Assembly (NCBI GenBank): GCA_041741735.1
Contig: JBGSJS010000059.1
Location: 1 to 54,080, forward strand
DNA from: Desulfomonilaceae bacterium
GTDB lineage: Bacteria > Desulfobacterota > Desulfomonilia > Desulfomonilales > Desulfomonilaceae
DNA: 54,080 nt
Reading direction: 5' to 3'
Shown: one piece after another, positions 1 through 54,080 of the stretch
Numbering within the stretch: the stretch's first letter is position 1
How the letters are laid out: the number at the start of each line of letters is the position of its first letter
Notes under the pieces: generated by a model
What the model saw: the letters and a program-made list of their open reading frames with translations, nothing else
Told to the model about the DNA's origin: nothing
Databases searched by the model: none
Program-made: the position numbers and the translations under genes

Positions 1-874
1 TGCGTGCGGCGGACACGCGTTCGATCTTTTCTTCGAGGTGGGCTTTTTGAACCGTGAGATACTCCTTTTCCGGAATTGTCCCCTTCTCCAGGAGGTTCCG
101 GGCTCGATCGAAATTGTAGCTCGCAAGCTTCTCACGCTCCAACGCAACCAAGTATCGACTGCGTGCTTCCGCTAGCTCCCGGCTCTCTATAACGGCCACC
201 ACTTCTCCGGACGTGACGGAGTCCCCAAGATTCTTGCGTGATTCCACGACAAACCCTGAAACTCTGGGTACGAGATGAGAGACTCGATCGGCGTTGAAAG
301 CGATCTCGCCCGGCAATTCCAGAAAGGAACGTATCGTCTTAGGTTCGGCTAATGCCGTCTGGATGCCCATCTGCCGGGCAAGTTCCTCCGGAAGCGTCAG
401 ACGCCCGTCATATTGGGAATATTCCCACTCAAAGTCCTCTTCTTGCCACCGAGCCGAGGCTTTGACGAAGAATGAGAGGGGCCTATCGATCTCACGGTTC
501 CCGAACAGAAAACCCGGGCCGGGCTTGAGCTCGTAGACTTCCACGTTGTCCCCCAGACGCTCCAACCGGATGGAGACAGCTATTTCCTCCGGATCTATCG
601 GTCGGCCGTTCCGAGAAGCATAGACTCGAAAGTGAGGGCGGCATCCCTTCTCGTACGTCACGATTTCAAGCACAAGGTCACCTTCCCGCAGCAGTTTGCC
701 GCCGTGGGGCCCTTTGTCCTCGCATTCTCCGTGGCCGTCACCGTGCGAGTCGTGTTTGTGCGTGGAATCCCGATCGTGTGACGTACCTGACCTTATCGAA
801 GAAACGCCTCCGTTGAGAGCAACAAAGAGGCCGATCACAAGTACCGCACATAGTCCCATGATTATTTTCTTCAT
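1..874 (-). CDS. Efflux RND periplasmic adaptor (membrane fusion protein, CusB/CzcB-like). Partial: the 3' end runs off the window.
   Basis: Continuous minus-strand frame from the ATG at 872-874 to the window edge. The N-terminus reads MKKIIMGLCAVLVIG (signal/anchor) followed by a His/Asp-rich metal-binding stretch (HDRDSTHKHDSHGDGHGECEDKGPHGG), then a biotinyl-lipoyl-like/beta-barrel region (VTSGEVVAVIESRELAEARSRYLVALEREKLASYNFDRARNLLEKG) typical of HlyD-family adaptors for heavy-metal efflux. Not in the ORF track because it is truncated by the window edge. Confidence 0.75.
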   Translation of the reverse strand, partial: MKKIIMGLCAVLVIGLFVALNGGVSSIRSGTSHDRDSTHKHDSHGDGHGECEDKGPHGGKLLREGDLVLEIVTYEKGCRPHFRVYASRNGRPIDPEEIAVSIRLERLGDNVEVYELKPGPGFLFGNREIDRPLSFFVKASARWQEEDFEWEYSQYDGRLTLPEELARQMGIQTALAEPKTIRSFLELPGEIAFNADRVSHLVPRVSGFVVESRKNLGDSVTSGEVVAVIESRELAEARSRYLVALEREKLASYNFDRARNLLEKGTIPEKEYLTVQKAHLEEKIERVSAAR

Positions 875-1096
875 ATTCTTCACTCATTGTAGATTGCGAG
901 ACCATCGGCCCAGGAATCCTCCATTACCTCTCACCGGCGGGGTGCGGTTCAGATTCCGGCAGTCCAACAGGCTGCAGTGACGGGATAGGCTTTCAACGGA
1001 GCCGGCACAGAGGCCGTTTCGAGCCATGGGTTATCCGGTCTTGTCCCGGAGCATCCCCGGGACAAGACGCCCTACCTCCTCATTTATTTCAGAGGG

Positions 1097-1294
1097 TTAC
1101 TTGTTCTTGTTTGCGCTCTTGGCTGCCTCTTCCTGTTGAACTTTCTGCTTTTCAGCCTCGGCCTTCTGCTGTTTCTTCACCTGCTGGACCATGACCCTGG
1201 ACATGTTTTCCGCGTTCATGTCTTTGGCGCAGACGGAAGTGGCACCGGCAGCCACGAATACTGAGAGGGCGATCGCTACGAATATCTTTTGCAT
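1097..1294 (-). CDS. Small secreted Lys/Gln-rich protein (hypothetical).
   Basis: 65-aa ORF with a clear signal peptide (MQKIFVAIALSVFVAAGATSVCA) followed by a charged KQQKAEAEKQK tail. No recognisable domain. Confidence 0.35.
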   Translation of the reverse strand: MQKIFVAIALSVFVAAGATSVCAKDMNAENMSRVMVQQVKKQQKAEAEKQKVQQEEAAKSANKNK

Positions 1295-2468
1295 TTACTT
1301 TCTCTCATTTCCAAGAAGTGGTATAAGCGCACGCCCGAGACGCTTCGGAAGACAGATGAAAGTAAACCTCCGACTTAAACATCCGGCTCTATAGGATGTG
1401 AGCGGAGATCTGAAGCCCCAGCGCGTTTGAACGGCCCTCACCGAGGTACATCAAGACCGTTGCTCGGAAACGTTCATCGCGCGACGCAACACTGCTTCAT
1501 CAATGTCGTCCTTGGGCCATGCGACATGAATGTCCAAATGCGCCCATACAATCGCTCCGGCTTACGAAAATGCCGAGCCGATCATCGTATGGACTGCGGC
1601 TGTTTTGTTAGGATTTGAGGACAGAAAATGAAAGGATCAAATGATGAGAACAGTCGTCGGGTCCGGGCCACCCGGAACCTTCGATCGGTCCTTACAAGCA
1701 AGGTTAGAGACTATAGGGGCCTTACCAAAGAAGAAGGAGCAAGCGGGCACTGAAGCAACGGCAAAGGCGTGAGGCAACCTTTCGTCACCACCAGCCAGTC
1801 TCTCACTATATCGCGTGACTCCATCCGTGTCGATGGATACATCCGTACAGTCGGGTCCGGCTGCATCGCCACGCTCACCAGGACAATGCGATGACGATTC
1901 GGTACACGGCGACGCCGCCTTGATTCGGATATTACCGTCCCGCTGGAAACACCAGACTGCCGGAAAGGTCCACAGCATGGCCAACAGCGAAGTCACTGTT
2001 ATCAAAGACACGTAGGATGCGCGTCGAATTGCCATGCCGTCTGGTTGCTCCGTCCAAGGAGAGATCGATTTTTCCCAGGCGAAGGGTTCGCCCCAAACAC
2101 CTACACTTTAATGAATATCGCGGAACGGCTTCTGTGTCAAGTGTCTTGTCAGTGGCGGCACAAGATGGGTGTCCGAAGAAGTTGCCTGTTAGGAAAAAAG
2201 TGTGGAAAAATAGGGTGATCTTATCTCAAAATCGTTATGCGTCGGGACTTGGCGCGGAGTGGGAGAATGCGGCTTCCTTGGCCTTACAATGCGGTATGGC
2301 GGTCATTTCTCAGTCCGCAGTCCACGAGTACGCTGAGGGACGGGAGGAGTTGGGGAATGCATGTTGTGGTCCACTCTCGGGATCCTGGGATGAAATTGAA
2401 GCCGTCCGCCTCACGCTGGTGATCAAGACACTTCGGAAATTCCCCGTCTCCTCAGACCGAGCGTAAAC

Positions 2469-2658
2469 TACAGTGCAGCTCTTTGAAATTCGCTGCATTC
2501 TTTGAGTTGAAGGCCAATGAGCCTTCGGTGACATCATCCCCGGAGATCGGCGCCTGTTTGAGGCTTGTGGCAGATCCGATAGGGGAGCGCAGAAGGCTAT
2601 CCATAGGATTCCTTCTGACCTCAGGTCTCGTTGCTTCCCTCAATCTCCAAAGCGCTCC
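2469..2658 (-). ncRNA. Copy A of a dispersed conserved ~200-230 nt element (putative structured leader RNA or miniature repeat); see findings.
   Basis: Reverse complement of the element seen at 14597-14825, 19768-19980 and 30981-31190. Shared blocks: GAGCGCTTTG..TTGnGG at the 5' end; CCnCTATCGGnnTGCCAnAAGyCTCAnnCAGGCG; a variable GC hairpin; GATCTCCGGnGAnnATG; GAAGGCTCATTGGCCTTCAACTCnAAnAATGCnGCGAATTTnAAnGAGCnGCAC at the 3' end. Confidence 0.4.
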
Positions 2659-2683
2659 ACAGCAATTGCCGCGATATTCGCGA

Positions 2684-3748
2684 TCACTTTACCTTAGCAG
2701 ATAGAAATTCGAATGGCTGAGCCGATTCGAACTTGCTTGCAGCGCTGCCGGAATAGGTCTTGCGACCGGTGAGGGTGAGCTTCTTGACCGGGGCACCCTC
2801 CTTCAAATCCAGTTCCGCCAACGGCACCCAAAAGGTGGTGGGGCTCGTAGCGGAATCATAGTAATAAACCTTGGTCTTGTGATCGGAGACCGTGCGCCAC
2901 AGGGTCGACGCAATGTTCGGTTGCCCCGGGGTGGTGATGCCCAACGGCACGGAGACGCTCCGAATTACGCCGAATGTGCCGGCCACGGCCTGGAACATGT
3001 CGGCTGTCTTGGGGATGGCGTTGATGAAAAACGACGCTCGCGCAAAGCGATCCGATGCCCGGATGGTGCCCGGAAGGAAGATCATCCCGCCGATTTGCTC
3101 CCAGTACTTGTTCAGGGCCAGTTGCTGGTCAAACACGGGTGAGTTGGTCATGACCTGATACTTCTTGCCATGATGAACGACCAGCTTGCCGGCGATGTAT
3201 TCGAAAATTGCCGAGTCGCCGGTGGGGTCCGAAATCGCCAGATGTCCCGCAGCCGGCTTACCATCAGGCAGCACCGGTGCAATCACCACGAACGGATCGT
3301 CGCTCAAGGCCTTTACCGCTTCGTCTACGGACGCGTAGCTGTCGAGGACATATTGCGCCCAAGCCCCAATGGAGATGGTCGGTCGCTTGCCGTCCGGCTT
3401 GCCGTACTCGGATTCGGTGAGATAGAGAACGTTCGCAACCAGGCCCTTCTCATTCATTCCGTCGACAGTGGCGACGTTATAAAAAGAGCAGACCACGCTG
3501 CCGTATTTCGACACCCATTTGAGCGAGGTGGACCCGGCCGCGCCGTTGCGCTTCATGCCGCGGGGAAACGCCCAGAGGTCGGTGCCCGTATCTTCCGCCC
3601 AGTCCATCGACCGCGCGGTGATGATCGTGCCGTTAGGCCCCAGGTACACGGCTCGGGTGCACGCGTCGGCCTGCTGCATGGGAGCAAGGGCCAGGATCAG
3701 TGCGATAAGTGCCGCACACATTGCCTCCATGAAAGTTTCACGGGTCAT
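2684..3748 (-). CDS. Choloylglycine hydrolase / penicillin V acylase family (Ntn hydrolase, linear amide C-N hydrolase), secreted.
   Basis: 354 aa. The signal peptide is followed directly by the nucleophile Cys (...APMQQADA|CTRAVYLGPNG), the hallmark of the Ntn-hydrolase CGH family (PF02275-like). AAGGAAG SD 7 nt upstream of the ATG at 3748. Confidence 0.85.
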   Translation of the reverse strand: MTRETFMEAMCAALIALILALAPMQQADACTRAVYLGPNGTIITARSMDWAEDTGTDLWAFPRGMKRNGAAGSTSLKWVSKYGSVVCSFYNVATVDGMNEKGLVANVLYLTESEYGKPDGKRPTISIGAWAQYVLDSYASVDEAVKALSDDPFVVIAPVLPDGKPAAGHLAISDPTGDSAIFEYIAGKLVVHHGKKYQVMTNSPVFDQQLALNKYWEQIGGMIFLPGTIRASDRFARASFFINAIPKTADMFQAVAGTFGVIRSVSVPLGITTPGQPNIASTLWRTVSDHKTKVYYYDSATSPTTFWVPLAELDLKEGAPVKKLTLTGRKTYSGSAASKFESAQPFEFLSAKVK

Positions 3749-4101
3749 GGGTCACTTCCTTTTTCGTTTTTTTGGTTGGGATGATGAATTGAGTAATGCC
3801 GGACTAAGTACCAGTTCGTTCCATATATAGGCCGTAATTATGAGGGGGACTTGCCATTGGGCAGATATTCGAGGCCGATGATTCGCCGAAAGATATTTCC
3901 CCTGACATCAAAGAAGCCCGTCCCCGGTCCCCCGCAAGACCCGACGTATGCAAAACAGTTATCACGGTACTGAAAGAACCAATAGTTTCTTTCTATTCAG
4001 ATTACTTCATCGAACGGACTCGGTCAAGTGCGATTCCTTTGGTGAATCCTCGGATGTGACGCTTGACTACCGATGGATCGCCATCCACCTTGGAAAATGA
4101 T

Positions 4102-4656
4102 CTATGCGGGCTCCGACACTAACTTCTTGGCTGTTTCTCTCATCTCGTCAACTTCTTTCACCGCTTCCAGGGCCGATTCGAGCGTGACATGCGGCTTCAG
4201 GGAATGAATCCGGTCGGCTCGGGCCTTGTTCCCACCATTCTTGGCTTCGATAGTAACATAAAGAGCCGTTGCCAACCGTTCCAGGTCGGCAACTCCCTTG
4301 TTTCCCAGCGCCTCGGCCACAAACACAAGATGTTCCCGATAGTCATTCAAGGTCTTGGTAAAGCGAGTCTTCAGGTCCTCTGCATTCTGGGTCGGTGCCA
4401 GACTGGGCCCGTAAGGAATTGGCCTTGGCTCAAGCCGGAAAAGCTCATAGGCCCTTAATTCGGTGATCTCGTCGCGGAGGTCGAACGAGAAAGGGCCATG
4501 CTTGTACAGAATGTATCCGTATTCCAGGGGCACCTTGAGCAGTTCTTGCAGGAAGTAGACGGCCTTTTGTAGGTGGGTCTCCCCGCACCAACTGCCGTGC
4601 TTTCTCATCCGATCGGCCAGTTCAGCCAATATTACAGCCCTTTGGAGTCTCTTCAT
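4102..4656 (-). CDS. Panacea/SocA-like (DUF4065) domain protein, putative antitoxin or immunity partner of the upstream HD hydrolase.
   Basis: 184 aa starting MKRLQRAV. The start ATG overlaps the upstream stop as ATGA (ATG 4654-4656, TGA 4653-4655). The core HLQKAVYFLQELLKVPLEYGYILYKHGPFSF matches the DUF4065 signature (K-L-Q-K-L-L-Y-x-a-q ... kyGPV). The ORF track's extended 215-aa version overlaps the HD gene and was trimmed. Confidence 0.6.
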   Translation of the reverse strand: MKRLQRAVILAELADRMRKHGSWCGETHLQKAVYFLQELLKVPLEYGYILYKHGPFSFDLRDEITELRAYELFRLEPRPIPYGPSLAPTQNAEDLKTRFTKTLNDYREHLVFVAEALGNKGVADLERLATALYVTIEAKNGGNKARADRIHSLKPHVTLESALEAVKEVDEMRETAKKLVSEPA

Positions 4657-6005
4657 GGGGTTTCCGCCTCCAGCCGGATAATCGAGGCTTTGTGCTCTGC
4701 AAGCCAACTTTTCGCTTTGGTGAGCAATTTTCTGTCCACGAATACGCAATCCACTGATGCTAGGGGCATGGATCCCAGCACTTGAGAGATGGAGGTAGAG
4801 GACACGGATCTGTTCTCTTGTGTGAGGACCGGGAATTCGTAGACCTGTCCCTTTTCTGCGTACTGATCATAGCGGACTTTCTCAGACCCGAAATCATGTT
4901 TGACGCACGAAAATACGGCAAGTCCAGCTTCAGGGTTAATCTTCAGGTCATCCCCTGATGGAACGTACAACCGCTTGAAATGCTCGTGCGAGACGATGCG
5001 TCGGGAATGCTCGTGGCCTTTTTGCGACGAATCGCCGCTGCTCTTCGACAAAGCCGCACCGATCTCATTGTCAGTCCAGGCCAAGTGACCTTCGAGGTCG
5101 GTCGGAAACACTCCATTCGACAACCATTCTCGCAGAAAATCCCTTAAATGGATGTCGTAGATGCGCCGCACCGGATGAAGATAGACCTGGGAATACATGA
5201 AGTAACGTGCCAGCAGCAAGGCCTCCGCCGATTGAAGTCCGCCTTCTTCCACACCCAATGCAGGCTCCCTGGAGCCGCTGCGATCCGGTTCGGACGTGTC
5301 CGAAGGGGGGGCAGTAAGTATTCGAAGCGTGTCGATCAGCCTATAATGGTCGAACCTGCCGTAGGCCACACCGGTGTGATGGGAATCCCGAAGGAGATAA
5401 TCCATACGGTCCACTCCGAAAGCATCACCCACGATAATCTCGGCAAGAACGGACTCTCCAGGAGTGAAAATGAGGTCAGCCGCCTTCTCAGGCCCCACAG
5501 CCAGCTTCACCAAGTCCCCATTGCGCAAAGGTGGGGTAGCCTCGTCCCAAATGTCCTGCAACTCCCTACCACAAATTAACTCGCGAGTCAGCTTTTCATG
5601 ATCCCAGCCTTCCGGAAGAAGTTCCTTTTCGGCAGCATGAGAAAACGGAAGATGACCAAGGTCGTGACATAGCGCCGCCATGCGGAGCACTCGACGCCAA
5701 TATCTCCTCTTGTCCTCGTCGGCAATCTCCGGCAAGAGGTTCCGAATTTCATCAGTAAGTGCATCTGGCCGAGTGACGACATCAAATACCCTGGAGGCCA
5801 ACTCCATTACACCGAGCGAATGCTCGAAGCGTCTATGGGTGGCACCCGGGTAGAGCAGATAAGTCATCCCAAGCTGATGGATGTGACGGAGGCGCTGAAA
5901 AGGGCGAGAATCCAGTACCTTACGCTCCGTAGAATCAAGTCGAACGAACACGTGGATCGGGTCCCGGATTTCATGCAAGTTCTTCTTCAGCACGTTGCCC
6001 CTCAT
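4653..6005 (-). CDS. HD-domain phosphohydrolase of the dGTPase/SAMHD1-like (dNTP triphosphohydrolase) family, with a ~250-aa C-terminal region of unknown function.
   Basis: 450 aa. N-terminus IRDPIHVFVRLDSTERKVLDSRPFQRLRHIHQLG...HRRFEHSLGVMELA...AALCHDLGHLPFSH gives the H..HD..D metal-binding motifs of dGTPase-like HD hydrolases. ATG confirmed at 6003-6005. Confidence 0.8.
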   Translation of the reverse strand: MRGNVLKKNLHEIRDPIHVFVRLDSTERKVLDSRPFQRLRHIHQLGMTYLLYPGATHRRFEHSLGVMELASRVFDVVTRPDALTDEIRNLLPEIADEDKRRYWRRVLRMAALCHDLGHLPFSHAAEKELLPEGWDHEKLTRELICGRELQDIWDEATPPLRNGDLVKLAVGPEKAADLIFTPGESVLAEIIVGDAFGVDRMDYLLRDSHHTGVAYGRFDHYRLIDTLRILTAPPSDTSEPDRSGSREPALGVEEGGLQSAEALLLARYFMYSQVYLHPVRRIYDIHLRDFLREWLSNGVFPTDLEGHLAWTDNEIGAALSKSSGDSSQKGHEHSRRIVSHEHFKRLYVPSGDDLKINPEAGLAVFSCVKHDFGSEKVRYDQYAEKGQVYEFPVLTQENRSVSSTSISQVLGSMPLASVDCVFVDRKLLTKAKSWLAEHKASIIRLEAETP

Positions 6006-6168
6006 ATTCTTGGGACGATTAAAGCCAAGCCTTTACAGGTTGCTTGCGGAGAGGGAATTTGCCGGCAAGACCTTGAGGATTCCAGCACATCCCAAAGAGA
6101 GCACGGTGTCGGCTGGAAGTACCAAGAACGCCCAACCATTTCGATCATCCTGGTTGGGCTATGCCCGT

Positions 6169-6681
6169 TTAAGATATCTTAAGATTCCCTCTGTACACGT
6201 CCAGATCTTTCTCGGAAAAGAGCACGAACACCACCCGGCGGATATTCGGGAACCGCTCCAATTGCGCCAACGTGGTCGAAATGGCTATTTTCGAGGCGTC
6301 AGTTATGGGATATCCGTACACGCCGGTGCTGATGGAAGGAAATGCAATGGAGGTAATTCCATTCTCATTCGCGACTTCGAAACATCGCCGGTAGCAACTC
6401 TCAAGGAGTTTCGGCTCCCCTGAAGTCCCCCCTCGATAGACCGGCCCGACCGTGTGGATGACATGCCGGGCGGTGAGATTGTATCCCTTGGTAATCTTCG
6501 CGTCCCCCGTGTCGCATCCGCAGAGAGCTCGGCACTCGACGAGGAGCTCGGGGCCGGCCGCGCGGTGAATGGCTCCGTCCACCCCGCCTCCGCCGAGGAG
6601 GCTCTTGTTGGCAGCGTTAACAATGGCGTCAACGTCCATGGCTGTGATGTCGCCCCGTACGAGCTCGATTCCGTCCTTCAT
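6169..6681 (-). CDS. Macro domain protein (O-acetyl-ADP-ribose deacetylase, YmdB/MacroD-like).
   Basis: [40 protein letters not shown]...VIHTVGPVY is the classic macro-domain signature. Start set at MKDGIEL (ATG 6679-6681) because GGAGG sits 8 nt upstream. The longer track ORF (to 6885) adds a Pro/Arg-rich, non-domain extension. Confidence 0.8.
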
Positions 6682-6893
6682 CGTGGTCCCCTCCTCAAGA
6701 ACGTCAGACAGTTTCCTATGCGTGATCACGGCACGAGGCCGACAAAAGTCGTCCCCCGGACACCGGTCCACCTCCATCGATTGCCAAGGGAGAGGATCTT
6801 CGGGGTCGGTAACCGCTACGAGCGTGTAACGAATTGGACGGAAGACCCCCGTGCCGGGCGGCAAAGGAGCTCTTCCGTGTGTCACGGTTCCAT

Positions 6894-7574
6894 TTACTCG
6901 AAGATCTCCCGCTCATTCTCTCTATGGTCCACTATGTAGAGCAGCTTGGCTTTTTCCGCGACCTCTTTTTTCAATTGAGGCAGCACATCGCGATCGATGT
7001 CGAACACTCTAATATAGAGGTGACGATGGCCCTCCGGCGCTTTTTCGTAGGATGTCAGGATGCTCACCAGACGGGCATTGAAACTCCGGATCACGTCGGT
7101 AACGTCCTTGATGGACCCCGGTCGATCCTCAATGAGGAATCCGAACTGGACACCTCTCTTGGTGAGGCCGCTCAAGGAGATCATTGCCTTGAAAAGGTCG
7201 CTTTTCGTGATGACTCCAACGATGACCCCCTGGGCGTCGGCCACGGGTGCACCCGAAATCTTGTTATTGAGAAGAACCTCCGCGGTCTCTTCAATGGTGA
7301 AGTCAGGCGGAACCGTTATCGGATAACGACTCATGATCGCGCCGACTTCAAGGCGAGACAGGTGATAGAGAATCTGTTGGATGTCCAGCATCGTGGCGTC
7401 CGAGGGAGAGGCCCGTTTGAGATCGCGATCCGTAACGACGCCTACAAGCTTGCCATCCTCGAGGACGGGCATGATGCTGACATGGCGCTCCATCGAGAGG
7501 TTGATGGCGTGCTGCATGGTGTCGCTGACGTCCAACGTGACGACGTCCGTGCTCATCCAATCTTTGACCAGCAT
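6894..7574 (-). CDS. CBS-pair domain protein with C-terminal ACT-like region (AcuB-like).
   Basis: 226 aa. [19 protein letters not shown]... contains two CBS motifs ([22 protein letters not shown]). AGGAGG SD upstream of the ATG at 7574. Confidence 0.8.
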
Positions 7575-8321
7575 GGGAATCCTCCTTGGTGGGCGACAGT
7601 CTCGATCGGTATTGAGGCTCCTCCGTCCGACGATCGAGCCCCCCGTCGCTTCCGAGACGGTTTACGCATATCGGAGCACACAGAAACATGTGTGCGAATA
7701 AGGAGAATCATACAGTCAACCGGCAAGTCGGTAAACACGAATTTTCACGCGTGGACCGAGTCATTACAACCACTGACGTTGCGGGCCCACTTTCGGGAGG
7801 GAGACCGATTCCGGAAACAACCGGAAGGGGTTTCCAGTTCATTGCCGTCATGTCCTACGATCGACCCAATACCGTGACAGGGGGAGGGAATCTGCAGTGC
7901 CCAGCGAGCCGCACTGCTGCCGGGACGGGCCCGGCCCTTGCTACAGCGGTTTCCGCGTCTTACTATAAAACATGACAGAGGTGTCCCTCCACGGCACTTA
8001 TGGATGACCAACGAAACCGAAAGGCTTGCATTGCGGGCTAAGGTTGTCAAAAAGCTGGGAGGTGCGGCAATGGGCACTCAATGGGACGATCGATTCGACG
8101 TTGTGTGCGGCGCAGTCATCGTAGGTCGGGAAAGCGAGCCGTTCGAAGATTCGGGACTCTGGGACTTGGTTCATGGGCCTAAAGGGCCCCCGAGCCACTG
8201 TTCTTCGTCGCCGATTGGCTCCGCAGGCACCGAAGATCCTCTCTGCGCAAAGCTCGAGAATCACACACAGCGCGCATGGCACGTAGTTCGAGAATACCCC
8301 GAGCGTACGCGTTAAAGCTCG

Positions 8322-8771
8322 TCAGACCTTGGATCTCACGATGAGGACGGGACAATCTGCCGTCCTCACCACGTTCTCTGCGGTACTCCCAAGGATGAGG
8401 TGTCGAGCCCCGGTCCAGCCATGGGTTCCCATGACCAGCAGGTCTATGTCTTGTTCCTGTATGAATCGTAAGATTTCCTCAGCGGGAGCGCCGTCACGAT
8501 AGTAGGTTTGAACCTCATCGAGTTCACGGCGGCAATCATTCGCGATCAATTCCAATTCTTCTTCGACTCCCTCGCGGATCGTCTCCTGAATCACTCCCAT
8601 CTCATCGGAAAGCTTCGAAGCAAACGAGGGATAGCCGAGCAGCCGGGAGTTTACCACGTGAAGGACGGCCAGTTCGCTTCCAAAGGCCTTGGCATATTCG
8701 ATGGCCACGATGCGGGCCGGAACGGAATTCTCCGAAAAGTCAGTACATACGGCGATCTTCTTTGGGGTCAT
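8322..8771 (-). CDS. uspA: Universal stress protein (UspA family).
   Basis: 149 aa. KKIAVCTDFSENS...LLVMGTHGWTGARHLILGSTAENVVRTADCPVLIV matches the UspA ATP-binding fold. Confidence 0.85.
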   Translation of the reverse strand: MTPKKIAVCTDFSENSVPARIVAIEYAKAFGSELAVLHVVNSRLLGYPSFASKLSDEMGVIQETIREGVEEELELIANDCRRELDEVQTYYRDGAPAEEILRFIQEQDIDLLVMGTHGWTGARHLILGSTAENVVRTADCPVLIVRSKV

Positions 8772-8815
8772 GAATCGATATCTCCTCTATCCGGCCTACA
8801 TACTTCCGAACAGCG

Positions 8816-9523
8816 TCAATCTTCGGGCAAGAGCTTAACGAGAGCTTTGGCCATCTGCCGGATGTGACGGCAAATGGACTGGGTGGATTCCAAAATGTCC
8901 AAGTAGAGGGACGACATCTGAGGTGTCGCCGATCCCTCCAGCAAACGCTCCACATGGCTCAACTGCCATTCCTGACACATTCGATCCAGGTCATGTGCTT
9001 GGGAAATCGTATGAGTAAGCAAAAATTTGTTTGGTACTATCAGGCTGTCCCGGACGTTGGTCATCATGGTGAGCATGTCCTTGAAAAGCACGTCCATCTC
9101 TTCAACGGACCTGTCGGAGAACGGGACGCCATCCCGACACTTGATATGGCAGCACTTAACGATGCTTTCAAGGAAGTCGCCGATGCGCTCAAGGTGACCC
9201 GGGAAGAGCACCACTGTTCGGCACATCTCCGGCGGCTCGGTGATGGCACAGACCAGATTCGAGGTCAAAATCTTTTCCTGCGCATGCACGTCGTTGGCGA
9301 GCTTGTCGCAGATATCCAGTTCCTGGGGGGTATCGGTCACCAAGGCCACACGGATACGCCGAGTCATCTCCATCAGCTTGCTCAGCATGACCAGCAACCC
9401 TTCCTCAAGGGTAAAGGACTCGGACACGGGAGTTTCGTACAACTTCTCGAGCCGCGTAGCCACTGCGTCGAACTTGGGACTGATCATACGAAAAGGGTTG
9501 AAGAAGATGTGTTTGTCCTTCAT
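8816..9523 (-). CDS. PhoU-domain protein (phosphate-uptake regulator-like).
   Basis: 235 aa with two PhoU-like repeats (GHLERIGDFLESIVK and LDILESTQSICRHIRQMAKAL). AAGGAGA SD upstream. Confidence 0.55.
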   Translation of the reverse strand: MKDKHIFFNPFRMISPKFDAVATRLEKLYETPVSESFTLEEGLLVMLSKLMEMTRRIRVALVTDTPQELDICDKLANDVHAQEKILTSNLVCAITEPPEMCRTVVLFPGHLERIGDFLESIVKCCHIKCRDGVPFSDRSVEEMDVLFKDMLTMMTNVRDSLIVPNKFLLTHTISQAHDLDRMCQEWQLSHVERLLEGSATPQMSSLYLDILESTQSICRHIRQMAKALVKLLPED

Positions 9524-9895
9524 GTTCTCGACTCTCCTTCTATTCCGGGTAGAGGGCGTGATTACGCCGGGTCCGTTTGCGAGATCTCACTCATTCATTC
9601 GTAACAGAATTTACGGGCCGACACAAGATCGGCCTCCGCGGGACGCACCGGAATCCGGCCTCGCATTCATTTGTCATCGACCGCGGAGAGAATCATCATC
9701 CTCCTTTGAGAATGCGACACCGAATCCGTGAGATCAAGCGGCGAGGGGAGAAAGGAACCGTGTAGGGATTGCCGTTTTGAGGGATGGTAATCTTCGTGTT
9801 ATGTTCTCGTTCGGAAAAGCTCCCTTGCGAAAGGAAGCGACGGTCCCGACGGTGTCGGGCTCACGATCCGGGGTTTCTCACGCTGGAGTTGATTC

Positions 9896-10315
9896 ATGAT
9901 AGTACGAAACACGGTACTGAAGCTGCGGACTCAAGGCTTTGCGGATTGTCAGGACATCACGGCCGAGCTTGACCGATGCCTCGGAGAGTCCGGCGTCAAA
10001 GAAGGACTCCTCACGGTATTTGTTTCCGGTTCCACGGGCGCGGTGACCACCATAGAGCTCGAATCCGGCGTCATAAAGGATTTGAAGGACGCTCTGGACC
10101 GCATTGCCCCCATGGACATCGAGTACGCCCACAACCTGCGCTGGGGTGACGGCAACGGCTTTTCCCACGTCAGAGCGGCCTTGATGAAACCGTCTCTCGG
10201 CATTCCCGTCGTGGAGGGGAAGCTCATTCTCGGGACCTGGCAGCAGGTGGTTTTTCTCGATTTCGACAACAGGCCGAGGAACAGATCCCTGATCGTGCAG
10301 GTCCTGGGAGAGTGA
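9896..10315 (+). CDS. YjbQ/UPF0047 family protein (secondary thiamine-phosphate synthase-like).
   Basis: 139 aa. Full-length match to the YjbQ pattern (...H.TA.L..NE..DP.....Y.H......GNGHSH...AL...S..IPV..G.L.LGTWQ.V...DFD). Confidence 0.75.
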   Translation: MIVRNTVLKLRTQGFADCQDITAELDRCLGESGVKEGLLTVFVSGSTGAVTTIELESGVIKDLKDALDRIAPMDIEYAHNLRWGDGNGFSHVRAALMKPSLGIPVVEGKLILGTWQQVVFLDFDNRPRNRSLIVQVLGE

Positions 10316-10336
10316 TCCATGAGGGAGGAGCGAGCA

Positions 10337-11290
10337 ATGAAAGCCCTGGTATTCGACGAAGAATTGAGGCTCAAGGAGATCCCCAAACCGCAGATCCCTC
10401 CGGGAGAGGCACTGGTTAAGGTTCTCATGGCGGGCATATGCAACACCGACGTGGAGATCAGCCGGGGCTACATGAATTTCAAGGGAGTTCCCGGACACGA
10501 GTTTGTGGGAGTGGTGGAGAGCTCGCCTGATGCAGAGCAGGTCGGAGCCCGCGTCGTGGGTGAGATTAACGCCGGTTGCGGCGAATGCTCGTCGTGCAGG
10601 GCATCTATGGCGCGCCATTGCCCGAACCGGACGGTGCTGGGCATATTGGGCCGGGACGGGGCCTTTGCAGAGTATCTCACGCTTCCCGCAGAGAATCTCA
10701 TCCCGGTGCCCGACAGCGTCTCCAATGAAAAGGCGGTCTTCACCGAGCCTCTCGCCGCGGCGCTGGAAATCCTCGAACAAGTGAAGATAAGGCCTGCCGA
10801 TCGGGTGCTTGTGATCGGGGACGGCAAGCTGGGGCTCCTCATCTGCATGGTGCTGCGTCTCACGGGGTGCCGGTTGACTTTAATGGGAAAGCATCCGGAA
10901 AAACTGAAGCTGTTTGGGGACATGGGCGGGGAGGTCATCACGCCGACCGGGCTTGCTGAAACTGCGGCGCGATTTGACGTAGTCGTGGAAGCATCAGGCC
11001 ATCCCTCCGGTTGGAGCACTGCGGTGCAGCGAGTAAAGCCGCGCGGCATTCTGGTTTTGAAAAGCACCTATCATGGCGACCTCTCGTTCAATCCCGCGCC
11101 CCTTGTCATCAACGAGATAACCGTGGTAGGCTCTCGATGCGGCTTGCTCGCTCCTGCTTTGAGGCTCATGGAGAATGGTCTGGCCGACCCGACGATCCTG
11201 CTGTCGGAGGTCTTTCCCTTTTCGGAGGCGGAGAAGGCCTTCAAGAGATCCCAGAACGCTGGAGTGTTTAAAATTCTCCTGCAATTCTGA
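10337..11290 (+). CDS. Zinc-dependent alcohol dehydrogenase (MDR superfamily).
   Basis: MKALVF...GICNTDVEISRG...GHEFVGVVE..G...C..C..C (structural-Zn Cys cluster), then the GDGKLGLL Rossmann motif. GGGAGGAG SD 7 nt upstream of the ATG at 10337. The track ORF started 18 nt earlier. Confidence 0.9.
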   Translation: MKALVFDEELRLKEIPKPQIPPGEALVKVLMAGICNTDVEISRGYMNFKGVPGHEFVGVVESSPDAEQVGARVVGEINAGCGECSSCRASMARHCPNRTVLGILGRDGAFAEYLTLPAENLIPVPDSVSNEKAVFTEPLAAALEILEQVKIRPADRVLVIGDGKLGLLICMVLRLTGCRLTLMGKHPEKLKLFGDMGGEVITPTGLAETAARFDVVVEASGHPSGWSTAVQRVKPRGILVLKSTYHGDLSFNPAPLVINEITVVGSRCGLLAPALRLMENGLADPTILLSEVFPFSEAEKAFKRSQNAGVFKILLQF

Positions 11291-11358
11291 ATGCAACGAC
11301 ATTTGGCATTGATTTTTCGGCCGGCGCCGGGTAGAATGACAACGCTGAGGTGATTGCA

Positions 11359-11619
11359 ATGAAACGTGTCGTGGTTGTTTGTTTGACCCTGATCGTGGCC
11401 CTTTCCGTGGGTGCGGCGGTCAGTCTCGCTCAAAGTCCGATGCCCGGTCCCGCCGCTGCCGGTCCGGTTCAAGCCCCACCTGTTTCAAAAGTTCACCCGA
11501 AGGCGGCGTACGGGTACGTTCCTCCTCCCCCCATCCTTCATACGTGGCCCGGTGGCTACAAGGTCATCATTCACGAGATGACCAATACCCTCATCGATCA
11601 TATTCTCGGCAAATACTAA
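11359..11619 (+). CDS. Small secreted Pro-rich protein (hypothetical).
   Basis: Signal peptide MKRVVVVCLTLIVALSVGAAVSLAQSP; GAGGTGA SD before the ATG. Confidence 0.4.
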   Translation: MKRVVVVCLTLIVALSVGAAVSLAQSPMPGPAAAGPVQAPPVSKVHPKAAYGYVPPPPILHTWPGGYKVIIHEMTNTLIDHILGKY

Positions 11620-12380
11620 TCCGCAGAGTGATGCGTCCGCAGAGTGATGCGTCCGCAGATGAAGAGGCAAAGCGCCTGGAGTTTCCAGAGGACTTTGCAG
11701 GGTGCGCCGTTGCCTCCGTACGTTTTCTTGTTCTTGAATCTGCGCAATCTGTGGATACTCTTGATCTTCAGACAGACTTCATCCGCAGATGACACAGATG
11801 GAAAGACAAAGGCTTAAGGTCTCCGGAGGCTATTACCGGAAGATGTGTATGAATAGGCCTGGTGTGGACACCTGTGTCGGCTCTTTTGCCTTCCTAATCT
11901 GCGTGTATCTGCGCAATCTGTGGATAGTCTTCTCTGGATTTTCCGAAAAGATCTCATCCGCAGATGACGCAGATGTCCACAGATGAAAAGACATAGGCAA
12001 CAGAAGTTTGCTGAGGACATTGCGGTCCTGTGCACTGTTGATGGCTTGGCGTGGGATAAGGCCGCCTCCGTAAGATCTTCTCTTCTCAAATCTGCGTGAA
12101 TCTGTGCAATCTGTGGATTCTCTTTTTCGGATTCTTGGGAAAGATTTGATCCGCAGATGACGGAGATGTTCACAGATGAAAAGACGAAGACAGTTGAAGT
12201 CTCCGGAGGCTTTTACCGGAAATGCGTATAAGCAGGCTTGGTTTGGACGTCTATGTAGGTCTTGTTGTTTTTGAGTCTGCGTGAATCCGGGCCATCTGTG
12301 GATTCATTTCTTCAGTGAAACAATCTCACCCACGGATGTCCCCGAGGTTCGTGGATGAGAAAACACAAAACGCTTGAACT
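11620..12380. repeat. Tandem array of ~4 units of a ~190-bp repeat, each with a conserved ~100-bp dyad-symmetric core; extends into the 5' region of the GxxExxY ORF.
   Basis: Core consensus: AATCTGCGTGTATCTGCGCAATCTGTGGATAGTCTTCTCTGGATTCTTCGGAAAGATTTCATCCGCAGATGTCACAGATGTCCGCAGATGGAAAGACA. Units begin near 11741, 11897, 12085 and 12270; the last is degenerate. The cores are separated by diverged ~90-bp linkers. Confidence 0.85.
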
Positions 12381-12732
12381 CTAGTCTAGGGCGGCCAAAA
12401 TTCAGCAGGAGTCCTCGCTTGAGATGTGTTGCCTTAAGGTAGTTCAGGAGCTGCGCTTCCTCGATTCCGGTGATCGCATTGAGTGCCTTCAATTCGACTA
12501 TCACCTCATTGTAGCAGACAAAATCGGCACGGTAGGAGCAGTTGAGCTGCTCGCCCTTGTAATAGACCGGCAACTCCACCTCGCGGGCGAATGGAATGGC
12601 TCGGGCCGACATTTCGATCGCAAGCGCGTGCTGATAAACGGCCTCCAGGAATCCTGCACCGAGCTGTCGATGAACCTCCATGGCCGCACCGATAATTGCG
12701 TGAGTCTGTTCGTCTCTTGCATCTGTACTCAT
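12304..12732 (-). CDS. GxxExxY family protein (PD-(D/E)XK-like), embedded in the repeat array.
   Basis: Start at MSTDARDEQTHAIIGAAMEVHRQLGAGFLEAVYQHALAIEM...VYYKGEQL...RADFVCYNEVIVELKAL...AQLLNYLKATHLKRGLLLNFG, a full match to the ~125-aa GxxExxY family. The upstream 76 codons of the track ORF are repeat-derived, so they are excluded. Confidence 0.7.
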   Translation of the reverse strand: MSTDARDEQTHAIIGAAMEVHRQLGAGFLEAVYQHALAIEMSARAIPFAREVELPVYYKGEQLNCSYRADFVCYNEVIVELKALNAITGIEEAQLLNYLKATHLKRGLLLNFGRPRLEFKRFVFSHPRTSGTSVGEIVSLKK

Positions 12733-12879
12733 CCGGGAAAAACCCAAATTCCTTTCTTGACCGGATGACGCCACCTCGGATAGGAGCGTTCTTATCCGTA
12801 GATTACGCAGATGATCGCCGCTGAGTAAAGAAGAAACCTTGGACATGGAGAGGCGAAGATCTCGTGATCGACCAGCGTC

Positions 12880-13300
12880 CTTTTGAGGCTGTGGGTTAGC
12901 TTCCGGATTCAGAGAGGTTTCATCCGCAGATGACACAGATGTCCGCAGATGAAAAGACAATGCGTTTGAAGCCGGGTCGAGAACAACTACAGTTTACGTG
13001 GACTTTCGCAACACACGTGTAACCACGCATTCGTTCCGGCTTCTTTAATCTGCGTGTATCTGCGTCATCTGTGGATACTCTTCTCTGGATTCTTCGGAAA
13101 GATTTCATCCGCAGATGTCACAGATGTCCGCAGATGGAAAGACAAGAGTGACTGAAGTCTCCGAAGGGCTTCTAGCGTCCGGCCAGGTCGTTGATGAATT
13201 TCCATCGCCTGACCGGAGATTCCGCGAGCTATTCTGCTTTTTGAATCCGCGTTGATTTGTACTGGTTCAGCGTGAATCGGACAAATCCGGTTTGGGTTTA
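12880..13300. repeat. Left copy of a ~350-400 bp direct repeat (two hairpin-core units plus a diverged linker) flanking the 13.3-18.8 kb segment.
   Basis: ~95% identical over ~350 bp to 18885-19265, including the stretch ...gaaagacaatgcgtttgaagccgggtcgagaaca(a/g)ctacagt(t/c)tacgtggactttcgcaacacacgtgtaaccacgcattcgttccggcttctttaatctgcgt.... Confidence 0.85.
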
Positions 13301-13540
13301 AGCTACTCCCGGCACCCTGTGTTCCGAGAGATTTGCCACGTGAAGAGACCCTGGGGCTCCGCCCCAGACCCCGGAGTTTTCTGAGGCATCAGGGGTCTAT
13401 CGCCCGATGGGTTTGGGAAGGGACGCGGAAGCAATGTCCTCCACGCCCTGCCATCGGTTCGATGAGCCCCACCGGGTTATTCCTCGACGGGTTGCCCTCC
13501 GGCAGAGCCCGTCTCCGCTTCACCCGGCACGATTATTTCA

Positions 13541-14238
13541 TCACGGGTGGGGCTCATTTGTCAACTCCTCGTGACGACGCTGCTTTCTCGTTTCGCGGGC
13601 TGCTTCGAGCTTTCGGTCACGAGCCGCAAGGATCTCAGGCGCTCGACCTTCCAGCATGGCTTTCGGCGTCACGTAGCCGATGGCGCTGTGCAGACGTACC
13701 CCGTTGTAATGCTCGATGTAACCTGCAACCAGGCGCTTGGCGTCCTCAAGTGAGAGCGGCGTGCCCGGCCGGATGCATTCACGCTTGAGGGTGCCGTGCC
13801 ACCGTTCGATTTTGCCGTTGCTCTGCGGGTAGTAGGGGGAAGTCCGGTCGGACCAGTACCGAACGTAATCTACCACCTCATCGCGTTTGTCCGGCTCCAC
13901 CCAAGACCTGTTCAGCTTTCCCCAAGACTTTTTTTTAGTGCCACGTGAGACTCCATGATCTCCGCGATCACCTCGTCCTTGTGGGCGATCTTGACCTTGA
14001 GTGCTCTGTTTTCCTTCTCCAGACTTCGTTCCTTGCCGTCCTTGCCTCGCTCGAAGGCGGCAGCCCCGTTCTCGAAGAACTCCTTCTGCCACTTGTAAAA
14101 CAACGTCGGGTGAAGACCCTGCTCGTCGCACAGGTCCGAGACCGGAACCTTCTCAACCAGATGCCGCCTGAGAATCCGCACCTTGTCCTCGGCTGAAAAA
14201 CTCCTCCTCTTTCTGGTCACGGCCAATTCCTCCTTCAC
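13541..14238 (-). mobile_element. Decayed IS3-family element: intact OrfA, a -1 slippery site, and an OrfB that keeps only the C-terminal part of the rve/DDE core.
   Basis: OrfA (complement 13912-14220, GTG start with AAGGAGGAA SD) reads MTRKRRSFSAEDKVRILRRHLVEKVPVSDLCDEQGLHPTLFYKWQKEF..., the IS3/IS911 HTH transposase. A8G slippery run lies at 13929-13936 (minus strand AAAAAAAAG). The OrfB frame continues ...SPYYPQSNGKIERWHGTLKRECI... (C-terminal integrase-core motif), but only ~35 aa separate the frameshift from it, so the D,D part of DDE is deleted. Terminal inverted repeats were not confidently located; a 13-bp inverted repeat TGAGCCCCACCGG/CCGGTGGGGCTCA lies at 13449-13552. Confidence 0.65.
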
Positions 14239-14596
14239 GGTTATATGCTAACCGATCATGGGGAATTGTCCAATTCCGACTGAAGCAAAACAAACAAACT
14301 TCATGTGCGGCAGCGGTTTTTTTGTTTTTTCTTCAATGATTTTTTGTCACGTGCGAGGTAGCATCCCGGGGCGGCTTCAACCTTTCCGTTGGCTGGACTC
14401 TATAGGGCTTTGGCAGTGTTCCGCGCCGCCGCGGGTCTTTTTGATTGACTGGGAACCAGTGGTAAAGTACGCTCAGAAAGAGGAAACAAAGCAGGCTTTC
14501 TCGGAAGGGTGATGACGGTTCTGACTTCCACCAGCCTTTTGGGGATACACATGGGCCCTTTTCTGGGTCAGAGGAACTATTCCGCGACCTATATTG

Positions 14597-14825
14597 GAGC
14601 GCTCTGAAAATTGCGGGAGAACGAAGCAAAACCATTGGCTGATTCGGAAGCATACGGATGGGCCGCCTGCGCTCCACTATCGGATGTGCCATAAGTCTCA
14701 GGCAGTCGGCCATGCTCTTGGATCGACCGAGCCCATCTCCAGCGATAATGCGGTCCAAGGCTCATTGGCTTTCAACTCGAACAATGCCGCGAATTTAAAT
14801 GAGCGGCACTATAGCACGGCGCAAA
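14597..14825 (+). ncRNA. Copy B of the dispersed conserved element, as the 5' leader of the radical SAM gene.
   Basis: See findings. Ends ~85 nt upstream of the rSAM ATG (14912). Confidence 0.45.
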
Positions 14826-14911
14826 CAGGCCGGGAACTGCACGGGGCCCCATAATTCCGGATTCCTGAAGTAATCGGATTTGTATCATGCTTCCATGGGG
14901 AGACGCGTTTC

Positions 14912-16501
14912 ATGAGAGTCCTGCTTATAAGCCCTAAATTCCCGTTGTCGTACTGGACGATGGAGCCCTCTTGCAGGATCTCCGGCAGCAAAACCTTCAT
15001 GCCTCCTCTCGGTCTGCTCACTGTGGCGGCCTTGCTGCCCCGGGAGTGGGAACTTCGGCTGGCAGATCTGAACGTGCGGAGCCTGCGAACCGATGACTGG
15101 ACTTGGGCCGATATAGTCATGATTTCAGGCATGTTCATACAAAGAGAAGGTGTGCTGGCAGTTCTCCAACAAGGCAAGAACCGCGGAAAGACCGTTGTTG
15201 TGGGAGGCCCGTACGCCACTTCTATGCCGTATGAGGTCCTGGAAGCCGGGGCCGATTTTGTCGTCGTGGGAGAAGGCGAAAACACCGTTCCATTTTTGCT
15301 TGCGGCTCTCCATGAGGGCAAGGCAAAAGCAGTGGTCAAGAACGAAGTCAAGCCGGAAATGAGCACGTCACCCGTTCCACGGTTTGATCTGCTTCGACTT
15401 GAAGATTACGCACTTCTCGCAATTCAGACTTCGCGTGGTTGCCCGTTTAACTGTGAGTTCTGCGATATTGTGAATCTCTTCGGCCGGAAGCCCCGCTACA
15501 AGAATCCAGACCAAGTCCTTCTCGAGCTGGATGCCTTGCACAATCTTGGATGGAGATCAGAGGTCTTTATTAGCGATGACAATTTTATTGGTAATCCCCA
15601 GCGGGCCGAGGCCATACTTGAGAAGATAATTCCATGGACAAGAGACAAAGTTGAAGAATTCACATTTTCAACACAGGTTTCGCTAAATCTGGCTAGGCAC
15701 CCCAAGCTGATGGACCTCATGTATCGAGCAAACTTCAGAGGGGTTTTCAGCGGTATTGAGACCCCTGACGAAGAAGTGCTCTTACGTAACCGAAAGTACC
15801 AAAACATAAGAAACCCGGCTGCGGAATCCGTTGCGAAAATCCAGAGCCATGGCATATCAGTGGTCGGCAGTTTCGTGATCGGGTTCGACGGTGAGAAAGA
15901 GGGCGCCGGTGACCGGATATGCTCTTTAGTAGAGCAAGCGGACATCCCTATCGTCATGATCGAGTTGCTGCGGGCGTTTCCCAATACCGACCTGTACGAC
16001 CGGCTTAAACGAGAGAATCGCCTCATCCAGGTGAGGAACATTGGCACCGGCATTGAAAGCGAGAGTCTGAACTATATACCCACGAGGCCTGAGGAGCAAA
16101 TATTGGCGGAGTATGCCACGTCGTGGGACTATCTGTACGACCGTTCACGTTTCCTGGCTCGTGCTTACAGGCATTTCCTCGCACTACCTCCTGTAGCCAA
16201 AAGTCCCCGGCAGTCAAACAAGTACCTTATCGCCCAGAATGGCCTGTCTTCGCGAGGGCGAGGCAGAAGAGGCTTCAACGAGGCTGTTGGTTTCACCCTT
16301 CTTGTCTGGTGGCAAGGCTTGAGCTCCAGGTGCAGACGTCAATGGTGGACCCAGCTTGTCGGTATGTGTTGGAAGAACCCGACCCGAGTTCGAGAGTATC
16401 TTATTGTAGCGGGATTCAGCGAGCACATGTTTCGGTTAAGAGGAATTATCGGAAAGAGATCTGAAGATGCAAGGAAAAACCAAAGCTCCACTGGAGGTTG
16501 A
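14912..16501 (+). CDS. B12-binding domain-containing radical SAM protein (class B rSAM with a DUF4070-like C-terminal region).
   Basis: N-terminal cobalamin-binding Rossmann region (LLISPKFP...PPLGLLTVAALL...VVVGGPYAT). The CPFNCEFC CxxxCxxC radical-SAM motif falls inside the ALLAIQTSRGCPFNCEFCDI context. 529 aa. The C-terminal ~90 aa are Arg-rich/low-complexity and overlap the convergent MNT gene, so the 3' end may be shorter. Confidence 0.85.
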   Translation: MRVLLISPKFPLSYWTMEPSCRISGSKTFMPPLGLLTVAALLPREWELRLADLNVRSLRTDDWTWADIVMISGMFIQREGVLAVLQQGKNRGKTVVVGGPYATSMPYEVLEAGADFVVVGEGENTVPFLLAALHEGKAKAVVKNEVKPEMSTSPVPRFDLLRLEDYALLAIQTSRGCPFNCEFCDIVNLFGRKPRYKNPDQVLLELDALHNLGWRSEVFISDDNFIGNPQRAEAILEKIIPWTRDKVEEFTFSTQVSLNLARHPKLMDLMYRANFRGVFSGIETPDEEVLLRNRKYQNIRNPAAESVAKIQSHGISVVGSFVIGFDGEKEGAGDRICSLVEQADIPIVMIELLRAFPNTDLYDRLKRENRLIQVRNIGTGIESESLNYIPTRPEEQILAEYATSWDYLYDRSRFLARAYRHFLALPPVAKSPRQSNKYLIAQNGLSSRGRGRRGFNEAVGFTLLVWWQGLSSRCRRQWWTQLVGMCWKNPTRVREYLIVAGFSEHMFRLRGIIGKRSEDARKNQSSTGG

Positions 16502-16739
16502 GATACTTGGGGTTAACTACATCCACCTTCCTCTCGCCGAGCAGAGATGACAGCTCTTCCTCAATATCCACGATTTCCCACCCGGGAGTGTGACCCGGAG
16601 CAAACTCGACAAGGAGATCCACGTCGCTGTCCGGTCTGAAATCACCTCGAACGGCCGAGCCAAAGCAGGCCATCCACCGAATATGACGGCTGCGGCAGAA
16701 TGCCGTGAGCTTTTCCCGGGGCACATTGAGGTGCATCAT
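16446..16739 (-). CDS. MNT-type nucleotidyltransferase (type VII/II TA antitoxin-like, Pol-beta superfamily); no HepT partner recognised.
   Basis: MMHLNVPREKLTAFCRSRHIRWMACFGSAVRGDFRPDSDVDLLVEF is the GS..RG...SD.DLLV minimal-NTase signature. Start at the first ATG (GGAGA SD upstream) rather than the upstream GTG used by the track. Confidence 0.65.
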   Translation of the reverse strand: MMHLNVPREKLTAFCRSRHIRWMACFGSAVRGDFRPDSDVDLLVEFAPGHTPGWEIVDIEEELSSLLGERKVDVVNPKYLNLQWSFGFSLHLQISFR

Positions 16740-17009
16740 CTTATCGGGTCTCCTGCGTGCTGGAAGTCTCACTCACTTGGATGCATTGATTGAATAGCAC
16801 GGCAGAGAATCACCATGATACGGCACCTCTCGCTGATGCCCTCTCTAACCGAGCTAGGCAAAAAGCAAGCCGTTCCCAATAGCTGTCCGGGGCTTGCACG
16901 TTTCTCTTTCCAACATCGAAGGAATGATCTAATGTTGAAGGAAAGATGCTAGTCTAAAGGGTTCGAGGGCCCGGGCTCGTACGCCAGAGGTAAGTTAAGG
17001 AGAAGTATC

Positions 17010-17744
17010 ATGGAAAATTCCGAACTGGATACTGTCCTCGAAGAGAGGATGCGTAAAGTATTGCGGCACTGGTCCCTCATATACGGAACGCCTCTAGCGA
17101 TAATCCTATTCGGGCTCAATCTGGCCTGGACCGAACTAGTTAGGCCTTCCATTATCAGGGCATATGCAAATGAAGCTGAAGCTGCGAGGGACCGTACCAT
17201 TGCAACTTCAAGAGAGACAAAGGAGATTCTCTTGCAGACCAAAGCTGACTTACTCGGAATTGAATCCATGAAGAAGCAGGTTCAAGAATCTTTGAAGGCA
17301 ATGAAAACTGGCAAGTTGGCGCAAGAAGTTGCTAAGGAACTTGCTGCCAATGACCGTTTCACTGAGAAATTCAAGACATTGAGCGCCAAGGTCAACAAGG
17401 TTCGAGAAGATGTCCACAACTCGATGGAGCAGCTCCGGGATGATATGAGGCTTGGATTTCGTTATGGGGTCATATCAGGAACTTCGTCGGGTACGCAAAC
17501 GGAAACGCACAAATTTGATTTTCCAGTGAAGAACTCCTGGGTGGAGCTTCCTTTTGTGAATTGCGTAGACTCGATTAGAATAGTTAATACAAAACAGTCG
17601 GAAGTTACTGTGGAAATCGTTTACCCTAAGGAAAGGCGCTGCAATGTGATAGGGTATTACAAGGTGTGGGCTACTTCATTATGGTCCGTTGGGTCCATCA
17701 ATTCGACGATGCGTTCGCTTTCTTCTCCGAAGGGCACCCAATGA
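17010..17744 (+). CDS. Hypothetical membrane-anchored coiled-coil protein in an AT-richer island.
   Basis: 244 aa. One N-terminal TM helix (LIYGTPLAIILFGLNLAW), a central coiled coil (EAEAARDRTIATSRETKEILLQTKADLLGIESMKKQVQESLKAMKTG...) and a C-terminal beta-rich region. AAGGAGAAG SD. Base composition is visibly AT-richer than neighbouring genes. Confidence 0.55.
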   Translation: MENSELDTVLEERMRKVLRHWSLIYGTPLAIILFGLNLAWTELVRPSIIRAYANEAEAARDRTIATSRETKEILLQTKADLLGIESMKKQVQESLKAMKTGKLAQEVAKELAANDRFTEKFKTLSAKVNKVREDVHNSMEQLRDDMRLGFRYGVISGTSSGTQTETHKFDFPVKNSWVELPFVNCVDSIRIVNTKQSEVTVEIVYPKERRCNVIGYYKVWATSLWSVGSINSTMRSLSSPKGTQ

Positions 17745-17953
17745 CCGCGCACTCGGCCTATGGCAGAGGGTAGACCGGTGCAAGTCCCTGTTGAAAAGAA
17801 TGTAACGTTTGATTTTGCCTCACGGGGTCCGTAACCGCTGTGTCCAAGTTGCGGCAAGACAAATTGAGTTTCTAAACCCATGGAACCATGTCGTGAACGA
17901 GGGCACTCCGGCCAATTTGGCCTGAGACAAGGGGAGTATCGGCTCCGGATTGT

Positions 17954-18349
17954 TTACCTCGCTGCCTTTCCCACGCTCTTGTCGGTCTCCAGCGTGTACT
18001 CGGCAATGAGCACTTCGGAGGAAATACCGAGGCCAGCGCAGAGCTTGCGAATCATGTCAATACTCAGCCCTCGTTTTCGATTCAGAACTTCGGCAACCCG
18101 GCCACGATGTCCGATAAAGGGTTCAAGATCCTTCCGGGTCAGTTCCATCTGTTCCATACGAAACTTGATCGCTTCGATCGGGTCCGGAGGGTCGATGGGG
18201 TAGTGCTTCTCTTCATAAGCCTCCACGAGAATCGAGAGTACATCCAGCTCATCGGACTCCCGTGTACCGGGTTCCGCGTCCCAGATCTCTTCAATTCTTG
18301 CCAAAGCAGCGTCGTAATCTTTTTCGGTTCTGATGGGTTTGACGTCCAT
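17954..18349 (-). CDS. higA: HigA-family antitoxin (HTH-XRE).
   Basis: MDVKPIRTEKDYDAALARIEEIWDAEPGTRESDELDVLSILVEAYEEKHYPI...IKFRMEQMELTRKDLEPFIGHRGRVAEVLNRKRGLSIDMIRKL matches HigA downstream of HigB. GGAGGTG SD 6 nt before the ATG at 18347-18349. Confidence 0.8.
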   Translation of the reverse strand: MDVKPIRTEKDYDAALARIEEIWDAEPGTRESDELDVLSILVEAYEEKHYPIDPPDPIEAIKFRMEQMELTRKDLEPFIGHRGRVAEVLNRKRGLSIDMIRKLCAGLGISSEVLIAEYTLETDKSVGKAAR

Positions 18350-18389
18350 GATCGCACCTCCGGGGTCGAAGGATACGCTCGATACCTTA

Positions 18390-18680
18390 GCCAGTAAGGG
18401 CATCGACCTCATCGTATTGCGCGTGAGCTCCGACAAATCGAATGAATACTAAGCCCTTGTCATATCTAATAGCCACTATCAAGCGGTAGTCATTGCCTTA
18501 TATTTTGAAGATCGCCCGGTCCTTCCCGATGGTACGAGCAGTGCGGAAATACCCTGTAATGTCAATCGGTGCTCTCCACTGAGCCTTCTTGGCTTCTCGG
18601 CACCAAGCACGCAACGGTTGTTCCGCATCTGGATGCTGAGCCCAAAACTCCCGGAGCGTTCTCACGGCAATGATTCTCAT
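18390..18680 (-). pseudogene. higB: HigB-family toxin interrupted by an in-frame TAA (nonsense) at codon 61.
   Basis: MRIIAVRTLREFWAQHPDAEQPLRAWCREAKKAQWRAPIDITGYFRTARTIGKDRAIFKI-TAA-GNDYRLIVAIRYDKGLVFIRFVGAHAQYDEVDALTG. The reading frame continues perfectly through the TAA at 18498-18500, sitting where HigB homologues have Lys (IFNIKGNDYRL), i.e. an AAA/AAG to TAA change. Confidence 0.7.
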
Positions 18681-18799
18681 AGACGGATTTTACTACGATC
18701 CCGCTTTGGGTGCAAGCCTGCTCGTGTTCTGATCCTCAACTGACACGGATGTTCACAGACGGCAAGAGGAGGGCAACTGAAGTTTGCGGAGCTTTAACC

Positions 18800-19265
18800 C
18801 GAGAGGTGTGTGAACAGACGGGGCTGTGCCTCCCATGCGGGCTTTCTTGCCTTCCTGATCTGCGCTAATCGGCGCAATCTGTGGATAGTCTTCTCTGGAT
18901 TCTTCGGAAAGATTTCATCCGCAGATGTCACAGATGTCCACAGATGGAAAGACAATGCGTTTGAAGCCGGGTCGAGAACAGCTACAGTCTACGTGGACTT
19001 TCGCAACACACGTGTAACCACGCATTCGTTCCGGCTTCTTTAATCTGCGTCAATCGGCTCAATCTGTGGATAGTTCTCTCTGGATTTCTCGGAAAGATTT
19101 CATCCGCAGATGTCACAGATGTCCGCAGATGGAAAGACAAGAGCGACTGAAGTCTCCGAAGGGCTTCTAGCGGCCGGCCAGGTCGTTGATGAATCTCCAT
19201 CGCCTGACCGGAGATTCCGCGCGCTATTCTGCCTTTTGAATCCGCGTTGATCTGCGGATTCTTTT
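18800..19265. repeat. Right copy of the ~350-400 bp direct repeat (two hairpin-core units).
   Basis: See 12880-13300. Cores begin near 18846 and 19036, with a degenerate third at ~19225. Confidence 0.85.
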
Positions 19266-19306
19266 CCTTGCTTTCGGAATTGCAGGTGAAGGCTGAGACT
19301 CGCCCC

Positions 19307-19519
19307 TCAGCCGAGCTTGATTTTTCCCGAAAGAAGATTGTCGTAAAATGCACACGACGTTCTGCACTTCGCAATCTTATCGTCGTACGATCCTTGTTTC
19401 TCGCCTCTGCACTCGGTCCCGGTAACTTTATAGCAGTCAAATCCGTGGTCCGGGTACGCGGGGCAGTCTTTTTCTCTCCCGCATTTCAAGAAATCCCAGC
19501 ACTTTCCGCTCTGATTCAT
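19307..19519 (-). CDS. Small Cys-rich protein with a CW...CG...CP motif (hypothetical metal-binding).
   Basis: 70 aa from MNQSGKCWDFLKCGREKDCPAYPDHGFDCYKVTGTECRGEKQGSYDDKIAKCRTSCAFYDNLLSGKIKLG. GGAGGGGGAA SD right before this ATG. Eight Cys. Resembles the CW-type Cys modules seen N-terminal to deltaproteobacterial sensors, but that is recalled from memory and not verified. Confidence 0.5.
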   Translation of the reverse strand: MNQSGKCWDFLKCGREKDCPAYPDHGFDCYKVTGTECRGEKQGSYDDKIAKCRTSCAFYDNLLSGKIKLG

Positions 19520-19767
19520 TTCCCCCTCCTGCATCGGCTTGTTCAGATTTTGTGCCGTCGGTCCCTCAATCCGAAGTCCTGACGGCCAACCTATCTCTCG
19601 ATCCTCCAGGTGTGGAAGGTACCCTACCACAACGGTCGATGCGCCTTCCCCAAGCACCTCGACAAGTTTCCTAGGCTTTCACCACGGGAAGATAACGGGT
19701 AATCCGAGAAATTCTGTACATTATTGTCCACATTTCCTTTCTTTTCGTCAACATAAGTTTTTATAAC

Positions 19768-19980
19768 GGAGCGCTTTGAAAATTGCGGCAAACGGAGAGC
19801 GCCCTGGAGTCATAAGGAAGCCTACGGATAGCCTCCTTCGCTCCACTATCGGGCTGCCATAAGTCTCAAGCAGGCGTCGCTAATCCGGGAAAAAATGCGC
19901 CGATCTTCGGCGACAAGGTTGTCGAAGGCTCATTGGCCTTCAACTCGAACAATGCCGCGTATTCGCGGAACGATAGCACG
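19768..19980 (+). ncRNA. Copy C of the dispersed conserved element, as the 5' leader of the downstream Cys-motif gene.
   Basis: See findings. Confidence 0.45.
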
Positions 19981-20082
19981 TATGACCGTTTCGCTTTCAT
20001 AGCTATTCATCACCCGTTCGTTTTGACTCTTGGCCGTCCGATGATTAGGATTAGACCAGATCAAGCAACGGAGGTGATCGCC

Positions 20083-20442
20083 ATGGTCAATACCACGGAA
20101 GAATTCATTGCCGACTGCGGATGCAATCCCGTTCCGCCGACGGGAGACGGTGACGTGTGCGGAACCTGCGCACCCAAATTGGCTTTGTCGGTGGAGGAAG
20201 AGGCCGTGCTCACGCAGATGAGGGCTCTCAAGGAACGGGTTCGTCCCATTGCCGACAGGATGAAGCAGATCCGGGAGGATCTCGCCGGGTCGGTTGAGGG
20301 AGACCGGACAGTACTGCAAAGCGAGTGGGGTGAGCTATCGGGCCAACTGGACGCCCTGAGAGGCCAGTGGAAAGAATGGGAATTCAAGCTGGACGAGGCC
20401 ATCCACCGAAAGCTCGTTATGCTGGGGCACCGGGAAGCGTGA
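20083..20442 (+). CDS. Hypothetical protein with an N-terminal CGC...CGTC four-Cys motif and a C-terminal coiled coil.
   Basis: MVNTTEEFIADCGCNPVPPTGDGDVCGTCAPK... then a heptad-rich tail. GGAGGTGAT SD 7 nt upstream. The track ORF starts 150 nt earlier, inside the conserved element, and was trimmed. Confidence 0.55.
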   Translation: MVNTTEEFIADCGCNPVPPTGDGDVCGTCAPKLALSVEEEAVLTQMRALKERVRPIADRMKQIREDLAGSVEGDRTVLQSEWGELSGQLDALRGQWKEWEFKLDEAIHRKLVMLGHREA

Positions 20443-20719
20443 ACATATGCGCGTACGGCAGTTTTAAGGCACGTGCGCGGCGGGTTTTGTCTCCGGGCGG
20501 GTGAAGTGCGCGAATCGAAGCGAAGGCCGGGCAAGAAGGGATGGCAGGACGAACGAGGCTTTCTCCCTAGGGATCGCGTTTCATGTCCCGGTTCCTCTTG
20601 TTAAAGAAGTCTTTAATAGCATCGGTGTCTATTAAAACACGGACGCGCCTTTCTTAATAGGGCGGACTCCCTTGCTGGACCATGATTACGTTACGGCTCC
20701 TTATTCTTGCCGATAAGCG

Positions 20720-21559
20720 CTAAGCCACCTTCTCCCTCAGATTACCCAATGCGGCCAGGTGGCCCTTCTCTTCTTCGGCGATCTTAAAGAGCATCTCCTT
20801 GGTTTGGGTGTTGTTCGTCTTTTGCGAAAAGCGGAGGTACAAGTCCAGAGCCTGGGTCTCCAGCATCATTGAGATGTCGAGCAGGCTGCCGACCGAGTGG
20901 AGGTACCTCTCGTTGCGCTGCATGAATTCGTCGCTGCGGAAACCGCCTTCCATCACTTTGGCCGAGACCTGGGCCTCAAACTCCTCGGGAGCGATCTCTC
21001 CGGGCCCGATGGAGCGATACAGCTCCAAGAGATACTGTTTGTGCTTGTCCTCGATGGATGCCAACTTCTCCAGAAGACTCGCGAGCTCCCCTGCCTCGGT
21101 GTCGGCCAGGACGGCCCGATAGAAATCTCCCAAACTCTGTTCCATTCCGTAAGCCAGCTTGATGATTCCCACGGGCGTCTCGTCGGCCCTGACGAGGTCG
21201 AGGTTCAATGCAACAGGTCCTTCGGCTACGCCGCTATCCCAGGCCTTGATTCCCCCGCTCAAATTGTAGACCTTCTTGAATCCTTGGCCGGCAAGCAATT
21301 GAGCCGCAACTCGGCTCCTGCCGCCCACGGCTCAGTAGACGATTACCGGTTTGTCCGGGTCAATTTTGTCGTAGGAATCGGTCAATTGCGGCAGGGGTAT
21401 CAGTTGGGCGCCGGGAATATGCTCCCCTTCATACTCGGAGGGCTGTCGCACGTCGAGGAGGGTGTAGGAGCCTTCCGGGTTGTCTTTCATGAAGGCCCGG
21501 GCTTGGTCCGCGTCGATGGACTCCACCGGAGTAAAGAGCTTTTTCAGCGAATCGAACAT
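20720..21559 (-). CDS. Selenoprotein: rhodanese (sulfurtransferase) domain with Sec (UGA at 21332-21334) at the catalytic Cys position, fused to a C-terminal rubrerythrin/ferritin-like domain.
   Basis: The track splits this into 21332-21559 and 20720-21328, which are in the same frame and separated only by TGA. Read-through gives ...LLDVRQPSEYEGEHIPGAQLIPL...DKPVIVY-U-AVGGRSRVAAQLLAGQGFKKVYNLSGGIKAW, the rhodanese active-site loop C-X2-G-X-R, with U in place of C. A hairpin GAGCCG-AGUUG-CGGCUC (21301-21317) starts 15 nt after the UGA (SECIS-like). The C-terminal half has ferritin-like E..H motifs (EEEKGHLAAL). Confidence 0.75.
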
Positions 21560-21621
21560 GTCTCTTCTCCTTGTGAATGGGATTTAGAACGTTGCAGGGA
21601 CTGCTCCCCAAGATGCGCCCG

Positions 21622-23139
21622 TCATTTTGCGGCCCATTTCTTCACCGGACCCGCGGCCACGAGATACAGGAGCCGGCTCGCGTCGTTGAGCCCGAGGAGG
21701 CGTGCCGCCTCATCGTCGTAGAATGCGCCGATCCCGCAACATCCCAGACGCATGGCCGTGGCCGCCACGTAAAGCCTTTGGCCCAGGCGTCCAGCGGCCA
21801 GCATGGCATGACGGTATCCGCGTGGACCCCGGTTGGACTCCAGGAGCTCCATATTGGTCAAGAAAAGAAAATGCACGGCGCAGTTGGCCAGCCAAGCCTG
21901 ATCCAAACAAATGTGCATCATGTCGCCGATGACGGACTTGTGAAACACGGTCGAGACCGTCTTCCTTTCCCTGTTCAGGAGATAGAAGCCGGGCTCCAAA
22001 CCCTCGACCTTCCCTGCAAGAAACCCTACCGCAACGGCGTCGTTTCCGGGAAATAGCGCTGCCGACCCCGAGCCGCCGTCCGAGGAGAGCACGGTGAGCA
22101 GCGCGGACAGGCAGTCGGCGGACAGGGCGTCCTGCACGAAATTCCTCATGGAACGCCTCTTGAAAACGGCTTCAGCGTACCCAAGAGACTCGGGCCATGG
22201 TTCCGGGGAAAATATCTTTCGTTCGTCGTGAGACACAACACCGAGGCTTGCAGCCATGGACGCCCCAGTCCTGCTATGCTCCACCACCCTGGACGTTGCG
22301 GCATGAACCTCCAATATGGGAGGGTACTCAATCTCTCTTGGGGAGACTCGGCTCGCTTCCGCCAGCCCCTCAACAGGATCTCCCAGGCTCGCGTCGCCCA
22401 CGTCCGACTCGTCGGCGGGTGTCCAAACGGCCACAGCGGCAAGACAAACCTCACGGGAAGGGTCCACCCCCATGAGGGAATTAACGGCTTGGTCGTCGAA
22501 ATCGTAGAAGAAACGATGGGCCAACCGCTCCGATCTCAGAGCCGGCCCAAGGTTTTCCGCCAAATGTCCCGTGTCCAGCAGATGGTAACGGTATGCCCGA
22601 TCCCGGTACTTCCATGAGCTTCGAAAGAAAATCGACGTGAGGAGAAAGATCAGGGCAGGGGGAGAGGAAGGGGCCGGGGAGAGCATCGGAGCAAGTGCTC
22701 CCATAACATTACCCTCTCGAATGAGGGTAATGGATTGGTCGGCAACGTCTTGATGGTAGAGACCGGGGGCGATTCCCTGCACGTCGAGGATCGATGCGTA
22801 CAGCTCGAACGGGTACAGGGCACCCGCCGACGCTACACTCCGATAGTAGAAATCCGCACCACCGTGTCGTGCTTTGGCGGTCAACGCATGGGCGAGCAAC
22901 ACAATGCGACCGAGCCGGTCCGCGTCAAGCGATCCCTGGGCATCAACTGAAGCCTCGCCCGTGAAGAGATCCGACAGTCGTTTCTCCTGCAGCGCCGGTT
23001 CTCGGGAAAGTGGAACGTTCCTGATGCCGGGGCATTTCTTGAAGACGTTCGGCTGATTCGACCAGTCCATAAAATGCCCGCCCATATCCTGCCGACGGTA
23101 GCTGGTCAGGTCGTGATAATCCCGAGCGGACTCCATCAT
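21622..23139 (-). CDS. SagB-type dehydrogenase / tandem nitroreductase-like domain protein.
   Basis: 505 aa. Two nitroreductase-fold halves (...RRSMRNF...ALSADCLSALLTV...; ...AGALYPFELY...) typical of the SagB/ThcOx family. AGGAG SD before ATGATG. Confidence 0.7.
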   Translation of the reverse strand: MMESARDYHDLTSYRRQDMGGHFMDWSNQPNVFKKCPGIRNVPLSREPALQEKRLSDLFTGEASVDAQGSLDADRLGRIVLLAHALTAKARHGGADFYYRSVASAGALYPFELYASILDVQGIAPGLYHQDVADQSITLIREGNVMGALAPMLSPAPSSPPALIFLLTSIFFRSSWKYRDRAYRYHLLDTGHLAENLGPALRSERLAHRFFYDFDDQAVNSLMGVDPSREVCLAAVAVWTPADESDVGDASLGDPVEGLAEASRVSPREIEYPPILEVHAATSRVVEHSRTGASMAASLGVVSHDERKIFSPEPWPESLGYAEAVFKRRSMRNFVQDALSADCLSALLTVLSSDGGSGSAALFPGNDAVAVGFLAGKVEGLEPGFYLLNRERKTVSTVFHKSVIGDMMHICLDQAWLANCAVHFLFLTNMELLESNRGPRGYRHAMLAAGRLGQRLYVAATAMRLGCCGIGAFYDDEAARLLGLNDASRLLYLVAAGPVKKWAAK

Positions 23140-23181
23140 GATAGCGCTCCTCGCCTTCGGTGCAGCGACATTGAACGGTTG

Positions 23182-23691
23182 TCATCCTCCCCAAGGCATA
23201 TTCGCGTACACTTCCGACAATCGGTCGCGATAGTCCCGGAAGAACTGTTCGTGCTGCTTTTCCCAGTCAGCCAGCATCTTGAGGGCCTGTGAGGCCTTGC
23301 CTTCGGTCTGTTCCGACATCTTTCCGTAAAATTCGCTCAAATCCTTCTCAATGAGCCATGCGGTATTGAAGACGGTCACGTCCGGCACCATCGAGCCTTC
23401 GACGCACTTCTCAAGAAACTCGGATTTGGCTCGTTGGTCGAAGTAGTCCGTCGGCGGGAGGGCGACTTCCCGGGCTCTCGCCAGATCGATCTCTGCATCT
23501 TGCTTGAGGTCGGCGAGAATCAAGGAGATGAACTCGATATGTTTCTCCTCCTCCTGTATCAGGCGTCGCAACGCGGTTACCGCCGCGCCGATCCCCATGC
23601 TTTCAAGAGAAGTCCGGAAGAAGTTCATACCGGTCTTCTCCTGATTCAGGGCGTACTCGAAAATCTTAATCAGCCTTTTGTTATCACCCAT
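23182..23691 (-). CDS. Rubrerythrin-like ferritin-like domain protein (no rubredoxin domain).
   Basis: 169 aa with E..H diiron-type motifs (LIQEEEKHIEFISLIL; LIEKDLSEFYGKM...ADWEKQHEQFF). Paralogous to the C-terminal domain of the Sec-rhodanese fusion. Confidence 0.65.
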   Translation of the reverse strand: MGDNKRLIKIFEYALNQEKTGMNFFRTSLESMGIGAAVTALRRLIQEEEKHIEFISLILADLKQDAEIDLARAREVALPPTDYFDQRAKSEFLEKCVEGSMVPDVTVFNTAWLIEKDLSEFYGKMSEQTEGKASQALKMLADWEKQHEQFFRDYRDRLSEVYANMPWGG

Positions 23692-24915
23692 ATCCGATTC
23701 CTCCTCCGATCTTTGGTTAAAGGTAACCTCTCCGGCAACTCGAGTGACATCATAGCAGTTCGGGAGACCGGAAGTAACGTCAAAGCGCGTTGAGACGGTG
23801 TAACTGCGGATCGAAACCGTTCCTGTTCCGGCCGATTACATTCCCCATTCAAGAGCCGCGCATGATTTGATTTCGGCCACCCCTCCGCATGAGCGATCCA
23901 TGACGCGCCTCCCTTGGCTGCTCATTACCGGAACATCAGAGCAAGCCCTCACAAACCACACCTTTAGTGGAAAAGAGTATAGTGGCTCGGACGCTGCGAG
24001 GCAAGTAGCAGAATGAAAGGATATATAACGAGTGTGAAGGGGCCTATAAGCGAGGGCACGATAGGAAGTCAAAAGGAGGCCGATTGTTGGCGGTGGACTC
24101 GGCCCGACCCCGAAGTTCCATCAATCAAGCAAGAATTCCGGGAATCAGGTTCATGTCGACGTAAGGCTGACCTTATAATTTAGTATCGGGAGTCGTCTTC
24201 ACCATTTCAGCATCAAGTTGGCCAGCCGACGGTAAATTACTTCCTGAGCAATACTGTCGACTCATTCCTCTTCCGGGCCGACGAATCGGATCCGGGGTCG
24301 GGTCCAGTCCGCCGATCGTCTCAAACGATCGGCCTCCTCTCAGGTAAGTTACGACAGGTCATCTCCCGGTTGGTTTCATGCTCTTCGAAAGATTTTTTCG
24401 GCCTTCGGGCAATTTTCCACGATCTCAGTACGTTATGCACTTTATTTTTTTGTGATAAAGTCGTCTATTTCCTCCGAGCGGTCAAGTAAGGGATGTTGTT
24501 GTGATATGGGGAAGAGGCCTTTCCCGCTCCCCGGAAAAGATTACCCAACAGGAGCGGGAACACAGTCCAGCAGCGGCCGGTTTTCTTCCTTACCCATTCC
24601 CCATAGGCACGGTAAACATGTGAACAACGTGTTCTACGGGAAACCCGCGAGAACTCCCTCCGCAGTCACTCTCTCAAAGGGCTCCGAGAGTCCTTAGCTC
24701 ACGATTGCGCATTTTTGGCCCCGGCGGCATTCCCGAGGCATCATCTATTAACGATCGAACGCTCTCTCCGTCATTCCTACGGAGGCAGGAATCCAGGCTG
24801 TTCCGAACACCTGGACCCCGGCCTTCGCTCGGGGTGACGACCCGGGACCATGAGGGGTCATCTTGAAATCGACTGCCTTATTCAACCGTATTTCAGAAAT
24901 GGAATACTTACAGTC

Positions 24916-26433
24916 TCATCCGTCGGTCTTCTTTGTCTCACCTGAAGAAGATTTTGCGAGAGACTCTTTCTCGTGGGGCACGGCCCTGCCGAGGTATTCG
25001 GGAAGCTCCAGGCCGACCATCTTGGCCAATTCGTGCATGGGAGGAAGAACCGACATGAGCCGGCCGCCGAGATTGGACATGCCGCCGCTGCCTCCGCCGT
25101 CCCATACCACGATCTTTTCGATGGGGAGATTCCTCACCGCATCGGCCTGAACCCTGGCCACTTCCATCATCTTCTCGATGAGCAGAAGGGCCGCGGTCAT
25201 GGAGGTCTCGCCGCCGCAGGCTTCCACGAGGGCACGGTAACCTTGTGCCTTACCGTCCAGGATGGCCTGCAAGCCTTTACCTTCCGCCTGCATCTTCACC
25301 AGATTGCCTTCCGCCTCACCCTGGGCCACGAGCACGCGCTTCTGTCGTTCGGCATCCGCCTCGACCACGGCTTTCTGTTTGGCCGCCTCAGCGGGAACAA
25401 CCACCTCCGCGTTGAGCCGAGCCTGCTCACGCCGGCTCTTGGCCTCTTCCGCCGCCTTTTGCGCTTCCTCCTGGGCAACCCGAATGGTTCCGTCCGCTTT
25501 CATGGCAGCAGTCTGGCTCTTGGCCCTTGCTTCTTCTTCAGCGACTTTCTGGCCTGCCTGAAAACCGGCCTTCCTCGCGTTGGCCCCGGTTTCGGTTTCC
25601 ACTGCCTGGGCGTCCAACAGGGAAACCTGTTGCCGCTGGTCACGTTGCGCGGTGGCTTCACCAACGGAAGCGTCGGCATTGGCTGCGGCAATTGACTTCC
25701 TCTTTTCCCGTTCAGCCTCCGCTTCTCCCACGGAAGCCTCGGCATTGGCCGAGGCCACGGCGCGCCTCTGGTCCCGTTCCCTCTGGGCCACACCTATTCT
25801 TCCGAGCTTCTCCTGTTCCGCAACGTCCACCAGCGCCTGGTTAATGGCCTCAGCAGCGGCTTTCTTGCCCAGGGCTTTGATGTACCCGCTTTCATCTTCA
25901 ATGTCCTTGATGTTGACGTTGATGACCGCGAGGCCGATCTTCTCCAATTCAACGGACACGGCCTCGTTCACTTTGGCCATGAACGCCTGACGGTCCTGGT
26001 TGATCTCCTCGATCCGCATTGTGGCAATAACGGCTCTCATTTGCCCGAGGATGATATCTTGAGCCTGCTTCTTAACATCGTCCATACTCTGGCCGAGAAG
26101 CCTGACCGCAGCGTTCTCCATAATCCCGCTCTCGGTGCTGATCGCAGCAGTCACCGTGGTGGGAACGGAGACCCGGATGTTCTCCTGAGACAGGGCGCTT
26201 GCAAGCTCTATGGGAACGACGAACGGCTCAAGATTCAGCCAATCGTACGATTGAAATACGGGCCACACGAATGCGGCACCGCCATGAACACACTTGGCCG
26301 CACCCTGACCCGTTTTGCCGTACACAACAAGAATCTGGTTGGACGGGCAGCGTTTGTACCTCCCCACAAAAAAACAGACGACCGCTATAAGCATCACCGC
26401 AAGCACGGCCGTCAAGATAAGCCATGTCAACAT
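24916..26433 (-). CDS. Flotillin-family SPFH/band-7 protein (FloT/YqiK-like).
   Basis: 505 aa. N-terminal TM helix, SPFH domain, then a long Ala/Glu/Gln-rich coiled coil (EAEAEREKRK...AQRDQRQQ...) and a Gly-rich C-terminus. Confidence 0.9.
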   Translation of the reverse strand: MLTWLILTAVLAVMLIAVVCFFVGRYKRCPSNQILVVYGKTGQGAAKCVHGGAAFVWPVFQSYDWLNLEPFVVPIELASALSQENIRVSVPTTVTAAISTESGIMENAAVRLLGQSMDDVKKQAQDIILGQMRAVIATMRIEEINQDRQAFMAKVNEAVSVELEKIGLAVINVNIKDIEDESGYIKALGKKAAAEAINQALVDVAEQEKLGRIGVAQRERDQRRAVASANAEASVGEAEAEREKRKSIAAANADASVGEATAQRDQRQQVSLLDAQAVETETGANARKAGFQAGQKVAEEEARAKSQTAAMKADGTIRVAQEEAQKAAEEAKSRREQARLNAEVVVPAEAAKQKAVVEADAERQKRVLVAQGEAEGNLVKMQAEGKGLQAILDGKAQGYRALVEACGGETSMTAALLLIEKMMEVARVQADAVRNLPIEKIVVWDGGGSGGMSNLGGRLMSVLPPMHELAKMVGLELPEYLGRAVPHEKESLAKSSSGETKKTDG

Positions 26434-26434
26434 G

Positions 26435-27061
26435 TCATACCCCCTCTTGATTCTCCATCGGAACTACTTCAACAGTTCTGTTATCCACAATGCCGACAAC
26501 TCTAACCTTGGTCCCGGCCACCAAAGGGCCCCGGTCCGCTGAGCGCGCATCGACGAAGCTAACGGTGCCGCTCACTTTGACCCGGATCTTGCCGAGTCCC
26601 CCTTCAGGCACGTTCATGTACACCGACCCCTCTTCACCCACGGCAGTCCATATGGACGCGTTGCCGATCTCCTGGAGCTGCACGAGCTTGAACACGAGGT
26701 ACGACACGCCAAACATGGCCGCCAGCCCCCAGGCGAAGCTGTACGCCAGAGCGAGAGCCGTCTCGATGCCTGAGGTCAGATAGAGAGTCCCCGCCCAGGT
26801 GAATAGGGTCGCAAAGGCAATTGCCGATCGTATAGAGACAAGAGAGAAGGATGCTCCTGCGCCATTTGCTCGCGTCTCGTGATCTCCCCCATCCTGATCG
26901 TGACCCATATCGGACTGATCGTGGGCTGTATCGGCCTGATGATGGCTGTCCAGTCCGAGAAACATGCCGACGATTTGCCAAAGAAAAAGCACTCCGAAGA
27001 AAAGCGCGCCCACTGCGAAGGCCTTGTTGAGGGCGCTTATCCCCTCCCACCAGGCTTCCAT
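26435..27061 (-). CDS. NfeD/YqiJ-like membrane protein (flotillin partner) with a His/Asp-rich loop and a C-terminal OB-fold.
   Basis: Multi-TM N-terminus, HHQADTAHDQSDMGHDQDGGDHE loop, and a C-terminal VKVSGTVSFVDA...VVGIVDNRTVEV OB-fold (NfeD-like). Immediately upstream of and adjacent to flotillin. Confidence 0.75.
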   Translation of the reverse strand: MEAWWEGISALNKAFAVGALFFGVLFLWQIVGMFLGLDSHHQADTAHDQSDMGHDQDGGDHETRANGAGASFSLVSIRSAIAFATLFTWAGTLYLTSGIETALALAYSFAWGLAAMFGVSYLVFKLVQLQEIGNASIWTAVGEEGSVYMNVPEGGLGKIRVKVSGTVSFVDARSADRGPLVAGTKVRVVGIVDNRTVEVVPMENQEGV

Positions 27062-27316
27062 TGCATTTCTCCCTCTGTTACTGCCTGTCCGTTCAAGGTG
27101 TGTGCATTGATTCCCGTGGACTCCCGGGATACGTATCCCTAATTCATCATACTACATTACGGTGCGTCGGGAAAGCGTCTGCTCGAAACGTTGATGCCCC
27201 ATTGCGAAGTGAAAAGGTTCCGGAAGCCCGGTACATCCTATGCCTACACGGAAAAGCCCCCCCTGAAGTTCGCGTCTAGATCTGCCGATCCACCTTAAGA
27301 AAGCCCGAGTCCCCTT

Positions 27317-28384
27317 CTATTTGAGGGTGATGGCCTTCTCGGGACAGATCTCCTGACAGCAAAAGCAGGTGATGCATGTGTCGGCATCGACCTCGGGGAC
27401 CTGCTCGCCCATCGACAGAGCCGATACGGGGCACTGATCCACGCAGGTGCCGCAACTCGTGCACAGATCCGGGTCCGCTTGAGGTCGAACAAGGGTCCTG
27501 CCGTGAATCATCTCCTGAATAGCTGAATTTTCGAAAATCGCCTCGCCGCCCAAGGGAGGAAGCTTGAAATCGGGAAGTGGTTTCAATTCTCCCACGATAT
27601 CGATCCCGTCGAGGTCGTAATCTCCCAATCCCAGCTCTTTTGCCCGCTGCAGGAATCGCAGGCGTCCGGGATCGCACCCCATCATGACGGCTATGACTGA
27701 ATCAAGCGCTACGGCATTGTCGGAAGCCAAAATCAGGCCGATGTCTCTGAGATCCGGGGAAGCCGGACCGTTGCCCTCCATGCCCACAATGGCGTCTATC
27801 AGAAAGAAGTCGGGCACCCGGAGCCGAAACACGTCCACCACGGCCTCATGGAATCGAGCAGGACCTCCGGCGGCTTTGTGGAGCTGGGCCTTCTGAGCAC
27901 CGGGTAAGAAGCCGTAACTGTTCTTGATCGCTCCGGTTACCACGGTCAAACCGTGTGTCTTGAATTTGGGTAGACTGATGATGACATCCGCTTCCAGCAC
28001 TATATTGGAGATGCTCACCGTGGGAAGGAAATCAGGATTGAAAGCAACTTGTTGCGATTCGTTTCCGATGTTTCGGTAGTACCCTTTGGCAGCGTCCATA
28101 AGGCCTGTTACCCTGAAACTCTCCTCGTTGGCGCCATAGCTCATAAGACCCGGATTGTCCCCCACGACAATTGAGGAGGGTCCCATGGTCTCCACCTTCT
28201 CAACCACAGCGCGGAGGACGGCAGGGTTCGTGACTATGCCTTCGTCCCGGTCCGATCCCCTCAGGACGTTGGGTTTTATCAAAACGCTCTTCCCCTGCAA
28301 TTCCGGGGGAAAAAGCTCGAAAGCTCGGTCGACCGCTTCACGAACGTTGTCATAAGTAGAAGGATGAATCATTACCTTTGGCAT
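27317..28384 (-). CDS. DUF362 domain protein fused to a 2x[4Fe-4S] ferredoxin domain.
   Basis: 355 aa. DUF362-like N-terminal region, then C-terminal CTSCGTCVDQCP and CITCFCCQEICP ferredoxin motifs. Confidence 0.75.
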   Translation of the reverse strand: MPKVMIHPSTYDNVREAVDRAFELFPPELQGKSVLIKPNVLRGSDRDEGIVTNPAVLRAVVEKVETMGPSSIVVGDNPGLMSYGANEESFRVTGLMDAAKGYYRNIGNESQQVAFNPDFLPTVSISNIVLEADVIISLPKFKTHGLTVVTGAIKNSYGFLPGAQKAQLHKAAGGPARFHEAVVDVFRLRVPDFFLIDAIVGMEGNGPASPDLRDIGLILASDNAVALDSVIAVMMGCDPGRLRFLQRAKELGLGDYDLDGIDIVGELKPLPDFKLPPLGGEAIFENSAIQEMIHGRTLVRPQADPDLCTSCGTCVDQCPVSALSMGEQVPEVDADTCITCFCCQEICPEKAITLK

Positions 28385-28585
28385 GGTCTACACCTCTCAT
28401 CATAAAGTAAAAAACAGGTCGCTTCGTTGTGTGTGCCCTCCGGCCCGGATCGTCGATAGCATTTGCCGGGGACAAGGCTTCCCCAGGGCAACTCTTCAAT
28501 TGTGCTGCAACAGGATTCTATTTTCAAGCCGAGGAACCGGCGGGTAATGTACTCAGGTAAGGTGGACAAATCATTCCGCATCGGC

Positions 28586-30532
28586 TCAGGCGGTCCCGGG
28601 ACCTTCGTACCTGACCGCAAGCATAGTGATGTCGTCCGCACGGGGGGCGTCTTGTGCAAAGGACTCCACAGCGAACATCACTGCCTCGATGATCTCGGGA
28701 GCAGACTTCCCCTTCATCTCCTGCAATACGCCGTGAAGCCTCTCTTCGGAAAAGAGCTCGTCCTGGGGGTTGAAGGCCTCGGTGACTCCGTCGGTGAACG
28801 TGAACAGGGTTTCGCCGGGATTCATGATGAGACTCTCTCTTTTGTAAGCCGCCTCCTCCAGCACGCCGACCACCGGCCCGCCGGGCGGCCCCAACTCAAT
28901 TACCTCCTTCTCACGCAGCAGCATGGGGGGATTGTGTCCTCCGTTGGCGTACAAGAGCTCGCCTGTCTTCAGATTCAGTATCCCGCAAAACATGGTCACG
29001 AACATGCACGAATCGTTCCCTTTTGAGAGCTGTCTATTGAGATGATGGAGAATCTCCTCAGGGGGCACCCCGCCGGCCGCCGCCGAGCGGAGGAGAAATG
29101 TGGTCACAGCCATGAAAAGGGCAGCAGGAACCCCTTTGCCGGAGACGTCACCGATAGCGAAACAGAGACGATTGTCGTCCAGGAGAAAAAAGTGATAGAG
29201 GTCCCCACCTATTTCCTTGGCAGGCTCCATGATGGCGTGTATGTCGAAATCCTTGCGTTCGGGAAACGCCGGAAAACGTGAGGGCAGCATGCTCCTCTGA
29301 ATGCGCGCGGCCACGGAAAGCTCGCCTTCAATTCTTTCCCTCGCGGCCGTGGCTTCAGTGAGCTGCTGAATGTAGTGGGTCAGATCGACGGTCATACGGG
29401 CAAACGCCTGGGCCAATCGGCCTATCTCATCGGCCCTTTGGATTTCCGACAGATCCACATCCAGGTGACCTGTAGCCACGTTGGCGGTAGCTTGCTCCAG
29501 GCGTCGCAAAGGCTTGGTAACGGAACGGGCCGCGATCAGGCTCACCGCAAAGAGAAGAATCGCTCCGGCCACGCCCAGCAAGGCGCTCCTTCTCAGTAAA
29601 CCCTCGATGGGAGCAAAAAGCCGGCTCTTGCGGAAGAGCACCCCCAGCGACCAGCCGTTAACCTTGAATCGTGAATACGCGAGGAAGGAGTCGCCGCCTG
29701 GAAAAAGGTCGCCACAGTCAACGAAGCCCGATTCATTGGCCAGCATCTCTCTGCCGATTTTTTCAAGCTTCTTTGACCCCATCTTCTCGGCGATGGAGAA
29801 GACCGACTCCCTCATGATCCATTCTTCTCGCGGGGCCGTGATAAACGTCCCCTGTCGTGAAATGACAAAATAGGTGCCTGAGTCGCCGATGTGGAGGGAT
29901 GCAAGTTTCTCCGTCAGCCAATTGACCGACACGTCCGCAGTGACCACCCCTTTGAATTCTCCCTGCTTACCGTCCTCTGCAAGGTGGTAAAAGGGAAAAG
30001 AGTAGGTGCACATGATCACGTCGCCGCCGCCCTCGTCGTAATAGGGCTCGCTCCATACGGCTGCTTCACGTTGCTTTGGTATCTTGTACCAATCCTTGTT
30101 GAAGTAATCGTAAGAATCGCTCCCCAGTTGGATGTACTTCACACCATCGGGACTCTTGTGGAAATACGGCGAGAACGCGCGGACTTTCGGTTCGAATGTG
30201 TACGGCTCAAACGCGACGGTTGACCCGAAAATTTCCTCCTGACCAGTGACGACCGCACGAATCAAGAGAAGAAGGTGCAATTGGTCCAGCCGTACCGTCT
30301 CGACGCACAGGGCGAAGTTTCCCGTAATCTCTGCGACTGCCCGGAGCTCCTGCTGCATGGTCAGGGCCTTCGATTCCGCCAGATTCCGAGCTTCCTTTTC
30401 CGCGTTTGCCACGATGATCTTGCGAGAAACCCTGTAGCTGTCGGCAAGAACCATTGCCAAGACAAAAGAGGTGCCGATCATGACCAGAAGGGTGACCTCA
30501 ACCGCCAAACTATGAAAACGGGGTAACTTCAT
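28586..30532 (-). CDS. Membrane sensor phosphatase: dCache-like periplasmic domain, HAMP, and a PP2C-type Ser/Thr phosphatase (RsbU/SpoIIE family).
   Basis: 648 aa. TM helix, extracellular Cache-like region (..YFHKSPDGVKYIQLGSDSYDYFNKDWY..), second TM and HAMP (RSVTKPLRRLEQATANVATGHLDV), then PP2C motifs (LSVAARIQRSMLP...EIGGDLYHFF...FAIGDVSGKGVPAALFMA...DGVTEAFN). Confidence 0.9.
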   Translation of the reverse strand: MKLPRFHSLAVEVTLLVMIGTSFVLAMVLADSYRVSRKIIVANAEKEARNLAESKALTMQQELRAVAEITGNFALCVETVRLDQLHLLLLIRAVVTGQEEIFGSTVAFEPYTFEPKVRAFSPYFHKSPDGVKYIQLGSDSYDYFNKDWYKIPKQREAAVWSEPYYDEGGGDVIMCTYSFPFYHLAEDGKQGEFKGVVTADVSVNWLTEKLASLHIGDSGTYFVISRQGTFITAPREEWIMRESVFSIAEKMGSKKLEKIGREMLANESGFVDCGDLFPGGDSFLAYSRFKVNGWSLGVLFRKSRLFAPIEGLLRRSALLGVAGAILLFAVSLIAARSVTKPLRRLEQATANVATGHLDVDLSEIQRADEIGRLAQAFARMTVDLTHYIQQLTEATAARERIEGELSVAARIQRSMLPSRFPAFPERKDFDIHAIMEPAKEIGGDLYHFFLLDDNRLCFAIGDVSGKGVPAALFMAVTTFLLRSAAAGGVPPEEILHHLNRQLSKGNDSCMFVTMFCGILNLKTGELLYANGGHNPPMLLREKEVIELGPPGGPVVGVLEEAAYKRESLIMNPGETLFTFTDGVTEAFNPQDELFSEERLHGVLQEMKGKSAPEIIEAVMFAVESFAQDAPRADDITMLAVRYEGPGTA

Positions 30533-30590
30533 GACGGAGCCTCAGGCCGCAGGAATCTCGGTCTCTTTCAATGCAGCCGGCATAAATCAT

Positions 30591-30920
30591 TCATTGGCCG
30601 AGCGCCTTATCCAACGACTCATATATGGGGAGGATGTTTGCGAATCCCGAGACATCGAACACTTTCTTCACCACTCCGTGGAGAGAACAGCATGCAATGC
30701 CCCCACCCGCCGCCTTAGCCTTCTTTGCCACTGAGAGCACAATGCGCAGACCCGCACTGCTGATATAATCGAGCCGGCTCAGATCGACAATGAAATCCCT
30801 ATGCCCTTTCGCCATGCATTCCAACATGCACAGCTCAAACTCGGGAGCGTTAACGGTGTCAATTCTTCCTTCCACGGTGACCACGGCAACAGTGCCGACG
30901 GTGCTTACAATCGTATTCAA
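30591..30920 (-). CDS. STAS-domain anti-sigma-factor antagonist (SpoIIAA/RsbV-like).
   Basis: 109 aa from a TTG start preceded by GGGAGG (LNTIVSTVGTVAVVTVEGRIDTVNAPEFELCMLECMAKGHRDFIVDLSRLDYISSAGLRIVLSVAKKAKAAGGGIACCSLHGVVKKVFDVSGFANILPIYESLDKAL). The longer track ORF extends into the conserved leader element. Confidence 0.75.
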   Translation of the reverse strand: MNTIVSTVGTVAVVTVEGRIDTVNAPEFELCMLECMAKGHRDFIVDLSRLDYISSAGLRIVLSVAKKAKAAGGGIACCSLHGVVKKVFDVSGFANILPIYESLDKALGQ

Positions 30921-30980
30921 ACAAGCCTCCCGGACCCTATTCTGTTTTGTGAAGAGCCGCTCCTCGCGGCGGCTGCAACC

Positions 30981-31190
30981 GTGCCGCTCATTAAAATTCG
31001 CGGCGTTCTTCGAGCTGAAGGCCAATGAGCCTTCGACGACATTGTCGCCGGAGATCGGCGCAATTTTTCCGACAGGAGCAGCGCCTTCTTGAGACTTATG
31101 GCAGACCCTATAGTGAAGCGTTAGAAGCCATCCAAAGGGTCCCTGATGACACCACGGCTCTTTTCGTTTGCCGCAGTTTGCAAACCGCCC
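30981..31190 (-). ncRNA. Copy D of the dispersed conserved element, as the 5' leader of the STAS gene.
   Basis: See findings. Confidence 0.45.
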
Positions 31191-31250
31191 TACTATAGGC
31201 TTACAGCGGTCTCTCCCTTGTGTCAACAATCGGTTGGAACGTGCCCCGTC

Positions 31251-32306
31251 TTACGCTGAACCGCCGGTTTGGGTGCGCTCCCAATCCATTTTTACCATCT
31301 CAAAAATCCGGTGCGCGGCTTCCGAATAGAGCTTGATCTCTTCAAAATCGGGCCGGCAGAGGATCTTCTGCATCAACAGTCCATCTCCGTCGAACCAACG
31401 GGGAAGGAGACCTCCGAAGAAAAATCCTCTTGCCCTGCACGAATCCACTGCAGCGACGACGGACGGAGAGTCCAATTTCAGCCATACCTGGAGCACTTCC
31501 ACCTTTTGGGCAACGGCGCGGTTTTCCAGGTCGGAAAGATACGCTCCGAAGTCCGAACCGACCGTCCCCACCGCGATGCGGGCCACCCGCGCAAAATCGA
31601 AAATCGTCATGTCGGCTCTCGATGGGCCTTCAACGTCCACAGCCCCTTCTGCCACGATCAAGTCCCGCTCGTCGTCGAGGCTCGCAAAGAGGAAGCGCAA
31701 TTCCTCCTCGTACACCTTGGGGATAACTACCCGGAGATGTTTGGGTTTGAAGCACCGAAACGCCAGTAGAGCGGCTACTCTGCCGGTGGCGCTTCTTTCG
31801 GCGGTGTACGCCTGGGCCGGCATGAGCGCGACTTCCAAAGCCGTTTCCACGTGCTTGAATTCGATTACGGACTTCTGCATGGTTAGATGATTGCACACCG
31901 GCTCGCCGAAGGTCTCCTCCACGGATTGACAGCTCGTCACCCACTTTTCATACACGAACTCCAGCAGGCGGCGGTTGATGCCCAATTTACGATACTCCCG
32001 CAAGACCAAGCCGGCACCTGCTTCGTAAAGGGAGGAGAACGGTGCGGACCTGAAGAGGTTCTGCACTCCTACCACATCCCCCTTGGGAGCTCGTGCCACA
32101 AAGGTATAGGTGTGACCTGAGGCGTTGGCTTCCATTAGCGCCTCGGGATCGTAGAAGAGTCTTATCGGATATCCTTCTCCATACACCGCACGGAAAAGAC
32201 AAACGATTCCTGGGGCATCTTCAGGGCGAAAGTTGTCCACTTCGAACGGTTGTCCGGGTTCCACCGTTTTGTCAGGTTCTCTTACCGACATGCAGGGCTC
32301 CTTCAC
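31251..32306 (-). CDS. Hypothetical protein with tandem GNAT-like acyltransferase folds.
   Basis: 351 aa. The N-terminal half has an acetyltransferase-like core (GIVCLFRAVYGEGYPIRL...VVGVQNLFRS...AGLVLREYRKLGINRRLLEF). The second half repeats the fold (..ARGFFFGGLLPRWFDGDGLLMQKIL). No strong family assignment. Confidence 0.45.
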   Translation of the reverse strand: MKEPCMSVREPDKTVEPGQPFEVDNFRPEDAPGIVCLFRAVYGEGYPIRLFYDPEALMEANASGHTYTFVARAPKGDVVGVQNLFRSAPFSSLYEAGAGLVLREYRKLGINRRLLEFVYEKWVTSCQSVEETFGEPVCNHLTMQKSVIEFKHVETALEVALMPAQAYTAERSATGRVAALLAFRCFKPKHLRVVIPKVYEEELRFLFASLDDERDLIVAEGAVDVEGPSRADMTIFDFARVARIAVGTVGSDFGAYLSDLENRAVAQKVEVLQVWLKLDSPSVVAAVDSCRARGFFFGGLLPRWFDGDGLLMQKILCRPDFEEIKLYSEAAHRIFEMVKMDWERTQTGGSA

Positions 32307-32319
32307 TTCTTGACGTGCA

Positions 32320-33429
32320 TCAGCACGGGAGAATGGCTTTCAAGGCTTCAACGAATGCTTCCAGGGCTTCCATCTTCGAAACGGTGACTCTGATGTGGTT
32401 GGGAAACCGAAAGCCCGTCATGGTGCGTATCATGATTCCTTTAGTCATCAGCTTGCGATAGGCCAGGGTGTCGCTCATGGGAAGCTTTACCATGAGATAA
32501 TTCCCTTCGCCGACAACCAGCGGGAGATTCAGTTGCGTCAATTCCTTTCGGAGGAATTCCTTTCCTTGTCTCACAAGATCCCTGGTATTCCTGATGTGCA
32601 GTTCGTCGCCCGCTGCAGCAAGCGCCGCCTCCTGAGCCAATGCGTTGACCGAGTAGACGATGCAGGTCCGCCTGATGACGTCCACCACCTCACGAGTGCC
32701 GGCAAGATATCCTATTCTCAACCCCGCCAGACCGTACATCTTGGAGAACGTCCTGAAAACCACCAGGTTGGGATACTCGTCGATCAATGACATCCCATCG
32801 GGATAGTCATCCTGCTCCACAAACTCATAATAGGCCTCGTCAATCACCACAATGCAGCGGCCGTCGATTGCATCGAGGAATCGCCTCATCCCGGCAGTGC
32901 TCCAGTATGTTCCCGTTGGATTGTTGGGATTGCAGACGAAGACTATCTTGGTCCGTTCATCGACCTCCCCGAGCATCGCTTCATCGTCGAACGCGTAGTC
33001 CCTGAGGGGCACCAGTCGAGCCTCGAACCCCGAAAATTGTGCCACCCATTCGTACACGGCAAACGTCTTGTCCCCGGTAACGATGTTGTCTCCTTTCTCG
33101 CAGAAGGCCTTGATGACGAAGCTTATCACCTCATTGGCGCCGTTGCCCACCAGGAACTGTTCGGGATCTTTATGGAAAAGCTCCGCAAGTCGTTGCCGCA
33201 GGTAGTAACAATCGCCGCTGGGATAGACCGCGGCCTTTGGAGGAGGGAATCTCCGGAGAACCTCCTGGGCTGCGAGCGGCGGCCCGAGGGGATTTTCATT
33301 ATTGTTCAGCCGAAACAACCGGGAACAACCGAACGTCTTCATCAGCTCCCGGTCGGGTTTGCTCGGCACGTACGCCGTGAACTGCTTGACGTACTCGGGC
33401 AAGAGGTTATCCAGGGGGCACGACTTCAT
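32320..33429 (-). CDS. hisC: Class I/II PLP-dependent aminotransferase, histidinol-phosphate aminotransferase-like.
   Basis: Start MKSCPLDNLLPEYVKQF; contains LNNNENPLGPP, FRTFSKMYGLAGLRIGY (PLP-Lys) and the C-terminal IRVTVS. The ATG overlaps the upstream gene stop as ATGA (33426-33429). The track ORF begins 38 codons earlier. The HisC versus CobD/other call is not certain. Confidence 0.7.
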   Translation of the reverse strand: MKSCPLDNLLPEYVKQFTAYVPSKPDRELMKTFGCSRLFRLNNNENPLGPPLAAQEVLRRFPPPKAAVYPSGDCYYLRQRLAELFHKDPEQFLVGNGANEVISFVIKAFCEKGDNIVTGDKTFAVYEWVAQFSGFEARLVPLRDYAFDDEAMLGEVDERTKIVFVCNPNNPTGTYWSTAGMRRFLDAIDGRCIVVIDEAYYEFVEQDDYPDGMSLIDEYPNLVVFRTFSKMYGLAGLRIGYLAGTREVVDVIRRTCIVYSVNALAQEAALAAAGDELHIRNTRDLVRQGKEFLRKELTQLNLPLVVGEGNYLMVKLPMSDTLAYRKLMTKGIMIRTMTGFRFPNHIRVTVSKMEALEAFVEALKAILPC

Positions 33430-34835
33430 GAGCGGGACTCGCCGGTAGTAAGCTGGAATATCACGAGATCCCCTTTTCCCGCGTAAGGAAGTATGAGGCG
33501 CGGCTGGAACCCGTTCTCCACGAGCGCCGGAGTAAAATGGCACTGCCAGGATTTCCCCACATCCATTTCGAAGAAGATGCTTGAGATCAGTTCCCTTCGA
33601 AGGGTCTCCACATGGTCGGCCAGGCAGAAGTGAGCATCTTCACCCCACCAGACCGGACGAAGGGTCACTCGATTCCGGCCTCGGTCGAATTCCGCCGAGA
33701 GGACCGAAAATGGCGAGCATGATTCACCAGCTCTCTTGACCGGGAGAATCTCCCTGGCAAAGAAAAGCTTCCGATACTGATGCTGAAGAAACCCTTCCAG
33801 CAAAGGATGCGACCAGACGGTACCGCCAAGGTCTTCTTCAAGGTGTCGGTAATAGGCAACCAGTTCGGCGGCTTCCCCGTCTCCGGCCTGGAACGTCAGG
33901 GACCCGAGGGGCTCGAAGTACTCTTTAGGGAGGTCGGGTGTGGGAAAACGGTTTATGAGACCTTTCGCCCCTGTTCTCGCAATATCTGCAATGCAACTGT
34001 CCAACAGCGCACTTCCCATGGTCGAGTCCGCGGGCTGCCCGAACAGGTACGGGCCGAAACACTCAATCAATCCCGTTCCTTCCCATTTCCAGATGATTCC
34101 TCCGCCGATGTGGCCCATCTTGTCCACGGCAAGGGCGACTTTGTAGTCTCCGGCAGCCACGATGTCCACCATCAAACCGGGTGCCCTGCAGATCTCGGGA
34201 AAGACCTGTCCCGCGCACTCGGTATTGATTCTGCGGACTAGAAGCTTCAACTCCTCCGGGTCTACCGCTTCCTTGATCGAGAAGCCTTTCAAAGGAGATG
34301 CCGGCGGAAGGTCGGGGACGCAATGGTCAGGGTAGGTCTTGGCTTTGGTGAGGGTCAATCTCAACTTTTGCTCGATCTCTTCAAACCTGAACTGCTCGAC
34401 CATCCGCGATGCGATCAGCAGACCCGTTTCGGAGAAGTCCGCGTCAGGGTCCAGGCTCGCCTTGGTCGTGATGTTGAATGACTTCATGTCAAAATCTTCA
34501 GCCGGGAAGAGGAACTCGATCTCCACAAAATATCCCCCACCACGGGAATAGATCCGCACTTCTCCTCCCGGACAGGCAGTTCGAGACAGGTACACGAATA
34601 TCTCTTCCACCGCCAAGGTAAGGGAGAGAGCCTCCGGTTCCTCCAGGCCGAACGCAATGGCCGACTTCTCCGCGAAGGCGGTGGCCAAAGGCAAGAAGGT
34701 CATGTCGGCCCGCAAACGCAACACGACTTCCGGTTTGAACGAAGGTTTCAACGAGGCCTCCTCTGAGCTGGACTCGGTCCGGACCGAAGGAAAGGTATAC
34801 CATCTCAGAAATTTGAAGGCAAACTTAAGGCGCAC
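33426..34835 (-). CDS. Hypothetical protein with an N-terminal anti-sigma-factor-like HATPase (RsbW/SpoIIAB-like) region plus acyltransferase-like C-terminal domains.
   Basis: 469 aa. The N-terminal ~140 aa (..FGLEEPEALSLTLAVEEIFVYLSRTACPGGEVRIY..) resemble GHKL-type anti-sigma kinases; the remainder is unassigned. The start is uncertain (M1 or M45). Confidence 0.4.
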   Translation of the reverse strand: MRLKFAFKFLRWYTFPSVRTESSSEEASLKPSFKPEVVLRLRADMTFLPLATAFAEKSAIAFGLEEPEALSLTLAVEEIFVYLSRTACPGGEVRIYSRGGGYFVEIEFLFPAEDFDMKSFNITTKASLDPDADFSETGLLIASRMVEQFRFEEIEQKLRLTLTKAKTYPDHCVPDLPPASPLKGFSIKEAVDPEELKLLVRRINTECAGQVFPEICRAPGLMVDIVAAGDYKVALAVDKMGHIGGGIIWKWEGTGLIECFGPYLFGQPADSTMGSALLDSCIADIARTGAKGLINRFPTPDLPKEYFEPLGSLTFQAGDGEAAELVAYYRHLEEDLGGTVWSHPLLEGFLQHQYRKLFFAREILPVKRAGESCSPFSVLSAEFDRGRNRVTLRPVWWGEDAHFCLADHVETLRRELISSIFFEMDVGKSWQCHFTPALVENGFQPRLILPYAGKGDLVIFQLTTGESRS

Positions 34836-35307
34836 TCGCTTGCAACCCTGTAAGAGTGATTCCGAATCTCTTCCTGAGAAAGGCCGACCGACCGTTCAAG
34901 AGTCTCGCCCAGCATGACTGATGCAAGATGGCAGGAGGTCTGAAAAGGTGCCGTGCTAAACTCTATGATGCCAAGACGTGGCTCCCGCGGGACGTCGAGA
35001 AGTCCCCGTTGATCTTCCTTTCGCCCTTATCTAGTTAATAGCATTACCCAATATCACCGGATCCGTCGGCCGGCAGTTGGGGACACGTGTCAAATTTACC
35101 TGTGCCATGTGTCAGAAATCCACATTCAGCAAGAATGCGAGAATGAGTGTTCACGGCCTCATTGCATGCCCCGCCTGCCTCAACCTCGATTATGTGTGGC
35201 AGGCACACGCCTGAGAGGTGGATCTTGCCACTTGGTGTCCCTTGTGACTGCCGATGGAAATGGAAATAACATAGGAAAAACCAATTGAAATGACTGTGTG
35301 TGATCAG

Positions 35308-35323
35308 TGGCACTAAAATTGCT
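35308..35323 (+). promoter_or_regulatory. Sigma-54 (-24/-12) promoter: TGGCACtaaaaTTGCT.
   Basis: Exact GG-N10-GC spacing (GG 35309-10, GC 35321-22) with 14/16 consensus matches. Points towards the + strand sORF / V4R / PstS-like cluster. Confidence 0.6.
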
Positions 35324-35399
35324 GTCAAGTTCTTAGGCCACGGTCAATTGAGGGGATCGCCGATTTATCCGTCGGAACAACTATTTGGCGAAAGGAGAA

Positions 35400-35546
35400 A
35401 TGACTGCCCGGTCGGATCGTTGGTACGAAATTCAAGAGACGCGGTCTCTTCTGTTTGAAGAGACGTCCACACGTGGGATGAGTGCCGGACTGACAGGGGG
35501 ACTCACCACGACTAACTATTGCCGCGGGAAGATCAGGCTTTCTTAA
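35400..35546 (+). CDS. Small ORF (48 aa) with a strong SD, ~65 nt downstream of the sigma-54 promoter.
   Basis: AAAGGAGAA-ATG; MTARSDRWYEIQETRSLLFEETSTRGMSAGLTGGLTTTNYCRGKIRLS. Below the 60-aa cutoff of the ORF track. The same SD context (cgaaaggagaa) precedes the next gene. Confidence 0.3.
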   Translation: MTARSDRWYEIQETRSLLFEETSTRGMSAGLTGGLTTTNYCRGKIRLS

Positions 35547-35734
35547 AGCTCGGAATTACTCAGTTGGTCGTCAACCAAAAGATATCGACACATCAAAGCC
35601 GATGAGTCATGAGTGAGGAGTCGTAAGAAACCCGCATTATTCCGGAGGTTTGTCCATCCACTGACGTGGGCGGTATGCCTCCCATCTACCAACACTCTGC
35701 CCCAAGGGGGCAGAGTGTGCGAAAGGAGAACCAT

Positions 35735-35941
35735 ATGGGACTTAGGTTAGTAGAGTACTTTAACAGAATGGACCGGGAATCCATCGCGTTGGGTGAAGCC
35801 CGGATGCAATTGAAGCTCGGCATGTCGCGTAAGCGGGCGGCTGAAGTGGATGACAAGCCGGACCTCATCGAAAAGGCTGAACGAATCCTCAATGAGCTGA
35901 TCCGGACCAAAGATCTTTTCAAGGCACCAAGGAGGTCATAA
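35735..35941 (+). CDS. Small hypothetical protein (68 aa).
   Basis: AAAGGAGAA SD; MGLRLVEYFNRMDRESIALGEARMQLKLGMSRKRAAEVDDKPDLIEKAERILNELIRTKDLFKAPRRS. The stop abuts the next gene start (35941/35943). Confidence 0.5.
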   Translation: MGLRLVEYFNRMDRESIALGEARMQLKLGMSRKRAAEVDDKPDLIEKAERILNELIRTKDLFKAPRRS

Positions 35942-35942
35942 C

Positions 35943-36467
35943 ATGACGGTTACTCTCAATCTGACTCACAGATTTGATCCCAGTGTCAGAAGGCACTATC
36001 TGAACGAAGCGCTATCGGTACTTCACTGCCATCATTACGCCACGCTCTACACCCAATTGGCATTGGACGCTGAAGATCTCGGCGGTGTGAAGAATCTCAT
36101 CGAAGCCGGAGCGGATGTCTTCGGCGGTTTTCTCAATGATTATTATGCAAAGCAAGGAATCACTTCAGCCGCGGATCGGATAGATATCGCGCAGCAGTAC
36201 TGGAAGACGGTCGGCATGGGACTCATTGACATCTCCAGCTCTGATGAGAAGTCCGGAAAAGCCACAATGGAATACTCCCACCTCGACGAGGGATGGCTCA
36301 AAAAATGGGGCGGCATTGACCGGCCGATCAATTTCTTTACGCAGGGATTTCTTGTAGGGGTCTTCTCCGCCGTGTACGGCAAGAGCCCGGATTCATACGA
36401 AGTCTCCGAAACCAAAAGCTTGGTTAAGGGCGACGACATCTCCGAATTTACCATCACACTGAAATAG
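35943..36467 (+). CDS. V4R (4-vinyl reductase-like) domain protein, Cys-less variant.
   Basis: The C-terminus FTQGFLVGVFSAVYGKSPDSYEVSETKSLVKGDDISEFTI fits the V4R terminal pattern (E.kC.a.GD..CeF.I) with Cys replaced by S/L/I. Confidence 0.55.
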   Translation: MTVTLNLTHRFDPSVRRHYLNEALSVLHCHHYATLYTQLALDAEDLGGVKNLIEAGADVFGGFLNDYYAKQGITSAADRIDIAQQYWKTVGMGLIDISSSDEKSGKATMEYSHLDEGWLKKWGGIDRPINFFTQGFLVGVFSAVYGKSPDSYEVSETKSLVKGDDISEFTITLK

Positions 36468-36477
36468 GGAGAACCTA

Positions 36478-37071
36478 ATGGCCATTGATAGAGAGAAGAT
36501 CATAGACGAAATGTCAAAGATTAAGGTCGTGGGGAATGACGAAGGGCTGATTCCTGCGCTGGGCGTATATGTGCAGCAGCTTCCCGCGGACTTTTGGAAT
36601 GGCTTCGCGACACGAATGATCAAGAGCATCGATCCTGAGCTTGCGGACGCAGTTGAGACGATGCTCGAACGTGCCGCCCATGAATGCGGCTATTACACAG
36701 GTCATGGAATCATAACCTCTGAGGAGTGGGACAAGGTAGTCAAACCCATGGTGGAGAAAGTTCCCGAAGATATTCTCTACGGGGCATACGCGGTCTTTTC
36801 CGCGTGGGGTTGGGCGAATTCGGAAATCGTGGAGTTGGTTCCCGGCGAAAAGATGGTGGTGCGAGCCTACAACTATTACGAGGCCGACGGCGCAAAGGCT
36901 GCAGGAATCGTGAGGCCGTTTGCCCACATGATAAGAGGGGTTTCGGCGGCCTTCATGGATCTCGCCTACGGCGATCAGTTTCCCAACGGTCTGGACACCT
37001 TTACCTGCGAGCAAACCAAGGGAATTGAGTGCGGTGACGAATATGGGGAATTTGTGGTGACCAAGAAGTAG
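36478..37071 (+). CDS. V4R domain protein (canonical Cys-containing).
   Basis: The C-terminus TFTCEQTKGIECGDEYGEFVVTKK matches the V4R E.kC...GD..CeF motif. Confidence 0.6.
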   Translation: MAIDREKIIDEMSKIKVVGNDEGLIPALGVYVQQLPADFWNGFATRMIKSIDPELADAVETMLERAAHECGYYTGHGIITSEEWDKVVKPMVEKVPEDILYGAYAVFSAWGWANSEIVELVPGEKMVVRAYNYYEADGAKAAGIVRPFAHMIRGVSAAFMDLAYGDQFPNGLDTFTCEQTKGIECGDEYGEFVVTKK

Positions 37072-37268
37072 TGCCCTGCGAAAGGTCTTCCATCCGAATA
37101 TCGGATGATGCTGCTTTTGGAGAAGAAGAATATCACTTTCAACTGAGGTAGGCACTTCGGGAAACGCATCCGCTCCCGGATTCTTGCCGGGTCCGGTATC
37201 AAGTTCGGCGAACCGGAAATGTAAGCCGGCCGGAAGTGTTCCCGGAAGTGCCCACCCACGGAGATTGC

Positions 37269-38078
37269 ATGAAGAGAATAACGATAACTCTTATCATATT
37301 GGTGTTGTCCGCTCCCCTGGCGTTTGCCCAACCCGACATAGTTAAGATAGGCGGAGCAGGACTCTTAAGCGACCTGACCGTGCCTCTGAGTGAGGAATAC
37401 GTTGCCGGAGGATCAAGCTGCAAGTTTGCAATGGTGCCGTCGACGACCGGCGGCGGATTCAAGAAATGGATTGCGAACGAAGTGCAGTTAGTTCAAGCGA
37501 CCCGGAAGATTACGGACCGGGAAATGAAACAAGCTACGGACAACGGCTTGGTACCGAGTTTCAAATTCATCGGAGTGGTCCCCGTAGCCGTAATCTGTAA
37601 AGCTGATAATCCCGTTGAGAATCTTACCATTGAGCAACTGAGAAGGATCTTCACGGGAGAGATCACCCTCTGGTCGGAAGTAGGCGGCCCGGACCAGAAG
37701 ATATTGGTAACGACAAGGGAAGTGCCCAAGACCGGAACCGGTGTGGTCTTCCAGAGGGAAGTTTTGCGGGGCGCTCCTTATGCCTCCGGCCACAAGGTGA
37801 TGTCAAGCTACGGAACGACGGTTAAGGTATGCGGCAAGTCGTGGGCCATCGGGTACATTCCCACATCGACTGCATACTTCAAGCATTTTGAAAAAGAGGG
37901 CATAAAGATTCTTGGCATAAAGAAAACCGACGACGGTCCGCCGATGAAACCCACATACGGAGCAGCCAAGCAGACCGATTACCCCGTAAAAACGATGTTC
38001 TTTTACTATTGGAATGCCAAATCGGATGACAAATGTCTCGCCGGTTTTGCGGATTTTGCCGATAAGACTGTGAAATGA
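37269..38078 (+). CDS. PstS-family (PBP-like) periplasmic substrate-binding protein, orphan (no adjacent pstCAB).
   Basis: Signal peptide MKRITITLIILVLSAPLAFA, then IVKIGGAGLLSDL... and overall PstS-like topology. GGAG SD 6 nt upstream. Confidence 0.6.
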   Translation: MKRITITLIILVLSAPLAFAQPDIVKIGGAGLLSDLTVPLSEEYVAGGSSCKFAMVPSTTGGGFKKWIANEVQLVQATRKITDREMKQATDNGLVPSFKFIGVVPVAVICKADNPVENLTIEQLRRIFTGEITLWSEVGGPDQKILVTTREVPKTGTGVVFQREVLRGAPYASGHKVMSSYGTTVKVCGKSWAIGYIPTSTAYFKHFEKEGIKILGIKKTDDGPPMKPTYGAAKQTDYPVKTMFFYYWNAKSDDKCLAGFADFADKTVK

Positions 38079-38274
38079 CGGCGGCGGTGCAATCCTTGAG
38101 ACCAGCTTTATTCTTGACTTCGGGGATGAAGCAGGAAAGCAATCTCGTGACTCGTGCTTTTCGCGTCCAAAGCCGGGTCTCAAATCCCTGCCTGCCTTGC
38201 CCCGGACTGAGGAAGAGGCTGAGCCATCTTTCTCATGCCGGGTGAGGCATGGTTCTCCATGAACGGGATCCTAT

Positions 38275-39177
38275 TTAGAAGACCAAAGAGGCCACTATCC
38301 CCACGGTTCCGAAAGTTTGGCGCAAGAGCAGGTCGTACGACACGGAATTGGCATATTGATTGTCATTGCCTTCGAATCGGCCATACACTTCCTGGTACGA
38401 AAAACGACCGTCAAGGCCCAAAGAAACCCACTGAGAAACTCTCACCGTGCCGCTCATCCGCAGGTCCACAAAACCGCCGGTATTGCCGTATCCTGTGTAG
38501 CTCACAAACAGAGAGTCCTCGTTCCAACGTCCGTCAACCGTTCTCTTCATGAAGAAGGAGCCCAATACCTCAAATCTGCTGCTCCAGAAGGGAAAGGACA
38601 TGGTGGTCTGCAAGCCCACAAACGGCATGTAGGACGCTGTTTTGTCGTCCAGAATGGAGCCGCCGCCTGCGGTCCCTGTCTCCTTACTGCCGGAATTAAG
38701 CCACTGCTCGTATCGATATCCGCCAAGCAGGCTGAATCGGTATCCGCCGCCTTCCCACAGGTGGTAAAGGCCTGCGACTTCCCAGGCGGAGAATTTGGAC
38801 TTCATGCTCCAGTCGTCGGAAACGTCCCCGATGGTTGCTCCGGACGAGTAGATAGATCTGTGGGAACCGACTTTGCTTTCAAGCGCGTTGACGCCGAATA
38901 TGCCCCGGGCGGAGAAGGGCAACCCGGTCACGATTTCCAATTCGCCTTCAATGACCGGGAATCGCGGTTCGGTGTCGACCCGATAGTATCGAGGAGGTCT
39001 GGTGTAAGGTGGGTTATACGGTTTGACAAATGGATGAATAATCTGGGTGCCGAACAGGTACTGCACGCGAACCTGGGAATCCGCTCGAATGTTCCACGGC
39101 AGAAGCTGCCCTTGGCAGTCCCCGATCAGACCCCAGAGAACAAACAGGGTTCCCAAAGCCCTCATACAACTCCGCAT
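38275..39177 (-). CDS. Outer-membrane beta-barrel protein (porin-like), hypothetical.
   Basis: Signal peptide MRSCMRALGTLFVLWGLIG; alternating amphipathic beta-strands rich in Y/G/S/F; the C-terminal residue is Phe (..VGIVASLVF), as in OMP beta-signals. The N-terminal 64 codons of the track ORF were trimmed. Confidence 0.65.
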   Translation of the reverse strand: MRSCMRALGTLFVLWGLIGDCQGQLLPWNIRADSQVRVQYLFGTQIIHPFVKPYNPPYTRPPRYYRVDTEPRFPVIEGELEIVTGLPFSARGIFGVNALESKVGSHRSIYSSGATIGDVSDDWSMKSKFSAWEVAGLYHLWEGGGYRFSLLGGYRYEQWLNSGSKETGTAGGGSILDDKTASYMPFVGLQTTMSFPFWSSRFEVLGSFFMKRTVDGRWNEDSLFVSYTGYGNTGGFVDLRMSGTVRVSQWVSLGLDGRFSYQEVYGRFEGNDNQYANSVSYDLLLRQTFGTVGIVASLVF

Positions 39178-39633
39178 CACCCTACCTCCACTGAATCGAC
39201 CCTTTACCGAATACTCGGAGTCTATACGATCGCGCAAGAGGTTGCAACCAAGAATGTGCGGACAACTGTCAACATGGTGGTAGCCGGTAGCCGAAAGGGA
39301 TCGGCCACGCTGTTGCGCAAGCCGGTGAGCAGCCTCACATGGCGCTCTCCTTGTTACCACAGCGGACATGACCGATGCCCGATTTGGGGGTCGCTGGTGA
39401 TAGACGGACGCCGTGAGAATTGAATTATTTGTGACCGGTCTCCCGGGTGCGCTGCAAAGATCTCCGACCAGTCTCGCCGTCGATACTGAATCTCTTGGAT
39501 CAGGAAGCTCGCCTTGTCTGCCGGTCCCATCGATGCGGCAGAATGGGGAGCCGATCCCTCCGGACCTTCATGGAGTCCTATGTGCTGAGCTCCTGAGCCC
39601 TCTTCGATCCTCCTTACGTCCCCCTTTTGCCGC

Positions 39634-40431
39634 TCATTTCATTTTGGTCATCTCGAAAATCCCGCATCCATAGCTGCAACCAAAATTGCTCGTTGCCTTT
39701 TCCGGCGTTAATTCGACGTTCTCAAAGAGATCGCCTTTGTCATCGACGAAGGAAAACGAGTCAAGCGCAAATCTGTCACCAAGGAGCTCCAACAAATAGG
39801 CAACCGAGAAGACCCTATGAGCGTTGAACTCGATGCGTTGGTCGCCGATGGGGACGGACAAATAGAACTTGCCGCCCACTTTCAAGAGTTTGTGAAGGTT
39901 GTCAATGCCGACCTTATGGCCTTCAAAATCCAGCCGATCGCCATACCTTCCCAGACCGAAATGCTCGAGCGCGTGGAGGCAAGACAACGAATCGCAACAC
40001 TCCGCCATTGATGCCGGAATGTCTCGCGTTAAATCGGATTCCGCAAATGCAATATTACGCACGCCGCCTTTCATGGGCCTCACATCAAGTACCACGATAG
40101 ATCTGAACGATGCGACGTGGCCTACAAAGCCATCAATTCGCGATCCCACATCAACGTGAGTCTCCGGAGCATTTCTGAAAATCCTTCGCGCGACAAGGAG
40201 GTCCTGATGAAAATAGTGACCGCTTGCGGTACCGCCCTCGGAAAACCTATCGTGCAGACAGGGGTAGGGCAGACCTACGCTAAAATGGTCCCGAGAGCTT
40301 GCCTGCTGTCTTTTGAACTCCGCCAAGTCCCTGAGATAAAGCGGCAATGCCTGGAGGCCGCGCACCATTTTGAAGGGGTCTATCCCGAACGACCTTATAA
40401 CGGCATAGATCCGCCGCAAGATCTCTACCAA
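39634..40431 (-). CDS. Class I SAM-dependent methyltransferase-like protein (DUF268-like).
   Basis: 265 aa. VDVGSRIDGFVGHVA..VVLDV.. Rossmann-like core. The call is moderate. Confidence 0.5.
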   Translation of the reverse strand: MVEILRRIYAVIRSFGIDPFKMVRGLQALPLYLRDLAEFKRQQASSRDHFSVGLPYPCLHDRFSEGGTASGHYFHQDLLVARRIFRNAPETHVDVGSRIDGFVGHVASFRSIVVLDVRPMKGGVRNIAFAESDLTRDIPASMAECCDSLSCLHALEHFGLGRYGDRLDFEGHKVGIDNLHKLLKVGGKFYLSVPIGDQRIEFNAHRVFSVAYLLELLGDRFALDSFSFVDDKGDLFENVELTPEKATSNFGCSYGCGIFEMTKMK

Positions 40432-40794
40432 TTTCCCTCCAGTCCGCCACCGTTATCGACACAGCTCCGTCATCCTTGCCATCAACTTAGTCAACTGCGG
40501 TGCCGCACTCTTCGTGACCGATACCCGGACAAGCCCCTGACCCGACTTCTCGCTGTCGGTTGAAGCGGTTCATCGCCTGTTCCCGGCTGTTTTCCATGTC
40601 GAGAGCATACGCGGTAGTCTGTCCGTCTTGCCCCCGCTCACGGAGGATGGCTCTTGCTGCAGACGAGAATAAGGCCGGCACGAAAAAAAGACAAGGAGTG
40701 TCTTCCGTTCTTGTGCTCCTCGACGTTTTTTCGGTTATTGTCGACCTGAACGGAGCCCATCGCGGACCTGTTGTGCAATGAATCGTAACGAGTT

Positions 40795-41817
40795 ATGATG
40801 ACTCAGGATGACCGGCTCCAAGCATCGGGAGGCCTCGAATTGGTACACCGAATCTCTCGTGCTCTCCCCGGCACCTTACCTTGCCCAGAGAAGGCCACCG
40901 TTATGCCGGAACCGGCAAAGAGAACCATCAAAGTCAAACCCATACTCGCCGATCTTCGCGCCGGATTGGACCCGCCGGCTCTGAAGAGCAAGTACGGCCT
41001 CTCAGATCGTGAGCTCAAAGCTGTTTTGAACAAGCTTGAGAGCATGGGCGCTCTGCCCCCCGGCGTCCTGTCCCGCAAGCCGGCTCCGGGTCGCCGGGAA
41101 TCCGGGGTCTCCTCCGGACGGTCGTCCGAGCCTTCCACCACAAGACGAGGGGAGGGGCTGGATTCTCCCGGCCCTGCGATTCAGACGCCGGTGCGATGTC
41201 CCATATGCCATGCCGACAAGAAAACCCTCTCCGCGCCCTGTCCTCAATGCGGTGCTCTCCGGGGCGGATCGCTCCTTCGAGATGCTCCCGGCATTCCCGT
41301 GCCGGAGGGGGACAGGCGCCATGTCGCACGGGTTTCCAGACCGCCGCAACAACGTTCGTCAAATCCGTGGGTGACCATCGGCATCACCACGGTGATATTT
41401 TTCGCTATCGGCTTGGGATTGTTGGCAGTCTCGTCCCATCGGTCCACCGTGACATCCAGTCTGCCCTCTTCCCTCTCAACGGCCGGGTCTGAAGGCATCA
41501 TGAAGATTACCGCGTCGAATTTTCAAACGGACGTGGTGGAAGCTTCCAGAACCAAACCGATACTCATTGAATTCTACGCGGATTGGTGAGGGCCGTGCAG
41601 ACGGATGGAGTCCGTCCTCGCAGATGTGTCCGCAGAGCTCGGTTCCGACGCAGTGATCGGGAAGATTCACGAGAAGGAGCGGGCGCTTTTCGCAAAGTTC
41701 GGGGTGAGAGGGATTCCGGCTCTCTTCATTCTCCGCGACGCTGAAGTGAGGCAGCGCTTTGTGGGCACACAGCCGAAGAGAGTGCTGATCGATGCCTTGA
41801 AGAAGCACGGCTCGTGA
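40795..41817 (+). CDS. Selenoprotein: membrane-anchored thioredoxin with a W-U-G-P-C active site (UGA at 41587-41589) and an N-terminal cytoplasmic zinc-ribbon region.
   Basis: Track ORFs 40795-41589 and 41605-41817 share one frame and are separated by TGA. Read-through gives ...KPILIEFYADW-U-GPCRRMESVLADV...VRGIPALFILRD..., the thioredoxin fold with Sec replacing the first Cys of WCGPC. A hairpin GACGGA-UGGAG-UCCGUC (41600-41616) starts 11 nt after the UGA. Upstream in the protein are a C-x2-C...C-x2-C zinc ribbon (CPICHADKKTLSAPCPQCG) and a TM helix (WVTIGITTVIFFAIGLGLLAV). The true start may be the internal MPEPAKR (40900). Confidence 0.75.
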
Positions 41818-41835
41818 CCCCGATCTTCCATGCCG

Positions 41836-42822
41836 TCAATCCTGCAAATCTTTCCACGCGGGGATGAAACCCAATCCGTCGGCCCTTTGAACGGCATTGA
41901 TCGCGGCTTTTCGCACCACATCGGATGCAAGAAGCCCGATGCGGTTGGGGTCCGCGTCTTCACCGCCCACACTGAGGGCAATGGTAAGGTCTCCGTCCAC
42001 CTGGGTATGGTAGGGTGCGATGACTCTGCCTATTCCGAGGGTGGCCTGTGCGGCTATCCTGGCTGCGGCGACCTTGTCCGCGCCGGCGTTGAATGCAACG
42101 ACAGCGAGGGTGGTATTCTGCACGGAGATCCTGCGGGAACGGGCTTTGCCTTCTCGCAAGAGTCTCGCGGCGTCGGCAAGCTCCATCGAATTCGGGCTCA
42201 CGCGGGCTCCTGCCAATAGACGGCCTTCTTCGTCGGTGACGTCGCCGTAAGCGTTGACCACAACGAGGGCTCCCACGATGAGATCGCCCGATCTAACCGA
42301 TGCCGAGCCCAGCCCCCCCTTCATTCCTTGTTGAATGCCGAAGACTTTTCCCACGCCGGCCCCGGTTCCCGCACCGACGCTGCCTTGCTCGATGGGGCCC
42401 GACGAGGCGTTGACACAGGCCTGACGTCCCATGGCAGCGTCCGGGCGGCGAGAGCCGTCGCCAAGGTTGAGATCGAATATCGCTGCAGTGGGCACAATGG
42501 GAACCGTCTGACCGACAACCTCAAAACCGATTCCCTGCTCCGCCAGATACGCAAGCACTCCTCCCGCAGCATCCAGGCCGAACGCACTGCCGCCGCACAG
42601 ACAGAGCGCGTGCACTCTATTCACCGGATGCGCCGGGCTCAGGGAATCCATTTGTCTGGTGGAAGGGGCGCTCCCCCCCTTGTGTAGACCGGCTTCCGCG
42701 CCTTCAGGCGGCACAAGGATCACCGTCACGCCGGTTGCCGCAATGCGATCGGTTGCGTGGCCGACCCTGATTCCCCGGACGTCGGTGATATCTCCATGCA
42801 AAGTGGTTGTGCTCGGGGTCAT
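41836..42822 (-). CDS. DmpA/ArgJ-fold (P1/S58 family) aminopeptidase.
   Basis: 328 aa. ..GIRVGHATD...GVTVIL......GGSAFGLDAAGGV...IVPTAAIFDL matches the DmpA L-aminopeptidase/D-esterase family. Confidence 0.8.
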   Translation of the reverse strand: MTPSTTTLHGDITDVRGIRVGHATDRIAATGVTVILVPPEGAEAGLHKGGSAPSTRQMDSLSPAHPVNRVHALCLCGGSAFGLDAAGGVLAYLAEQGIGFEVVGQTVPIVPTAAIFDLNLGDGSRRPDAAMGRQACVNASSGPIEQGSVGAGTGAGVGKVFGIQQGMKGGLGSASVRSGDLIVGALVVVNAYGDVTDEEGRLLAGARVSPNSMELADAARLLREGKARSRRISVQNTTLAVVAFNAGADKVAAARIAAQATLGIGRVIAPYHTQVDGDLTIALSVGGEDADPNRIGLLASDVVRKAAINAVQRADGLGFIPAWKDLQD

Positions 42823-42856
42823 ATTCGTTCCTGCCGTGCCGATTGATAACAGGCGC

Positions 42857-43450
42857 CTATCGAGTGAGGTCGCATTTCATCAGGAAACAGCCCCCTTCGT
42901 GGGGGATAAGCTCGTGTGACCCGATCTCTACGCGTTGTACTACCTCGAACCCGCATCGTTCGTACAGCGGCAAGGCTGTCGCGTTATCGGCAAAGGCCAC
43001 GAGACAGAGGCTCCCGAATCCGTTTTGCACGGCCCTGGCCTTGGTTCGGGCAATGAGCTCGCCTCCTACACCTTGCTTTCTCACACCGGCGTCCACGGCC
43101 AAGGAATCGAGAAACCAGCTCTCGTCAACCCGCAGCTCGAAAAAATCATTGAGAAAATCGAGTCTTTCCTGAGGGAAGAACTTGCGGTTCTCTTCGGTCA
43201 ATCCGTAATAGCGGCCGGCGTAGGAGAGCGACATCCCCACAATCTTCCCGTCTCTCTCCGCGACGATGGCACTCTTGTACGAACGGTGGGAGTCACCGTC
43301 TTCCATAACATGAGCCATCACTTCCACCGGGGTGAATCCGGGGATCAGGTCGTGAAAGAGGTATTCAACGACACCTCCCGAGGCGATGCTGATGAGCTCG
43401 GCCAGACGCACGGCGTCTTTTTTCTTTCCGTCTCGATAAGTTATCTGCAT
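42857..43450 (-). CDS. GNAT family N-acetyltransferase.
   Basis: Start MQITYRDGKKKD; acetyl-CoA binding motif (RKQGVGGELI..). The track ORF has a 16-codon Cys-rich upstream extension. Confidence 0.7.
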   Translation of the reverse strand: MQITYRDGKKKDAVRLAELISIASGGVVEYLFHDLIPGFTPVEVMAHVMEDGDSHRSYKSAIVAERDGKIVGMSLSYAGRYYGLTEENRKFFPQERLDFLNDFFELRVDESWFLDSLAVDAGVRKQGVGGELIARTKARAVQNGFGSLCLVAFADNATALPLYERCGFEVVQRVEIGSHELIPHEGGCFLMKCDLTR

Positions 43451-43494
43451 GTGGAGAGACCTCCTACAAGCTTTGCAGATTTCACAGCAGCGTT

Positions 43495-44694
43495 TCAATT
43501 AGGCCCGACGGTCATCTCGCCCTCCGTCTTGACGCGGAGCAACGGGGCAAGGGCCAAACCGGCCAGCAGCATCCCGCTGCAAGCGTAGTAGAGAGTCGGA
43601 TAGCCCCAATGAGCCAACACGGGTGCACCCACGACGGGACCTACGAACCAACCGGCCTGAAACATCTCCATGGCCAAGTTGGTGTTTAGAGGGCGGAACC
43701 TGGGTTCGGAGACATCGAAGAGCAGGGCGCTCAGCATGGGCATGACCACGCCCCATCCAAGGCCCAGAACGATTCCCATGCCGTAGAATGATACCGGTCC
43801 GGAGAGATGGGCCATTGCCGCGCATCCCAAACAGAGCCAGGCAATGGACCCCAAGAGAAGCTTGGGTTTGTCCAGTCGATCGAAGAGATGTCCGGCGAAG
43901 ACCCGGACCCCGATCTCCGTCATTGTGGAAAGGGTAAAGAACCAGCCGGCATTGGCAACGCCGATGCGATCGCCGAAGCCCTTGAGGAAATAGAAGACCG
44001 GGGTGAAGGAAGCCCACACCAACAGCGATAGAACGAGGATGGCCACCACCCGGGGATTTCTCAAATTTTTGCCGAGCTCTTTGAGGTTGATTCCCGATTC
44101 GGGGCTTTTTGCCGAGTCTTTCGGTTGAGACCCCACGAGCCCCAAAAGAGGGAAGGTCAAAACCATGGCAATCGCACAGAGCTCCAGCACGCCGTCGAAA
44201 CTCCCCAGGCGGCGGGTAAGTGGGTCCAGGAGGGGTGGAAGAACCGCGTACGGCAACAGGGTAATGACGGAAAAGAGGCCGAAAGCCTGGCCGCTCATGC
44301 CCGGCGGAATGCAACCGACCATCCGGCTGACAATGGCGGTCACCATGACGACGTAGCCTGCGCCGTGCGCCACGCGCAGCAGGGCCATGGTCCGGAAGTC
44401 TCTGGTCTCATTGTAGAGCAGCAGGCATGCAATCACGGGAACACACCCGACGGCTATCCACCGCCTTGCATTGTCCGGATGAAGAAACGGGCTGATAAAG
44501 GGCCTGATTGCCAATACAGACAAGGAGAAAAGGGCGATGAGCAGGCCGAACCATTCCTTGTCGATAGGCAATGTGCCGAGGTACTCGTGGAATTTGAAGA
44601 AGACCGCAATATTGCAGAACGCTAGAAAAACGATCCCGTTGAGGGCGAGAAACTCACGCGTGAAGAGGGCTCTAAGATCGGCCATACATGGCAC
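43495..44694 (-). CDS. MFS transporter.
   Basis: 399 aa, ~12 predicted TM helices, MFS-like loop motifs. Confidence 0.8.
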   Translation of the reverse strand: MPCMADLRALFTREFLALNGIVFLAFCNIAVFFKFHEYLGTLPIDKEWFGLLIALFSLSVLAIRPFISPFLHPDNARRWIAVGCVPVIACLLLYNETRDFRTMALLRVAHGAGYVVMVTAIVSRMVGCIPPGMSGQAFGLFSVITLLPYAVLPPLLDPLTRRLGSFDGVLELCAIAMVLTFPLLGLVGSQPKDSAKSPESGINLKELGKNLRNPRVVAILVLSLLVWASFTPVFYFLKGFGDRIGVANAGWFFTLSTMTEIGVRVFAGHLFDRLDKPKLLLGSIAWLCLGCAAMAHLSGPVSFYGMGIVLGLGWGVVMPMLSALLFDVSEPRFRPLNTNLAMEMFQAGWFVGPVVGAPVLAHWGYPTLYYACSGMLLAGLALAPLLRVKTEGEMTVGPN

Positions 44695-44754
44695 CGTCCG
44701 GTATTCCGAGGGTAGGAGAGGCCGGACCGTCCCGTCTCGTCCCGATTGGGGAGG

Positions 44755-45615
44755 TCACGCCTCGGTCACGGGCACGTTCGCATAATCGTTGAGGCGAAGC
44801 AAGAGAGCCCCGGCGAGCGTCTTGCGATACTCTGCTCCCGCTCGAACGTCGCTGATGGGGGAAACCGTCTTTTCCACGAGAGCTGCCGCTCGCCGCAGGG
44901 TATCGGGGCACAGCTTTTCACCACAAAGCGCTTCCTCGACCTCCGCTGAGGTGACCACCGTAGGTCCCACGCTCCCCCACGCGAGCCTGACCGCTTGGAT
45001 CACACCCGAGTCGGATACTTCCATAAGTGCAGCCATGCTCGCTACCGAGCAGGCCTGGGCTTTACGCCTCCCGACTTTCTCATAGTGCTGAACATTCCAC
45101 CGCGCATTCTTGCCCAGCCGGACCCCTGTTACAACTTCACCCTTTTCCAGAGCCGCCATCCCGGGGCCTTGGATGAAATCGCCGATCGGAGCTCGTCTCT
45201 CCCCATCGGCCGATCGGATCTCCACCTCCGCCTTCAACGCGTAAAGCGGCGGCAAGGTGTCGCCCGCCGGGGAAGCGGTCACGATGTTGCCCCCTATGGT
45301 TCCCATGTGTCGGATGGGTGGGGAGCCCAAAACTGCCAGGGCTTGAGCCAGAACGGGGAACTCCCGTTGAATGAGAGTAGTCTCCAGCAGGCGGCTATGA
45401 GTGGTAGCAGCGGCTATGAAAACCTCTTCACCTTCGTCCCTCACGCCGATGAGCTCCTCGACGCGCTCCAGACAGATCAAGCATTCCGGCGCTTCCAACC
45501 CCGACCGCATCTTGACCAGGAAATCGGTGCCGCCCGCATAGAGCGCCGCATCGGGCTCATTGCCGAGGACCGTCCAAAGCTCCTCAAAATTTCTTGGCAG
45601 ATGAACCGATCTCAT
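44755..45615 (-). CDS. FAD-binding (medium) subunit of a xanthine dehydrogenase/CO dehydrogenase-family molybdoenzyme.
   Basis: Start MRSVHLPRNFEELWTVLGNEPDAALYAGGTDFLVKMRSG (CoxM/XdhB FAD-binding PCMH fold). The ATG overlaps the upstream stop as ATGA. The 263-codon N-terminal extension in the track ORF is antisense or overlap noise. Confidence 0.85.
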   Translation of the reverse strand: MRSVHLPRNFEELWTVLGNEPDAALYAGGTDFLVKMRSGLEAPECLICLERVEELIGVRDEGEEVFIAAATTHSRLLETTLIQREFPVLAQALAVLGSPPIRHMGTIGGNIVTASPAGDTLPPLYALKAEVEIRSADGERRAPIGDFIQGPGMAALEKGEVVTGVRLGKNARWNVQHYEKVGRRKAQACSVASMAALMEVSDSGVIQAVRLAWGSVGPTVVTSAEVEEALCGEKLCPDTLRRAAALVEKTVSPISDVRAGAEYRKTLAGALLLRLNDYANVPVTEA

Positions 45616-46088
45616 GATTCCTCGCCTGCTTTGCAGTACGGAATGGCCTTTTCCACGGCATCGACGATCTTCTGGTATCCGGTGCACCTGCAGAGATTCC
45701 CTGCCAGGCCCTGCCTGATTTCTTCCCTGGTCGGCTCGGGGTTGCGATTCAACAGATCCACCGAGGCCATGACCATGCCCGGAATGCAAAAGCCGCACTG
45801 TACTGCGCCGTGCTCGATGAATGATTCCTGGACCGCGTGGAGGCTTCGGCCGCCGTCCAGCCCCTCCACGGTGGTGATTTCGCATCCGTCCAGCTGCACC
45901 GCAAGCATGAGACACGACAGTCGGCTCTCCCCGTTGACGAGAATCGTGCAGGCTCCGCAATCGCCGGCTCCACAAGATTCCTTTGTTCCGGTCAATCCCA
46001 TGTCTTCCCGCAGCAGATCCACTACCCGACGGTCCGGCCTCACATCGATATTGGTGTCGGTTCCATTGAGCTTGAACGAGATCCTCAC
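45612..46088 (-). CDS. [2Fe-2S] (small) subunit of the XDH/CODH-family molybdoenzyme.
   Basis: GTG start; C-x4-C-x2-C...C plant-type cluster (CGAGDCGACTILV) and a second C-x2-C...C-x-C cluster (GAVQCGFCIPGM...CRCTGY). Confidence 0.9.
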   Translation of the reverse strand: MRISFKLNGTDTNIDVRPDRRVVDLLREDMGLTGTKESCGAGDCGACTILVNGESRLSCLMLAVQLDGCEITTVEGLDGGRSLHAVQESFIEHGAVQCGFCIPGMVMASVDLLNRNPEPTREEIRQGLAGNLCRCTGYQKIVDAVEKAIPYCKAGEES

Positions 46089-48454
46089 TCTCTACCTCCA
46101 TCCCTTTCTTTGCTTTCCAGCGCGGCCTTGACCCGCTCCGGAGTGAGAGGGAATTCCGAGCAGCGGATACCGCAAGCATCCCGGACGGCATTGGCCACAG
46201 CAGGGAGAGGGCCGTTGGTAGCGATCTCTCCCACCCCTTTGAGTCCGAAGGGGCCTGTGGGCTCGTGGATCTCCACGGCAAGGGTCTCCATTTCGGGAAC
46301 ATCCGGTGCCGTGGGAACGAGGTAGGTGGTAAAATCCGGGGTGAGCACTTGCCCGTTGAGCACGTCGAACGATTCGGAAAGGGCGAATCCCAGGCCCTGG
46401 GCAATCCCCCCCTGAATCTGCTGCTCGTACACCTGCGGGTTGATCACCTTGCCGCAATCGCTGATCGCCACATAGCGTTTCACATCGACAATACCGGTTA
46501 TCTCGTCCACCTCCAGGGCAGCCGCATGCGCTCCGTACGAAAAGAGCGTGTGAGGCAATCCGTGAAGGCTCAGGTTCTCTTCAACCCCGAGGCCGTCCCG
46601 CGCAACCGGTGCCCTGAAGTGATGAACGGCAACCCGTTCGTCGTCGTTGAGGAATGCCGCCAGTCTCGACAGCGGCACCTCTCGACCCGACGGGAGGTGT
46701 TTCACCGCTCCGGGCACAAGGACCATGTCGTTCGTGTCACGGATCATGAGCAGATCGGCCGCGCGCTGAAGAATCCGATCCTTGAGAATTTCCGCGGCGC
46801 CGATCAAGGCGTTGCCGAAGGTGTACGTGCAGCGGCTCGCCGATGCGGACCCGCTCGGAAGTGTCCGGTCCGTATCCGGTTGAATCAAGTCTATGGCGTC
46901 GGCGTTCTGGTTGAGCAGCGCCCCTACTATCTGCAGATTGGTGCTCGCGTTTCCCTGACCCATATCCACTACACCGCAGTAGACGACTATTCGTCCCTCT
47001 CTCGTCAATTCGAGCTTTGCATTGGCGTAATCGGGCACCACCGGACCGTACCCGGAAGCGTGCATCAGCGCCGCGATCCCTACGCCGCGACGCTTGGAAG
47101 AGCCTGCACCGGCCTTCCAGGCTTCACGGTCTTTCCAGAGTTTGTGCTTCGACAGTGTTTCGAGACAATCAGTCAGGCCGGTGGAGGAGACCAGGGTCTT
47201 ACCCACGCAGTTCCTGTCGCCGATCTTCAGAGCGTTTTTCAGGCGGAGCTCCACCGGGTCCATTCCCAGGCGCGCGGCGAGGATGTCCATCATCTGCTCG
47301 ACGGCAGCGGTCACCTGCGTCACTCCAAAGCCCCGAAAAGCACCGCCGATGGGATTGTTGGTGTACACGCACCATCCCCTGAGCGCGGCATGGGGGATGC
47401 GGTAAGGACCGCCGGCGTGCTCCAGGGCAAGAGCGAGAACAACTCCTCCGAGATGATCGTACGGCCCTGTATCAAGATAAAACTCCACATCCAGAAAATG
47501 GAGTGTCCCGTCATTTTTGGCGCCAAGCCGGTAGCGCATCTTCGCCGCATGGCGTTTCGTCCCGGCCAGGAACGATTCTTCACGGTCCCACCACATCTTG
47601 ACCGGTCGGCCCCCTGAATTGAGGGCAGCGAGTGCGAGAAGGCTCTGCACCGTTACTCCATCCTTGCCTCCGAAAGCGCCGCCGACATAGGGCGCCACGA
47701 CCCTTACCCGGGACGAATCCAGACCCAGAGCCTCGCAAACCTCCGCACGGTCACGGAAAGGCGTTTGGGTCGAGCAGGTAATGACGATCTTGCCGTCCGC
47801 TTCCGTGCAGGCCCACCCGGATTCGGTCTCCAGGTACGCGTGCTCCTGCCTCGGCGTCTCGAAGCACCCCTCAACAATCAGATCGCATTCCAGCTCGGCA
47901 TCCGACGGCGATCCTATGCTCAGATCTCCTTTGAGGAGGATATTCCCTTCCGGGCTGTCTTCGTGAACGAGAGGGGCACCTTCCGCCAGGGCTGCTTGCG
48001 GATCGAACACGCCGGGCAGCGGCTCGCAATTGACACGGATCAAGCGGATCGCCCTCCGGAGGACCTCTCTGCTCTCGGCCAGGACGAGGGCCACCGGGTC
48101 CCCGCAATGCCTTACCTTGTCGTCCACGAGGACTGGCTGGTCTTTTCTCACGACCCCTTGACGGTTGGTCCCCAAAACATCTTTGTGCGTGAGGACGCGA
48201 AGAACCCCCGGCATCTCCGCGGCTCGGGCGGCGTCAATACCAACCAGTCGACCGTGAGGCAGACCGGCCCTTTTCACCCCGGCCCAAACCATGTCACTGG
48301 AGTAGAAATCTGCCGCGTACAACTCTCTGCCCGTCACCTTGTCCAGTGCGTCGGCCCGCGGAAGCGTGACTCCAATTTGTGGTGTGCCATGGCGCTCGCC
48401 TGCACGAGAAATGCCCGATGATCTCGGGAGCACGTTTGACGTTACCTTGGACAA
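46085..48454 (-). CDS. Molybdopterin-binding (large) subunit of the XDH/aldehyde oxidoreductase/CODH family.
   Basis: 789 aa. ..RADALDKVTGRELYAADF.. N-terminus typical of the family; its stop overlaps the FeS subunit start. The start codon is TTG in the track and the true start is uncertain. Confidence 0.85.
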   Translation of the reverse strand: MSKVTSNVLPRSSGISRAGERHGTPQIGVTLPRADALDKVTGRELYAADFYSSDMVWAGVKRAGLPHGRLVGIDAARAAEMPGVLRVLTHKDVLGTNRQGVVRKDQPVLVDDKVRHCGDPVALVLAESREVLRRAIRLIRVNCEPLPGVFDPQAALAEGAPLVHEDSPEGNILLKGDLSIGSPSDAELECDLIVEGCFETPRQEHAYLETESGWACTEADGKIVITCSTQTPFRDRAEVCEALGLDSSRVRVVAPYVGGAFGGKDGVTVQSLLALAALNSGGRPVKMWWDREESFLAGTKRHAAKMRYRLGAKNDGTLHFLDVEFYLDTGPYDHLGGVVLALALEHAGGPYRIPHAALRGWCVYTNNPIGGAFRGFGVTQVTAAVEQMMDILAARLGMDPVELRLKNALKIGDRNCVGKTLVSSTGLTDCLETLSKHKLWKDREAWKAGAGSSKRRGVGIAALMHASGYGPVVPDYANAKLELTREGRIVVYCGVVDMGQGNASTNLQIVGALLNQNADAIDLIQPDTDRTLPSGSASASRCTYTFGNALIGAAEILKDRILQRAADLLMIRDTNDMVLVPGAVKHLPSGREVPLSRLAAFLNDDERVAVHHFRAPVARDGLGVEENLSLHGLPHTLFSYGAHAAALEVDEITGIVDVKRYVAISDCGKVINPQVYEQQIQGGIAQGLGFALSESFDVLNGQVLTPDFTTYLVPTAPDVPEMETLAVEIHEPTGPFGLKGVGEIATNGPLPAVANAVRDACGIRCSEFPLTPERVKAALESKERDGGRE

Positions 48455-48812
48455 TCTTTATCCCCTTGCTCCAGGTCCGAAATGTGGAGCCTTCAGACCT
48501 TGGGCAGTCAATCAGGGCAATCAGCGGCTTCTGGATCGTCGCTGTCTACCGTGGCGGAACTATAACATTTGGGGACGGAACGTCGGTATGATTTTCTCCA
48601 AAGCCTTCACGTCGACAGCCCGCAATCCTACCCTGGCAGATCCGATCATACCCTACCCCACAGACATGTCTTTTCGCGGCTCCCAGCGTTTCTCACGCTC
48701 TGAGTGCTTCCGTCAAATGCGTTGACAGAAAGGAGCGAATGGTCGATGAATACCGGGGTGAGAAAAGAGTGAGAAACTTGAAACGATACGTTGAGAAGAG
48801 AAAGGGAGCGGC

Positions 48813-50417
48813 ATGGTCAAGGTTACCTGTTTTGGAGGCGCCGGGTCGGTGACCGGCTCGAATTATCTCGTTGAGACTTCCGGAGGAAGCAAGGTTCTCG
48901 TGGATTGCGGGCTCTTTCAGGGCGGCAGGGAGATGGAGCAGCGCAACCGGGGTCAATGGGGTTACGACCCCAAAAACATCGACACCCTGATCCTCACCCA
49001 TGCCCACATCGACCACAGCGGCCGAATTCCCAAATTGGTGAAGGACGGTTTTCGGGGAAGGATCATTACGTCTCCGCCGACCGCGGAGCTCTGTGAGATC
49101 ATGCTTCTCGATTCAGCCCATGTGCAGGAAATGGAAGCCGAATGGCAATCCAGAAAGAAGCGTCGGCAAGCACGGAAGGGTCTTCAACCGCTCTACACCA
49201 CGGCTGACGCCGAAGAGAGTCTGAAGCTGCTGGTTCCGACCGAGCTCAATCAGGTCATCGATATCGAACCGGGGATCAGGGCGCGGCTCAGAAACGCGGG
49301 GCATATCCTCGGTTCCTCCATTGTGGAGCTGTGGATTGAAGACGAAGGAAAGACAACCAAAATAGTCTTTTCCGGCGACCTGGGGAAACGGGACCAGCTC
49401 ATTGTCAAAGACCCCGAGGAAGTGTTTGAGGCGGACTACCTCTTCATCGAATCTACTTACGGCAACCGGTTGCACCGAAGCTTTGAAGAGAGTAAGGCCG
49501 AGCTCCTCGAAGCCATCCGGTACGCCTATTCTCATGACGAAAAGGTAATTATCCCTGCATTCGCCGTGGAGCGAACCCAGGAAGTGCTGTACATTCTCGG
49601 AGAGTTTTCACGAGCCGGGGAGATCCCCAACATACCGATTTTCCTCGACAGCCCCCTCGCGATAAAGGCAACCCAGATTTTCATTGAAAACAGGAAGTAT
49701 TTCGACGAAGAAGCACGGGAGATCGTTGCAGCCGGGGGCGATCCTTTCAACATCCCCAATCTCAAACTGACAGCAAGCGCCAACGACTCCATGAAGATCA
49801 ATCAGTTGAAGGAGTCGGCGATTATCATTTCCGCCAACGGTATGTGCACGGCAGGGCGGATCAAGCATCACCTGAAACACAACCTTTGGCGAGCAGGGGC
49901 AAGTATCGTCATCGTCGGATTCCAGGCCCAAGGCTCCACCGGAAGGCAGATCGTGGACGGGGCAAAAAACGTGACCATCTTCGGGGAGAAAATTGCCGTT
50001 CGCGCAAAGATCTTCACCATCGGCGGCCTCTCCTCTCACGCGGACAGAGACGACCTCCTCGAATGGGTGGGCAACTTCACGCAAAAGTCGAGTCCCCAAG
50101 TCTTTGTGATCCACGGGGAGCCGGTGTCGAGCGCGGACCTGGCGAAAACCATCAGAGAACAATTGAATCTTGAAACCTATGTGCCCCGGTGGCGCGAAAC
50201 CCTGCGTTTGGAGCCGGGGGAATGGACGCCGGAGAAGTTTCCCGAGGCCCCGGTGGTCGATGTGCGCCACAATATGCTCGTGGTGGCGGCCGAGCTCGAA
50301 GCCGAGCTCTCCGAATTGAGGGAGCATCTGGTCGATACGGAGAAAGAGATTTCGGACAGCGAGGTGAGCGCGTTGGCGAATATTCGGGACCAGTTGAGGG
50401 CTCTCATGTCGAAATAA
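48813..50417 (+). CDS. MBL-fold beta-CASP RNA-metabolising hydrolase (RNase J / CPSF-like).
   Basis: 534 aa. HAHIDHSG motif, then beta-CASP motifs and the C-terminal RNA-specificity region (..IFTIGGLSSHADRDDL..). Confidence 0.85.
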   Translation: MVKVTCFGGAGSVTGSNYLVETSGGSKVLVDCGLFQGGREMEQRNRGQWGYDPKNIDTLILTHAHIDHSGRIPKLVKDGFRGRIITSPPTAELCEIMLLDSAHVQEMEAEWQSRKKRRQARKGLQPLYTTADAEESLKLLVPTELNQVIDIEPGIRARLRNAGHILGSSIVELWIEDEGKTTKIVFSGDLGKRDQLIVKDPEEVFEADYLFIESTYGNRLHRSFEESKAELLEAIRYAYSHDEKVIIPAFAVERTQEVLYILGEFSRAGEIPNIPIFLDSPLAIKATQIFIENRKYFDEEAREIVAAGGDPFNIPNLKLTASANDSMKINQLKESAIIISANGMCTAGRIKHHLKHNLWRAGASIVIVGFQAQGSTGRQIVDGAKNVTIFGEKIAVRAKIFTIGGLSSHADRDDLLEWVGNFTQKSSPQVFVIHGEPVSSADLAKTIREQLNLETYVPRWRETLRLEPGEWTPEKFPEAPVVDVRHNMLVVAAELEAELSELREHLVDTEKEISDSEVSALANIRDQLRALMSK

Positions 50418-50488
50418 GAACGCGCTCAGAGAAGAGAGTTCACGGCATAACCATTCACTCTTGCGGGGGAAGAACTGAACCACCAATT

Positions 50489-50574
50489 TGTCATTGCGAG
50501 CGAAGCGAAGCAATCTCGTTGATCTGACTGCGCAAATTGAGAGATTGCTTCGTCGCGTGGCTCCTCGCAATGAC
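50489..50574. repeat. Long imperfect hairpin (nested inverted repeats GTCATTGCGAG...CTCGCAATGAC and GAAGCAATCTC...GAGATTGCTTC).
   Basis: ~25-bp stem potential, 70 nt downstream of the RNase J-like gene. Confidence 0.6.
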
Positions 50575-50838
50575 GGACTGCCGCGCGTAGTCAATGGATG
50601 CGTCACGGCTTCTCCCTTGCCGGCATTGAAAGTGTAGGAAATCGCCACTCTCCTGTAGGAATTATCAACAGTCCATAAAGTGCGGTTATAATCAATATAT
50701 ATACCGATTTCTGTATTTTGCCACACCCTCGTGTGGTGTTTTCCCTCAACACCTGCCGAGATTTTTTTGTGGCATTAATCCCGCCTAAACATCAACAATT
50801 CAACAAGTTGCGTCTCTCCGTTACCGCTGCATTTAAGT

Positions 50839-50854
50839 TGGCATGCATCGTGCT
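50839..50854 (+). promoter_or_regulatory. Possible sigma-54-like promoter TGGCATgcatcgTGCT (imperfect).
   Basis: GG-N10-GC spacing is correct, with 3 mismatches to TGGCACG-N4-TTGCW. Lies ~90 nt upstream of the 50943 gene. Confidence 0.25.
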
Positions 50855-50942
50855 CTATACGTGGGCAAGACGACGGAAAAACAAACCAACATGCCGTCGT
50901 CAACTTACGACCGATCATTACCGAACATGAAGGAGGCCCACA

Positions 50943-51164
50943 ATGCCCAGAGTAGAATTCCTCGAAAAGACGGCAGCGGATCTCGGCACGGCCATGCGAC
51001 ATCGTTGCTGCGTTCACGCGGTAAACGGAAGGGCCCCCATCGTGAAGAAATGTGCAAACAACTACGAGTGCGGCGCCTGTGAGTACGATCAAATGTTGGA
51101 TGACATGGATGTGGCGGCAAGGCCGGAAACACCCGGACAGACGCAGGCTTCACTGGCTGCATGA
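50943..51164 (+). CDS. Small protein carrying one Cys-rich CANN(F/Y)(D/E)CGAC.YDQMLDDM module (hypothetical metal-binding).
   Basis: AGGAGG SD 8 nt upstream; MPRVEFLEKTAADLGTAMRHRCCVHAVNGRAPIVKKCANNYECGACEYDQMLDDMDVAARPE.... Confidence 0.55.
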   Translation: MPRVEFLEKTAADLGTAMRHRCCVHAVNGRAPIVKKCANNYECGACEYDQMLDDMDVAARPETPGQTQASLAA

Positions 51165-51569
51165 GCAATCGGATTAATAATGCCGCCGGCGAATGGTAGA
51201 AGTGAGATTCTCTCGCAGGGGCAATCAAGAGAAATGCGACATCGAAGGAGTCATCTACGACCGCTGTTTCGAGCAAGTAATGTTAGCCACGTCAGGCGGC
51301 CCCGTTTGAAACGGACGACACTTGCCCGAAACAGCAACCTTCTCGACCCTGAAGCACCCCGAGTTACATTCGCATAGCATCAACAGTTTGCCCTGAAGTG
51401 CGCTTACATTCCTTGCGGCATGGACATCGCCGTACGCGAAGTATCACCCGCCCGAACCGGCATCACTACCGCATGCGGACGGGCAGCACAGGAAGATTCC
51501 GGGCTTCTTTTCCTCTCGGAGGGTCAGAGTCCGGTGAACAATCACGAGCGAAAGCGCAGGAGGCCCTAC

Positions 51570-52466
51570 ATGGAAACGAAAGAAAAGAGGAGGAGCACCG
51601 TTACCGGATTCAACTTCTCGCAAAGGGAATGCATTTGGATGAAAGCGAGAGTTGTTCCCACAAAGTACTGTGACAATGCGTTCGATTGCAACACCTGTGA
51701 GTTCGACAAGGCCATGGGGAGGAAGTTGGCAAAAGCGACTCCCAAGACTGACTGGAACGACTCCATGAACATGCTTCCAACAGCCGATCGCCGATGTCGT
51801 CACGCGCTCACCGGCAACGCGCCCGCCGGCAAAGTGTGCGCGAACAACTTCGACTGCGGAGCATGTGCCTATGACCAGATGCTTGACGACATGAGCCAGG
51901 TGGATCACACTCTGTTCGGACCGCCCCAGTACCTGAGGGCCCACGGGTACCTCGTGCCCCGCGACTATTACATCCACAACGGTCACGGCTGGGCCCGGGT
52001 CGAATATGGGGGAAGAATTCGCATCGGGTTGGACGACTTCGGCAACCGACTGGTCGGCCAAGTCGAGAAGTTCCGCCTTCCTTCCCTGGGAACCCGCTTC
52101 GATACAGGAGATGAATCGTTCATTCTCCGACGGGAAGACCATGAAGCCGGCGTGAGGGCTCCCCTGACCGGAGTGGTCACCGCATTGAATCAGAAGCTGC
52201 TCGACCATCCGGAATGCTCCCAGGCGGACCCGTACAGCGGCGGGTGGGTGATGCTTATCGATCCCACGGAGCTGCGTTCCGACCTGAAAGAGCTCTATTT
52301 CGGTCTGGACAGCGTCAAGTTCATCGAATCGGAGGCCGAGCGGCTCCTGTCCCTCATCACCGACGACCCGGCTGCGGCGGCGGCCACAGGTGGTGAGCCC
52401 ATCACCGACGTGTACGGCGCATTTCGCGATATGGGCTGGGAGAACCTTGTCAAACGGTTTATCTGA
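51570..52466 (+). CDS. Protein with two copies of the same Cys-rich module fused to a GcvH-like (lipoyl-domain-fold) C-terminal domain that lacks the lipoyl-Lys.
   Basis: AGGAGG SD 7 nt upstream. METKEKRR...YCDNAFDCNTCEFDKAM...RRCRHALTGNAPAGKVCANNFDCGACAYDQMLDDM..., then YLVPRDYYIHNGHGWARVEYGGRIRIGLDDFGNRLVG...DPYSGGWVMLIDP (GcvH-like). The ESVK lipoyl-attachment position reads ILRRED. Confidence 0.6.
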   Translation: METKEKRRSTVTGFNFSQRECIWMKARVVPTKYCDNAFDCNTCEFDKAMGRKLAKATPKTDWNDSMNMLPTADRRCRHALTGNAPAGKVCANNFDCGACAYDQMLDDMSQVDHTLFGPPQYLRAHGYLVPRDYYIHNGHGWARVEYGGRIRIGLDDFGNRLVGQVEKFRLPSLGTRFDTGDESFILRREDHEAGVRAPLTGVVTALNQKLLDHPECSQADPYSGGWVMLIDPTELRSDLKELYFGLDSVKFIESEAERLLSLITDDPAAAAATGGEPITDVYGAFRDMGWENLVKRFI

Positions 52467-52592
52467 TGCCGATCGGCACTTAAAGATGGGATGTTACGGC
52501 ACGGGCGGCATGACTCGGAAGCGAAGCAGGTTTGGGACTTCGCTCCGGAAGAGACATGCCGTCCGCGTTACGTGTTTGGTCGCAAAAGCAGA

Positions 52593-53948
52593 TTAGTTTA
52601 CTTTCCTCTCTCTACCTGCCCATTCCTTGTTTCTCAACTCGTGCTTCTTGATCTTGCCCGTGGCGGTCTTGGGAAGCTCACCAAATTCAATGGCCTTGGG
52701 CACTTTGAACCTTGCCACCTGCTCCCTGCAGAAAGCTATGATCTCATCCTCCGTCGGGGCGTGCCCGGGCTTCGGAACGATGAAGGCCTTGGGAACCTCA
52801 CCCCACTTCGGGTCAGGCACTCCGACCACCGCCACCTCCAGAATGCCGGGGTGTTGGTACAGCACGTTTTCCAACTCGACGCTGGATATGTTCTCACCAC
52901 CGCTGATGATGACGTCTTTGGATCTGTCCTTGATTTCCACGTACCCCGTGGGATGGACCACGGCCAGATCGCCGCTGTGGAACCAGCCTCCGCGGAAGGC
53001 ATCGTCGGTTGATTGCTCCTGCTTGTAGTAACCCAGCATGACGTTGTTGCCCCGCATGACGATCTCACCCATTGTCTGTCCGTCTCTGGGGACCGGTTCC
53101 ATGGACGATTCGTTGACCACGTCCATATGAGCCGCGGTGACGTACGCCACTCCCTGACGGGCCTTGATCTTGGCCTTCTCGTCATCGGACAGGGTGCCCC
53201 ACGATTCCTGAGGGGCGCAAATGCTGTGGGGCCCGTACACCTCGGTCAGACCGTACACCTGCGTCACATCGGCTCCGAGGGCCTCCATGTTCTTGATTAC
53301 CGTTGGTGAGGGGGGCGCACCTGCGGTAATCACATTGAGCTTCCTCTTCATCTTCACGTCCTTGGCCCCGGGATAGCCCGACATGCCGATGAGAACCGTC
53401 GGGGCCGCGCACAGGTGAGACACCCCTTCCAGTTCCACGAGGCGATAAATTTCCTCGGGAACCACCTTCCGCAAACAGATGTGTTTTCCTCCTACCGCGG
53501 TCACTCCCCACGGGAAGCACCAGCCGTTGCAGTGGAACATGGGCAGCGTCCACAGGTAGACCGAACCGGAGCTCATCCCGTGCTCCAGGCCCTCCCCCAG
53601 AGCGTTCAGGTATGCCCCGCGATGGTGATACATGACTCCCTTGGGACGACCCGTTGTCCCGCTGGTATAGTTGAGGGTAATGACTTCCCGTTCGTCTTCG
53701 ATGGGGAACGGTACCGCCCCGTCGGATCCTGTTGCGAGAAATTCCTCGTATTCCATCCCTGCCAGAGGTCGATCCCGGGAGAGATCGCAAATGTTCACCA
53801 CGGTCTTGATCTCCGGCAGCTCATCCATCTTTGAGGCAACAAGGCCGGCGAGCTCGTTGTCCACAAAGAGTGCTTTGGAATCCGAGTCGTTGAGAATGTA
53901 GACCACTTCTCCCGGGGCCAGTCGGATATTGACGCTTACCGAGTGCAA
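52593..53948 (-). CDS. AMP-binding acyl-CoA synthetase, apparently N-terminally truncated (the start lies near the window edge).
   Basis: Contains LNYTSGTTGRPKGV (AMP-binding motif I), YGLTE, GWFHSGD, and ELPKTATGKIKK at the C-terminus. The ORF begins with TTG immediately after an in-frame TAG. About 100 aa of the usual N-terminus are missing, or lie in another frame upstream. Confidence 0.6.
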   Translation of the reverse strand: MHSVSVNIRLAPGEVVYILNDSDSKALFVDNELAGLVASKMDELPEIKTVVNICDLSRDRPLAGMEYEEFLATGSDGAVPFPIEDEREVITLNYTSGTTGRPKGVMYHHRGAYLNALGEGLEHGMSSGSVYLWTLPMFHCNGWCFPWGVTAVGGKHICLRKVVPEEIYRLVELEGVSHLCAAPTVLIGMSGYPGAKDVKMKRKLNVITAGAPPSPTVIKNMEALGADVTQVYGLTEVYGPHSICAPQESWGTLSDDEKAKIKARQGVAYVTAAHMDVVNESSMEPVPRDGQTMGEIVMRGNNVMLGYYKQEQSTDDAFRGGWFHSGDLAVVHPTGYVEIKDRSKDVIISGGENISSVELENVLYQHPGILEVAVVGVPDPKWGEVPKAFIVPKPGHAPTEDEIIAFCREQVARFKVPKAIEFGELPKTATGKIKKHELRNKEWAGRERKVN

Positions 53949-54080
53949 CTACTTCGCGTCATTCCTCAGGCGGCCCGGGGCAGTTCATTTGTGTAGAAGT
54001 CGTTATTGGCTTCGCTGGAAAGCCCGTAGAGGCGAGTTCTCTCTGATTTTCTTCTGAATCTCCAGAAGTCGGCCCAGTCT

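What the first reader, a model, noticed from the sequence alone, without database searches (positions are those of the whole stretch)
20720..21559. Selenocysteine-containing rhodanese fused to a rubrerythrin-like domain (UGA at the catalytic Cys, SECIS-like hairpin downstream)
Two track ORFs share a frame and are separated only by TGA (21332-21334). Read-through places the UGA exactly at the active-site position of the rhodanese C-X2-G-X-R loop (VIVY-U-AVGGRS), and homologues have Cys there. A 6-bp stem with a 5-nt loop (GAGCCG AGUUG CGGCUC, 21301-21317) starts 15 nt after the UGA, and an outer GGCA/UGCC extension is possible, which resembles a bacterial SECIS. The C-terminal half is a ferritin/rubrerythrin-like domain. 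The same domain recurs as the stand-alone gene 23182-23691, two genes upstream in the same minus-strand gene run.
Basis: partly seen in the sequence, partly recalled or inferred. Interest (0 to 1): 0.65.

Follow-up and report, generated by a model that had tools for sequence, protein, structure and literature searches.

The report
Selenocysteine rhodanese fused to di-iron domain
This is one gene, wrongly split in public annotation, whose in-frame UGA very probably encodes selenocysteine at the catalytic site of a rhodanese fused to a ferritin-like di-iron domain; it belongs to a known kind of selenoprotein that is widespread in sulfate-reducing bacteria, so it is real but only moderately new.

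Summary
On the minus strand, a 75-codon ORF (21559-21335) and a 203-codon open frame (21331-20723) share a frame and are separated only by TGA (21334-21332). Read through, they give a 279-residue protein: a rhodanese domain plus a rubrerythrin/ferritin-like domain. The UGA sits at the catalytic Cys position (VIVY-U-AVGGRS).

The selenoprotein reading is strongly supported.
- At least 119 species-representative genomes, almost all Desulfobacterota, carry the same fusion with TGA at this codon.
- Thousands of homologues have Cys there.
- A 5-7 bp hairpin with the Val codon's GU in its loop follows the codon in 113/118 TGA forms but only 15/93 Cys forms.
- Two alternative synonymous codon sets build this hairpin. 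It tracks TGA in 12 of 17 sister-clade contrasts and never the reverse.
- The window also holds a second selenoprotein gene, a thioredoxin with W-U-G-P-C.

Sec machinery genes are not in the window and could not be checked.

Sec-containing rhodaneses are already catalogued. The fusion to a di-iron domain is not mentioned in any paper I could search, and no NCBIfam model covers it. In other lineages the usual neighbour gene is an oxidoreductase related to the domain often fused to SelD. The biochemical function remains inferred.

The parts
20720..21559 (-). Single selenoprotein gene: 279 codons plus stop, ATG 21559-21557, TAG 20722-20720. It encodes a rhodanese fused to a ferritin-like di-iron domain. 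The product contains no Cys, so Sec76 is its only thiol/selenol.
   Evidence: full-length Cys homologues of 278-281 residues
21567..21571 (-). Shine-Dalgarno-like AGGAG, 7 nt upstream of the ATG
   Evidence: read directly from the sequence
21332..21334 (-). In-frame UGA (codon 76), read as selenocysteine at the catalytic position of the rhodanese loop U-A-V-G-G-R
   Evidence: TGA at the same codon in 119 of 120 genome hits and in 5 of 5 loci found independently of the motif; Cys in homologues
21301..21317 (-). Apical SECIS-like hairpin GAGCCG-AGUUG-CGGCUC: 6 bp stem, 5-nt loop carrying the GU of the Val codon, 14-nt spacer after the UGA, -9.2 kcal/mol
   Evidence: a hairpin in this register or the alternative one is present in 113/118 Sec forms against 15/93 Cys forms; sister-clade contrasts 12:5:0
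21285..21327 (-). Whole predicted SECIS element. It includes the lower stem CGGCAG (21323-21318) / UUGCCG (21294-21289) and the outer UGG/CCA pairs. The lower stem is predicted in this sequence only and varies among relatives.
21236..21475 (-). Rhodanese homology domain, residues 29-108
   Evidence: PF00581, E 7e-23; structural matches to single-domain rhodaneses and to rhodanese modules of persulfide-handling fusion enzymes
20744..21166 (-). Ferritin/rubrerythrin-like four-helix-bundle domain, residues 132-272. The di-iron ligand set E140, E170-x-x-H173, E234, E264-x-x-H267 is conserved, as is an invariant E204-G-G.
21622..23139 (-). Upstream gene in the same run: SagB-type / double nitroreductase-fold dehydrogenase, 505 residues. 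It lies directly upstream of the selenoprotein gene in 31 Sec loci but only 1 Cys locus.
23182..23691 (-). First gene of the run: stand-alone rubrerythrin-like protein (169 residues), a distant paralogue of the C-terminal domain
   Evidence: conserved synteny in L001 and L244-L247

Best explanation
20720-21559 (minus strand) is one gene for a 279-residue selenoprotein.

Decoding (mechanism inferred from established bacterial Sec biology). During translation, the UGA at 21334-21332 is not read as stop. [quoted passage not shown] Selenocysteine is then inserted at position 76.

Product (shown). Position 76 is the catalytic nucleophile of a single-domain rhodanese (U-A-V-G-G-R). That domain is fused to a C-terminal ferritin/rubrerythrin-like four-helix bundle that keeps a complete di-iron ligand set.

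Function (inferred, low confidence). The selenol probably carries or reduces a chalcogen adduct such as a persulfide, polysulfide or perselenide, or passes electrons to the di-iron site. It would do so as part of a redox/stress module.
- In this Desulfomonilaceae-type locus the partners are a stand-alone rubrerythrin-like protein and a SagB-type dehydrogenase.
- In most other lineages the partner is a pyridine-nucleotide-disulfide oxidoreductase related to the domain often fused to SelD.
- The window protein has no Cys, so any resolving thiol or reductant must come from another protein or a small molecule.
For: Gene structure and active-site placement.

Cys homologues: more than 3500 hits. Full-length ones read VYC-A-x-GGRS, and C76 is invariant in 56 aligned sequences.

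Conservation of TGA:
The frame is open about 75 codons upstream and about 200 downstream.
- A motif-independent sample found through the 75-residue N-terminal fragment gave 5 of 5 loci with TGA, A[VI]GGRSRVAA and 203 open codons.

Translation through the site: codons after the TGA use all synonymous alternatives (Gly 4 codons, Arg 6, Ala 4) while the amino acids stay fixed.

TGA is otherwise a stop in these genomes: about half of the family genes themselves end in TGA.

Hairpin specificity:
- A stem of at least 5 bp in one of two fixed registers is found in 113/118 Sec forms against 15/93 Cys forms; at least 6 bp in 92/118 against 5/93.
- The two registers use mutually exclusive synonymous codon sets. 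Arg CGC goes with Ala-Ala GCU-GCG, and Arg AGG/CGG goes with GCG-GCU. Cys forms prefer GCG-GCC.
- bSECIS-like geometry is met by 90/118 Sec forms against 5/93 Cys forms.
- In 17 independent Sec-versus-Cys sister-clade contrasts the hairpin is commoner on the Sec side in 12, equal in 5 and never rarer.
- Sec and Cys forms are interleaved on the tree, with at least 25 changes.

Sec decoding in this organism or lineage:
- A thioredoxin gene with W-U-G-P-C and a following 6-bp hairpin lies in the same window.
- D. tiedjei selD carries a Sec codon (PMC5389517).
- Deltaproteobacteria are selenoprotein-rich (PMC5029168).

Di-iron domain.

Genomic context.
Against: - No selA, selB, selC or selD is present in the 54-kb window, so the machinery is unverified for this genome.
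- The hairpin in this single sequence is only marginally better than shuffles (z = -2.1).
- Classical covariation within a fixed register is weak, because the stem lies in conserved codons.
- Overall folding energy is not lower in Sec forms than in the more GC-rich Cys forms, many of which (59 of 93) carry a different 5-bp hairpin.
- The genome and metagenome scans required the motif AxGGRSRVAA, so conservation of that motif in those two sets is partly by construction. This is mitigated by only 5 motif-independent loci, plus L001.
- Rfam has no model matching this element.
- There is no protein-level evidence of selenium.
- The functional proposal rests only on domain content and gene neighbourhood. 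The SelD-related oxidoreductase partner is absent from this window.
Confidence: 0.9

Rival explanations
1. The TGA is a genuine stop. Two polypeptides are made: a 75-residue N-terminal rhodanese fragment, and a ~180-200-residue C-terminal protein started at an internal codon. This is a naturally split gene, as public annotation has it.
For: Gene callers annotate it this way in the window's own NCBI record (P0011, 180 residues) and in more than 110 database clusters of 73-76-residue fragments. Codon 88 is often ATG (78 of 118).
Against: - The split would cut the catalytic loop and leave neither half with a complete rhodanese fold.
- The 11 codons between the TGA and codon 88 keep their amino acids with free synonymous variation.
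- ATG at codon 88 is equally a family residue in Cys forms (53 of 93), so it is not start-specific.
- Predicted starts differ from record to record: 175, 180, 188, 191, 192, 196 and 202 residues.
- The hairpin is tied to TGA forms.
- Sec and Cys forms interconvert repeatedly by single-base changes at this codon only.
Confidence: 0.03
2. The UGA is recoded through the SECIS/SelB route, but partly or wholly as cysteine. The agent would be a SelC*-type tRNA(Cys) with anticodon UCA and a second SelB, as described in some Syntrophobacterales and Desulfobacterales. Alternatively, thiophosphate misloading could do this when selenium is scarce.
For: PMC5389517 describes delta-proteobacterial selC* tRNA(Cys)UCA next to a second selB copy. 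It shows that this tRNA can translate the opal codon of D. tiedjei selD as Cys in E. coli. Cys is clearly tolerated at this position, given the many Cys forms.
Against: No selC* or selB* is visible in the window or in 25 related loci scanned for tRNAs. Keeping a costly UGA plus hairpin in more than 100 species is best explained by a selective advantage of Sec itself. The published system is an addition to a complete Sec apparatus, not a replacement for it.
Confidence: 0.05
3. The TGA is a sequencing or assembly error, or marks a decaying pseudogene.
For: The window is a metagenome-assembled contig (P0011, NCBI, 54080-bp contig), where single-base errors do occur.
Against: The same TGA is present in a 92%-identical relative assembled independently (L001 and L002). 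It is also present in at least 119 other genomes, including isolates Desulforhopalus singaporensis DSM 12130 and Desulfospira joergensenii DSM 10085. Both halves stay open and conserved.
Confidence: 0.01

Closest known systems
[quoted passage not shown] Eight such genes were reported in the Olavius algarvensis delta symbionts (PMC1976440).
   Same: Sec replaces the catalytic Cys of a PspE/GlpE-type rhodanese, and the motif U-x-x-G matches (U-A-V-G). The taxa match (delta-proteobacteria). One of my hits (L003) comes from the Olavius Delta 4 symbiont, so this family may well have been counted in that survey.
   Different: None of these papers mentions a C-terminal rubrerythrin/ferritin-like domain. 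I could not retrieve the representative sequence MBM9537886.1, so identity with this family is unproven.
NCBIfam NF041203 'rhodanese_LYCAU' rhodanese-related (seleno)protein, and NF045694 TsoB rhodanese/DsbD fusion-like selenoprotein
   Same: Both are rhodanese-fold selenoproteins of anaerobes.
   Different: Scores are far below the cut-offs: 36.7 against 115, and 21.6 against 805. In the LYCAU type the catalytic Cys is kept and Sec lies two residues later (C-x-U). Here Sec is at the catalytic position itself. The domain partners also differ.
ExtH, the rhodanese-like lipoprotein of Geobacter sulfurreducens. From my own knowledge I equate it with the catalogue's 'form 1, UxxS' selenoprotein; no tool result shows this.
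   Same: It is a rhodanese-fold protein of a delta-proteobacterium, and a paper cited in PMC13510729 links it to selenite uptake.
   Different: It is a secreted lipoprotein in an outer-membrane cytochrome cluster with no di-iron domain. Its motif is U-x-x-S, not U-x-x-G. That ExtH is the form 1 selenoprotein rests on my own knowledge, not on a tool result.
Rhodanese domains fused to persulfide-handling redox enzymes: persulfide dioxygenase-rhodanese (5VE3), CoADR-RHD (3ICR), NADH-dependent persulfide reductase Npsr (3NTA/3NT6), CoA-persulfide reductase (8A56)
   Same: These are the best sequence and structure matches for the N-terminal domain. The design is the same: a rhodanese Cys loop delivers or receives a persulfide at an iron or flavin redox centre. 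In many relatives a pyridine-nucleotide-disulfide oxidoreductase is the adjacent gene.
   Different: The partner domain here is a di-iron four-helix bundle, not a metallo-beta-lactamase or flavoprotein. The nucleophile is Sec. No activity has been measured.
Rubrerythrin / erythrin / DPS-like 'thioferritin' di-iron proteins (PF02915; 2VZB, 2FZF, 1VJX, symerythrin 3SID)
   Same: Four-helix bundle with E, ExxH, E, ExxH ligands. Classical rubrerythrin and peroxiredoxin genes lie nearby in some relatives.
   Different: There is no rubredoxin-like CxxC domain, and the window protein has no Cys at all. A rhodanese domain sits where reverse rubrerythrins carry their electron-donating domain. Sequence identity to solved structures is only 13-23% among the bacterioferritin-related, DPS-like, erythrin and di-iron carboxylate matches.

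Membership tests
Bacterial selenoprotein (SelB/SECIS-dependent UGA recoding) | In-frame UGA with conserved coding sequence on both sides | tested here: met
   about 75 codons upstream and about 203 downstream stay open in the full-length hits among the 119 genome hits and in all 5 independently found loci; variation after the UGA is synonymous only
Bacterial selenoprotein (SelB/SECIS-dependent UGA recoding) | Homologues with Cys aligned to the UGA | tested here: met
   C76 is invariant in full-length homologues; Sec and Cys forms are interleaved on the tree
Bacterial selenoprotein (SelB/SECIS-dependent UGA recoding) | Stem-loop immediately 3' of the UGA with bacterial SECIS geometry (loop about 16-37 nt from the UGA, G in the first two loop positions; criteria recalled from bSECISearch) | tested here: met
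   Window: 6-bp stem, loop AGUUG, 20 nt from UGA to loop, -9.2 kcal/mol. Criteria met by 90/118 Sec forms against 5/93 Cys forms. TGA-specific in sister contrasts. Fixed-register covariation is weak.
Bacterial selenoprotein (SelB/SECIS-dependent UGA recoding) | selA, selB, selC (tRNA-Sec) and selD present in the genome | not testable with these tools
   None in the 54-kb window, and the rest of the genome is not available. Indirect support: a second UGA-containing gene (Trx W-U-G-P-C) in the window, and D. tiedjei has a Sec-containing selD (PMC5389517).
Bacterial selenoprotein (SelB/SECIS-dependent UGA recoding) | Selenium physically present in the full-length product | not testable with these tools
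   Needs 75Se labelling or mass spectrometry
Rhodanese homology domain, catalytically competent type (PF00581) | Domain match above the curated threshold and a six-residue active-site loop C/U-X4-R | tested here: met
   81.4 bits against 22.2; loop U-A-V-G-G-R followed by S; structural matches to GlpE, TSTD1 and Npsr rhodanese modules
NF041203 rhodanese_LYCAU (seleno)protein | Score at or above 115 bits and a C-x-U motif | tested here: not met
   36.7 bits; the motif here is Y-U-A-V, with Sec at the Cys position
NF045694 TsoB rhodanese/DsbD fusion-like selenoprotein | Score at or above 805 bits and a DsbD-like fusion with a U-x4-U motif | tested here: not met
   21.6 bits; no DsbD domain
Rubrerythrin-type di-iron domain (PF02915) | Four-helix bundle with E...ExxH...E...ExxH metal ligands | tested here: met
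Canonical rubrerythrin | Rubredoxin-like Fe(Cys)4 domain fused to the di-iron domain | tested here: not met
   No Cys residues at all in the window protein; the partner domain is a rhodanese

The most novel reading that the evidence does not exclude
The rhodanese/di-iron fusion is a distinct, so far unannotated selenoprotein family. Its selenol works together with the di-iron centre in chalcogen trafficking, for example making or reducing a protein perselenide or persulfide to feed SelD or to detoxify selenium or sulfur species. Two observations support this: its usual gene partner is a homologue of the oxidoreductase domain repeatedly fused to SelD (TIGR03169-like), and DedA/VTT-flavoprotein fusions lie nearby. 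A selenoprotein serving selenium supply itself would be a new functional class.
Probability: 0.15. Interest if true: 0.65.

Novelty: new member of a known kind. Interest (0 to 1): 0.4.

Why it matters
Practical value: one widespread gene is systematically mis-annotated as two.
- More than 110 database clusters hold 73-76-residue 'rhodanese-like' fragments, alongside orphan 'rubrerythrin' fragments.
- In one JGI entry the UGA position is translated as Trp (P0005).
- A dedicated family model would correct selenoproteome counts for Desulfobacterota.

Biological value: this selenoprotein has Sec as its only redox-active chalcogen and is tethered to a di-iron site. Its family-level link to a SelD-associated type of oxidoreductase gives a concrete, testable lead on how anaerobes handle persulfide or perselenide chemistry.

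SECIS evolution: the family is also a clean natural experiment. Two alternative synonymous codon solutions build the same hairpin, and the hairpin is repeatedly lost after TGA-to-TGY conversion.

Tried and rejected
- Rfam at gathering thresholds on the whole window, and in permissive mode on 21240-21380, found no SECIS family, only chance miRNA-model hits.
- tRNA scans of the window and of 25 related loci found no tRNA(Sec).
- Pfam annotation of about 40 window ORFs found no selA, selB or selD.
- Fixed-register covariation counts were uninformative, because two registers coexist and most stem positions are fixed by conserved codons. I replaced them with a register-aware Sec-versus-Cys comparison and sister-clade contrasts.
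- Comparing overall folding energy between Sec and Cys forms did not discriminate. Cys forms are more GC-rich and fold slightly better.
- I tried to establish whether the literature's representative Sec-rhodanese (MBM9537886.1) is this fusion. No supplements are held, a search for the motif string found no paper, and the cluster look-up returned no accessions.
- DNA for P0005 (Trp at the UGA position) and P0008 could not be fetched.
- The SelD-related oxidoreductase partner was sought in the window and in the related Desulfomonilaceae-type loci and is absent.
- Split-gene, pseudogene and error readings were considered and rejected (see rival explanations).
Full report
**1. The observation**

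On the minus strand an ORF starts at ATG 21559, with AGGAG seven bases upstream. It encodes 75 residues ending ...DPDKPVIVY and then meets TGA at 21334-21332. The same frame continues without interruption as AVGGRSRVAAQLLAGQGFKK... for 203 codons, to TAG at 20722-20720.

Read through, the 279-residue product matches Pfam Rhodanese (residues 29-108, 81.4 bits) and Rubrerythrin (residues 132-272, 39.7 bits). The UGA is the first residue of the six-residue rhodanese active-site loop (U-A-V-G-G-R).

RNAfold extends it with CGGCAG/UUGCCG (21323-21318 with 21294-21289). The stand-alone gene 23182-23691 is also rubrerythrin-like and is a distant paralogue.

All the stated facts are correct. Taken alone, the hairpin is only weakly better than chance: z = -2.1, and 10 of 200 shuffles fold as well.

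**2. Comparative evidence that the UGA is decoded**

A protein search with Cys substituted for the stop found more than 3500 relatives. Most are 278-281 residues, come from Desulfobacterota, and read VY-C-A-[IV]-GGRS. A few close relatives appear only as C-terminal fragments (P0008, P0011 which is the window's own NCBI call, and P0015). One JGI protein has Trp at the position (P0005).

The 92%-identical relative L001, on a 381-kb Desulfomonilaceae contig, has the same TGA and the same gene order.

Of those hits, 119 are this same fusion with the frame open on both sides. They include:
- isolates Desulforhopalus singaporensis DSM 12130 and Desulfospira joergensenii DSM 10085;
- many Desulfobacula, Desulfotignum, Desulfobulbaceae and Desulfomonile MAGs;
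- the Olavius algarvensis Delta 4 symbiont.

That scan imposed the motif, so I drew an independent sample. A search with only the 75-residue N-terminal fragment returned more than 110 clusters of 73-76-residue proteins, which are public annotations truncated at this codon. All five loci fetched from them have TGA, then A[VI]GGRSRVAA[QH], then 203 open codons.

After the TGA the amino acids are fixed while every synonymous codon is used (Gly 4 codons, Arg 6, Ala 4). This is the signature of translation in this frame. TGA is otherwise a normal stop in these genomes: about half of the family genes end in TGA.

**3. The hairpin is specific to the TGA forms**

The same scan with TGY in metagenomes gave 93 distinct Cys-form sequences. 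Positions below are counted with the T of TGA as 0.

Sec forms carry one of two perfect stems.
- Type B (about three quarters): (G)CGCAGC / GCUGCG(C), with loop CGNGUN, starting 11-13 nt after the UGA.
- Type A (the window's type): GAGCCG / CGGCUC, with loop NGUNG, starting 14 nt after the UGA.

In both types the invariant G24-U25 of the Val codon sits in the apical loop.

The counts:
- A stem of at least 5 bp in one of these registers occurs in 113/118 Sec forms and 15/93 Cys forms.
- A stem of at least 6 bp occurs in 92/118 and 5/93.
- The two types use mutually exclusive synonymous codon sets. Arg CGC goes with Ala-Ala GCU-GCG, and Arg AGG/CGG goes with GCG-GCU. Cys forms mostly use GCG-GCC.
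- Criteria I recall from bSECISearch (loop 16-37 nt from the UGA, G in the first two loop positions, dG at or below -7.5) are met by 90/118 Sec forms and 5/93 Cys forms.

On a neighbour-joining tree of 199 family proteins, Sec and Cys forms are interleaved, with at least 25 changes. Among 17 independent sister contrasts between a pure Sec clade and a pure Cys clade, the hairpin is commoner on the Sec side in 12, equal in 5 and never rarer. Four of the five Cys forms that still have a stem of at least 6 bp use TGT. That is what recent single-base conversions from TGA would leave.

Caveats:
- Fixed-register covariation statistics are weak, because most stem positions are fixed by conserved codons and two registers coexist.
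- Overall folding energy does not separate the classes. Many of the GC-richer Cys forms (59 of 93) have a different 5-bp hairpin.
- The tree is a simple NJ tree without support values.
- Rfam holds no matching family.

**4. Does the organism decode Sec?**

Three indirect lines support Sec decoding.
- The window has a second gene with an in-frame TGA in a classic selenoprotein context. It is a thioredoxin domain (PF00085, E 3e-21) reading ...EFYADW-U-GPC..., with TGA at 41587-41589 on the plus strand. A 6-bp hairpin, GACGGA-UGGAG-UCCGUC, starts 10 nt after the UGA. Thioredoxin UxxC is a catalogued selenoprotein (PMC9312934).
- Desulfomonile tiedjei selD itself has a Sec codon (PMC5389517).
- Deltaproteobacteria are among the most selenoprotein-rich bacterial clades (PMC5029168).

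One nuance: some delta-proteobacteria have a tRNA(Sec)-like tRNA(Cys)UCA next to a second selB copy, and this could put Cys at such sites (PMC5389517). That would still be SECIS-directed recoding.

**5. What the protein is**

An AlphaFold model of the 68%-identical Cys homologue P0001 is confident (pLDDT 87.6, pTM 0.88).

The N-terminal domain matches single-domain rhodaneses. It also matches, notably, the rhodanese modules of persulfide dioxygenase-rhodanese, CoADR-RHD, NADH-dependent persulfide reductase and CoA-persulfide reductase.

Across 199 and 56 family members, E140, E170-x-x-H173, E234 and E264-x-x-H267 are invariant or nearly so, as is an E204-G-G motif. The metal site is therefore presumably functional.

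There is no rubredoxin-like domain, so this is not a canonical rubrerythrin. The window protein has no cysteine at all. Sec76 is its only selenol or thiol, and any resolving or reducing partner must be external.

**6. Genomic context**

In the window and its Desulfomonilaceae relatives the conserved run is Band-7 protein, rubrerythrin-like protein (169 residues), SagB-type double-nitroreductase dehydrogenase (505 residues), then the selenoprotein. In relatives, but not in this window, a CopZ-like HMA protein and a heavy-metal P-type ATPase follow downstream.

Across the wider family the commonest partner is a 372-residue pyridine-nucleotide-disulfide oxidoreductase immediately downstream. It is present in 63/93 Sec loci and 19/49 Cys loci that have enough downstream sequence. 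Often a VTT/DedA-flavoprotein fusion and a classical rubrerythrin follow, and sometimes a peroxiredoxin lies nearby.

All seven oxidoreductase partners tested align end to end with NCBIfam TIGR03169 'Nterm_to_SelD', at 239-270 bits. This is below the 310-bit cut-off, so they are related rather than members. TIGR03169 models the NADH-dehydrogenase-like domain that is the most frequent fusion partner of SelD (bioRxiv 10.1101/014928). This partner is absent from the window.

The SagB-type gene lies upstream in 31 Sec loci and 1 Cys locus.

**7. Most likely mechanism**

Shown:
- a single gene;
- UGA at the catalytic codon;
- conservation of the UGA and of the reading frame across more than 100 species;
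- a TGA-specific downstream hairpin;
- an intact di-iron ligand set.

Inferred from established bacterial Sec biology (PMC9312934): SelB bound to Sec-tRNA(Sec) recognises the hairpin and inserts Sec at codon 76.

Inferred with low confidence: the selenol carries or reduces a persulfide, polysulfide or perselenide, or relays electrons to the di-iron site, within an oxidative, chalcogen or metal stress module. The SelD-related flavoprotein partner in other lineages makes a role in selenium or sulfur trafficking a specific, testable idea.

**8. Comparison with what is known, and novelty**

Sec-containing rhodaneses are an established selenoprotein kind.
- The current catalogue lists five forms (PMC13188914). 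One is a PF00581 'UxxG' form that fits this motif.
- The Olavius symbiont study counted eight such genes (PMC1976440).
- A 2016 survey counted 25 genes in 24 organisms (PMC5029168).

This protein fails the two dedicated NCBIfam selenoprotein-rhodanese models. No paper I could search mentions a rubrerythrin or ferritin fusion. Public records split the gene.

I therefore file it as a new, or at least undescribed and unannotated, member of a known kind. It works by the standard bacterial Sec mechanism.

**9. Verdict**

Interest is moderate (0.4). A specialist would not be surprised by a Sec-rhodanese in a delta-proteobacterium. Three things are worth recording: the scale of the mis-annotation, the Sec plus di-iron architecture, and the link to a SelD-associated type of oxidoreductase.

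Noticed in passing
window 41500-41817 (+), TGA at 41587-41589, hairpin 41600-41616: A second likely selenoprotein gene. It is a thioredoxin domain reading ...ILIEFYADW-U-GPC..., followed 10 nt after the UGA by GACGGA-UGGAG-UCCGUC. The frame is also open upstream to ATG 40795, through a zinc-ribbon-like CPIC...CPQC segment and a hydrophobic helix. It may therefore be a membrane-anchored Sec-thioredoxin.
   Followed up: partly
L004-L122 and L123-L242, directly downstream of the rhodanese/di-iron gene; absent from the window: The commonest neighbour is a 372-residue pyridine-nucleotide-disulfide oxidoreductase. It aligns end to end with TIGR03169 'Nterm_to_SelD' at 239-270 bits (cut-off 310). That model describes the domain most often fused to selenophosphate synthetase. 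A VTT/DedA-flavoprotein fusion (714 residues) and a classical rubrerythrin often follow.
   Followed up: partly
L243-L246, 1-4 kb downstream of the gene: In Desulfomonilaceae-type loci the Rbr169 / SagB-like / selenoprotein run (in L243, which lacks the Rbr169 and SagB-like genes, the selenoprotein gene alone) is followed by an ~80-residue ORF, a CopZ-like HMA protein and a heavy-metal P-type ATPase. This hints at a link to metal stress. It is not the case in the window itself.
   Followed up: no
public protein databases (P0011, P0122-P0241, P0005): The gene is systematically split in annotation. More than 110 clusters hold 73-76-residue 'rhodanese-like domain-containing protein' fragments, plus C-terminal 'rubrerythrin' fragments with arbitrary starts. 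One JGI entry translates the UGA position as Trp.
   Followed up: yes
L127, L155, L192, L220 (Cys forms): Four of the five Cys-form genes that still carry the Sec-type hairpin (at least 6 bp) use TGT rather than the usual TGC. This is consistent with recent TGA-to-TGT conversions whose SECIS has not yet decayed.
   Followed up: partly
window 19307-19657 (-) and 14912-16501 (+): A small Cys-rich two-CW-domain protein (NF045718) lies just downstream of the selenoprotein gene. A B12-binding radical SAM/DUF4070 enzyme lies a few kb further on. I established no link to the finding.
   Followed up: no
window 23692-24915: A 1.2-kb stretch without a convincing ORF lies between the Band-7 gene and the rubrerythrin-like gene. 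It holds only a weak sigma-70-like site at 24004-23976 (-), and Rfam finds nothing there. L001 has a similar ~1-kb gap.
   Followed up: no
window 44755-48454 (-): A xanthine-dehydrogenase-family molybdenum hydroxylase: the MoCo-binding subunit (789 residues) overlapping the start of the FAD/CO-dehydrogenase flavoprotein subunit (549 residues). From my own knowledge, some enzymes of this family use a labile selenium cofactor. This was not examined.
   Followed up: no
L041, L074, L076, L048, L067: A few carriers of the TGA form are MAGs labelled Acidobacteriota, Myxococcota, Neomarinimicrobiota or Pseudomonadota. This could be binning error or horizontal transfer out of Desulfobacterota.
   Followed up: no

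What the first reader, a model, noticed from the sequence alone, without database searches (positions are those of the whole stretch)
40795..41817. Selenocysteine thioredoxin (W-U-G-P-C) with a membrane anchor and an N-terminal zinc-ribbon extension
An in-frame TGA (41587-41589) sits at the first Cys of the thioredoxin CGPC motif (FYADW-U-GPCRR). The downstream ORF completes the Trx fold. The hairpin GACGGA UGGAG UCCGUC (41600-41616) lies 11 nt after the UGA. The upstream ~230 aa contain a 4-Cys zinc ribbon and a TM helix, so this is not a plain TrxA. A second selenoprotein in the same window strengthens the inference that this organism uses Sec.
Basis: partly seen in the sequence, partly recalled or inferred. 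Interest (0 to 1): 0.6.

Follow-up and report, generated by a model that had tools for sequence, protein, structure and literature searches.

The report
Membrane-anchored selenocysteine thioredoxin gene
This is a real gene for a membrane-anchored thioredoxin whose catalytic cysteine is replaced by selenocysteine; gene finders cut it in two at the UGA codon, and it belongs to a family of at least 74 similarly truncated database proteins that has no dedicated model in NCBIfam.

Summary
TGA 41587-41589 sits in frame at the first position of a thioredoxin CxxC motif (FYADW-U-GPC). Read through, the ORF gives a complete Pfam Thioredoxin domain.

The same TGA occurs in all 11 related loci retrieved by protein similarity (about 25-83% identity). 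Each continues in frame as x-x-C-R-R-M-x-S-V plus the rest of the fold. Downstream dN/dS is 0.11-0.17.

A 6-7 bp hairpin (41600-41616, loop U-GG-A-G) meets the four structural criteria of the published bacterial SECIS model. Its stem is nearly invariant, even at synonymous sites. The one Cys-containing relative (TGT) has lost the hairpin.

TGA is the normal stop of 19 of 24 domain-supported genes here, including this one, so the recoding is local.

The true start is ATG 40903, not 40795, giving 304 aa. The protein has an HTH-like three-helix module, a 4-Cys zinc ribbon, one TM helix, a Ser-rich linker and a Sec-Trx domain.

I found 74 database proteins with this architecture, all cut at the Sec codon. 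Sec-thioredoxins are known; this architecture has no dedicated NCBIfam model. Its membrane topology and substrate are inferred only.

The parts
40771..40799 (+). Promoter-like element: -35 TTGTGC (40771-40776), 17-nt spacer, -10 TATGAT (40794-40799).
   Evidence: Read from the sequence. The TATGAT block and the GTTG of the -35 are invariant in six orthologous loci. The consensus scanner did not call it, because the window's -35 matches only 3 of 6 positions. Its function is inferred.
40800..40902 (+). Non-coding 5' leader with conserved blocks (GGATGACCGGC ... CCGGCACC) and a possible long hairpin. An SD-like GAAGG lies at 40890-40894.
   Evidence: The alignment of six orthologues shows 2-nt and 3-nt indels, so the stretch is not coding. 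RNAalifold predicts 21 pairs, 4 with compensatory changes, at a weak energy of -15.5 kcal/mol. There is no Rfam match.
40903..41817 (+). Complete coding sequence: 304 codons including Sec229, followed by the TGA stop at 41815-41817.
   Evidence: Orthologues start at the equivalent ATG. Purifying selection acts on both sides of the TGA.
40918..41052 (+). N-terminal HTH-like three-helix module (about aa 6-50, KRTIKVKPILADLRAGL..LKSKYGLSDRELKAVLNKL).
   Evidence: AF2 predicts helices 11-19, 24-31 and 35-47 at pLDDT above 90. The profile finds this module in hundreds of other proteins, often in tandem. There are only weak hits to DUF433 and HTH families, and Foldseek matches have E of 0.58 or worse.
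41188..41256 (+). Four-Cys zinc ribbon (C99-P-x-C102 ... C113-P-x-C116-G).
   Evidence: The four Cys are invariant in 37 aligned family members. AF2 pLDDT is 75-86 with two short strands. Zinc binding is inferred.
41368..41430 (+). Single transmembrane helix (WVTIGITTVIFFAIGLGLLAV).
   Evidence: This is the only strongly hydrophobic 19-mer (Kyte-Doolittle mean 2.3; the next best is 0.7). AF2 predicts a helix at 155-180 with pLDDT of about 90.
41431..41499 (+). Ser/Thr-rich flexible linker. It varies in length across the family and reaches about 110 aa in the FQFYSxT subgroup.
   Evidence: Alignment. AF2 pLDDT is below 50 for residues 183-196.
41500..41802 (+). Thioredoxin domain, classical Trx type, with active site W-U-G-P-C and a cis-Pro motif (GIPALF).
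   Evidence: Pfam PF00085, E 3.2e-20. TIGR01068 scores 70.8 bits, below its equivalog cut-off of 96.8. PDB thioredoxins match down to E 1e-21.
41587..41589 (+). UGA decoded as selenocysteine (Sec229), the attacking residue of the UxxC motif.
   Evidence: TGA is at this codon in all 11 loci retrieved by protein similarity and in 35 loci retrieved by the DNA pattern. It aligns with the first Cys of WCGPC. The Cys-form relative carries TGT here.
41596..41598 (+). TGC, the resolving Cys232 of UxxC.
   Evidence: Cys is invariant in the 11 loci retrieved by protein similarity, with synonymous TGC/TGT variation. This shows protein-level selection between the TGA and the downstream ATG. In the 35 pattern-retrieved loci this codon was fixed by the search pattern.
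41600..41616 (+). SECIS hairpin: a 6-bp stem GACGGA/UCCGUC, a U-G closing pair, and the apical loop GGA. A 3-bp lower stem (41596-98 with 41620-22) exists only in close orthologues.
   Evidence: 98.7% of cells pair in 11 sequences. The only changes are one-sided and pair-preserving (A-U to G-U, U-G to U-A). MFE ranges from -8.7 to -10.9 kcal/mol. Synonymous sites are frozen: dS 0-0.16 against 0.6 to saturated in the flanks, Fisher p = 3.5e-4. The hairpin fits the bSECIS model in PMC13188914.

Best explanation
The gene at 40903-41817 encodes a 304-aa single-pass membrane selenoprotein.

Shown or strongly supported: the ribosome meets UGA at codon 229, and the hairpin that begins 11 nt downstream acts as a bacterial SECIS. 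By established SelB biology, this hairpin recruits SelB carrying Sec-tRNA(Sec). Selenocysteine is inserted and translation runs another 75 codons to the genuine TGA stop. The product has an HTH-like three-helix module, a four-Cys zinc ribbon, one TM helix, a flexible linker and a classical thioredoxin fold with the active site W-U-G-P-C.

Inferred: the N-terminal cassette stays in the cytoplasm and the Sec-thioredoxin domain faces the periplasm. There Sec229 attacks substrate disulfides and Cys232 resolves the mixed selenenylsulfide. The domain would then act as a tethered reductant in the way TlpA, ResA and CcmG do. It would be recharged by an unidentified CcdA/DsbD-type transporter.

Unknown: the role of the cytoplasmic cassette, which may be partner docking or signalling.
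For: - **Trx domain:** the domain spans the TGA.
- **Conserved TGA:** it is present in 11 loci retrieved by protein similarity at about 25-83% identity. All continue in frame as x-x-C-R-R-M-x-S-V plus a full Trx C-half. A further 35 metagenomic loci show the same.
- **Translated downstream frame:** dN/dS is 0.11-0.17 where dS is estimable (3 of 6 pairs). dN stays low (0.15-0.21) where dS is saturated.
- **SECIS hairpin:** it meets all four structural criteria of the published bSECIS model (3-9 nt loop, 4-16 bp stem, loop pattern N1-G-G-N-N2, 16-17 nt spacing, MFE at or below -7.5).
- **Suppressed synonymous change:** codons +3 to +12 barely vary.
- **Cys-form relative:** L055 has TGT and no hairpin (-2.3 versus -10.9 kcal/mol). 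It restores the canonical K-M-M-E-P in place of R-R-M-E-S.
- **No code reassignment:** TGA terminates 19 of 24 domain-supported genes, including this one.
- **Second Sec gene:** a rhodanese gene with a UGA and a strong hairpin lies in the same window.
- **Family size:** 74 predicted proteins share the cassette and end exactly before the U.
- **Domain structure:** AF2 supports the helical module, the zinc ribbon and the TM helix.
- **Cytoplasmic N-terminus:** there is no signal peptide and the N-terminal domain is long and folded. The same module occurs in a PAS/PilZ protein. This clade has a 3:1 K/R bias on the N-side of the TM helix.
Against: - **Sec machinery not seen:** no tRNA-Sec, selA, selB or selD is visible in the window or in the fetched flanks. 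Sec-decoding capacity is therefore inferred, not shown.
- **No covariation:** the hairpin stem shows no compensatory double changes. It is simply invariant, so shuffle controls are uninformative. Because the CRRMxSV peptide is also conserved, protein and RNA constraints are partly confounded.
- **Topology uncertain:** across the wider family, K/R counts flanking the TM helix slightly favour the C-terminal side (18 sequences against 9, with 10 ties).
- **No reductant found:** no CcdA/DsbD gene or any conserved neighbour was found.
- **Type of Trx domain:** it is of the cytoplasmic TrxA type, not the TlpA/ResA type.
- the tool would not accept the read-through protein for structure prediction.
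Confidence: 0.8

Rival explanations
1. Same selenoprotein, opposite topology. The Trx domain is cytoplasmic and tethered to the inner face of the membrane, where thioredoxin reductase reduces it. The N-terminal cassette is outside.
For: In the wider family the C-terminal flank of the TM helix carries more K/R (mean 2.6 against 2.0; 18 sequences against 9) and a conserved W-S-x-H-R motif. The domain is of the TrxA type. No DsbD/CcdA gene lies nearby.
Against: A folded N-terminal domain of 130-155 aa with a zinc ribbon and no signal peptide is unlikely to be translocated (established topogenesis rules). The same module occurs in a protein with PAS and PilZ domains. The window's own clade has the K/R bias on the N-side.
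Confidence: 0.2
2. The protein is mainly a transmembrane redox sensor, not a bulk reductant. The redox state of the outward-facing Sec-Trx domain is relayed through the single TM helix to the cytoplasmic HTH-like and zinc-ribbon cassette, in the manner of ToxR/CadC-type one-component receptors or membrane anti-sigma factors.
For: The N-terminal cassette is as conserved as the Trx domain. The three-helix module resembles HTH domains, though only weakly. The cassette recurs with other output and sensor domains. The gene stands alone, with no conserved enzymatic partners.
Against: No significant match to any DNA-binding family was found (Foldseek E of 0.58 or worse; no Pfam hit on this protein). 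The module also occurs in long tandem arrays with ankyrin, TPR and pentapeptide repeats, which looks more like a protein-interaction module. No regulated target is identifiable.
Confidence: 0.2
3. The TGA is a true stop. The locus is a split gene or pseudogene, producing a 228-aa membrane protein and perhaps a separate 70-aa fragment that starts at ATG 41605.
For: Gene callers annotate it this way everywhere. An ATG and an ORF follow 15 nt after the TGA. The Sec machinery was not seen.
Against: The split falls exactly at the catalytic Cys in the 74 database proteins and all 46 loci examined. The codons between the TGA and the ATG are in frame and hold an invariant Cys with synonymous variation. 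The SECIS-type hairpin is conserved. The downstream frame is under strong purifying selection. The Cys-form relative reads straight through and lacks the hairpin. Neither fragment alone would carry a complete Trx fold.
Confidence: 0.03
4. UGA is read as a standard amino acid (Trp, Gly or Cys), through genetic-code reassignment or a suppressor tRNA, and not as Sec.
For: None specific. It is only that the Sec machinery is not visible in the window.
Against: TGA ends 19 of 24 domain-supported genes, including this gene itself. The position is the redox-active Cys of CxxC, the classic site of Sec/Cys exchange (PMC13188914). The hairpin matches the SelB-type SECIS model.
Confidence: 0.02

Closest known systems
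Sec-containing thioredoxin (Trx, PF00085, UxxC). It is listed among the characterised prokaryotic selenoproteins in PMC13188914, with representative WP_010956703.1.
   Same: Both have a classical thioredoxin fold with Sec at the first (attacking) position of CxxC and a SECIS hairpin inside the coding sequence just after the UGA. Cys homologues are widespread.
   Different: From my own knowledge, not checked here, the known examples are small soluble proteins of about 105 aa. This one carries a 195-aa N-terminal extension (HTH-like module, zinc ribbon, TM helix, linker). Within this architecture Sec is almost universal: one Cys form against 74 truncated Sec forms. The x-x dipeptide varies across the family (GP, PP, MP, PA, GW and others).
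[quoted passage not shown]
   Same: These share an N-terminal membrane anchor followed by an outward-facing Trx-fold domain with a CxxC-type motif. This is the working model for how the present protein acts.
   Different: The Trx domain here is of the TrxA type. NCBIfam scores for DsbE, ResA and TlpA (32.5, 18.2 and 14.3 bits) fall far below their cut-offs (123 to 230). Those proteins have only a short cytoplasmic stub, not a folded cassette of about 150 aa. The topology here is inferred, not shown.
Single-pass transmembrane regulators with a cytoplasmic N-terminal nucleic-acid- or zinc-binding domain and a periplasmic redox-sensitive domain (ToxR/CadC-type receptors, zinc-binding membrane anti-sigma factors).
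   Same: The overall layout matches: a folded cytoplasmic N-terminal domain with an HTH-like fold and a Cys4 zinc site, one TM helix, and an extracytoplasmic thiol-active domain.
   Different: No sequence or significant structural match to OmpR-type winged helices or ZAS domains was found. The resemblance is architectural only and comes from my own knowledge of those families.

Membership tests
Bacterial selenoprotein gene (SelB/SECIS-dependent UGA recoding) | An in-frame UGA aligns with a redox-active Cys in homologues. | tested here: met
   The UGA aligns with the first Cys of WCGPC in Pfam and PDB thioredoxins. The same-architecture relative L055 has TGT at this codon.
Bacterial selenoprotein gene (SelB/SECIS-dependent UGA recoding) | A bSECIS as defined in PMC13188914: 3-9 nt apical loop, 4-16 bp upper stem, G in the first two loop positions (N1-G-[G|U]-N-N2), 16-37 nt from the UGA to the loop, and MFE at or below -7.5 kcal/mol. 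| tested here: met
   The loop is U-G-G-A-G, the stem is 6-7 bp, the spacing is 16-17 nt, and MFE is -8.7 to -10.9 kcal/mol in six sequences.
Bacterial selenoprotein gene (SelB/SECIS-dependent UGA recoding) | The UGA and the downstream reading frame are conserved across orthologues under purifying selection. | tested here: met
   11 protein-retrieved and 35 pattern-retrieved loci all carry the TGA. Downstream dN/dS is 0.11-0.17 where dS is estimable.
Bacterial selenoprotein gene (SelB/SECIS-dependent UGA recoding) | The genome encodes selA, selB, selC (tRNA-Sec) and selD. | not testable with these tools
   None is in the 54-kb window or the fetched flanks, and the rest of the genome is not available. 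Indirect support comes from a second UGA/hairpin rhodanese gene in the window.
Bacterial selenoprotein gene (SelB/SECIS-dependent UGA recoding) | Selenium is demonstrated in the protein (75Se labelling or mass spectrometry). | not testable with these tools
   This requires an experiment.
Thioredoxin family (Pfam PF00085) | The score exceeds the Pfam gathering threshold over the whole domain. | tested here: met
   72.5 bits against a cut-off of 23.5, covering profile positions 3-102 of 103.
Thioredoxin family (Pfam PF00085) | W-C-G-P-C-type active site and a conserved cis-Pro loop. | tested here: met
   W-U-G-P-C aligns with WCGPC, and GIPALF aligns with SIPTLL of 6ckp.
TrxA equivalog (NCBIfam TIGR01068 / NF006898) | The score exceeds the curated equivalog cut-off. 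| tested here: not met
   70.8 bits against 96.8, and 56.5 against 138. The protein is in the thioredoxin family but is not the housekeeping TrxA.
TlpA/ResA/DsbE periplasmic thiol-disulfide oxidoreductases | The score exceeds the curated cut-off of the family models. | tested here: not met
   TIGR00385 scores 32.5 against 123; NF002854 scores 18.2 against 170; NF047696 scores 14.3 against 230. The protein may work like these but is not a member.
TlpA/ResA/DsbE periplasmic thiol-disulfide oxidoreductases | N-in/C-out signal-anchor topology with the Trx fold outside. | tested here: inconclusive
   There is a single TM helix. The K/R bias favours N-in in this clade but is ambiguous family-wide. 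No topology predictor or experiment was available.

The most novel reading that the evidence does not exclude
This family would be a new class of single-pass transmembrane redox-signalling selenoproteins. An extracytoplasmic, near-obligately Sec-containing thioredoxin domain would report the redox state outside the cell to a cytoplasmic HTH-like and zinc-ribbon cassette. That cassette is itself an undescribed, widely reused module in Thermodesulfobacteriota-type anaerobes.
Probability: 0.15. Interest if true: 0.7.

Novelty: new variant of a known kind. Interest (0 to 1): 0.45.

Why it matters
- **Annotation.** Every database copy I saw (74 predicted proteins) is cut at the Sec codon and left as an unnamed or 'hypothetical' protein (one Thioredoxin Pfam hit among those with precomputed domains) plus a 66-78 aa fragment that at best carries a Thioredoxin hit. 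Neither Pfam nor NCBIfam has a model for the architecture. The family offers a ready-made rule for correcting these calls: UGA, six nucleotides, TGY-MGR-CGG-ATG-GNN-TCC-GTC.

- **Biology.** If the Trx domain is outside the membrane, this is a Sec-translocon-inserted extracytoplasmic selenoprotein of the classical thioredoxin type. It would be tethered to a conserved cytoplasmic cassette, a layout that could link envelope redox chemistry to the cytoplasm.

- **Evolution.** Sec is nearly fixed within this architecture, with one Cys form seen. The SECIS is frozen at the nucleotide level across proteins only about 25-35% identical in their N-terminal parts. It has reshaped the helix after the active site: R-R-M-x-S replaces the canonical K-x-x-x-P, which the one Cys form has. 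This is a clear example of an RNA element dictating protein sequence.

Tried and rejected
- **Whole-region fold.** Folding 64 nt after the UGA gave no significant z-score (0.34). Only the local hairpin and the comparative data are informative.
- **Rfam.** No hit at the gathering threshold or at E up to 1.
- **tRNA-Sec.** ARAGORN found none in the window or in nine loci.
- **Related loci, broad alignment.** The search for related loci with the 35-sequence alignment failed because it was too diverse.
- **Related loci, narrower alignment.** On genome contigs it returned only generic thioredoxins from unrelated taxa. That used the single scan, so the organism could not be named this way.
- **Full-length structure.** Only the 228-aa N-part was modelled.
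- **Foldseek.** The N-part model against PDB gave nothing significant (best E 0.58).
- **Window protein look-up.** The look-up of encoding contigs for P0001 was not on record.
- **Cluster names.** The listing of cluster members gave no names for the window proteins.
- **Neighbour clustering.** Across 47 loci it found no conserved partner gene, only overlapping antisense ORFs and the local synteny of close orthologues.
- **Window annotation.** Pfam on 30 window ORFs, plus the precomputed domains of the syntenic loci for the region downstream of the gene, found no sel genes and no DsbD/CcdA.
- **Covariation test.** It is uninformative because the stem never varies on both sides.
- **Rejected readings.** I rejected sequencing error, pseudogene and code reassignment; the reasons are in the rival explanations.
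Full report
**1. The observation**

The window has an ORF from 40795 to 41589 that ends ...PILIEFYADW-TGA. The same frame continues GPCRRMESVLADV... to a TGA at 41815-41817. With Sec written as Cys, Pfam Thioredoxin (PF00085) matches profile positions 3-102 of 103 straight across the TGA (E 3.2e-20, 72.5 bits against a cut-off of 23.5). The best sequence matches among solved structures are ordinary thioredoxins (6ckp, E 1e-21). In that alignment W-U-G-P-C falls on WCGPC and GIPALF falls on the cis-Pro loop.

**2. Is the UGA read through? Comparative evidence**

A word-indexed search with the upstream ORF found five orthologues at 58-82% identity. All were called as ending ...EFYADW. Their DNA (loci L001-L006) has TGA at the same codon, followed in frame by GPCRRMESVLAD... 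and about 75 further codons.

A full HMMER profile search of 1.84 billion cluster representatives gave 718 hits. Of the best 150, 33 share the whole architecture. Every one of those stops immediately before the first CxxC position, ending in FYADW, FQFYSDT, FYADR, FHADS, FYSPN and similar.

I fetched DNA for five of these distant members (L013-L016, L018; about 25-35% identical to the window protein). Each again shows TGA followed by x-x-C-R-R-M-x-S-V and a complete Trx C-half. A second profile search of the 5.8-billion-protein set added 34 more, all truncated at the same place. In total I saw 74 such proteins, and all have the CxxC...CxxC zinc ribbon.

Among close orthologues, dN/dS downstream of the TGA (codons +13 to +75) is 0.11-0.17 in the three pairs where dS is estimable (0.7 to 2.5). 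In the other three pairs dS is saturated and dN stays low. The downstream frame is therefore translated. The Cys at +3 lies between the TGA and the ATG that gene callers use for the '70-aa ORF'. It is invariant and shows TGC/TGT variation, which argues against two separate polypeptides.

**3. The SECIS**

In the 11 loci retrieved by protein similarity, the 7-pair helix is paired in 98.7% of cells. Five pairs never vary. Two vary on one side only and stay paired (A-U to G-U, U-G to U-A). There are no compensatory double changes, so covariation as such is absent. The evidence lies instead in conservation at synonymous sites.

- Codons +3 to +12 have dS of 0-0.16, while both flanks have dS from 0.6 to saturated.
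- Among codons with an invariant amino acid, 8 of 9 are invariant inside this stretch against 14 of 58 outside it (Fisher p = 3.5e-4).
- Local MFE is -8.7 to -10.9 kcal/mol in six diverse sequences.

The published bSECIS model (PMC13188914, Fig. 2 legend) requires four things, and all are met:

- a 3-9 nt loop;
- a 4-16 bp upper stem;
- a loop pattern N1-G-[G|U]-N-N2;
- 16-37 nt between the UGA and the loop, with MFE at or below -7.5 kcal/mol.

Here the loop is U-G-G-A-G, the stem is 6-7 bp and the spacing is 16-17 nt.

The pattern TGA-N6-TGY-MGR-CGG-ATG-GNN-TCC-GTC occurs once in the window, against 0.02 expected. It occurs in 36 metagenome contigs. Of these, 35 are family members, and almost all with enough upstream sequence carry the N-terminal cassette. 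The remaining one, L024, is a chance hit.

The single Cys-form relative (P0020 / L055) has TGT at the Sec position. Its sequence reads K-M-M-E-P where the Sec forms read R-R-M-E-S, and it has no hairpin (-2.3 kcal/mol). This is the textbook Sec/Cys pair. It also suggests that the SECIS, not the fold, dictates the R-R-M-x-S peptide.

**4. Not a reassigned code**

TGA is the stop of 19 of 24 Pfam-supported genes in the window, including this gene's own stop. A second gene on the minus strand (20720-21583) is a rhodanese-rubrerythrin fusion. It is interrupted by TGA 21332-21334 at the rhodanese active-site Cys (VIVY-U-AVGGRS). A strong hairpin follows (z = -3.05, apical loop AGUUG). No tRNA-Sec and no selA, selB or selD is in the window or the fetched flanks. 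The organism's Sec machinery is therefore inferred.

**5. Gene boundaries**

Orthologues start at MPEPAKR..., which corresponds to ATG 40903. It is preceded by a conserved SD-like (A/G)GGC, written GAAGG at 40890-94 in the window.

The ATG at 40795 lies in an invariant TATGAT. That hexamer sits 17 nt downstream of a TTGnnn hexamer and so looks like a promoter. The intervening 100 nt carry 2-nt and 3-nt indels in L003 and are therefore non-coding. This leader has conserved blocks and a weakly supported hairpin. It has no Rfam match.

The protein is thus 304 aa, encoded by 40903-41817.

**6. Architecture**

AF2 on the 228-aa N-part with a 37-sequence alignment gave the following:

- a three-helix bundle at residues 11-47 (pLDDT above 90);
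- a small beta zinc ribbon around C99, C102, C113 and C116 (pLDDT 75-86);
- disordered linkers;
- a TM helix at 155-180 (pLDDT about 90).

The four Cys are invariant in the family.

The three-helix module alone accounts for most of the 718 profile hits. It occurs singly or in tandem, up to seven copies, in proteins with ankyrin, TPR, pentapeptide, PAS and PilZ domains. It shows only weak similarity to DUF433 and other HTH families. Foldseek returns only HTH domains, and none is significant (E of 0.58 or worse). NCBIfam has no dedicated model. The TrxA equivalog and the TlpA/ResA/DsbE models all score below their cut-offs.

**7. Topology and function (inference)**

Only one hydrophobic segment exists. 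Three observations favour N-in/C-out:

- There is no signal peptide.
- The N-terminal domain is long and folded, and its module co-occurs with PAS and PilZ domains elsewhere.
- This clade has a 3:1 K/R excess on the N-side of the TM helix.

That orientation would put the Sec-Trx domain outside the membrane.

Against this, the wider family has slightly more K/R on the C-side (18 sequences against 9, with 10 ties). The Trx domain is of the TrxA type. No CcdA/DsbD gene or any conserved neighbour was found. I put N-in/C-out at about 70%.

The chemistry follows from established thioredoxin mechanism: Sec229 attacks and Cys232 resolves. Sec in the attacking position is known to raise catalytic efficiency in Sec-Trx and Sec-Grx (PMC13188914). 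The substrate, the reductant and the role of the cassette are all unknown.

**8. Comparison with what is known, and novelty**

Sec-containing thioredoxin (PF00085, UxxC) is an established prokaryotic selenoprotein family (PMC13188914; PMC1088965). The Sec recoding itself is therefore not new.

Neither the family table of the 2026 review, nor NCBIfam, nor my full-text searches list or mention this architecture: a cytoplasmic HTH-like module and zinc ribbon, a TM helix, a linker and a Sec-Trx domain. Three further features also stand out:

- Sec is near-universal within the architecture.
- The SECIS is frozen at the nucleotide level.
- The x-x dipeptide is variable.

The only taxon labels I obtained are 'Desulfomonilaceae bacterium' MAGs (lineage Thermodesulfobacteriota).

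I rate the finding as a new variant of a known kind, of moderate interest.

Noticed in passing
window 20720-21583 (minus strand); TGA at 21332-21334: A second candidate selenoprotein. A rhodanese domain is interrupted by TGA at the active-site Cys (PVIVY-U-AVGGRS) and fused to a C-terminal rubrerythrin/ferritin-like domain. A strong hairpin follows the UGA (-30 kcal/mol over 60 nt, z = -3.05, apical loop AGUUG). Its neighbours are a nitroreductase-domain protein (21622-23139) and a rubrerythrin (23182-23691), which may form a redox-stress cluster.
   Followed up: partly
window 40771-40902: The conserved upstream region of the Sec-Trx gene holds a promoter-like TTGTGC-N17-TATGAT and a leader of about 100 nt. 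The leader has invariant blocks (GGATGACCGGC ... CCGGCACC) and a possible long hairpin with a few compensatory changes in six orthologues. It has no Rfam match and could be a regulatory leader.
   Followed up: partly
window 40918-41052; proteins P0010, P0014, P0022, P0025, P0031, P0066, P0090, P0135: The three-helix module of about 50 aa (K-R-x-I-S-A-K-x-I-L-x-D-I-R-S-G-M...K-Y-G-L-S-D...K-L) is a widespread building block that no Pfam model captures cleanly. It is often repeated up to seven times and combined with a zinc ribbon, ankyrin, TPR, pentapeptide, PAS or PilZ domains. It gives only weak hits to DUF433, FeoC and SelB-wing_2.
   Followed up: partly
L031, L033, L052 (and protein P0030): In these family members the N-terminal cassette and the Trx part lie in different frames or are separated by a stop. 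This could be assembly error, decay or a real frameshift variant. I did not resolve it.
   Followed up: no
L055 3001-3921 (protein P0020): This is the only Cys-form member with the same architecture (TGT in place of TGA, CPAC motif, no hairpin). It also has a 1-nt frame break about 15 codons after the motif, and the Trx C-half continues in the +1 frame. It may be a sequencing error or a decaying gene.
   Followed up: partly
window 12304-14131 (minus strand): A PD-(D/E)XK nuclease-family ORF (12304-12960) and an integrase-core fragment (rve_3; 13541-14131) suggest a mobile-element remnant. GC content dips to 0.51-0.53 in 12-20 kb.
   Followed up: no
window 41836-48454 (minus strand) and L001-L003: Close orthologues share conserved synteny downstream of the Sec-Trx gene: Peptidase_S58, GNAT acetyltransferase, MFS transporter, and a three-subunit xanthine-dehydrogenase-type molybdoenzyme (FAD_binding_5, Fer2, MoCoBD). 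Distant family members do not share it, so it is probably not functionally linked.
   Followed up: partly
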